Source of the DNA: a virus
Taxonomy: Duplodnaviria > Caudoviricetes
Length of the DNA: 29,685 nucleotides
Reading direction: 5' to 3' (one strand)
IMG/VR virus record: IMGVR_UViG_3300037461_000450
Span: 1 to 29,685 of that record
This document shows, one piece after another, positions 1-29,685 of this stretch. The notes under the pieces were generated by a model. The model made no database searches. It had not been told where the DNA came from and saw only the letters and a program-made list of their open reading frames with translations. A program made the position numbers and the translations under genes. Position 1 is the stretch's first letter. Each line of letters starts with the position of its first letter.

Positions 1-58
1 TGCGTGATTATACACACAAGGGAAATTGAATCAATGAATATTTCAGGGGGATTTATTC

Positions 59-517
59 ATGACCACATTGAAAGACTGCCTGTATCGAACCATCCACCGC
101 AACAAGAAACCCCTCAAGGCCATCGCAGAAGAAATCGAAATGGCCGAAAGCTACCTCACCCGCAGCGCCCTCCCGGATCTGGATGAATCCGAAACCGGGA
201 CCGGCTGCCGCTTTCCCCTCAAAAAACTGATCCCGCTGGTCCGCGCGACCGGCGATTTCAGCGCCCTGGATTTCATCGAACGCTCCCTGGGCCGCGTCGC
301 AGTGAAGCTGCCGGGCTCGAAGGCCGGATCGCTGCGCGACATCTGCCGGCTTACGCTGCGGGCGGTGAGCGAATTCGGGGAGGTCATGCAGGAGGTGGAA
401 AAAAGCATGGCGGATCAGCTCGTCACGCGGGAGGAGCTCGATCAAATCCGGGAAGAGGGCTATCAGGCGATCGAGGCGTTGCTCGCCCTGATGCACGCCC
501 TGGAGAAGCAGAAATGA
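59..517 (+). CDS. Phage regulatory protein, CII (CP76)/YmfL-like
   Basis: N-terminal HTH-like segment (LKAIAEEIEMAESYL), LIPLVRATGDFSALDFI and a helical C-terminus (EFGEVM..VTREELDQI..E); GGGGA RBS; first gene of a coupled early operon. Confidence 0.65.
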   Translation: MTTLKDCLYRTIHRNKKPLKAIAEEIEMAESYLTRSALPDLDESETGTGCRFPLKKLIPLVRATGDFSALDFIERSLGRVAVKLPGSKAGSLRDICRLTLRAVSEFGEVMQEVEKSMADQLVTREELDQIREEGYQAIEALLALMHALEKQK

Positions 518-732
518 GTCAGGCCGCAATCAGACAGGAGCTGCATGATCTGCGAATCATGATCACGGAGATCCACGCTGCATTGATCCAGGGGCAGCAG
601 GTCAGGCCGGGGCGGTATGAGTACGACAAGGCAATCCGGGAGTTTGCCAGGGGCAACAAGAAGCCGCTGGAGGATTTCATAAAAAAGGGCGGGAAGCCTC
701 CGGACCTTGATCCGGGGCCGATCCCTGCGTGA
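514..732 (+). CDS. Hypothetical protein (72 aa)
   Basis: ATGA overlap with the previous stop; GGAG upstream. Confidence 0.65.
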   Translation: MSQAAIRQELHDLRIMITEIHAALIQGQQVRPGRYEYDKAIREFARGNKKPLEDFIKKGGKPPDLDPGPIPA

Positions 733-919
733 TCCCGGCGATACGGGATGCGGTTGAGGCTCTATGCTTTCGGCCTCGGCAAAACGGAAGCAACGGCAAG
801 GGTATGATCAGTAGGGTGTTGTCGGGCGGGTGGCGAAAGCCAGAGCGATGCGGACAAAATAGCAGGCAACAGCGACATATCGCAAGCTGCCCCGCCCACA
901 GCATTAAGGAGGCCACGCA

Positions 920-1006
920 GTGAATCTAATCTGCATCGGAATCTGGATCGTCGTCATTGTGTTGATAATACTGCTGGCATGGCTTGTTAAGGAGAAACTT
1001 CGATGA
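920..1006 (+). CDS. Small membrane peptide, 28 aa (MNLICIGIWIVVIVLIILLAWLVKEKLR)
   Basis: AAGGAGG RBS at 906-912, GTG start, single hydrophobic helix, ATGA coupling to next gene; below the ORF-track cutoff. Confidence 0.65.
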   Translation: MNLICIGIWIVVIVLIILLAWLVKEKLR

Positions 1007-1239
1007 AGTCCATTTGCGACTGGATTGACGCCATCCCGCTGACCACCTTGGAGATTATGATCATTCTCGGGCTGATTTGCTTTGTCATGCTGTACCGGTA
1101 TGTAGCCGTTTTCATCAAGTATCTCTGGATTATCCTGCGATACGGCATAGACGAAGCCGAGATCCGCGCCTATGAGGAGCTATGGAAGCTCAGGATGGAA
1201 AATAAAAGGCTCAGGGAAGCCGGGGAGGGGAAGCCATGA
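1003..1239 (+). CDS. Small membrane protein (78 aa)
   Basis: AAGGAG RBS; hydrophobic stretch LEIMIILGLICFVML. Confidence 0.65.
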   Translation: MKSICDWIDAIPLTTLEIMIILGLICFVMLYRYVAVFIKYLWIILRYGIDEAEIRAYEELWKLRMENKRLREAGEGKP

Positions 1240-1415
1240 GAAGTTACCTTTTACGCGGCACGGAACACAGAATCAGGCGGTATGTCCTGGGCGGATCGTT
1301 TGAGCGGCATTGCGACCAGGGATTCCAGTGGATGGGCTATGCCGCCCTGTTCGTCATCGTGTTTGCGGTCCTGATTTTCGGGCCGGTGTGCCTGAACATC
1401 TTTATGGGGAGGTAG
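1236..1415 (+). CDS. Small membrane protein, 59 aa (MRSYLLRG...YAALFVIVFAVLIFGPVCLNIFMGR)
   Basis: GGAGGGG RBS, ATGA overlap, C-terminal hydrophobic helix; translated by hand. Confidence 0.65.
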   Translation: MRSYLLRGTEHRIRRYVLGGSFERHCDQGFQWMGYAALFVIVFAVLIFGPVCLNIFMGR

Positions 1416-1417
1416 CC

Positions 1418-1531
1418 ATGAAGGTCAAGTGCCCGACGTGCGGGAAGGAAGTTAAGCTTACCCCATACGGTCACGGCTGGGTTGCCTTATGCTGCGGCGA
1501 GGTCATTTATAACAAAAGGGAGGCATCATGA
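1418..1531 (+). CDS. Small zinc-ribbon protein, 37 aa
   Basis: GGAGGT RBS before ATG 1418; CPTC...CC motif. Confidence 0.6.
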   Translation: MKVKCPTCGKEVKLTPYGHGWVALCCGEVIYNKREAS

Positions 1532-1779
1532 ACGGAAAAACAGCGAAAGCGGTTCATATCGTCGATCGCAAGGCCGAGAAGGTCAAAACAGTCAATAAAC
1601 AGGTCAATAGGCGGTTTCAGAAATCAGAGTGGTCGTTTGTGCCGCCTGCCTATATTGCCTTTATCAAGGCGCTGGGCAAGGTTTTTTATATCCCCGTCGT
1701 TTTGGTCATGGCGGCGATGGAGGGGATCCGGGCGGGCTTCATAGCCGCCGCGGAAAAGACGCTGAAATTGTATCGGTGA
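1528..1779 (+). CDS. Hypothetical protein (83 aa)
   Basis: GGAGG RBS, ATGA overlap. Confidence 0.65.
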   Translation: MNGKTAKAVHIVDRKAEKVKTVNKQVNRRFQKSEWSFVPPAYIAFIKALGKVFYIPVVLVMAAMEGIRAGFIAAAEKTLKLYR

Positions 1780-1946
1780 GCGACATGACCAGGGCGTCTC
1801 ATGAAATCCACCAGCTCAACGAGGAACGTGATGCCTGGATAGAGGCGATCATGGATCAGCTCCATAGTGAGAAGCGGCGGAACATCTGCCTGGAATCCAT
1901 CGACCGTTGGTATCAATGGGCGCTCAAACAAAAGGAGTCGTCATGA
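1776..1946 (+). CDS. Hypothetical protein (about 56 aa)
   Basis: GTGA overlap with previous stop; 3' part of ORF 1629..1946. Confidence 0.5.
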   Translation: MSDMTRASHEIHQLNEERDAWIEAIMDQLHSEKRRNICLESIDRWYQWALKQKESS

Positions 1947-1971
1947 AGGTGTTTATGCGGAGCATCCAGAA

Positions 1972-2274
1972 ATGACCCCTGAAGCAAGCCGATATTTCCG
2001 CTGGGGAACGCAATCGCGCCGCCTGTACGAGCGCCTGATGTGCGGTCCGGCGACGGCTGCGGAGATCGTCCGCGAGCTTCACATTTATCAGTATCAGAAA
2101 AAGATCGGCGAGATCCGGCGGGCCATTGCCGGAACGGGCGTCACAGTCAAGGCCAGGCCCGTCAACGGAAGGCGCAATCTCTGGGAATACCGGCTCGGCC
2201 TGGTGGACAGCCCGGGCCCGGAACAATACGGCGGCCAACCGCGGATTCGCAGAAAGGCTTTAGACATTAAATAA
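1972..2274 (+). CDS. Winged-helix DNA-binding protein (putative)
   Basis: RLYERLMCGPATAAEIVRELHIYQYQKKIGEIRR..G..V...WEYRL pattern typical of phage wHTH proteins; start uncertain. Confidence 0.55.
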   Translation: MTPEASRYFRWGTQSRRLYERLMCGPATAAEIVRELHIYQYQKKIGEIRRAIAGTGVTVKARPVNGRRNLWEYRLGLVDSPGPEQYGGQPRIRRKALDIK

Positions 2275-2276
2275 TT

Positions 2277-2492
2277 ATGACGACTGCAATGCAAAAGAAC
2301 GACGGGGAAAAAAGGAATCTGATATTCATCGAAGCCTTGACGGATGCCATGGGTGAAAGTGGTGAGATGTCCCTGGAAGAGATAAAGAAAGAATTATGGG
2401 CTGATGGCGTCGATCTGGATGCATCCGTCAACCACTTGATGAAAGTTATCAAAACCTGCTCCATGGATGCCAAACGGAAAGCACCGGTGTAA
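2277..2492 (+). CDS. Hypothetical protein (71 aa)
   Basis: ORF fills the gap in the co-oriented gene string. Confidence 0.5.
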   Translation: MTTAMQKNDGEKRNLIFIEALTDAMGESGEMSLEEIKKELWADGVDLDASVNHLMKVIKTCSMDAKRKAPV

Positions 2493-2498
2493 AACAAC

Positions 2499-3425
2499 AT
2501 GTGGTGCAGCGGCAGGTGCCGGGGAAGGCTGCCAAATATGAATTACGTTGACACCTTCAAGTGCAGCCGCCTGAAAAAGACTTTCACCGTCGGGCGGTGC
2601 GTGCGGAATCAAAAAGACGCCCTCGATTTCTGGGGGCCGGAAGCAAGCAAGTTTCAATCCTGTCCCTGTGACCAGGGGATAAAAATCAGACAACAAATGG
2701 AGGGGGGAGTCATGGCAGCAAAGAAGAAATGCCGGAACTGTGAACGGGTCATGGCAATCAGCCAGGATGGTCTTTGCGGCGGCTGTTTCAACCGTGGCAA
2801 GGGCCTTGAAGGCCAGGAGCGGTTAGAGGCCTTGGCCCAGGCAAAAGAGGACTTCGAGGGCAAGCCGCCGCTCGTTTGCAAGGTCGGACAGGGCGTCCGT
2901 CTGGGCGGAGTAGCCGTTGCCGGACAGCGTGGACATGGCAACCGTCAGCCGAGGGGCAAGGCCGCGGGGAAGTCGCCTCGAAAAGCCAAAGTGGAGGAAC
3001 AGCCCAAAACGGATCCCGCAAGTGGAGCGATCGACGAGGAAATGCCCCCGGGAATCATCCAGAAAGTGGAGGAACAGCCCAAAACGGACCCGACAAATGG
3101 AGCGCTCGCCATTGCCGCACGGTGCCGTGATCGAGCTGCTGACGCCGCCAAACAGGAACCAGACTGGACAGCAATTATGAAACGGGCGGACCTGGCCTTC
3201 ACCGCCGCCCCGGAAGAGGCAGTTCACGCCGCCATATCCATCGTGGTCAATTTTACCGACGGCGATCACGCTCTTTTCGAAGGCCTGCAGGCGCTGGCCA
3301 AAAAGAACCGTCGGAATCCGGATCAACATCTCCTTTGGTTGCTGGAACGTGAAATGGCAATCGAACAAAGGTATCTCACAAATAGATCGGGGGCGGCCCA
3401 TGGGATCGATGCCAAGGCTACCTAA
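2499..3425 (+). CDS. Hypothetical Cys-rich protein with internal repeat
   Basis: CRNC..GLCGGC motif, duplicated KVEEQPKTDP; start may be 2538 or 2712 (GGAGG upstream of 2712). Confidence 0.65.
   Translation: MWCSGRCRGRLPNMNYVDTFKCSRLKKTFTVGRCVRNQKDALDFWGPEASKFQSCPCDQGIKIRQQMEGGVMAAKKKCRNCERVMAISQDGLCGGCFNRGKGLEGQERLEALAQAKEDFEGKPPLVCKVGQGVRLGGVAVAGQRGHGNRQPRGKAAGKSPRKAKVEEQPKTDPASGAIDEEMPPGIIQKVEEQPKTDPTNGALAIAARCRDRAADAAKQEPDWTAIMKRADLAFTAAPEEAVHAAISIVVNFTDGDHALFEGLQALAKKNRRNPDQHLLWLLEREMAIEQRYLTNRSGAAHGIDAKAT
2988..3104 (+). repeat. 42-bp imperfect direct repeat, 75-bp period (2988-3029, 3063-3104)
   Basis: AAAGTGGAGGAACAGCCCAAAACGGA identical in both copies. Confidence 0.9.
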
Positions 3426-3651
3426 AAAGATCGAGCTGAAATATCGCATGGGATCCACGGCGGAACACCTGAACTGCCGCCACTGCGTCAACGTCGTGAA
3501 GGATTATAAGATACCAGGTACAGACAGGATCGAGCCGCGCTGCCGGATCTTCGGATTGGAGGGGTCCATCCGGTATCGCGTCCGGGAGGATCATCGCTGC
3601 GAAGCCTGGGTGCTCGATGAGAAATCATGCTGGTGGTTGAGGAGGGGGTAA
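3400..3651 (+). CDS. Hypothetical Cys-containing phage protein
   Basis: CRHC...C...C..W pattern; start 3400 or 3409. Confidence 0.6.
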   Translation: MGSMPRLPKKIELKYRMGSTAEHLNCRHCVNVVKDYKIPGTDRIEPRCRIFGLEGSIRYRVREDHRCEAWVLDEKSCWWLRRG

Positions 3652-3652
3652 T

Positions 3653-3940
3653 TTGATGATCGGTAAATATGAGGAAATCGGCGCTGCAATCGGCGCCCTG
3701 GTGGATAAGAAACAAAGGGCCTATGGCCGTTCGTTCGATCGCAGCGGCCAGATCCTGGGCATTCTTTACCCCCGTGGCATCGAGCCGGTGCAGTACGATG
3801 ATCTGCTGGCCATGGTCCGGATCATCGATAAACTATTCAGGATTGCCACAGACAAGAAGGCCATGGGTGAATCACCATGGACCGACGTCGCCGGCTACGC
3901 GCTGCTGATGAACAAGGAACACATCGAGGACGCGTCGTGA
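3653..3940 (+). CDS. DUF1599/nucleotide-modification-associated domain-like protein
   Basis: KKQRAYGRSF...RIIDKLFRI...ESPWTDVAGYALL resembles the K..DYG/RI.DK..R/D..Y pattern; GGAGG RBS. Confidence 0.6.
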   Translation: MMIGKYEEIGAAIGALVDKKQRAYGRSFDRSGQILGILYPRGIEPVQYDDLLAMVRIIDKLFRIATDKKAMGESPWTDVAGYALLMNKEHIEDAS

Positions 3941-4005
3941 CCGAGCGTCCCTTACATCCCTTTATGATGAATCATATCAGCTATCTATTGGCATCACGGT
4001 GCGGC

Positions 4006-4047
4006 GGGTCCTCTGCCGGATGCTGGAATCATACGGGACACGAAGCC
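4006..4047 (+). other. Putative cos site (cosQ GGGTCCT 4006-4012; candidate 12-nt cohesive end 4036-4047)
   Basis: Same heptamer, 23-nt spacer ending TACG and G-start as phage lambda cosQ-cosN; a GpA-type terminase is encoded. Confidence 0.55.
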
Positions 4048-4096
4048 ACAATTTTCGTGTCCGGGTGAATTATTTTTTTCGTGGGACAATGGGAAT

Positions 4097-4390
4097 ATGA
4101 GAACGATGAATGATTCTGATGACATGGGGCACAGGTGCCCGGAGTGCGGCGAGGGCCGGGTCTGGAAATACGGCAAGACGCCGAATGGCCGCCAGCGATA
4201 CAGGTGCCACGTTTGCCGCCGGCAGTTCGTTGCCGACTCTGATCACCGGGTCGACAGCGATGCCCACGACATCGTGGCGTCATTGCTGTCCCAGGGCGTC
4301 GCGCCTCCAAAGATCGCCCGGGCGCTGACAGGCAGGATATCATTGCGCTGGATCTATGAACTCAGGAAAAGGATGAAGCCGAGTGCCTGA
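4097..4390 (+). CDS. InsA-like zinc-ribbon plus HTH protein
   Basis: CPEC...KYGKTPNGRQRYRCHVCRRQF followed by an HTH-like segment; no InsB/DDE partner nearby. Confidence 0.75.
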   Translation: MRTMNDSDDMGHRCPECGEGRVWKYGKTPNGRQRYRCHVCRRQFVADSDHRVDSDAHDIVASLLSQGVAPPKIARALTGRISLRWIYELRKRMKPSA

Positions 4391-6134
4391 ACCTTTCAAT
4401 ATCACGATCGACATGGACCGGGCCTGCGCCGCCTGTGGCCAGAAGGGCGCGACTCAAAACGGGCTCTGCCTGGCCTGCATCACTGCCGGGATTAAGGGGG
4501 GCGGTGGCCCGAACCTTTCTTTTAACGCCACTGATCCTGACTGCACGATCGCCCAACAGGTGAAGGACCGGGTGGCGCAGGAGGCGGCGCAGATCACCGC
4601 GACGGGGTCAATGGGCGGATCGCCCGGGCCGGATGGCCGACCGCCCGACGCCGCCGACAACGTGACCAGCAAGCTGATCAACGATTGTCTGTTCGCCAAC
4701 GAGCTGGGCGACGGCGTCCTGTATGCGACGGTCTTCCGCGATCAGTTTCTCTATTGCAAGAACACGCAGGAATGGTTCGAATGGGGCGGGCATTTCTGGC
4801 GGCGCGACATCATGGGCCGGTCACTGGCCGCCGTCGAAAAGATCGTCGAACACTACCTGGCCGAGTGTCGGCGGGCGGCCAGGGAGCTGACGGACCAGGT
4901 GCAGGCGGGCCTGGATCCGGAATCCCCCGCGGCCGGCAAGATCAAGGCGCGGCAGGGCCAGCTATTAAAGCGGGCCAGCCAGCTCCGGGCGGACAAGCGC
5001 CGCACCGCCTGCCTGAAATTTGCGCACACGATTGACAACCCGATCGCCATCGAGGGCGAGGAGTTCGACTGCAAGCCGATGCTGTTCCCCTGCGCCAACG
5101 GCGTGATCGACCTGGAGACCGGCCGCCTGAAGCCCGGCCGCCCCGGAGATTTCCTGTCCCTGGCCAGCCCGATCGAGTTCAAGGGCATCGATGAACCGGC
5201 GCCCCTCTGGGAAAAGTCGCTTCTGGAGATCTTCGGCAGCAACGCCGACCTGGTCGCCTACCTCCAGCGCCTGCTTGGATACGCGATCAGCGGCCTGGTC
5301 AAGGAGAAGGTGTTCCCGGTCCTTTATGGCCGCACCGGATGGAACGGCCGCAGCCTGATCGTCGAGACGGTCAGCCATGTCATGGGCGAGCTGGCAGGCT
5401 CGATCCCCGCCGAAATGCTGCTGAGTCAGAAGTATTCGAAGAGCAGCTCCGGTCCGTCGCCGGATATCATGTCCCTGAAGGGCATCCGGATGGCGTTCGC
5501 CTCCGAGATCGACGAGGGCCAGCGATTCAGCGCAAGCAAAATCAAGTGGCTTACCGGCAAGGACGAGCTCGTCGGCCGCAGCCCGCATGATAAATATTCG
5601 ACGCGATTCGCTCCCACGCACAAGCTGTTTCTCATGACCAACACGCTGCCGTCGGCCCCCGCGAACGACAAGTCGTTTTGGGAGCGCCTCCACGTGATCC
5701 CGTTTCTGATTTCGTTCGTGAACCGGGACCCGCAGGAGACCTACGAGCGCCGGGCGATCCTCGATCTGGATCGGCAGTTGATCGCGGAGGCCTCCGGGAT
5801 TCTCGCCTGGCTGGTGCGCGGGTGCCTCCTCTGGCAGCGTGACGGCCTGTGCCCGCCTCCGGAGGTCATCGAAGAGGGCCGCAAATACCAGCGCGACGAG
5901 GATCTACTGACCGACTTCATCGACGAATGCTGCGTCCGGGAGCCCGGCGCGCGCGAAAAGGCGGCGTCGCTCTATGCCCGCTTCGTCGAATGGTACCACC
6001 TCAATCACGGGAAAAAGGAATGGACCGGCACCACGTTCGGAAAGCAGCTCGCCCAGAAGTTCGACAAGACAAAATCCAGCGGCTGCGTCGTCTATCACGG
6101 CATCATGCTGAACAGCAATCAGGGAGAGTTATAG
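4383..6134 (+). CDS. P4/D5-family primase-associated SF3 helicase
   Basis: D5_N-like region (NGVIDLETG), Walker A variant GRTGWNGRS, ASE Walker B, IKWLTGKD, KLFLMTN, WERLHVIPF, C-terminal winged helix. Confidence 0.9.
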   Translation: MPEPFNITIDMDRACAACGQKGATQNGLCLACITAGIKGGGGPNLSFNATDPDCTIAQQVKDRVAQEAAQITATGSMGGSPGPDGRPPDAADNVTSKLINDCLFANELGDGVLYATVFRDQFLYCKNTQEWFEWGGHFWRRDIMGRSLAAVEKIVEHYLAECRRAARELTDQVQAGLDPESPAAGKIKARQGQLLKRASQLRADKRRTACLKFAHTIDNPIAIEGEEFDCKPMLFPCANGVIDLETGRLKPGRPGDFLSLASPIEFKGIDEPAPLWEKSLLEIFGSNADLVAYLQRLLGYAISGLVKEKVFPVLYGRTGWNGRSLIVETVSHVMGELAGSIPAEMLLSQKYSKSSSGPSPDIMSLKGIRMAFASEIDEGQRFSASKIKWLTGKDELVGRSPHDKYSTRFAPTHKLFLMTNTLPSAPANDKSFWERLHVIPFLISFVNRDPQETYERRAILDLDRQLIAEASGILAWLVRGCLLWQRDGLCPPPEVIEEGRKYQRDEDLLTDFIDECCVREPGAREKAASLYARFVEWYHLNHGKKEWTGTTFGKQLAQKFDKTKSSGCVVYHGIMLNSNQGEL

Positions 6135-6607
6135 ACACATATAACAGGTAAAAGACAAAATGAACCCTATAATCAAAAAACACGGTCAAGGTGCGGCTTA
6201 CCCTCCCTGCTTCCCTAAAGTCGCCGGCGCAGATTTTTCCGGGCCCGGCAAGAGGGGACAGTTCGAAATTTCCGGCCGAATTTCCACGGCGGGCGGATTC
6301 TCTCCAAGTTCTTGTAATAAAACGGGGATTGTCGTTGATAGTTGGATTGTGTGTTTTTTGAAAGGGAGGGTAGGACGAAATTCCATGGTTTTATCCGCAG
6401 GGAATTCTACCATATTTCTAAGGTAAAGATATAGGGCGCTGGGGTCTATAACTATCCCTGGGGGGAGATAAATATATATAAATAAGTAATGATATTGAAT
6501 AGATATATAAAAAAGAAAGAAAAAAAGGAAAAAGGAAAAAACGGAAAAAACAGCGTCAAATGGTCAATGAAATCGGATGGTTAAAATAGCAGGGATGGTT
6601 TGAAAAG
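6120..6607. other. Putative replication origin region
   Basis: Non-coding gap between helicase and primase; several inverted repeats, recurring AGGGA(G/T)(A/G)GT motif, very AT-rich 6467-6550. Confidence 0.55.
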
Positions 6608-7978
6608 ATGAACACCCTGGATCTGGCACAGAAAAAAGTGATGCTCCGGAAAGTCTCCGGGACGTACGGCGGGGAATGGCAGGGGCCATGCCCGGCGTGC
6701 GGCGGGGAGAATCGCTTCCATGTCTGGCCGAACCAGAATGAGGGCAGGGGCTCGTACTGGTGCCGATCCTGCGAAAAGGCGGGCGACAACATCCAGTTTC
6801 TGCGGGATTTCGACGGCCTGGGCTTCAAGGAGGCCTGCGACGAGCTGGGCATCGACCTCCCGGACCGGCCCGCCCAGGACGCGCGGCCGTCCACGACCGG
6901 CCCGAAACCTCCACAGCAACAGGCGCCGCCCCCGTTTGAGCCGCACGAATCCATCCCGCCGGAGGATCTCTGGCAGGAAAAGGCGGGCAAGCTGATCGAA
7001 TGGGCGCACGAAAACCTCATGAAGAACATCGATGTCCGTGAATGGCTGGCCGCCCGGGGCATCGATGCGAAGGCCGCGGCCGCCGCCCGGCTCGGATGGA
7101 ATCCCGGCGAAGAGGGCAAAGACATCTACCGCGCCCGCAAGTCCTGGGGCCTGCCCGATCAATTCAAAGACGACGGCCGCCCGAAAGCGCTCTGGATCCC
7201 CCGGGGCCTTACAATCCCCTACATCATCGACGGTATCGTTTACCGCATCCGGATCCGGCGGCCGGAGGGCGAGCCGCGCTATTACGTCCTGCCCGGATCA
7301 TCCATGGCCACGATGATCATCGGCCGCGATCGCCGGGCCTTCGTCGTGGTCGAGTCGGAGCTGGACGCGATCGCCGTTGTTGCCAACAACACCCTGGCCG
7401 GCGCCATCGCCCTGGGCTCGGTCAGCGCAAAACCGGATGCGGACGCCCACGCCGTCCTGCAGGGCGCGCTCCAGATCCTCAATGCCCTGGATTATGGCGA
7501 CGAGGGCGGCGGCGCGAAAGCTGCGGAGAGGGCCATGGCCTGGTGGGCGGAGCATTTCGACCGCTGCGACCGATGGCCGACGCCGCAGGGCAAGGATGTG
7601 GGCGAGGCCTACGCGTTGGGGATAGACCTTGAAAAGTGGATAAGAAAGGGGCTGCCGCCCGCACTGACGATCGGAACGCCGCAAACGGCTCGCGAGGCGG
7701 CGCCAGGCGGGGCGATCGGGCGTGGGGTTGATAGATCGGATAGGCCGGTTCCGGACATGCCGCCCGCCCTGCGCGAACTGTATGACCTTTTGCGCAAGAA
7801 CCCGGCCGTGAAGATCATCAACTCACCGGCTCGCTTCACGGTCCTGCGCGACGGCAAATATGTCGGTGGCAGGATCAATGAGCTGGTCTTCCGCACGCCG
7901 GAAGTGACGGACTATCTTTTAAGCCATCCCGCCGAAGAGATCGACGGGGGGAATTTTATCACGGGAGGGCGGGCATGA
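6608..7978 (+). CDS. DNA primase (P4 alpha-type zinc ribbon plus TOPRIM)
   Basis: GPCPACGGENRF..WCRSC..GDNIQF zinc ribbon, WLAARGI, VVVESELDA, ALDYGD, PQGKDVGE. Confidence 0.85.
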   Translation: MNTLDLAQKKVMLRKVSGTYGGEWQGPCPACGGENRFHVWPNQNEGRGSYWCRSCEKAGDNIQFLRDFDGLGFKEACDELGIDLPDRPAQDARPSTTGPKPPQQQAPPPFEPHESIPPEDLWQEKAGKLIEWAHENLMKNIDVREWLAARGIDAKAAAAARLGWNPGEEGKDIYRARKSWGLPDQFKDDGRPKALWIPRGLTIPYIIDGIVYRIRIRRPEGEPRYYVLPGSSMATMIIGRDRRAFVVVESELDAIAVVANNTLAGAIALGSVSAKPDADAHAVLQGALQILNALDYGDEGGGAKAAERAMAWWAEHFDRCDRWPTPQGKDVGEAYALGIDLEKWIRKGLPPALTIGTPQTAREAAPGGAIGRGVDRSDRPVPDMPPALRELYDLLRKNPAVKIINSPARFTVLRDGKYVGGRINELVFRTPEVTDYLLSHPAEEIDGGNFITGGRA

Positions 7979-9006
7979 AAGTAAATAGCGGGAAATGGTG
8001 GGACAAAGCCTGGTCTTTGGTTGATGGCTGCACGCCTTATTCGCCGGGGTGTGACCACTGCTGGTCGGCGGGGATGTGGCATCGATTTCACAAAACAACA
8101 GAAGAGGGCCACGAAAAAGAATGGTTGACGGACTGCATCATTAACGCATCGGGCGATTTATCAAACTGGAAGAAAGTCCCGAAGCGCATAGAGTTTAATG
8201 GATTGATCGAGACTCATCCCGAACGCCTATCCATCCCCCTGAAGCGCCGGAAGCCGACCGTGTTCGCGGTCTGGAATGATCTTTTCCATGAGGCGGTGCC
8301 GCGAGAATTTATAGATAAAGCCTTTGCGGTTATGGCCTTATCTCCTGAACACACATTTCTTGTGCTCACAAAAAGACCTGCGAGAATGTCCGACTGGTCA
8401 CAGGATGACGTGAATGATGTAATCAACGTAACGATGCAGTACCCCGAATTTCTACCTAAAAACGGTCGCTCATATCCGAGATCATGTTATTGGCCCCTCT
8501 CGAATGTTTATTTGGGGTTGACCGTTTGCAACCAGCAGGAAGCGAACGAGAAGATCCCCGTCTTTCTTCAGGTCCCGGGCAATAAGTTCCTAAGCATCGA
8601 GCCGATGCTGGGGCCGATTGATTTAACCAGACTTAATGACACCCCATTATATTGTTACGACTCATTATCGGGACGGCAATATGCAAAACACACCAAAAAC
8701 AGGTCAATTGTAGGGATGACAGACCATATTGACGCCGTGATCCTCGGCGGCGAAACCGGCCCCGGAGCAAGACCGATGCACCCGGACTGGGTGCGATCCG
8801 TCCGTGATCAATGTGCGGCGGCAGGAGTGGACTTCTTTTTTAAGCAATGGGGGAAGCATACTCCAGCCCTGAAGGAACGCCTTGGGAGCCACTACGATAA
8901 TCTTATTAGGACACAACCAGGGAGGTTCGAGATTACGAACGCCGGTCGCCTTCTCGATGGCCGGACGCATGACGATTTGCCGTGGAGGAAAGGAAACCAA
9001 TTATGA
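7975..9006 (+). CDS. Phage Gp37/Gp68 (DUF5131) family protein
   Basis: GCTPYSPGCDHCW, DLFHE, VLTKRP, FLSIEPMLGPI, ILGGETGPGARPMHPDWVRS, FFFKQWG, GRLLDGRTHDDLP. Confidence 0.9.
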   Translation: MKVNSGKWWDKAWSLVDGCTPYSPGCDHCWSAGMWHRFHKTTEEGHEKEWLTDCIINASGDLSNWKKVPKRIEFNGLIETHPERLSIPLKRRKPTVFAVWNDLFHEAVPREFIDKAFAVMALSPEHTFLVLTKRPARMSDWSQDDVNDVINVTMQYPEFLPKNGRSYPRSCYWPLSNVYLGLTVCNQQEANEKIPVFLQVPGNKFLSIEPMLGPIDLTRLNDTPLYCYDSLSGRQYAKHTKNRSIVGMTDHIDAVILGGETGPGARPMHPDWVRSVRDQCAAAGVDFFFKQWGKHTPALKERLGSHYDNLIRTQPGRFEITNAGRLLDGRTHDDLPWRKGNQL

Positions 9007-9281
9007 GTGACTACGATCTTCCGAGCGTATTTTCTGAAAAGATAAGGACGGCCCGCAGGGAGCACAAATGCTGCGAGTGTCAACGTACCATAAAAACCGG
9101 CGAGCGATACCACTTCGCCAAGGGCTGCTGGGAAGGCAAATGGGGCGAATACAAGACGTGCGCATCGTGTCATGAACTGCGCAGGGATCTGATCGATGAC
9201 GATAACGTGCTGGCGCCGTTCGGCTATCTGAGAGAATGGGCGCAGGATATGGACGTGAAATTTCCCGTGGAGCCTGAATGA
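9003..9281 (+). CDS. Small zinc-binding phage protein
   Basis: ARREHKCCEC..IKTGERY...KTCASC; ATGA coupled. Confidence 0.75.
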   Translation: MSDYDLPSVFSEKIRTARREHKCCECQRTIKTGERYHFAKGCWEGKWGEYKTCASCHELRRDLIDDDNVLAPFGYLREWAQDMDVKFPVEPE

Positions 9282-9877
9282 CCACAACAGACAACATACC
9301 GGACGATAAGCGGGTTGCGACGATCGCCGCCGTGCTCGACTATCTGAAGGCGTCGGACTGGAGCGTGACGCGCACCAGCCTTTACCGGCACCGCACGGAG
9401 GGCAAGCTGGCCCCGCGATCCGACGGGCAATATGCGCTGCGGGACGTCGAGAAGTATGCCCGGACCTGGCTCAAACAGAAATCGACGGGGAAGCGGGTCG
9501 GCGAAAACCTCGAAGACCTCCAGCGCCGCAAGCTGGAAGTGGAACTGGCGAACCTTGAGCTGGAAAACAAGCGCAAGACGTTGTCGTACAACAAGGATCT
9601 GGAGAGATATATTTCGAGGGAACTCATGGAGATCGAGCTGGCCACGCGCGCCGGGGTGCTCGACGCCGGGCTGAAGCATTGGGTGCAATCCCGGGCCGCC
9701 GAATGGATTCGCGCCGCCGGCGGCGACACGAAAAAGGTGGGCGAGGTGATCAACCTGATCACCCACGACCTCGAAGAGCACATCAACGCCTATGCCAGGG
9801 CGGCGGAATGGCAGGTCATTATTGATGCGGACGAAGATCCGGCGGACGAAGCGCCGGAAACCGAAGAAGAAAAATAA
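9278..9877 (+). CDS. Terminase small subunit (Nu1-like, putative)
   Basis: N-terminal winged HTH (RTSLYRHRTEGKL..DGQY), central coiled coil, position upstream of GpA. Confidence 0.7.
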   Translation: MTTTDNIPDDKRVATIAAVLDYLKASDWSVTRTSLYRHRTEGKLAPRSDGQYALRDVEKYARTWLKQKSTGKRVGENLEDLQRRKLEVELANLELENKRKTLSYNKDLERYISRELMEIELATRAGVLDAGLKHWVQSRAAEWIRAAGGDTKKVGEVINLITHDLEEHINAYARAAEWQVIIDADEDPADEAPETEEEK

Positions 9878-9893
9878 AACATGAAAGGGGAGA

Positions 9894-10628
9894 ATGAAAA
9901 TGTTTACACGCAGCGATTGGTCAAAAGAGGATTTAGAAATAATGAGATTGTGGCTTAGCGAAAATGAAAATACCCTGGTGAGAGAAAGGAATATTCCCAA
10001 TACTCTTAAAGAGATATTTCCCAGTCGAAGCGATGGCGCAATATACCAGCGGCTGCGCCTTATTCGCATTGGGGGTGGGAAGCAATGTCGTCGCTTATCC
10101 CCCCGACGGGCATCCAGCTATCCACTAAAAACGGAGCAATTCTTAAAAGATTGGATCCAAAAACACCCCATGGAAAGGGTATCATACGCGCATGGCCATC
10201 CAGATTTGAATTTCTTGTTTGAGGGAAGATCCATGGCCGCTCTATACAATAAATGGCGCGCCAGAAGAGAAAGTCTTGGTATGCCGATGCTTCCCGAAAA
10301 AGGGGACGGTAGGACGACGACATTTGAAATCAACTCACCACCCCCAGGACGTCCGTTCGTTGAATCGAATCATGATATTATAGGGCGGATCGAACGCGTC
10401 CAGGCTGCGGCTATTTTAGATGTATTTAATGAAGAATTAGAGAAAAGGATAAAAAATATAACCAATAAACACACAATCGAAATCGCCAACATAAGTGAAA
10501 AATATATCGCAAATATAGAAAGTCAAAAAGAGGAAATAACCACATTGAAAGCACAATTACGGGACACAGCAGATATCCGGGTGGCTGTGGAGAAATTCCA
10601 AAAAACACATTATCCAGCTCACAGATAA
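9894..10628 (+). CDS. AT-rich inserted gene with two Myb/HTH-like repeats and a coiled coil
   Basis: GGGGAG RBS; WSKEDLEI..FPSRSDGAIYQR and YPLKTEQF..FEGRSMAALYNK; visibly lower GC than flanks. Confidence 0.65.
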   Translation: MKMFTRSDWSKEDLEIMRLWLSENENTLVRERNIPNTLKEIFPSRSDGAIYQRLRLIRIGGGKQCRRLSPRRASSYPLKTEQFLKDWIQKHPMERVSYAHGHPDLNFLFEGRSMAALYNKWRARRESLGMPMLPEKGDGRTTTFEINSPPPGRPFVESNHDIIGRIERVQAAAILDVFNEELEKRIKNITNKHTIEIANISEKYIANIESQKEEITTLKAQLRDTADIRVAVEKFQKTHYPAHR

Positions 10629-10632
10629 TAAA

Positions 10633-12642
10633 ATGTTATTAAGCATCATCCACATTCCGCGCTCGGCCCCCTGGCTGCCGCCGTCGCTGCTGGCGAAGCC
10701 GGGGGAGATCCGCCACATCGTCCGCCTGTCCGAGCCGGAGCGCAAGGTGTTCCGCAAGCACCGGAAGATCCCCGTGTCGGTCTGGTGCGAAAAGTATCGG
10801 CATGTCACCATGTCCGTCCTGCCCGGCAGGTGGAAAAACAGCGTGACGCCCTACCTGGCCGGGATCATGGATGCCTCGTTCGCTTCGTCCGTGCGGACGA
10901 TCATCATCTGCAAGGCCCCACAGGTGGGCGGCACGGAGAGCGTCCTGAATTGCATCGGCTATGCCATCGACCGCGATCCCGGCCCGGTCCTGTTCATCTA
11001 TCCCGACGAGCTGACGGGCCGCGAAAACAATCAGGACCGCATCCAGCCCATGATCAAAACCAGCCCCCGGCTGCGGGGCTACATGACGGGCCTCGACGAC
11101 GACAGCGCGCTTTTGAAAATCAGCCTGCAGCACATGCCGATTTACATGGCCTGGGCCAGATCGGCGGCGCGGCTGGCCAATAAGCCGATCCGCTATGTCG
11201 TCTTTGACGAGACGGACAAATACCCCGAGACCGCCGGCAAAAGGGAGACGGACCCGATATCCCTGGGCGAGGCGCGCACGATCACCTACCGGCACAACTG
11301 CAAAAAGTGGAAGATCAGCACGCCCACGACGGAATCCGGGAACATCTGGAAGGCCCTCACAACCGAGGCGCAGGTCATATTCGACTTCTGGGCGCGGTGC
11401 CCGGCCTGCGGCGTCGAGCAGAAGATGGTCTTCGGCCGGATCAAGTGGGCGCACAAAACCGAGCCGGGTCTGGACGGGAAGTTACACTCCGAAGATCCGG
11501 AGACGATAGAGGCCGAGAAGCTGGCCTGGTATGAATGCCCGGATTGTCTGGCGCAATGGAACGATTATGACCGGGATCGGGCTGTCCGGTCCGGGCGCTG
11601 GCGCGACCGCAAGACCGAGACGGACATGGCTGAATATCTGCGGGTGCATAAGCCCACGAAGATCGGCTTCCATATCCCGAGCTGGCTGTCTCCGTTCGTG
11701 TCGCTGGCGACCGTCGCCGCGTCGTTTCTGCGCGGCCTGACGGACATGAACAAGTTCAAGGACTTCCACAACAAGCATTTGGCCGAGCCTTGGAAGCTGA
11801 CTGTGATCTCCAAAAACACGGAGCAGGTTCTGGCCGCCCGCTGCGATCTGCCGGCGCAGACGGTTCCGGAAGAGGCGGTTGCGCTGACATGCGGTATCGA
11901 CCGTCAGAAATACGGGTTCTGGTTTGTGGTCCGGGCCTGGTCCGCGAACCTCACGAGTTGGCTGGTTCACTACGGCTTTGTGGCGACCGAGGAGCAAATG
12001 GAGGCCGTCCTGTATGAGTCCGCCTATCCCGTGGGGGATACGGGCCGCGTGTTGAAGATCTGGCGGGCGGCGCCGGATACGGGCGGCGGCGAGAAATACG
12101 AAGACATGACCATGACCGAAGAGATGTATTTCTGGCTGCTGAAGAACATGGGCCGCGGCGGCGTTGCCATGTGGGGCGCAAAGGGGGCCAGCCGCGCCCT
12201 GCCCGGCATGCTGAATCTCGGACCGGCGATCATGTCCACGCCCGCCGGGAAGAAGCTGCCCGGCGCGCTGCGGATTCTGTCCGTCGATACAGCAAAGGGC
12301 AAGGATCAGTTTCATTATCGCCTGCAGATGGCAACCAATCCGGAGACCAGGGACCTGCCCGGCGCGGCGTTCCTGCATAAAGACACGGGCAACGATTATG
12401 TCGCGCAGATCCTGGCCGAGGAAAAGCAGGTCAACGACAAGGGTCATGAAGAGTGGGTCAACGTCCATCAGCGTCCGAACCATTTGCTGGACTGTGAGAT
12501 CCTCGCTGCGGCGTGCGTCGAAATGGAGTTTCCCGGCGGCGGTCTGCGGCTGCTGGCCGCCCACGCGAACCGGGACAAGGAAACAAAACCGCAAAAAACC
12601 GGCAAGCCGCCGGACAGGTCAAAAAAACCAGGGAGGTGGTAG
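10633..12642 (+). CDS. Terminase large subunit, lambda GpA family
   Basis: GRWKNSVTPYL, KAPQVGGTE, YVVFDETDKYP, ISTPT, CPAC/CPDC, LTCGIDRQ, NHLLDCE. Confidence 0.95.
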   Translation: MLLSIIHIPRSAPWLPPSLLAKPGEIRHIVRLSEPERKVFRKHRKIPVSVWCEKYRHVTMSVLPGRWKNSVTPYLAGIMDASFASSVRTIIICKAPQVGGTESVLNCIGYAIDRDPGPVLFIYPDELTGRENNQDRIQPMIKTSPRLRGYMTGLDDDSALLKISLQHMPIYMAWARSAARLANKPIRYVVFDETDKYPETAGKRETDPISLGEARTITYRHNCKKWKISTPTTESGNIWKALTTEAQVIFDFWARCPACGVEQKMVFGRIKWAHKTEPGLDGKLHSEDPETIEAEKLAWYECPDCLAQWNDYDRDRAVRSGRWRDRKTETDMAEYLRVHKPTKIGFHIPSWLSPFVSLATVAASFLRGLTDMNKFKDFHNKHLAEPWKLTVISKNTEQVLAARCDLPAQTVPEEAVALTCGIDRQKYGFWFVVRAWSANLTSWLVHYGFVATEEQMEAVLYESAYPVGDTGRVLKIWRAAPDTGGGEKYEDMTMTEEMYFWLLKNMGRGGVAMWGAKGASRALPGMLNLGPAIMSTPAGKKLPGALRILSVDTAKGKDQFHYRLQMATNPETRDLPGAAFLHKDTGNDYVAQILAEEKQVNDKGHEEWVNVHQRPNHLLDCEILAAACVEMEFPGGGLRLLAAHANRDKETKPQKTGKPPDRSKKPGRW

Positions 12643-12644
12643 GC

Positions 12645-12899
12645 ATGGGGGAAACAGCATTATCCGGCATGAAGGCGATAGTCGATTATTGCGGAGCGAT
12701 CGGTTTGCCGCGCACGGAGTCATCCATTATCCAGCTCAAGCAGCAATGCGGGTTCCCGATGAAGAAGCTCATGGGGATCTGGGAGAGCGACAAGGAGCTG
12801 ATCGTGGCATGGCGCAAGCAATATATCGCCGGAGAGTTATCGGAGCCGCCTCAACCTGCCAGAAAAAAGACCGTCTCTTCCCGCGGGAAAGCGGTATAA
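12645..12899 (+). CDS. Small Xis/MerR-like winged-helix protein, 84 aa
   Basis: GGAGGT RBS; LSGMKAIVDY..TESSII.L...GFPMKKLMGIWESDKELIVAWR matches excisionase-like architecture. Confidence 0.7.
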   Translation: MGETALSGMKAIVDYCGAIGLPRTESSIIQLKQQCGFPMKKLMGIWESDKELIVAWRKQYIAGELSEPPQPARKKTVSSRGKAV

Positions 12900-12906
12900 C
12901 CCTGAC

Positions 12907-13014
12907 GGCATGGCGGCGCAGTGGTCTGCGCAAGGCACAAATCCCGGGTGGAAACATACGAAACAAGTTCCTGGTGGAAACAGCAATGAGCGGGTTCGAT
13001 TCCTGCCCATGCCA
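12907..13014 (+). ncRNA. tRNA-like RNA with acceptor, D and T arms but a 58-nt non-canonical centre
   Basis: GGCATGG/CCATGCC; GCGC-AGTGGTCT-GCGC; GCGGG-TTCGATT-CCTGC; no canonical anticodon arm found, no encoded CCA. Confidence 0.7.
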
Positions 13015-13037
13015 CACATTAAATAACGCCCGAAAGG

Positions 13038-13060
13038 GGGCCTGAAAAGGCCCTTTTTTT
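13038..13060 (+). terminator. Rho-independent terminator
   Basis: GGGCCT-GAAA-AGGCCC followed by T7. Confidence 0.9.
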
Positions 13061-13146
13061 ATTCCTGTCAATCCCCTTTGATCCCCCATAAATACCTTGT
13101 CGATACCCTGTCTGACCCCTGTATGACCCCTGTTTGACCCCTGTTC
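13061..13146 (+). repeat. Tandem 10-11 bp direct repeats, about 8 units, core (A/C)CCCTGT
   Basis: ATACCTTGTCG, ATACCCTGTCT, GACCCCTGTAT, GACCCCTGTTT, GACCCCTGTTC at 13092-13146 plus three degenerate units upstream. Confidence 0.85.
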
Positions 13147-13185
13147 GTCCATTCGCCCAAAAAACCACCCCTTATACTGCCGCCG
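13147..13185 (+). promoter_or_regulatory. Putative activator-dependent late promoter
   Basis: TATACT -10 at 13173-13178, no good -35; follows a terminator and precedes all virion genes. Confidence 0.55.
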
Positions 13186-13274
13186 TATCGTTTGACGCGA
13201 TAGTTTTACGACCGGCATGGACGCACCGACCCCCCTGATCGGCTGCGTCCTGCCCGCAATCACCGGGAGGCTGT

Positions 13275-13502
13275 ATGGCATACACGCAAACCGATCTTGA
13301 CAATATCGAAGCCGCGATCCGGGCGATCATTGCCGGGACGCGCACCGTTGCCCTTTCCATGGGCGACAAATCCATCCAGTACACGGCCATCGACCTGCCA
13401 ACCCTGCGCGCCATGCGGGACGAAATCAAGGCGGAGGTCGGCGCGGCGGCCGGCACAATCAGCCCGCGATCATACGCCAGGCAGGGAGGGCGCGGAATAT
13501 GA
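13275..13502 (+). CDS. Head-tail joining protein, gpW-like
   Basis: 75 aa, LDNIEAAI..G..V..GDKSIQY..L; GGAGG RBS; directly before portal. Confidence 0.8.
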   Translation: MAYTQTDLDNIEAAIRAIIAGTRTVALSMGDKSIQYTAIDLPTLRAMRDEIKAEVGAAAGTISPRSYARQGGRGI

Positions 13503-15052
13503 AGCTGGACGCCTTTGTCGCCTCAGTCGTTGACAAGATATCAGAAATCGCCTCGCACCGATCCGCACTGGCCCGCCACCGCCGGCTGATCCGCAATTCA
13601 AGTATGACCGGCCGCGCCGAAATGTACGCCGCCGCTAAAACAACCCGGCTGACCGGCGCCTGGTCCATCGCAAACCCGAACGTCAACGACATCATCGGCC
13701 TTTCCAACCCGATCATCCGCTCCCGCGTCCGTCAGCTCATCCGGGATTTCCCCTATTTGGCCAGGGCCGCAAACATCATGGTCGATTATTCGATCGGGCC
13801 GGGGATCGTGTTCCAGTCGAAGGTGCATGACACCAAGGGGAAGCTCGACAAGCGCCGCATTCAGCTCATCGAGGACGCGGTGAAATGGTGGATGGACGAA
13901 GCCGACGCCGCCGGCAAGCTCCATTACTATGAAATGATGCGCCTGGCCAAGCGCCAGGACCTGGAGTCCGGCGAGTTTCTGCTTGTTAAGACCTACCCGA
14001 AGGACCGCAACCGCTTCATCCCCTTTGCCCTGCAAGCCTATGAGGCCGACTGGCTGACCGGCGCGCATGACACCTACGGCTCCGGCGGCATCGGCATGTC
14101 GGCAAATCCCGGCGACAAGGAAGTCCGCCAGGGCATCGAGTACGAGAAGCTCACGGGCCGCGTGACGGGCTACTGGTTCATGGATCCCTATTATGGCGGT
14201 AAGGAAGTCTATGTCCCCGCGGATCAGGTCATTCACGGCTTTGACACCCTGCGCCCGCAGCAGCTCCGGGGCGTGTCGCCCTTTGCCCCCGGCGTGCTGG
14301 TTGCCCGCGATCTATCCGACTACATGGACGCCGAGATCGACACCGCGAAGATGGCCGCCAAGTACCTCGCCTTTGTCAAAACGCCGAATCCCGAGTTCCG
14401 CCAGGGCGCGCTTGCGACGGACGGAACGTCCGCATCCGGCGCCGCACAGAAGATCGAAGAGATGGAAAACGCCATCATCGAATATCTGCGCGACGGCGAG
14501 GAGGTGGAGATCGCGCAGCATAATCGCCCCGGCGCCACGTTCGCCCCCTTTGTCCGTCTGGTGTTGACGATGCTCTCGATCACGACCGGCGCACCCTATG
14601 AGCTGATTTCCGGAGACTACCAGGGCCTCAGTTTTTCCACGGCCCGGATCGTCCGGAACGATTTCTCCCAGCAATTACGACCGATATCGATCCGCCATAT
14701 CCGACAGTACGGCATGCCCACAATCAAGCCGATGCTCGACATGGCGGTCATGTCCGGGAAGCTCACGCTGCCCGGTTATTGGCAAGACCCACGGCGCTAC
14801 CTCGAAACCGAATGGCAGCCGCCGGGGATGGACGCGGTGGATCCGCTGCGCGAAGCAAAGAGCCAGATTGAGGCGATCAGTTACGGCCTGAAGTCGCCCC
14901 AGGAGGTTGCCCGCCAGCGCGGCAAGGATCTTGAGGAAGTGTACGAGGAAATCAAGGCCGCACAGGAGATGGCGAAGGAGATGGGGCTCACGTTCAAGTC
15001 CGCCGGCACGTCGGTCAAGAGCAACCCCGCCGCCATCATGAATGAGGGATAA
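13499..15052 (+). CDS. Portal protein, lambda family
   Basis: IRSRVRQL, ESGE, YEADWL, VIHGFD..RPQQLRGV, ISGDY..SFSTAR, W.PPG..VDPLRE. Confidence 0.95.
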   Translation: MKLDAFVASVVDKISEIASHRSALARHRRLIRNSSMTGRAEMYAAAKTTRLTGAWSIANPNVNDIIGLSNPIIRSRVRQLIRDFPYLARAANIMVDYSIGPGIVFQSKVHDTKGKLDKRRIQLIEDAVKWWMDEADAAGKLHYYEMMRLAKRQDLESGEFLLVKTYPKDRNRFIPFALQAYEADWLTGAHDTYGSGGIGMSANPGDKEVRQGIEYEKLTGRVTGYWFMDPYYGGKEVYVPADQVIHGFDTLRPQQLRGVSPFAPGVLVARDLSDYMDAEIDTAKMAAKYLAFVKTPNPEFRQGALATDGTSASGAAQKIEEMENAIIEYLRDGEEVEIAQHNRPGATFAPFVRLVLTMLSITTGAPYELISGDYQGLSFSTARIVRNDFSQQLRPISIRHIRQYGMPTIKPMLDMAVMSGKLTLPGYWQDPRRYLETEWQPPGMDAVDPLREAKSQIEAISYGLKSPQEVARQRGKDLEEVYEEIKAAQEMAKEMGLTFKSAGTSVKSNPAAIMNEG

Positions 15053-15056
15053 GCCT

Positions 15057-17105
15057 ATGCCCGAGAAAAAAGCGAAGAAAAAACAGGAAGTCCCGGCGAT
15101 GAACTACCGCAGCGCGCCTTTTTCCGTCCGGGCGGAAGGGCCGTCCACGCTGGACGAGGCGACCCGGTCCGTGGAGGTCGTGCTGTCCACCGAGAATCCG
15201 GCGCGGGTCTATGACTGGGAGCGCGGAGTCATCAACGAGATCCTGCTTATGTCCGGGGCGCAGATTCCGGAATCCCGGCAGCTCGTCATGCTGGATACGC
15301 ACAGCCGCTACGAGACCGCCAACATCATCGGTTCCGCCAGGGAGATCAGGATCGAGGGCAATCAGATGGTCGGCCGGGCGCAGTATTCCAGCGCCCCGGA
15401 AGCGGAGGGCCCCTGGATCAAGACCAAAGAGGGGCACCTGACGGACTACTCCGTCGGATACCGGGTTGATGAAGCGGTCTGGATTCCTGACGGGCAGACG
15501 TCCACCATCGACGGACGCACGTTTACGGGCCCCGTCCAGGTGGCCACGAAATGGACGCCCCGCGAACTCTCGGCGGTCCCTATCGGCGCGGATTCATCCG
15601 CGAAAGCGCGGTCTGAAATCAGTGACAATCAAAACAAAAACAAGGAGGAAATAACGACTATGGATCCGAAATTGAGAAAGTTTCTGGAAAGAAGCGGCCT
15701 GCCCGTAACGGCGACCGAGGCGGAGGCGAACGCCTTCATGGAGCGAGAAGCGGACCCCCCGAAAAAAGAAGAGGTCGATCTGGACAAGATCCGCTCCGAG
15801 GCCACCGGCAAGGAACGCGATCGCATCCGCGAGATCGATGCGCTCCTGACAAAGTATGACTGTCAGGACCTGGCCCGCGACCTGATCGTCGGCCAGCCGG
15901 GCAAAGAGCCCCCGACGCTTGCCGATGCGCAGCGCGCCGTCATGGACAAGCTCCAGGAAAAAAGCAAGAACCCCGGCTTCCGCGGTGTTGAAATGGGCGC
16001 GGACGAGAGGGACAAGTTCCGGGCCGTGGCCGATGACGCCCTGATGCTCCGGGCCGGCATGGAAGTAAAAAACCCGGCACCGGGCGCCCAGGATCTGCGC
16101 GGCTATACGATGGTCGAAATGGCCCGCGAATGCCTGCGTGTCGCCGGCATAAATCATCGCGGCGGCAGCAAGGAAATGGTCGGACGGGCGCTTACCAGCT
16201 CCGACTTCCCGAACATCCTGGCGAACCTCGCCACGAAGTCCATGCAGGCGGCGTGGGAAGCCGCGTCCGAGACGTGGCAGGTCTGGTGCGGCATCGGCTC
16301 CGTCAGCGATTTCAAGACCTACTACGACAACGCCCTGTCCGAGCATGACGACCTGGAAGAGGTTCCCGATTCCGGAGAGATCAAATACGGGTCGTTCACG
16401 GAGAAGCTCCCGGAAACCTACAAGGCGGCCAGCTATGCCAAAAAGTTCCGGATCACCCGCGTCATGATCATCAATGACGACATGGGGGCCCTGACCGCCA
16501 TGCCCGCACGCAGGGCGGAAGCGGCGGCCCGCAAGGTGGGCGACGTGGCCTATGCGGTCATCATCGCAAACAGCGCGATGGGCGACGGCAAGACCATTTT
16601 TGAAGCGACCTATCACGGCAACGACGCAGTGTCCGGCTTCATGGCCGCCCCCGGCATCGTCAACATCGGCGAGGGCATCCGGGCAATGGGCGTGCAGAAG
16701 GATATCGCCGGGAAGCGGCGCCTGAACATCCGGCCGCAGTTCTTCCTGGCCCCGAAGGCGCTGGAAGGTGTGTCTGAGGTGTTCTTCAAGTCGGAGAAAT
16801 TCAGCGATCACAGCACCGTGGCGACGGATTCGTCCTTCGCCTCACAGCGCACAAACCCCTATTCCGGCGACTATTTCACCCGCGTTTATGAGCCGCGGCT
16901 GGATGACGACGATCCTGCGCAGTGGTATCTGATGGGCCCGAAGGGCAAAACCGTGAAGGTGGTATTCCTGAACGGCGTCCAGGCCCCGACGATGGAAATG
17001 CGGCAGCCCGGCTTCACGATTGAAGGCTTTGAGTACATGGTGGCCATCGACGTGGGCGCATACGCGACGGATTATCGTGCCATGTACCGCAACGAGGGCA
17101 ACTGA
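15057..17105 (+). CDS. Prohead protease - scaffold - major capsid protein fusion
   Basis: Protease motifs LDTH, SVGY, ELSAVPIGAD; capsid motifs TSSDFPNIL, VSDFK, IINDDMGAL, LNIRP.F.LAP, FLNG..P. Confidence 0.92.
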   Translation: MPEKKAKKKQEVPAMNYRSAPFSVRAEGPSTLDEATRSVEVVLSTENPARVYDWERGVINEILLMSGAQIPESRQLVMLDTHSRYETANIIGSAREIRIEGNQMVGRAQYSSAPEAEGPWIKTKEGHLTDYSVGYRVDEAVWIPDGQTSTIDGRTFTGPVQVATKWTPRELSAVPIGADSSAKARSEISDNQNKNKEEITTMDPKLRKFLERSGLPVTATEAEANAFMEREADPPKKEEVDLDKIRSEATGKERDRIREIDALLTKYDCQDLARDLIVGQPGKEPPTLADAQRAVMDKLQEKSKNPGFRGVEMGADERDKFRAVADDALMLRAGMEVKNPAPGAQDLRGYTMVEMARECLRVAGINHRGGSKEMVGRALTSSDFPNILANLATKSMQAAWEAASETWQVWCGIGSVSDFKTYYDNALSEHDDLEEVPDSGEIKYGSFTEKLPETYKAASYAKKFRITRVMIINDDMGALTAMPARRAEAAARKVGDVAYAVIIANSAMGDGKTIFEATYHGNDAVSGFMAAPGIVNIGEGIRAMGVQKDIAGKRRLNIRPQFFLAPKALEGVSEVFFKSEKFSDHSTVATDSSFASQRTNPYSGDYFTRVYEPRLDDDDPAQWYLMGPKGKTVKVVFLNGVQAPTMEMRQPGFTIEGFEYMVAIDVGAYATDYRAMYRNEGN

Positions 17106-17121
17106 TAACGAAACGCGATTC

Positions 17122-17141
17122 GGGCGGGGGTAGCCCCGCCC
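17122..17141 (+). other. GC-rich hairpin after capsid gene
   Basis: GGGCGGGG-GTAG-CCCCGCCC, no U tract. Confidence 0.7.
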
Positions 17142-17170
17142 ACTTAAACAATAAACAGGAGGTAACAGTT

Positions 17171-17785
17171 ATGGCTACGAATAAAGTACAGGATGGCGAT
17201 GTCCTGCGATTGACCGTCGGGGCAGCCATTGATTCCGGCGATCATGTGTCCGTGGGGAATGCTCTCAGGGGCGTTGCCCTGACGGACTACGACAGCGGCG
17301 ACGGCAAAGCGTCGATTGAGATGGGCAGCGTCTATGATCTGTCCGTGACGGCCATCGACGACGCGGGCAATTCGGCGGTGGCGCTGGGCGACCGGCTCTA
17401 TACGGACGGCACCACGATCACCAAAAAGAAAAGCGGCAAGTTCTTCGGCGTTGCGCTGGAGGCGGTCAACACCGGCACGACCGGCACGATCAATGTCTAT
17501 GTCGGCCTGCCGACAGGCCCGGACAGAACGTCGCACACGGTGTTTGCGGCGGGCATCTACACGGTGGACGACAGCCCCCTTGCGGCAGCGGAGTTCATCC
17601 CCGTCACCGGCATCCTCTCGTCGGACGTTGTCCAGATCACGTTTTCCGTCAACGGCGGCAGCCCGAAGCTGGATATCGTGAGCGCTGTTGCGGCGGCGTC
17701 GCCCGCGGGGATCACCGTCACGGCAAGTGGAACCTTCAACGCCGGCGACAAGCTCAATTACACGGTCTTACGCGCCGCCCTCTAA
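17171..17785 (+). CDS. DUF2190-like capsid decoration/cement protein with extra C-terminal domain
   Basis: MATNKVQDGD..GVAL..G.VY..GD.LY..GVALEA N-terminal about 112 aa, then about 90 aa beta-rich extension; AGGAGG RBS. Confidence 0.8.
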   Translation: MATNKVQDGDVLRLTVGAAIDSGDHVSVGNALRGVALTDYDSGDGKASIEMGSVYDLSVTAIDDAGNSAVALGDRLYTDGTTITKKKSGKFFGVALEAVNTGTTGTINVYVGLPTGPDRTSHTVFAAGIYTVDDSPLAAAEFIPVTGILSSDVVQITFSVNGGSPKLDIVSAVAAASPAGITVTASGTFNAGDKLNYTVLRAAL

Positions 17786-17802
17786 ACCGTAGGCCTATCA
17801 AC

Positions 17803-17831
17803 CGGCAGGGGCGGGCAAGTCGCCCCTGCCG
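17803..17831 (+). other. GC-rich hairpin after decoration gene
   Basis: CGGCAGGGGCG / CGCCCCTGCCG 11-bp stem, no U tract. Confidence 0.7.
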
Positions 17832-17849
17832 ATCATCAAGGAGGTCGGC

Positions 17850-18179
17850 ATGTATAGAAACCACATATTAAAGGCCCTTAACAAGACCCAGGTGAACGGG
17901 GCGCAGACGCTGGGCAACAGGGGCTTTGAATATCTGCCATTCCATCAGATCCAGATCGAGGTTTCCGCGCAGCCGTCCGCCGGGACGCTGAAGATCGAGT
18001 ACCTGACGCCTGGCGCGACGGAATATATCGAAGTATCCGGGTCCCCGGTCGTTCTGACGGCGCTGAACAAGGCGGCGGCGTACCGCCTGGACAACGTCTT
18101 CGTCGAATCGTTCCGTTTCACGCCGACAAGCCTGGACTCCGACAAGACATACAGCGTGATCATCGCATCAAACGAGTGA
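17850..18179 (+). CDS. Hypothetical virion-associated beta-rich protein (109 aa)
   Basis: AAGGAGG RBS; position within head-neck genes. Confidence 0.75.
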   Translation: MYRNHILKALNKTQVNGAQTLGNRGFEYLPFHQIQIEVSAQPSAGTLKIEYLTPGATEYIEVSGSPVVLTALNKAAAYRLDNVFVESFRFTPTSLDSDKTYSVIIASNE

Positions 18180-18183
18180 GATC

Positions 18184-18333
18184 ATGAAAGACGATCCGAT
18201 CATCATCACGCCGGCGCTGAGGGAAATCATCATGACGCCGGCCGAGATCCGCGAGGCGGACGCGACGCCGATCCGCGACGAGCTGGGCGGGATCATCCTG
18301 GACGAGCAGGGCCTGCCGATATGTGAGGGTTAG
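18184..18333 (+). CDS. Small acidic protein, 49 aa (MKDDPIIITP...IRDELGGIILDEQGLPICEG)
   Basis: Fills the gap exactly; translated by hand; repeated DExG motif. Confidence 0.65.
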   Translation: MKDDPIIITPALREIIMTPAEIREADATPIRDELGGIILDEQGLPICEG

Positions 18334-18334
18334 C

Positions 18335-18643
18335 ATGGGACTTCGTGGAGTATTCGCCGCCGCCCTTCCCGGGATCTTCGACGCTGCCGGTGAGGATGCT
18401 GTTTATCATCCGCTCGCAGGACCCTCCGTCCCGTGCAAAATCTTTATTGATTTCAACGTCCAGCTTCAGGCCTCCGGCGCAGAGATGCAGATCTGGGAGC
18501 GCGGCACGATCATCGAGGCCCTGCTGTCCGAGGTTGGCGCCGAACCGGACGCAGGCTCGCATTTTGTTTATGACGGCACGTCCTATTGCGTGCGGGTGAT
18601 CACGGAGAATGACGGCCTCACGGTGAAGGTGGTGGTGACATGA
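18335..18643 (+). CDS. Head-tail joining (head closure, gpFII-like) protein
   Basis: About 102 aa; GEDAVYHP...G.HF..DG..Y.V...ENDG; synteny. Confidence 0.75.
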   Translation: MGLRGVFAAALPGIFDAAGEDAVYHPLAGPSVPCKIFIDFNVQLQASGAEMQIWERGTIIEALLSEVGAEPDAGSHFVYDGTSYCVRVITENDGLTVKVVVT

Positions 18644-19254
18644 GCAGAGCGTCTTTTTCAGTTCAAATTCCACCGGGGCAAATGGCCGAACTGCAGATGC
18701 TGTTCAGCCAGATCAAGGGCCTTCCGGAAAAAGTCTATTCGCGCGCCGTCAGGAAAACGCTGACCGGCGTCAAGACCGATGTATCGACTGCGATCCGGGA
18801 CGTCATCGCCATCAAGAAAAAGGATCTGGATCAGAACATCGTCATTGAACAGGCCAGGGACGGTAATGTCCTGACGGGCGGCGTGGTATCGACGAAGGGA
18901 GCCCTTGCGCCATTGAGCGTGCTCGGGGCGAAACAGACCACCGGCGGCGTAACGGCGAAGGTGTACCAGAAGGGCGACCGGGTCGCTTATCCGTCGGCAT
19001 TTGTTGCCACGATGAAGTCCGGCCACGTCGGCGTGTATCGCAGGGAATTCAGGAAAAAAGCGATCGGGCGTCCGGTCAAGGCGCCTTGGAAAAAGATCGA
19101 CCCGGTCCGGCTGCCCATTGAGCAAATGTACGGCCCGCGGATTACGACCGTTCTGGACAGCAGCCCGGTCATGAAGCCGCTGCTGGACAAGGTCGGAGAA
19201 CGCACGACGAAGGCCTTTGAGCAGGAAATCAATTACGAAATGAGCAAGCTATGA
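18640..19254 (+). CDS. Tail completion protein, gpZ-like
   Basis: Basic; SAFVATMKSGHVGVYRR and RLPIEQMYGP motifs. Confidence 0.8.
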   Translation: MSRASFSVQIPPGQMAELQMLFSQIKGLPEKVYSRAVRKTLTGVKTDVSTAIRDVIAIKKKDLDQNIVIEQARDGNVLTGGVVSTKGALAPLSVLGAKQTTGGVTAKVYQKGDRVAYPSAFVATMKSGHVGVYRREFRKKAIGRPVKAPWKKIDPVRLPIEQMYGPRITTVLDSSPVMKPLLDKVGERTTKAFEQEINYEMSKL

Positions 19255-19745
19255 CAACGATCAGAGAGCTCATCATCCTTGAAATGCTTGCACGGGCCGC
19301 CGTGATCGTCTCCACGGGCTCGCCGCAGGCGTATCAGACCGACATCGGGGCGGGCGTTTACCGGGCAACGGCAAAGCTGCCGCCCTCGGCGCTGCCCTGT
19401 TGCGTCATCTGGCCGAAGCCCGAAACCGTTGCGCAAGTGCACGGGATGAACCGTTGCGACATGAAGGTCCAGGTGGAGGGGCACGTGATGTTCGGCAGCA
19501 CGAATCCCTCCGTTGTCGGAGAAATGATCCTCGGGGATCTGATCAAGTGCTTCACGTCGCCCCTCTGGGACCGGCGGATTCTCGTCACGGCGTCCCCCCT
19601 GGTCTATGCGCAGCCCTATGCGGACACGATCCAGTATGAAAGCGGCGGCTATGAGACACCGGCGGACGGGGATTTGTCGGTTGCCGCTGTTGTCACGTTC
19701 AACGTCCGGTATTGGACAAAGATAGGTGATCCATGCAGCCGATAA
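19251..19745 (+). CDS. Tail terminator protein, gpU-like (putative)
   Basis: MTTIRELII, LPCCVIWP, terminal F.VRY.T..GDP; synteny after gpZ. Confidence 0.7.
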   Translation: MTTIRELIILEMLARAAVIVSTGSPQAYQTDIGAGVYRATAKLPPSALPCCVIWPKPETVAQVHGMNRCDMKVQVEGHVMFGSTNPSVVGEMILGDLIKCFTSPLWDRRILVTASPLVYAQPYADTIQYESGGYETPADGDLSVAAVVTFNVRYWTKIGDPCSR

Positions 19746-20275
19746 TGCTGATCATCGGCGCCGCCTCTTGCGGCCAGGAAGACATCCAAAGCGCGATCGA
19801 GATCATCCGCCACGCGGGCAGAGACTATGATGTCACGATCATCGGCATGGACGCGGCGGGGATGCACGTCATCCCATGTGAGTATGTTGCCACATACCAT
19901 CCGGCGGAAATACAGGACATCAGGACGCGCCGGGAGGCTATCGGGGGCAACCTGGATTATCGGCTGATATCGCACGAAGGCAAGCAGCCGGGTGTTGATA
20001 TCGTCGAGCCGCTGAATCCCGGCGACCGTTCCGGATCCTCGTCGCTGCTGGGCACGCTGGCGGCGTTAAAAATGGGATACGGCCGGATCATTTTGTGCGG
20101 CTGCCCGCTGATCGGGAAAAACGAGCATGGCGGATCATATGACAGCTTCCGGATCGGCTGGACCAACAAGCAGAAATATCTGAATGACCGGGTGCGCTCC
20201 ATGAGCGGCTGGACTAAAGAGCTGCTCGGCGCGCCCACAGACGAATGGCTTTTGGACGGATTGGATAATGGCTGA
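19733..20275 (+). CDS. Putative glycosyltransferase, Maf/sialyltransferase-like Rossmann fold
   Basis: LIIGAASC N-terminal strand-loop; SGSSSLLG..AALKMGYGRIILCGCPL resembles the SG..A..A..G..I.L.G.D motif. Confidence 0.5.
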   Translation: MQPIMLIIGAASCGQEDIQSAIEIIRHAGRDYDVTIIGMDAAGMHVIPCEYVATYHPAEIQDIRTRREAIGGNLDYRLISHEGKQPGVDIVEPLNPGDRSGSSSLLGTLAALKMGYGRIILCGCPLIGKNEHGGSYDSFRIGWTNKQKYLNDRVRSMSGWTKELLGAPTDEWLLDGLDNG

Positions 20276-20909
20276 CATCACGGTCTGCTGCACAAAATGG
20301 GGTGACAAGTTCGGCCCGGAATACGTCAACAACCTGTATTCGGGCGTCCGGCGCAACATCCACAGGCACAGCTTCGAGTTTGTCTGCTTTACGGAGCGGC
20401 CCGAAGGCGTAAGGTCCGAGGTGAGGACGGAACCGTTGCTGTGTGATTATCCCGGATTCTGGGCAAAGATCGGGATGTTCCGTCCGGGAATACCGGCAAT
20501 CAAAACAGACAGATTTCTGCATTTTGATCTTGCGTGCGTGATCGTCGGAGATCTGGACGAGGTGATTGACCTGGATACCGATTGGGCCGTTTGCCGGGAC
20601 TGGCCTCCGGAAATGAAGCCGGAAAATAACGCATACGCGGGAGGCGCATATTTGATGAGGGTCGGCGGACAGCCTCAGGTGTTTGAACGATTCACCGCGG
20701 CGGCCATGAAAACGCCGGACGGTGAGCAGGGCTGGGTGTGCTTGAACGCCCCCGGTGCGATGATTCTGCCCTATGACTGGAGCCCGTCATATAAATTGCG
20801 CCGGCTCCAGGCTGCGTGCCCGCCCGACGCAAAGTGGGTGATGTTCCACGGCGTCCCGAAGCCGCATCAGTGTGGTGGATGGGTGAAAGAGAAGTGGAGC
20901 GATTTATGA
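20268..20909 (+). CDS. Glycosyltransferase, GT-A fold (GT8-like phage type)
   Basis: CTKWGDKFGPEYVNNL, FVCFTE, FWAKI..F, FDLACVIVGDLD, FHGVPKPH. Confidence 0.8.
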   Translation: MADITVCCTKWGDKFGPEYVNNLYSGVRRNIHRHSFEFVCFTERPEGVRSEVRTEPLLCDYPGFWAKIGMFRPGIPAIKTDRFLHFDLACVIVGDLDEVIDLDTDWAVCRDWPPEMKPENNAYAGGAYLMRVGGQPQVFERFTAAAMKTPDGEQGWVCLNAPGAMILPYDWSPSYKLRRLQAACPPDAKWVMFHGVPKPHQCGGWVKEKWSDL

Positions 20910-21601
20910 AAAAGCTGGTCATTTTCGGCGCGGCCGGCTTTGCACAGGAAGTTTTATGGACAGTCAATGAGATGAACAAAATCGCGCTATTCGGCGCAGG
21001 CGGATTCGCAAAATCCGTGCTGTGGACAATCCAGGACGCTGAAATGTGGGAGGTCGTCGGCTTCATCGACGAGATCAACCCCGGACGGGAATACTGCGGA
21101 TATCCGGTCATGGCCCCTGACGACCCCCGTATCGAGGGGTGCTGCCTGGCCCATGGAGTAGGCGACGGACGGCTTAAAAAGCGAGTCGCAGCAGAATACG
21201 GCGCGCGGGGGTTCAGGTTTGCAAATATCATCCATCCATCTGTTATCGTCGGCCTTGATGCCGAGGTGGCAGGGGAAGGCAATGTCATCCAGGCGGGGAC
21301 CATCCTCGCCCCGCACAGCAGGGTCATGAACCACGTCACGCTGAATCTACGCGCCATTGTTGGGCACGACAGTATCGTTCACGACTACGCCACAATTTCA
21401 CCGCAGGGGGGATGCATGGGGAATTGCGTTGTCGGCGAGGGGGCGATGATAGGCGCCGGGGCGGTCGTCAGAGAAAAGATCCATGTGGGCGAATGGTCGG
21501 TCATCGGGATCAATGCCGCGGTCGTCAGGGACGTTCCGCATTATACGGTTGTCGGCGGCGTTCCGGCAAAACAATTAAGGCAGGTGAATCGGGATGTCTG
21601 A
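20906..21601 (+). CDS. Sugar N/O-acetyltransferase, NeuD/PglD family
   Basis: GAGGFA Rossmann motif, GFIDE, NIIHPS, VGHD, hexapeptide repeats, VVGGVPAK; ATGA-coupled start. Confidence 0.9.
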   Translation: MKKLVIFGAAGFAQEVLWTVNEMNKIALFGAGGFAKSVLWTIQDAEMWEVVGFIDEINPGREYCGYPVMAPDDPRIEGCCLAHGVGDGRLKKRVAAEYGARGFRFANIIHPSVIVGLDAEVAGEGNVIQAGTILAPHSRVMNHVTLNLRAIVGHDSIVHDYATISPQGGCMGNCVVGEGAMIGAGAVVREKIHVGEWSVIGINAAVVRDVPHYTVVGGVPAKQLRQVNRDV

Positions 21602-22382
21602 AATCATGGTGTCAATCTGCAGCCTGACCTATAACCACGAGAATTTCCTCCGTGACGCCATGGATGGTTTTCTTATGCAGCGGGTCAAATTCCCGGTTGA
21701 AATCATCATTCATGACGACGCATCGACCGACAGGACCCCGGCCATCATCAGGGAATACGCACAGAAGCATCCCGGCATCATCCGCCCCATATTCCAGGCG
21801 GAAAATCAATTCAGCAAGCGGGGCATTTATCCCATCGTTAATTGCTATCGTGCGGCCGCGGGCAAATATATTGCGACCTGCGACGGCGACGACTACTGGA
21901 CGGATCCCGAAAAACTCCAAAAGCAGGTCGATTTTCTTGAAGCCAACCCGGGATATTCATCCTGTTACCACGCCAGGGAAGTCGTCAGGGACGGGATCGT
22001 AAGGAGGTACAACGAGGATGCGCCGAGGGATTTCACGGCGGAGGATTTGATCGCCTACGATAACGTCAGGAACAGCAGAGAGTACGGTATTCATTCAGGA
22101 ACGAGGATGATGCGCAACCTCTATTCTGCCGAGACCGCAGACGAATTCGAGAAATACCGCCACTTTGATTATCTGGAGTCCGTCTATCTCGGCTTTTTCG
22201 GGGGGTGCAAGTTTTTGCCGGACATCAAGCCGACGATATACCGGAGGCATGCGGGCAATTCCTGGTCCGGGCATTCATGGACTCGCGCAAAAATGAAGGA
22301 CATTCAGATGCAGGCGGTGAAAATGGCAGAGGAAAAAGGCACGCCGGCGCATGTTGCAATCAGGAGGGCGATCTGTGGCTGA
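21594..22382 (+). CDS. Glycosyltransferase family 2
   Basis: VSICSLTYNHE, IIHDDASTD, GKYIATCDGDDYWTDPEKLQKQV, YRRH. Confidence 0.93.
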   Translation: MSEIMVSICSLTYNHENFLRDAMDGFLMQRVKFPVEIIIHDDASTDRTPAIIREYAQKHPGIIRPIFQAENQFSKRGIYPIVNCYRAAAGKYIATCDGDDYWTDPEKLQKQVDFLEANPGYSSCYHAREVVRDGIVRRYNEDAPRDFTAEDLIAYDNVRNSREYGIHSGTRMMRNLYSAETADEFEKYRHFDYLESVYLGFFGGCKFLPDIKPTIYRRHAGNSWSGHSWTRAKMKDIQMQAVKMAEEKGTPAHVAIRRAICG

Positions 22383-23001
22383 GGGTGTTTACAAGATCAC
22401 GGAAATATTCGAGGCCGAACTGTGCCGTTACACCGGCGCCCCCTACGCCGTTGCCGTGGACAACCAAAGCAACGCCATATTTCTGGCGCTCAAATACGAA
22501 GGGATCGAGGGCAGGGAAATCCTCATCCCGGCCCGGACATATCCCTCGGTGCCCTGTGAGATCATCCACGCGGGCGGGACCGTGAAGTTCGTCCCCTGGC
22601 CGGGCAACACGCTGAAGGGCGCCTATCCGCTGAAGGGATCCCGTACATGGGACAGCGCGCTCAGATTCACCTCGGGCATGTATTTGCCGGAGACGTTCAT
22701 GTGCCTGTCGTTCACCGGGCCGTACAAACATTTGAAGCTCGGAAAGGGCGGGGCGATCCTGACGGATGATTTCGAAGCATATCAATGGTTCAAGCGGGCG
22801 CGCTTTTCAGGCCGGCGCGAATGTTCATATCACGATGATACTTTCGACATGACCGGATGGAACTTTTACCTCCTGCCGGATATCGCGGCAAGGGGCGTTT
22901 TGTTGATGCGTCAGTTTTACGACATGCAGGGGCGCCCGATGCCAAATGGCGATCTGGAATTGCCCTACCCTGACCTGTCGAAGCATGAGGCGTACAGATG
23001 A
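22375..23001 (+). CDS. Compact DegT/DnrJ/EryC1/StrS-family PLP aminotransferase (208 aa)
   Basis: FEAEL..YTGAPYAVAVD, IPARTY, DSA, CLSFTGPYKHL..GKGGAILTDD, GWNF; AGGAGG RBS before GTG 22375. Confidence 0.85.
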   Translation: MAEGVYKITEIFEAELCRYTGAPYAVAVDNQSNAIFLALKYEGIEGREILIPARTYPSVPCEIIHAGGTVKFVPWPGNTLKGAYPLKGSRTWDSALRFTSGMYLPETFMCLSFTGPYKHLKLGKGGAILTDDFEAYQWFKRARFSGRRECSYHDDTFDMTGWNFYLLPDIAARGVLLMRQFYDMQGRPMPNGDLELPYPDLSKHEAYR

Positions 23002-23591
23002 ACTTTGAAGGATCTTTCAAGCTGGCGAAACAATACGGGGCACAGACGGAACCATGGGAAATGGCCGATCTGTATGACGCCATTCTGGCCACGCCCGCGG
23101 GGGATGTCCTGGAGGTTGGGTCTGCCTCCGGGGGCACCACCATCGTATTGTTTGCCGCGGCTGAACAGGTGCGGAAGCGAGTGTACGCCGTCGATCCCTA
23201 CCCGGTCGAACTTGAGGGCGTCGCGTCACACTATCTCGCGGGCAGCATGGCCCGGCTGCGGGAAAGTTTCAGGAGTAACATCTTGAAAAGATTTGATGTG
23301 ACGCATTTTCCTGTGACGCTGGAAGCAGCGATTGACCGGATCCCGCCGCTGTCCGTGGCCTTCATTGATTCCCTGCATGAGCTGGATCAGTGCCGGGCGG
23401 AATTTGATCTTGTTTACGGCAAGATGGTGCCGGGCGGGATGATCTTCGTTCATGATGTTGGCTGGGAGCTGGGGCAGTTGACGCGGAAAAAGGAAGGGGG
23501 TCTGCGCCACATGAGCCAGGTGGTGGCGGACGGCGGCTATAAGTGCCGGGGGATTAAAACAAACCGTAACATGCTCTGTGTGACGATATGA
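22998..23591 (+). CDS. Class I SAM-dependent methyltransferase (Methyltransf_24-like)
   Basis: VLEVGSASGGTT, YAVDPY, AFIDSLH, PGGMIFVHD. Confidence 0.88.
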   Translation: MNFEGSFKLAKQYGAQTEPWEMADLYDAILATPAGDVLEVGSASGGTTIVLFAAAEQVRKRVYAVDPYPVELEGVASHYLAGSMARLRESFRSNILKRFDVTHFPVTLEAAIDRIPPLSVAFIDSLHELDQCRAEFDLVYGKMVPGGMIFVHDVGWELGQLTRKKEGGLRHMSQVVADGGYKCRGIKTNRNMLCVTI

Positions 23592-24157
23592 CGACAGCGG
23601 AACTATACAATGAGCTGTGGGAAAAGGGCGACTATCGCAACGGCTCGACGTGCCTGCGGCTGGTGCCGTTTCTGAAAAAGCACATCCCGGGCGGCAGTGT
23701 GGTCAATGACTATGGCAGCGGAACGGGGAGAGCGGAGCCGCTTTTGCTGGAGTTTTACTCGAAGGTCAACATGGTTGACTTTGCGGAGGTTGCTCTGGAA
23801 ACGGAGGCAAGGGCGCTCATCGGCGATAGGCTGACCTACACGGTGGCTCCACTTGAAGCGCTGCCCGACGACTTCCCGGTCGCTGATTGGGGCATTTGCA
23901 TCAACGTCCTGATGGTGGTCGATCCCGAGAAGCTGGACGCCATCATGCGGGGGATGCGCAGGACGTGCAGAAACCTCATCATTGAGGTCTATGACGTTCC
24001 GGATGTGCGTCTGGGGAAGGACAGGACTCTCATAAAAGGCGATGCGGCATGGTGGGCTGGTGTCATGAGACGATACTGGCCCGAAGTGGAGTCAACACAA
24101 AGCCCTGAGCACATGCGCAGGTATATCACAATAGGCAAATCAAAGAAGGAGGATTAA
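23588..24157 (+). CDS. Class I SAM-dependent methyltransferase
   Basis: VNDYGSGTGRA motif I, MVDFA, DWGICINVL. Confidence 0.82.
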   Translation: MTTAELYNELWEKGDYRNGSTCLRLVPFLKKHIPGGSVVNDYGSGTGRAEPLLLEFYSKVNMVDFAEVALETEARALIGDRLTYTVAPLEALPDDFPVADWGICINVLMVVDPEKLDAIMRGMRRTCRNLIIEVYDVPDVRLGKDRTLIKGDAAWWAGVMRRYWPEVESTQSPEHMRRYITIGKSKKED

Positions 24158-24159
24158 CC

Positions 24160-25191
24160 ATGGCAACAGCAGAAAACGCTAAGATTCAGTATGAAAGTGG
24201 ACAGGACCTTGTGGCTTTTGTCGCCCTGACCGATCAGGGGGACCACAAGGATTTCAGAAGTGCGGACCCGTTGTGGTCAAACAGGGCGGGGTACCAGCCG
24301 GATGTCAAGCCGAACGGACTTGCGACGGGCGGTGCGGTGACGCCCGCGACATCCGCAACAAATGACTATGTCGACGTGGCGGCGCTGACCTGCTATCTGG
24401 CCGGCGACCTGACATCCGTCCTGGCGGCTGCAAACGAGGAGATCGACCGGCCTGCATCCTCTCCGGCCGGCCTGAAGAAAAAATCATCCATCACCATCAC
24501 GGCGGGCGGCGCTGTTGCGGTGGTGCCGGGAGCCGACGGGGCGTTATTCACCAACACCCGGGGCGCGGACGGAGGCCCTCCGTATATCCTGCCGGATTCG
24601 ATTGAGATCGCACAGGTCTGGCTGGACTCGCCGACCCCGGCGCCGATCACGGCGAACGAGATCAAGCAGGTGGTCGGGACGCACCGCGAGCGGTACGACT
24701 ATCCGACGTGGTCGCAGCAACGATACAACGTCGAAAACGGGCTTCTCGGAAACGCGGGAATCATGTTTGACGCGGCCCTGCCGCTGATCCACTCCGCGGC
24801 GTCGCCGGTATCTCCGGTGGCCAAAGCCGTCTATGCGGAGTATTACGAGCCGCAGTTCACGGACATCCAGAAGTCCGATAATTTTGTCCCGCCGGAGACC
24901 AGCCACAGCGTCAGCAGCAAGCAGATATACCGCATGACGCTCGGCTCATCGAGCGAATCGCTGAACCAGGGCAGCTTCACGGCCTACCTCGAAGACGGCA
25001 TTTCGGACGGCCTGCTGCTGCTGAAAAACCTCAATCTGTTTTTCAGGTTCTACCAGAACCCACTGAACAGCACGCCCTATATCCTCATGCAGGGCAAGCT
25101 GGGCATTTCGCGGGAGTTCCCGGCGGGCGATCAGATCTCGGCCGCCTGCACGATCAGCTCGGAAGTGGCAGCGGCGGAAGTCATCGGATAA
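24160..25191 (+). CDS. Major tail tube protein (putative) with inserted domain
   Basis: GGAGG RBS, acidic Ala/Thr/Ser-rich, lies before chaperone and tape measure. Confidence 0.7.
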   Translation: MATAENAKIQYESGQDLVAFVALTDQGDHKDFRSADPLWSNRAGYQPDVKPNGLATGGAVTPATSATNDYVDVAALTCYLAGDLTSVLAAANEEIDRPASSPAGLKKKSSITITAGGAVAVVPGADGALFTNTRGADGGPPYILPDSIEIAQVWLDSPTPAPITANEIKQVVGTHRERYDYPTWSQQRYNVENGLLGNAGIMFDAALPLIHSAASPVSPVAKAVYAEYYEPQFTDIQKSDNFVPPETSHSVSSKQIYRMTLGSSSESLNQGSFTAYLEDGISDGLLLLKNLNLFFRFYQNPLNSTPYILMQGKLGISREFPAGDQISAACTISSEVAAAEVIG

Positions 25192-25195
25192 GCGG

Positions 25196-25267
25196 ACAGG
25201 GGTAGCTCAGAGGCGAGAGCCCGCCGATGGTATGGCGGCGACGGCGGTTGAAATCCGCCCCCCTGTG
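25196..25267 (+). ncRNA. tRNA-like cloverleaf, 72 nt, non-canonical anticodon loop
   Basis: ACAGGGG/CCCCTGT; TA; GCTC-AGAGGCGA-GAGC; C; CGCCG-ATGGTA-TGGCG; GCGAC; GGCGG-TTGAAAT-CCGCC; no CCA. Confidence 0.8.
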
Positions 25268-25283
25268 AAAGGAGGAAGGCACT

Positions 25284-25793
25284 TTGTTTGACAGCAAGCG
25301 GTTCCTGAAAACGAAGTTTGCCCCCCGGACGGAGGAGGTCCCCGTGCCCGACATGCGGGATTTCTTCACCGAGGGGCAGGATCCTGTCTGGAAAGTCAGG
25401 GGTTTGACAGGGCAAGAGTTAGGCCGGGCAAACGAGGCCACGGATCGCAACAAGACCATTGCCGCGATCCTCGAAGGGCTGGCAGGCGATGCGGCAAAGG
25501 AAAAGGCGGACGCGGTAAAGGAATTGATCGGCGTCGGCGGCACGACCCCCGCCGATGTTGCAAAGAGGCTTGAACACCTGGTCATCGGGAGCGTGGAGCC
25601 GAAATGCACACTGGATCTCGCCGTCCGTGTGTGTGAGGTCTTTCCCATAGAATTCTTCATCATCACGAACAAGATCATGGAGTTGACGGGGAAAGGCCAG
25701 TTGCCGGGAAAACAGCCGCCCTCTGGCGCAACGGGGAAGTCCGGGCCTGCCTTGCCCTCTGTTACGCGAGAGGGAGATTCCTCTATGAAGTGA
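25284..25793 (+). CDS. Tail assembly chaperone (gpG-like)
   Basis: AGGAGG RBS, TTG start, EEVPVP...WKVRGLTG.E motif, synteny. Confidence 0.8.
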   Translation: MFDSKRFLKTKFAPRTEEVPVPDMRDFFTEGQDPVWKVRGLTGQELGRANEATDRNKTIAAILEGLAGDAAKEKADAVKELIGVGGTTPADVAKRLEHLVIGSVEPKCTLDLAVRVCEVFPIEFFIITNKIMELTGKGQLPGKQPPSGATGKSGPALPSVTREGDSSMK

Positions 25794-25885
25794 GGCCCGA
25801 CCTGTTCCCGCAGGGGTATTTGACGGATACGGAGATCGCTCTATGGGAAAGATACTATGAGTCCATCAGCGCGAAGAGGAGATAG
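25284..25885 (+). CDS. Tail assembly chaperone frameshift product (gpGT-like), -1 shift at 25706-25712
   Basis: In-frame G GGA AAA; -1 frame open to TAG 25883-25885, 6 nt before the tape measure start. Confidence 0.8.
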
Positions 25886-25891
25886 TCCACA

Positions 25892-28636
25892 GTGGCCGAC
25901 ATAAAAAAGACAGTTGACATCATCTTCGGCGCGAAGTCCGAAATGTCGCAGGCCATCAGCGACGTGGAGCGCTCGTTTGTAAAGCTCGACAACCAGGCAA
26001 AGCTGCTGACGGATCCATTCGCGAAGATGGGCGAAGGCGTCCTGAAGCTGGACGCGGCCCTTGCCGCGATGGTTGTCGGGGGTATGGCGCTGGCGATCCG
26101 CGAGGCCGGGAAGTTCGGCGGCTCATTTGCGGAAATTACGACGCTGATCGGGGATACGGGCGCGCCGATAGATAAGTTTCGCAAGGATATTCTCAATTAC
26201 TCCGCAGATTCAGTCAAGTCCATCGACGAAATAAACAAGGCCATCTACGCCTCCATATCCGCGGGCGTGGATTATACCCAGTCAGTCGAATTTGTGGCGG
26301 CGGCGGAAAAGCTGTCTGTCGCCGGCAAGTCTGACCTGGGGGCGACCACGAAAGCCCTGATCTCTACCCTCAATGCATACGGCGAAGGCACGGACAAGGC
26401 GACAAAATACTCCGATATCATGTTCACCACGGTCCGCCTTGGGCAGACCACCATGGAAGAGCTGTCTATGCAGCTCGCAAAGGTCACGGGACTGGCGGCC
26501 AACTCCGGGGTACCGTTTGAGACCCTTTCTGCAGCGATAGCGGCGCTGACCGTCGCTGGTCTCCCGACGGAGCAAGCCCTGACGGGGATCAAGGCGGCGC
26601 TGCAGAACATCATCAAACCCACGTCGCAATCGGCGGAAATGGCAGCGTCCCTCGGCATCCAGTTCAACGCGGCGGCCCTGCAGACGAAAGGATTCGAGGG
26701 CGTCCTGTGGGATGCCTGGAAAGCCACGGGGGGCAGCACGGAGAAAATGGCGCAGTTGTTCGGATCTGTGGAGGCCTTGAACGCGGTGTTGGTACTCGCA
26801 TCGGACAAAACAGGCAAGTTCAGGGATTCCCTGGCCGAGATGAATAACGCCGCCGGCGCGACGGAAACGGCCTACAAGAAAGTCGCCGATGCATTTGAGA
26901 ACGTCAACACCCGGCTGGTCAACGCCGCGAAGGTAGCCCTTGTTGAAATAGGCGACAGGCTCATGCCTTCCTATTCAGGGCTGGCGGCGGGCATGTCCGA
27001 TATGTTCAAGGGGATCAAGATTGCGCTGGATCAGGGCGCATTCGATGAAGTGTTCCGGGTATTTGACCAGTTTGGGAAGCAATTAAGCGCCGCCCTGAAG
27101 TCCATTGCCCAAACGATGCCGGAGGCATTGCGGGGGGTTGATTTCAAGGAGCTGGCGGAGGCAATGCGGAGCGCGGGGAACGCCATCGCGGACGCCTTCA
27201 GCGCCGGCACGACGGCTGATATGACAGAGGCCATACAGGACATCGTTGATTCTGTGGCCTCTTTGATCAGCATCACGAAGGGCATCGTCGAGGTATTTGT
27301 GCCGATTATATCAACGGTGCGGGAGGCGGTGCAGGCCTTTAACAATCTGGATGCCTCGACAAAGGAGCTGCTGGGCAACCTCATGGGGTTCAGCCTGGCA
27401 TACAAGCTGCTCGGCCCATGGAGCATCGCGCTGATTGCCCTCGGAACGGATGCAGAAGCGACGGGCAAAATCTTTGCCTTCATGTCCGCCGCGATTGAAA
27501 ACGGGATCAATGCGGTCAAGGTGGCCGTCCTGTCCCTTGCGATGATCTTTGCGCAGGCGGCGCAGGCAGCGGCGGAGATGCTCGATTACATCCCGGGATA
27601 TGACGCGTCGGAGGATATCCGGCGGACGACAGAGCGCGTCCAGATCCTCGGCACGGAACTAAACAAGGCGCAGGACGCCCTGGCCACGTCGTCAGACAAG
27701 GTGTGGTCATCACTCGACGGGACCGGCGCCGCGGCGGACGTTGCCACGGGGAAAGTCAAAGACCTCGGCAAGGAAGCCGGGAAGATCACCGGGGAGAAGC
27801 CTTTAGTCATTGCGCCGAAGCTCGACCCTTTATCCACCTCAGAAACGCAGTGGAAAATCACCCAGGCGTTCATGGAAGGCGACATGAACCGCGTGAAGAT
27901 CCTGCTTGCGCTCGGAGAGGCGGAGGCAAAAGAGGCAAAAGAGAAGCTGAGGGAGGTCGCGCCAGAGAAAAAGACCGTCAGCATCGAAGTGCAGGCCGAC
28001 GGCACGAAGATCGAAACGACGAAAGATATGATCTACAAGACCTTCCCGGACGGGCAGGTCCTGATAACCAACATCGGTACGAAGGCGGATGAGGCCCGGC
28101 TTGCGGCAACGAAGGCAAATCTCGACGAGGCCATCCCGAAGGAAAAGCTGGTCGAGATCCAGGCCAAAATCGACGAAACGAAAATCAAGGAACAGTCCGC
28201 AATCATCCAGAAATCAATCGAGTGGAAGGCGAAGCTCGACATCGCAAACGTGGAGGCGCAAGCGCAGAAGGTCGTGGCCGCATTCAAGTCCATCGACAAT
28301 ACAATCACCAGCACAGGCACGACACTTTCATCCATAACTTCAAGTTTCACTAATATGGCGATTAGCGGAACCAGCACAGGAACGGGCTTTCTCGAATCAA
28401 TAATGCGGGATGAGAACAACAGGCGCTCTGAGGCGCTGGATATGCAGAAGAAATTAACAGATGCCGAGGTTGACAACATTAAAGCCCGGACGGAGGCAAT
28501 GAAAAGGGGCGATAGCATGATAACCATAAACGGTGCCGGCCTTCAGCCGCACTTGGAGGCATTCATGTTTGAAATCCTCGCTGCGATTCAGGTCCGCGCA
28601 AACGCCGAAGGGCAGAAATTTCTGGTGGGATTATGA
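25892..28636 (+). CDS. Tail tape measure protein (TP901-like core)
   Basis: 914 aa, helical, Ala-rich; YASISAG, TVRLGQTT.EEL, LFGSVEA motifs. Confidence 0.92.
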   Translation: MADIKKTVDIIFGAKSEMSQAISDVERSFVKLDNQAKLLTDPFAKMGEGVLKLDAALAAMVVGGMALAIREAGKFGGSFAEITTLIGDTGAPIDKFRKDILNYSADSVKSIDEINKAIYASISAGVDYTQSVEFVAAAEKLSVAGKSDLGATTKALISTLNAYGEGTDKATKYSDIMFTTVRLGQTTMEELSMQLAKVTGLAANSGVPFETLSAAIAALTVAGLPTEQALTGIKAALQNIIKPTSQSAEMAASLGIQFNAAALQTKGFEGVLWDAWKATGGSTEKMAQLFGSVEALNAVLVLASDKTGKFRDSLAEMNNAAGATETAYKKVADAFENVNTRLVNAAKVALVEIGDRLMPSYSGLAAGMSDMFKGIKIALDQGAFDEVFRVFDQFGKQLSAALKSIAQTMPEALRGVDFKELAEAMRSAGNAIADAFSAGTTADMTEAIQDIVDSVASLISITKGIVEVFVPIISTVREAVQAFNNLDASTKELLGNLMGFSLAYKLLGPWSIALIALGTDAEATGKIFAFMSAAIENGINAVKVAVLSLAMIFAQAAQAAAEMLDYIPGYDASEDIRRTTERVQILGTELNKAQDALATSSDKVWSSLDGTGAAADVATGKVKDLGKEAGKITGEKPLVIAPKLDPLSTSETQWKITQAFMEGDMNRVKILLALGEAEAKEAKEKLREVAPEKKTVSIEVQADGTKIETTKDMIYKTFPDGQVLITNIGTKADEARLAATKANLDEAIPKEKLVEIQAKIDETKIKEQSAIIQKSIEWKAKLDIANVEAQAQKVVAAFKSIDNTITSTGTTLSSITSSFTNMAISGTSTGTGFLESIMRDENNRRSEALDMQKKLTDAEVDNIKARTEAMKRGDSMITINGAGLQPHLEAFMFEILAAIQVRANAEGQKFLVGL

Positions 28637-28989
28637 TTGGCATATCAGCAAAAGTTTTTGACCTCGACGGGGCGCGGATATACGACACAAATCGCAGCAC
28701 GGACATGCAGAACAGGGGCGGCAGCAGACGGGCCAGTCGCGTTGCGACGCTGGACGGCGGCGTGTCCGTGTATGACATGGGCTATGCAGACTCCGACAGG
28801 GACATCACCGTTGAAGTGAACAATCCGTCCATCGAAGCCATCGAGTTTGCGGAGTATATCACGCGCACCTATACCGAGGTGACCGTGACCATCGAAGATG
28901 GGGCTTATAGCGTGGTGCCGGAGTCCCATCGGTTGAACGCAGCCGGGGCGCTGCTGCTGACGTTAAGAGTAACGGAAAAACTTTCATAG
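28633..28989 (+). CDS. Putative distal tail / tail-tip protein
   Basis: ATGA-coupled to tape measure; RRASRVATLDGG..D.G..DR motif. Confidence 0.6.
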   Translation: MIGISAKVFDLDGARIYDTNRSTDMQNRGGSRRASRVATLDGGVSVYDMGYADSDRDITVEVNNPSIEAIEFAEYITRTYTEVTVTIEDGAYSVVPESHRLNAAGALLLTLRVTEKLS

Positions 28990-28998
28990 GGGGACGAC

Positions 28999-29472
28999 AT
29001 GGCAGCATCTATGACATTTTACAGCAGTTTTTATAAGTATGTGCTGGACGGGACAATCAATCTCGCCTCGGACACGATAAAGCTGGCGCTCGTGACGAGT
29101 GCTTATACGCCGTCTGTGGCTCATGATGTCCTCGCTGATGTCAATTCAAGCCCCGACCCGGAGGTAGAGCAGGTGGCTTCCCCGGATAACGGATACACGA
29201 CAGGCGGGGAAGAAGTGACGGGGGTAAGCGTCACCCATACCGATTCGCCGTCGCAGGCAACCCTTGACGCCGATGATGTTGAGTGGACGGCCCTGACTGC
29301 CACGTTCCGGTATGGCATCCTGTATGCCGAAAAGTCTGTGGGTTCCCCGGCGATTGTCAACCCGCTGATTGCCTACATCCTCTATGATACCGAGCCGGAA
29401 GATGTGGTCGTGAACGGCGTCGATTGGAAAACGAAGTGGTCGCCGAATGGCATCCTGACCGTTTCAGAGTAG
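28999..29472 (+). CDS. Putative minor tail structural protein (157 aa)
   Basis: DTIKLALVTSAYTP, GYTTGG, DADDVEW, PLIAYI pattern common in phage tail regions. Confidence 0.7.
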   Translation: MAASMTFYSSFYKYVLDGTINLASDTIKLALVTSAYTPSVAHDVLADVNSSPDPEVEQVASPDNGYTTGGEEVTGVSVTHTDSPSQATLDADDVEWTALTATFRYGILYAEKSVGSPAIVNPLIAYILYDTEPEDVVVNGVDWKTKWSPNGILTVSE

Positions 29473-29479
29473 GGCTGAT

Positions 29480-29685
29480 ATGGCTTCAATCCTTGTCTTG
29501 AATTTTAATGGTGAGAACGGCGCGACGGAATATCTCGAAGAAGTATCCGGCCGTGAACCCACCGTGAATGAGAAGTGCGAAATAAGCACGGCATGGTCGA
29601 AGTTTGGCAGCGGCTCCCTGTTGATGCAATACGACGGTGGAAACGGGGCGCTCAATTATGAGCTACCAGCAACCGTCGGGGACGT
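29480..29685 (+). CDS. Tail fibre/receptor-binding protein N-terminus, LamG/concanavalin-like (partial)
   Basis: MASILVLNFNGENGAT...ISTAWSKFGSGS; frame open to window end. Confidence 0.6.
   Translation, partial: MASILVLNFNGENGATEYLEEVSGREPTVNEKCEISTAWSKFGSGSLLMQYDGGNGALNYELPATVGD

Follow-up and report, generated by a model that had tools for sequence, protein, structure and literature searches.

A family of tRNA-framed phage RNAs that carry two conserved motif copies predicted to pair with each other

An RNA gene with a tRNA frame lies between the terminase and the head genes of a lambda-like phage

The window, by which we mean the whole stretch of 29,685 nucleotides analysed here (IMG/VR virus record IMGVR_UViG_3300037461_000450), belongs to a lambda-like tailed phage with a CII-like gene, primases, a terminase (10633-12642), a head-tail adaptor, a portal, a protease-capsid gene and a tape measure gene, and for this phage we infer a Desulfobacterota-like host. 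The RNA gene sits between a small, weakly HTH-like ORF and a terminator, the latter being followed by 11-nt tandem repeats which precede the head genes (Table 1). The initial annotation had described this gene as a tRNA-shaped RNA whose anticodon arm is replaced by a repeat-bearing insert, and a direct check of the sequence confirmed the acceptor stem, the D arm, the T arm and the repeats at their places.

Table 1. Parts of the RNA gene and neighbouring features, in window coordinates
Feature	Positions	Strand	Evidence or remark
Whole tRNA-framed RNA gene, 108 nt	12907..13014	+	Family model R1, 88.6 bits (training set includes the window)
Acceptor stem, 5' strand GGCATGG	12907..12913	+	7 Watson-Crick pairs with 13007-13013; covaries in the family
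D arm, 6 bp with UGGU loop (alternatively 4 bp with 8-nt loop)	12916..12931	+	Folding
Repeat copy 1: ACAA-N-U-Y, helix strand 12944-12948, UGGAAAC	12937..12955	+	
Apical linker joining both copies	12956..12962	+	
Repeat copy 2: ACAA-N-U-Y, helix strand 12970-12974, UGGAAAC	12963..12981	+	
Predicted central 5-bp helix, 12944-12948 with 12970-12974	12944..12974	+	Compensatory changes; energy models alone weak
T arm, 5 bp, loop UUCGAUU	12990..13006	+	
Acceptor 3' strand CCATGCC (13007-13013) and discriminator A13014; CCA not encoded	13007..13014	+	
Module common with the run X4 contig	12877..13026	+	3 changes in 150 nt
Intrinsic terminator-like hairpin	13033..13060	+	Assigned to the phage slot, not to the RNA
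Context: 84-aa ORF 3' of the terminase, weakly HTH-like	12645..12899	+	Unlinked to the RNA in relatives
Context: tandem repeats, 11-nt period, upstream of the head genes	13106..13144	+	

The centre of the RNA, 58 nt long, contains GGTGGAAACA twice, at 12947 and 12973, just as had been annotated, but the real unit is longer than this 10-mer. The window repeat extends over 20 nt at 85% identity with a spacing of 26, its conserved core comprises 19 nt (12937-12955 and 12963-12981), and the last A of the 10-mer is not conserved in the family described below; neither is the ACAGCAA of the window. A likeness of copy 2, in the same sense, to the start of the upstream ORF (12646-12659) was treated as chance. 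As to the two flanking signals that had been pointed out, TATAAC is indeed found upstream, at 12895-12900, where it overlaps the stop codon of the upstream ORF, but it has no -35 box, a scan of 12500-13500 returned no promoter-like site, and a promoter is not a family feature (a -10-like box lies within 20 nt in 6/43 members). The strong terminator is likewise present as a hairpin behind the RNA, although the scan of 12500-13500 did not list it, but it does not belong to the family as such, a terminator being found within 80 nt in 7/43 members.

The window sequence has a folding z-score of -1.11, i.e. it folds no better than shuffles; ARAGORN did not call the element, and the Rfam tRNA-Sec model (RF01852) gives it 29.9 bits, under the 47-bit cut-off. 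A single sequence of this sort is by itself weak evidence, and evidence beyond chance comes from the family.

A second tRNA-like gene is located at 25196-25267, between two tail-region genes. It has an 8-nt loop and no base at position 26, scores 40.2 bits with RF00005 and is not a member of the twin-motif family by the family model; it had no match in cultured phages, and complements of its loop were not above chance. The suggestion that two mimics in one phage reflect a common strategy thus gains nothing, because the second gene falls outside the family. In the head-tail block of the same phage (20268-24157) we also observed genes for glycosyltransferases, a PglD-like acetyltransferase, a DegT-type aminotransferase and two methyltransferases, possibly a virion or surface glycosylation cassette.

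The twin motif defines a family found in phages of several host groups

Members of the family were collected by pattern scans, and each carries two copies of a 19-nt unit with the consensus ACAA-N-U-Y-(5 nt)-UGGAAAC. Two TGGAAAC blocks before a T-loop returned 50 viral loci, 13 of them tRNA-framed, and in 12 of these 13 an ACAA (once GCAA) stood eight bases 5' of each TGGAAAC, though ACAA was absent from the pattern. Two ACAA-N8-TGGAAAC units, with no tRNA feature in the pattern, gave 47 viral loci with 45 members, about half of which were near-identical mycobacterial prophage copies; the same tRNA-feature-free pattern gave 20 loci in GTDB with 7 members, the other 13 being simple tandem repeats or chance matches whose blocks do not pair. 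When the T-loop was added to the pattern, 27 of 28 metagenomic loci were members. The inner unit alone matched 54 viral loci (44 strict members, 7 variants and 3 unrelated), and a second copy lay upstream in 73/73 matches to the unit plus T arm, a sample in which two-copy patterns are over-represented. That ACAA and UGGAAAC do not vary is in part imposed by the search patterns, and relaxed matches vary at the U and at the last C.

The relaxed pattern, applied to all fetched loci with near-identical copies kept, counts 56 distinct members. After collapsing, 52 distinct elements remained, and 9 near-identical mycobacterial copies were dropped to give the 43 members analysed here, whose median pairwise identity is 0.64, with three pairs above 0.85. 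A covariance model of the family (R1) gave 49-94 bits to held-out members and no more than 27 bits to the remaining tRNA-like sequences of those loci.

The phages and prophages that carry the element belong to Desulfobacterota-like, alphaproteobacterial, actinobacterial and Chloroflexota hosts, those named being Agrobacterium, Sphingomonas, Aliihoeflea, Paracoccaceae, Rhodospirillaceae, Eggerthellaceae and Anaerolineae. It is also present in 14 cultured-phage or prophage records of Mycobacterium abscessus, where its place is unannotated, as it is in the cultured mycobacteriophages phiT45-1, P3MA and phiGD21-1. One copy per genome was found in 5/5 genomes searched. Six of the seven GTDB members adjoin phage genes or equal an IMG/VR record; L327, from an Anaerolineae genome, does neither and has no phage structural gene among the 10 ORFs scanned. 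The L327 and L361 members, 88% alike, adjoin kinase/phosphatase-like and FtsK genes and not phage structural ones, and may belong to an integrative element.

Neither the region nor the element had a real match among cultured phages by blastn, and no match was obtained for the L220 element against phages and E. coli genomes or for the L258 element against plasmids; matches of L415 in Bacillus phages turned out to be an ordinary tRNA pseudogene. A scan of viral contigs with a D-arm 16-mer returned 49 loci, none of them related, and samples of 151 and 151 GTDB genomes around two hosts contained no new member, only class II tRNAs at 32-36 bits. At L227 (1935-2065) we observed a tRNA-framed element with two UGGAAAC blocks after the helix ends and without ACAA, which scores 19.8 bits with R1 and is possibly a distant variant of the family.

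The frame is maintained by pairing and the two units by sequence

The acceptor stem forms 7/7 pairs in 29/43 members and 6/7 in 10/43, as opposed to 7/7 in 2.7% of cross-locus controls, for which 3' strands were tried on other members, the best of 20 offsets being taken for both real and control pairs. The T stem has 5/5 pairs in 41/43, the T-loop and elbow bases C56, R57 and A58 are present in 43/43, 43/43 and 42/43, respectively, and a D hairpin of at least 3 bp is found in 37/43. An anticodon arm (5 bp, 7-nt loop, U33) occurs in 0/43, so that the absence of a standard anticodon stem-loop, first seen in the window, holds across the family. A decoding tRNA is improbable in view of this, of a discriminator that is free (A18/C14/T8/G3) and of a CCA encoded in 3/43.

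The apical linker measures 6-8 nt in 38/43 members, and GA precedes the second ACAA in 37/43. The two copies pair through their variable 5-nt blocks, forming a predicted central helix with 5/5 pairs in 41/43 against 27% in cross-locus controls; this is accomplished by 17 different strand pairs, with a wobble as the middle pair in 25. Exactly three helices (acceptor, central and T) were returned by RNAalifold, unprompted, from an alignment of 36 of the 43 members; this omitted 2 rows with long 5' offsets and 5 in which fewer than 6 acceptor pairs form, a selection which favours the acceptor counts and not the central helix. In this alignment 93.4% of cells pair versus 63.3% in shuffles, and 0/500 shuffles reach the real value. 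Two-sided changes are seen at 16/17 pairs overall, while slid controls drop to 40-58% paired; in the central helix, 99.4% of cells are paired and 4/5 pairs show two-sided changes. Covariation among homologues, which the initial annotation had named as a check, is thus found, as each of the three helices shows compensatory changes.

Compared with the window, members have a mean identity of 0.90 in the repeats, a value inflated because the search patterns fix part of the repeat, 0.63 in the T stem and 0.37 in the acceptor. By sequence comparison, the frame is maintained by pairing and not by sequence, and the two 19-nt units by sequence. This agrees with the original notion of a tRNA scaffold presenting a cargo, as the frame covaries and the insert is conserved across hosts of several phyla. 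Since the blocks pair, an ACAAnUY strand would face a UGGAAAC strand at each end of the 5-bp helix, which gives two apparently equal sites, with pseudo-two-fold symmetry around the predicted central helix. In energy models the central helix has a median pair probability of 0.05 and exceeds 0.5 in 11/43 members, and a helix that weak would need non-canonical pairs, a ligand or another topology, such as two small kissing hairpins. The covariation fits intra- and intermolecular pairing alike, and it also fits non-canonical, ligand-held or kissing-hairpin versions.

The RNA gene is a mobile accessory module, found mostly in lytic operons

A contig from a separate study (run X4) is near-identical to 12877-13026 of the window and has unrelated sequence on both sides. 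Among terminase relatives (60 of 66 scanned) and 12 relatives of the HTH-like ORF, the corresponding slot is empty or filled with other genes and lacks the element, and none was found when the family model was scored on 36 terminase-relative and 11 HTH-relative loci. Because of the near-identical copy in unrelated flanks, and because relatives lack the RNA in this slot, it is a mobile accessory module. The terminator belongs to the slot and not to the RNA, since a contig from run X2 retains the hairpin behind different upstream sequence. Where the module common with run X4 has its left edge, within the last part of the upstream ORF, a perfect 12-bp palindrome (12878-12889) was noticed. In the relatives, a small HTH-like ORF follows the terminase and 10-11-nt tandem repeats precede the head-gene promoter region, with a variable slot between; this ORF and the repeats look like a late activator with its operators.

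Outside close relatives, the members have no protein family in common among their neighbours. In 39 loci, 150 of the 181 nearest same-strand ORFs were scanned, with PHROG only, and 22 of these loci had a named neighbour: 11 elements lie at Q, terminase (HNH-terminase), portal or head genes and 4 at replication genes, the rest being mixed; in L220 and L312 a Q-like gene immediately precedes the element. Most members lie between genes and have the same orientation as the lytic operon around them, and L363 is oriented against the lytic genes. A PADLOC scan of 17 neighbours gave weak domain matches and nothing stronger. A member is carried by prophiGD21-1, the lysogen of which expresses the repressor only, as reported in the accessible part of PMC8092301. 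Such a repressor-only lysogen fits lytic timing of the RNA. Small structured RNAs are often lost from such RNA libraries.

A two-site decoy for a dimeric host protein is the tentatively favoured interpretation

These RNAs constitute an uncatalogued phage family in which a tRNA frame carries two conserved motif copies, predicted to pair. The interpretation which we favour, although with somewhat less than even confidence, is that they work in trans and that their two sites are a decoy for a host RNA-binding protein that is a dimer and probably serves as a defence or toxin factor. An intact acceptor-T stack together with the D/T elbow is what RNase P, the 3' trimming nucleases and the CCA-adding enzyme read, so it is plausible that the RNA would be excised from lytic transcripts and be stable. 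In this scheme the RNA would be transcribed within lytic operons; RNase P and 3' trimming enzymes, reading the tRNA elbow, would release it, and a host enzyme would add CCA. It would have no part in decoding and would accumulate as a stable molecule. The weakest step is that the two equal sites would be bound by the halves of a homodimeric host protein, which would also stabilise the weak central helix, but two equal sites at a fixed spacing do suit a homodimeric ligand. As the motif is unchanged across host phyla and has no phage partner, a host molecule would be its target, and the protein in question would have to occur in several host phyla, whether as part of the core machinery or as a mobile nuclease of a defence or toxin system. 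Accessory genes in variable slots are typical of counter-defence, and the position of this gene would point in the same direction. A bolder formulation would be that of a cross-phylum class of phage counter-defence RNA, in which a natural aptamer of two-fold symmetry, built on a tRNA scaffold and needing no protein of its own, either neutralises an immune effector of the host that is a dimer or sequesters the nucleotide signal of that effector, and this we hold to be possible but doubtful.

It needs to be mentioned that the same conservation pattern as with a decoy would result if the ligand were a small molecule or if the RNA influenced transcription in cis. Phages are known to employ protein sponges. 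An RNA counterpart, whose twin loops would be aptamer pockets for two molecules of a nucleotide signal or cofactor, is in our opinion unlikely. On one hand, two equal, conserved, A-rich internal loops flanking a short covarying helix are riboswitch-like, a universal metabolite would fit hosts of several phyla, and the NAD+-I riboswitch, as presented in the accessible part of PMC7297122, has two similar domains with a ACANCCCC bulge that binds ADP. On the other hand, that bulge is without an opposite strand and needs C4 stack pairing with a GYG loop, both absent here, the riboswitch models of Rfam give no match up to E values of 1-2, and there is neither an expression platform nor a regulated gene.

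Less likely again is a cis-acting element of the lytic transcript, be it a put/nut-like antitermination signal or one for processing or stabilisation, in which the twin motif would bind RNA polymerase or a Nus-type factor. The polymerase is universal, the members lie mainly between co-oriented lytic genes, twice right behind a Q-like gene, and the window copy is situated just 5' of a terminator. However, terminators accompany few other members, positions range from replication to head genes, close relatives do without the RNA, and L363 is on the opposite strand; moreover, a frame cut by RNase P would, on established knowledge, detach from the transcript.

We consider it improbable that the gene encodes a pre-tRNA with an intron, in which the symmetric loop-helix-loop would be cut on both strands like an archaeal bulge-helix-bulge, with ligation producing a working tRNA. 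The two-fold symmetric motif does lie at the anticodon position, and 'introns' in phage tRNAs have been reported for Lak phages (PMC6784885, accessible part), but a canonical anticodon arm, found in no member as it stands, appears in 2/43 after removal of one repeat period in any register. Furthermore, the discriminator and acceptor identity vary freely, and no endonuclease or ligase gene travels along.

Just as improbable is an antisense RNA of the P1 C4 or P4 CI kind, pairing with short targets in phage mRNA, which the initial annotation had offered as one role of the cargo. A tRNA-like frame with conserved blocks that are single-stranded and, at 7-8 nt, as long as the C4 targets a and b would be suited to it, and one 16-nt complement inside a gene of L306 is the sole result in its favour. 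Yet complements are not enriched: 7-mer complements within 250 nt number 61 versus 59.8 +/- 8.0 expected from the cross-locus control, with 0 in the window, where the search excludes the immunity region, which lies outside the window and could hold a target; GTTTCCA was observed 27 times versus 22 expected in 0.52 Mb of flanks. Five whole viral records contain no exact third copy or complement, and the 9 one-mismatch complement or copy places in them, against 2 in the control, may reflect codon composition. Antisense pairs drift from phage to phage, whereas here unrelated phages retain identical blocks; no C4-type match was obtained with Rfam, and with the family model P1 C4 stays at tRNA background. 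No conserved complement was found in rRNA, and an rRNA complement or mimic was rejected, as the 16S stretch ACAAGCGGUGGAG (935-947) resembles the unit in part only. A CRISPR-repeat mimic (Racr), a CsrA site, a K-turn and a T-box bulge do not seem to fit.

Still more improbable is a structural RNA that multimerises through copy 1-copy 2 pairing between molecules and serves head assembly or packaging in the manner of phi29 pRNA. Covariation would be as compatible with pairing between molecules as within one, the intramolecular helix is weak, and many members lie beside terminase, portal or head genes, but the neighbouring terminases come from different families (PHROG 2, 9 and 15), close relatives lack the RNA, and 4 members are found at replication genes. 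Finally, a functionless, decayed tRNA with a recent tandem duplication is hardly credible: although the single sequence folds no better than shuffles and stays below Rfam cut-offs, the insert is far better conserved than the frame, all three helices show compensatory changes, the distinct members number 43-56, and these family data refute decay, as the initial annotation had anticipated.

The conserved surface makes the function of the RNA tractable

Ever since T4 rnaC/rnaD and T5 RNA1-3 were recorded, phages have been known to encode stable tRNA-like RNAs to which no job has been assigned. As the frame of the RNAs described here is free to vary, their functional surface would be pinned to two 19-nt units and a 5-bp helix, which makes the question of the job tractable, and the maintenance of the motif in phages that infect several phyla points to a target which many hosts have in common. 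Should the RNA prove to be a decoy or a sponge, phages would have a new way of countering host defence by RNA only, and the tRNA-scaffold aptamers made by engineering would have a natural counterpart. Its presence in cultured mycobacteriophages provides immediately accessible material.

Comparison with known RNAs

With Rfam 15, neither the window nor 19 member loci matched any family outside the tRNA clan, so the database search proposed at the outset yielded no known family. The full-text literature searched contained no description of a self-pairing, twin-motif, tRNA-framed RNA, and no such family appears in the accessible part of PMC9934374. It was not found in the structured-RNA surveys PMC10690425 and PMC8040213 with their searchable supplements, the remaining files of which, likely alignments, may list it as an unnamed candidate.

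Features of a canonical tRNA (RF00005) that are retained comprise the 7-bp acceptor, the D arm and the 5-bp T arm with its T-loop. The resemblance to tRNA-Sec is confined to a 6-bp D stem with a UGGU loop, and both tRNA-Sec and allo-tRNAs were rejected, as they need an 8/5, 8/4 or 9/3 branch, a long variable arm and an intact anticodon arm. Lak tRNAs with 'introns' (PMC6784885) and allo-tRNAs (PMC5389517) are, in the accessible parts of these sources, likewise phage tRNA genes that are longer or differently shaped, but they keep the anticodon arm, and allo-tRNAs have 8/4 or 9/3 stems where the twin-motif family has 7/5 and no such arm.

The NAD+-I RNA (nadA, RF03013) shares with the family two similar conserved units and an ACA-containing unpaired strand beside a helix; it differs in being a cis-regulatory leader upstream of nadA with another loop topology and without a tRNA frame, and it gave no Rfam match. 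Two similar conserved units are also known from the guanidine-II riboswitch, which is cis-regulatory and has no tRNA frame. The bacterial Y RNA YrlA, as far as the accessible part of PMC4201824 goes, combines a tRNA-like domain with a protein-binding module and occurs in phages, but its genes lie beside Ro60/TROVE and its arms are ordered otherwise; no Ro60/TROVE neighbour was found in the window or, with PHROG only, among the 150 flanking ORFs scanned at 39 loci.

We also observed a separate family of tRNA-framed phage RNAs, 110-125 nt long and arranged in arrays, with a hairpin and then ACAGCAA in the anticodon arm (L117 955-1612, L134 1490-1842, L141 1043-1612, L138 1467-1584 and L152 1026-1608); the array in L117 precedes a DUF2828/vWA gene. 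In Asn- and Ser-type copies, skipping the insert between positions 28 and 29 restores all 5 bp of an anticodon stem, and such copies may therefore represent genuine insertions into tRNAs that work. The window element was rejected as a member of this group, which scores 27 bits or less with R1. Other phage tRNA-framed RNAs with enlarged centres of different sequence were seen in L125, L129, L139, L140, L162, L187 and L195.

C4 of P1/P7 (Rfam C4) and CI of P4 are, like the present RNAs, small phage RNAs with a tRNA-like frame, cut from a longer transcript, their maturation being by RNase P. P1 C4 is flanked on either side, at a distance of up to about 100 nt, by targets of 7-8 nt, and the twin-motif family has none; unlike C4, which R1 scores at tRNA background, the family has true T and D arms and a double repeat that pairs with itself. 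T4 rnaC/rnaD and T5 RNA1, RNA2 and RNA3 lie in tRNA clusters of large lytic phages and are without the UGGAAAC twin motif, and with the family model they stay in the tRNA background (best 20.8 bits versus 49-94 for members). According to their GenBank annotation, they are nevertheless alike in being phage-encoded, 100-145 nt long, with tRNA-like ends or a T arm, an enlarged centre and no known job. As these examples show, tRNA-framed phage RNAs of unknown job are a known kind.
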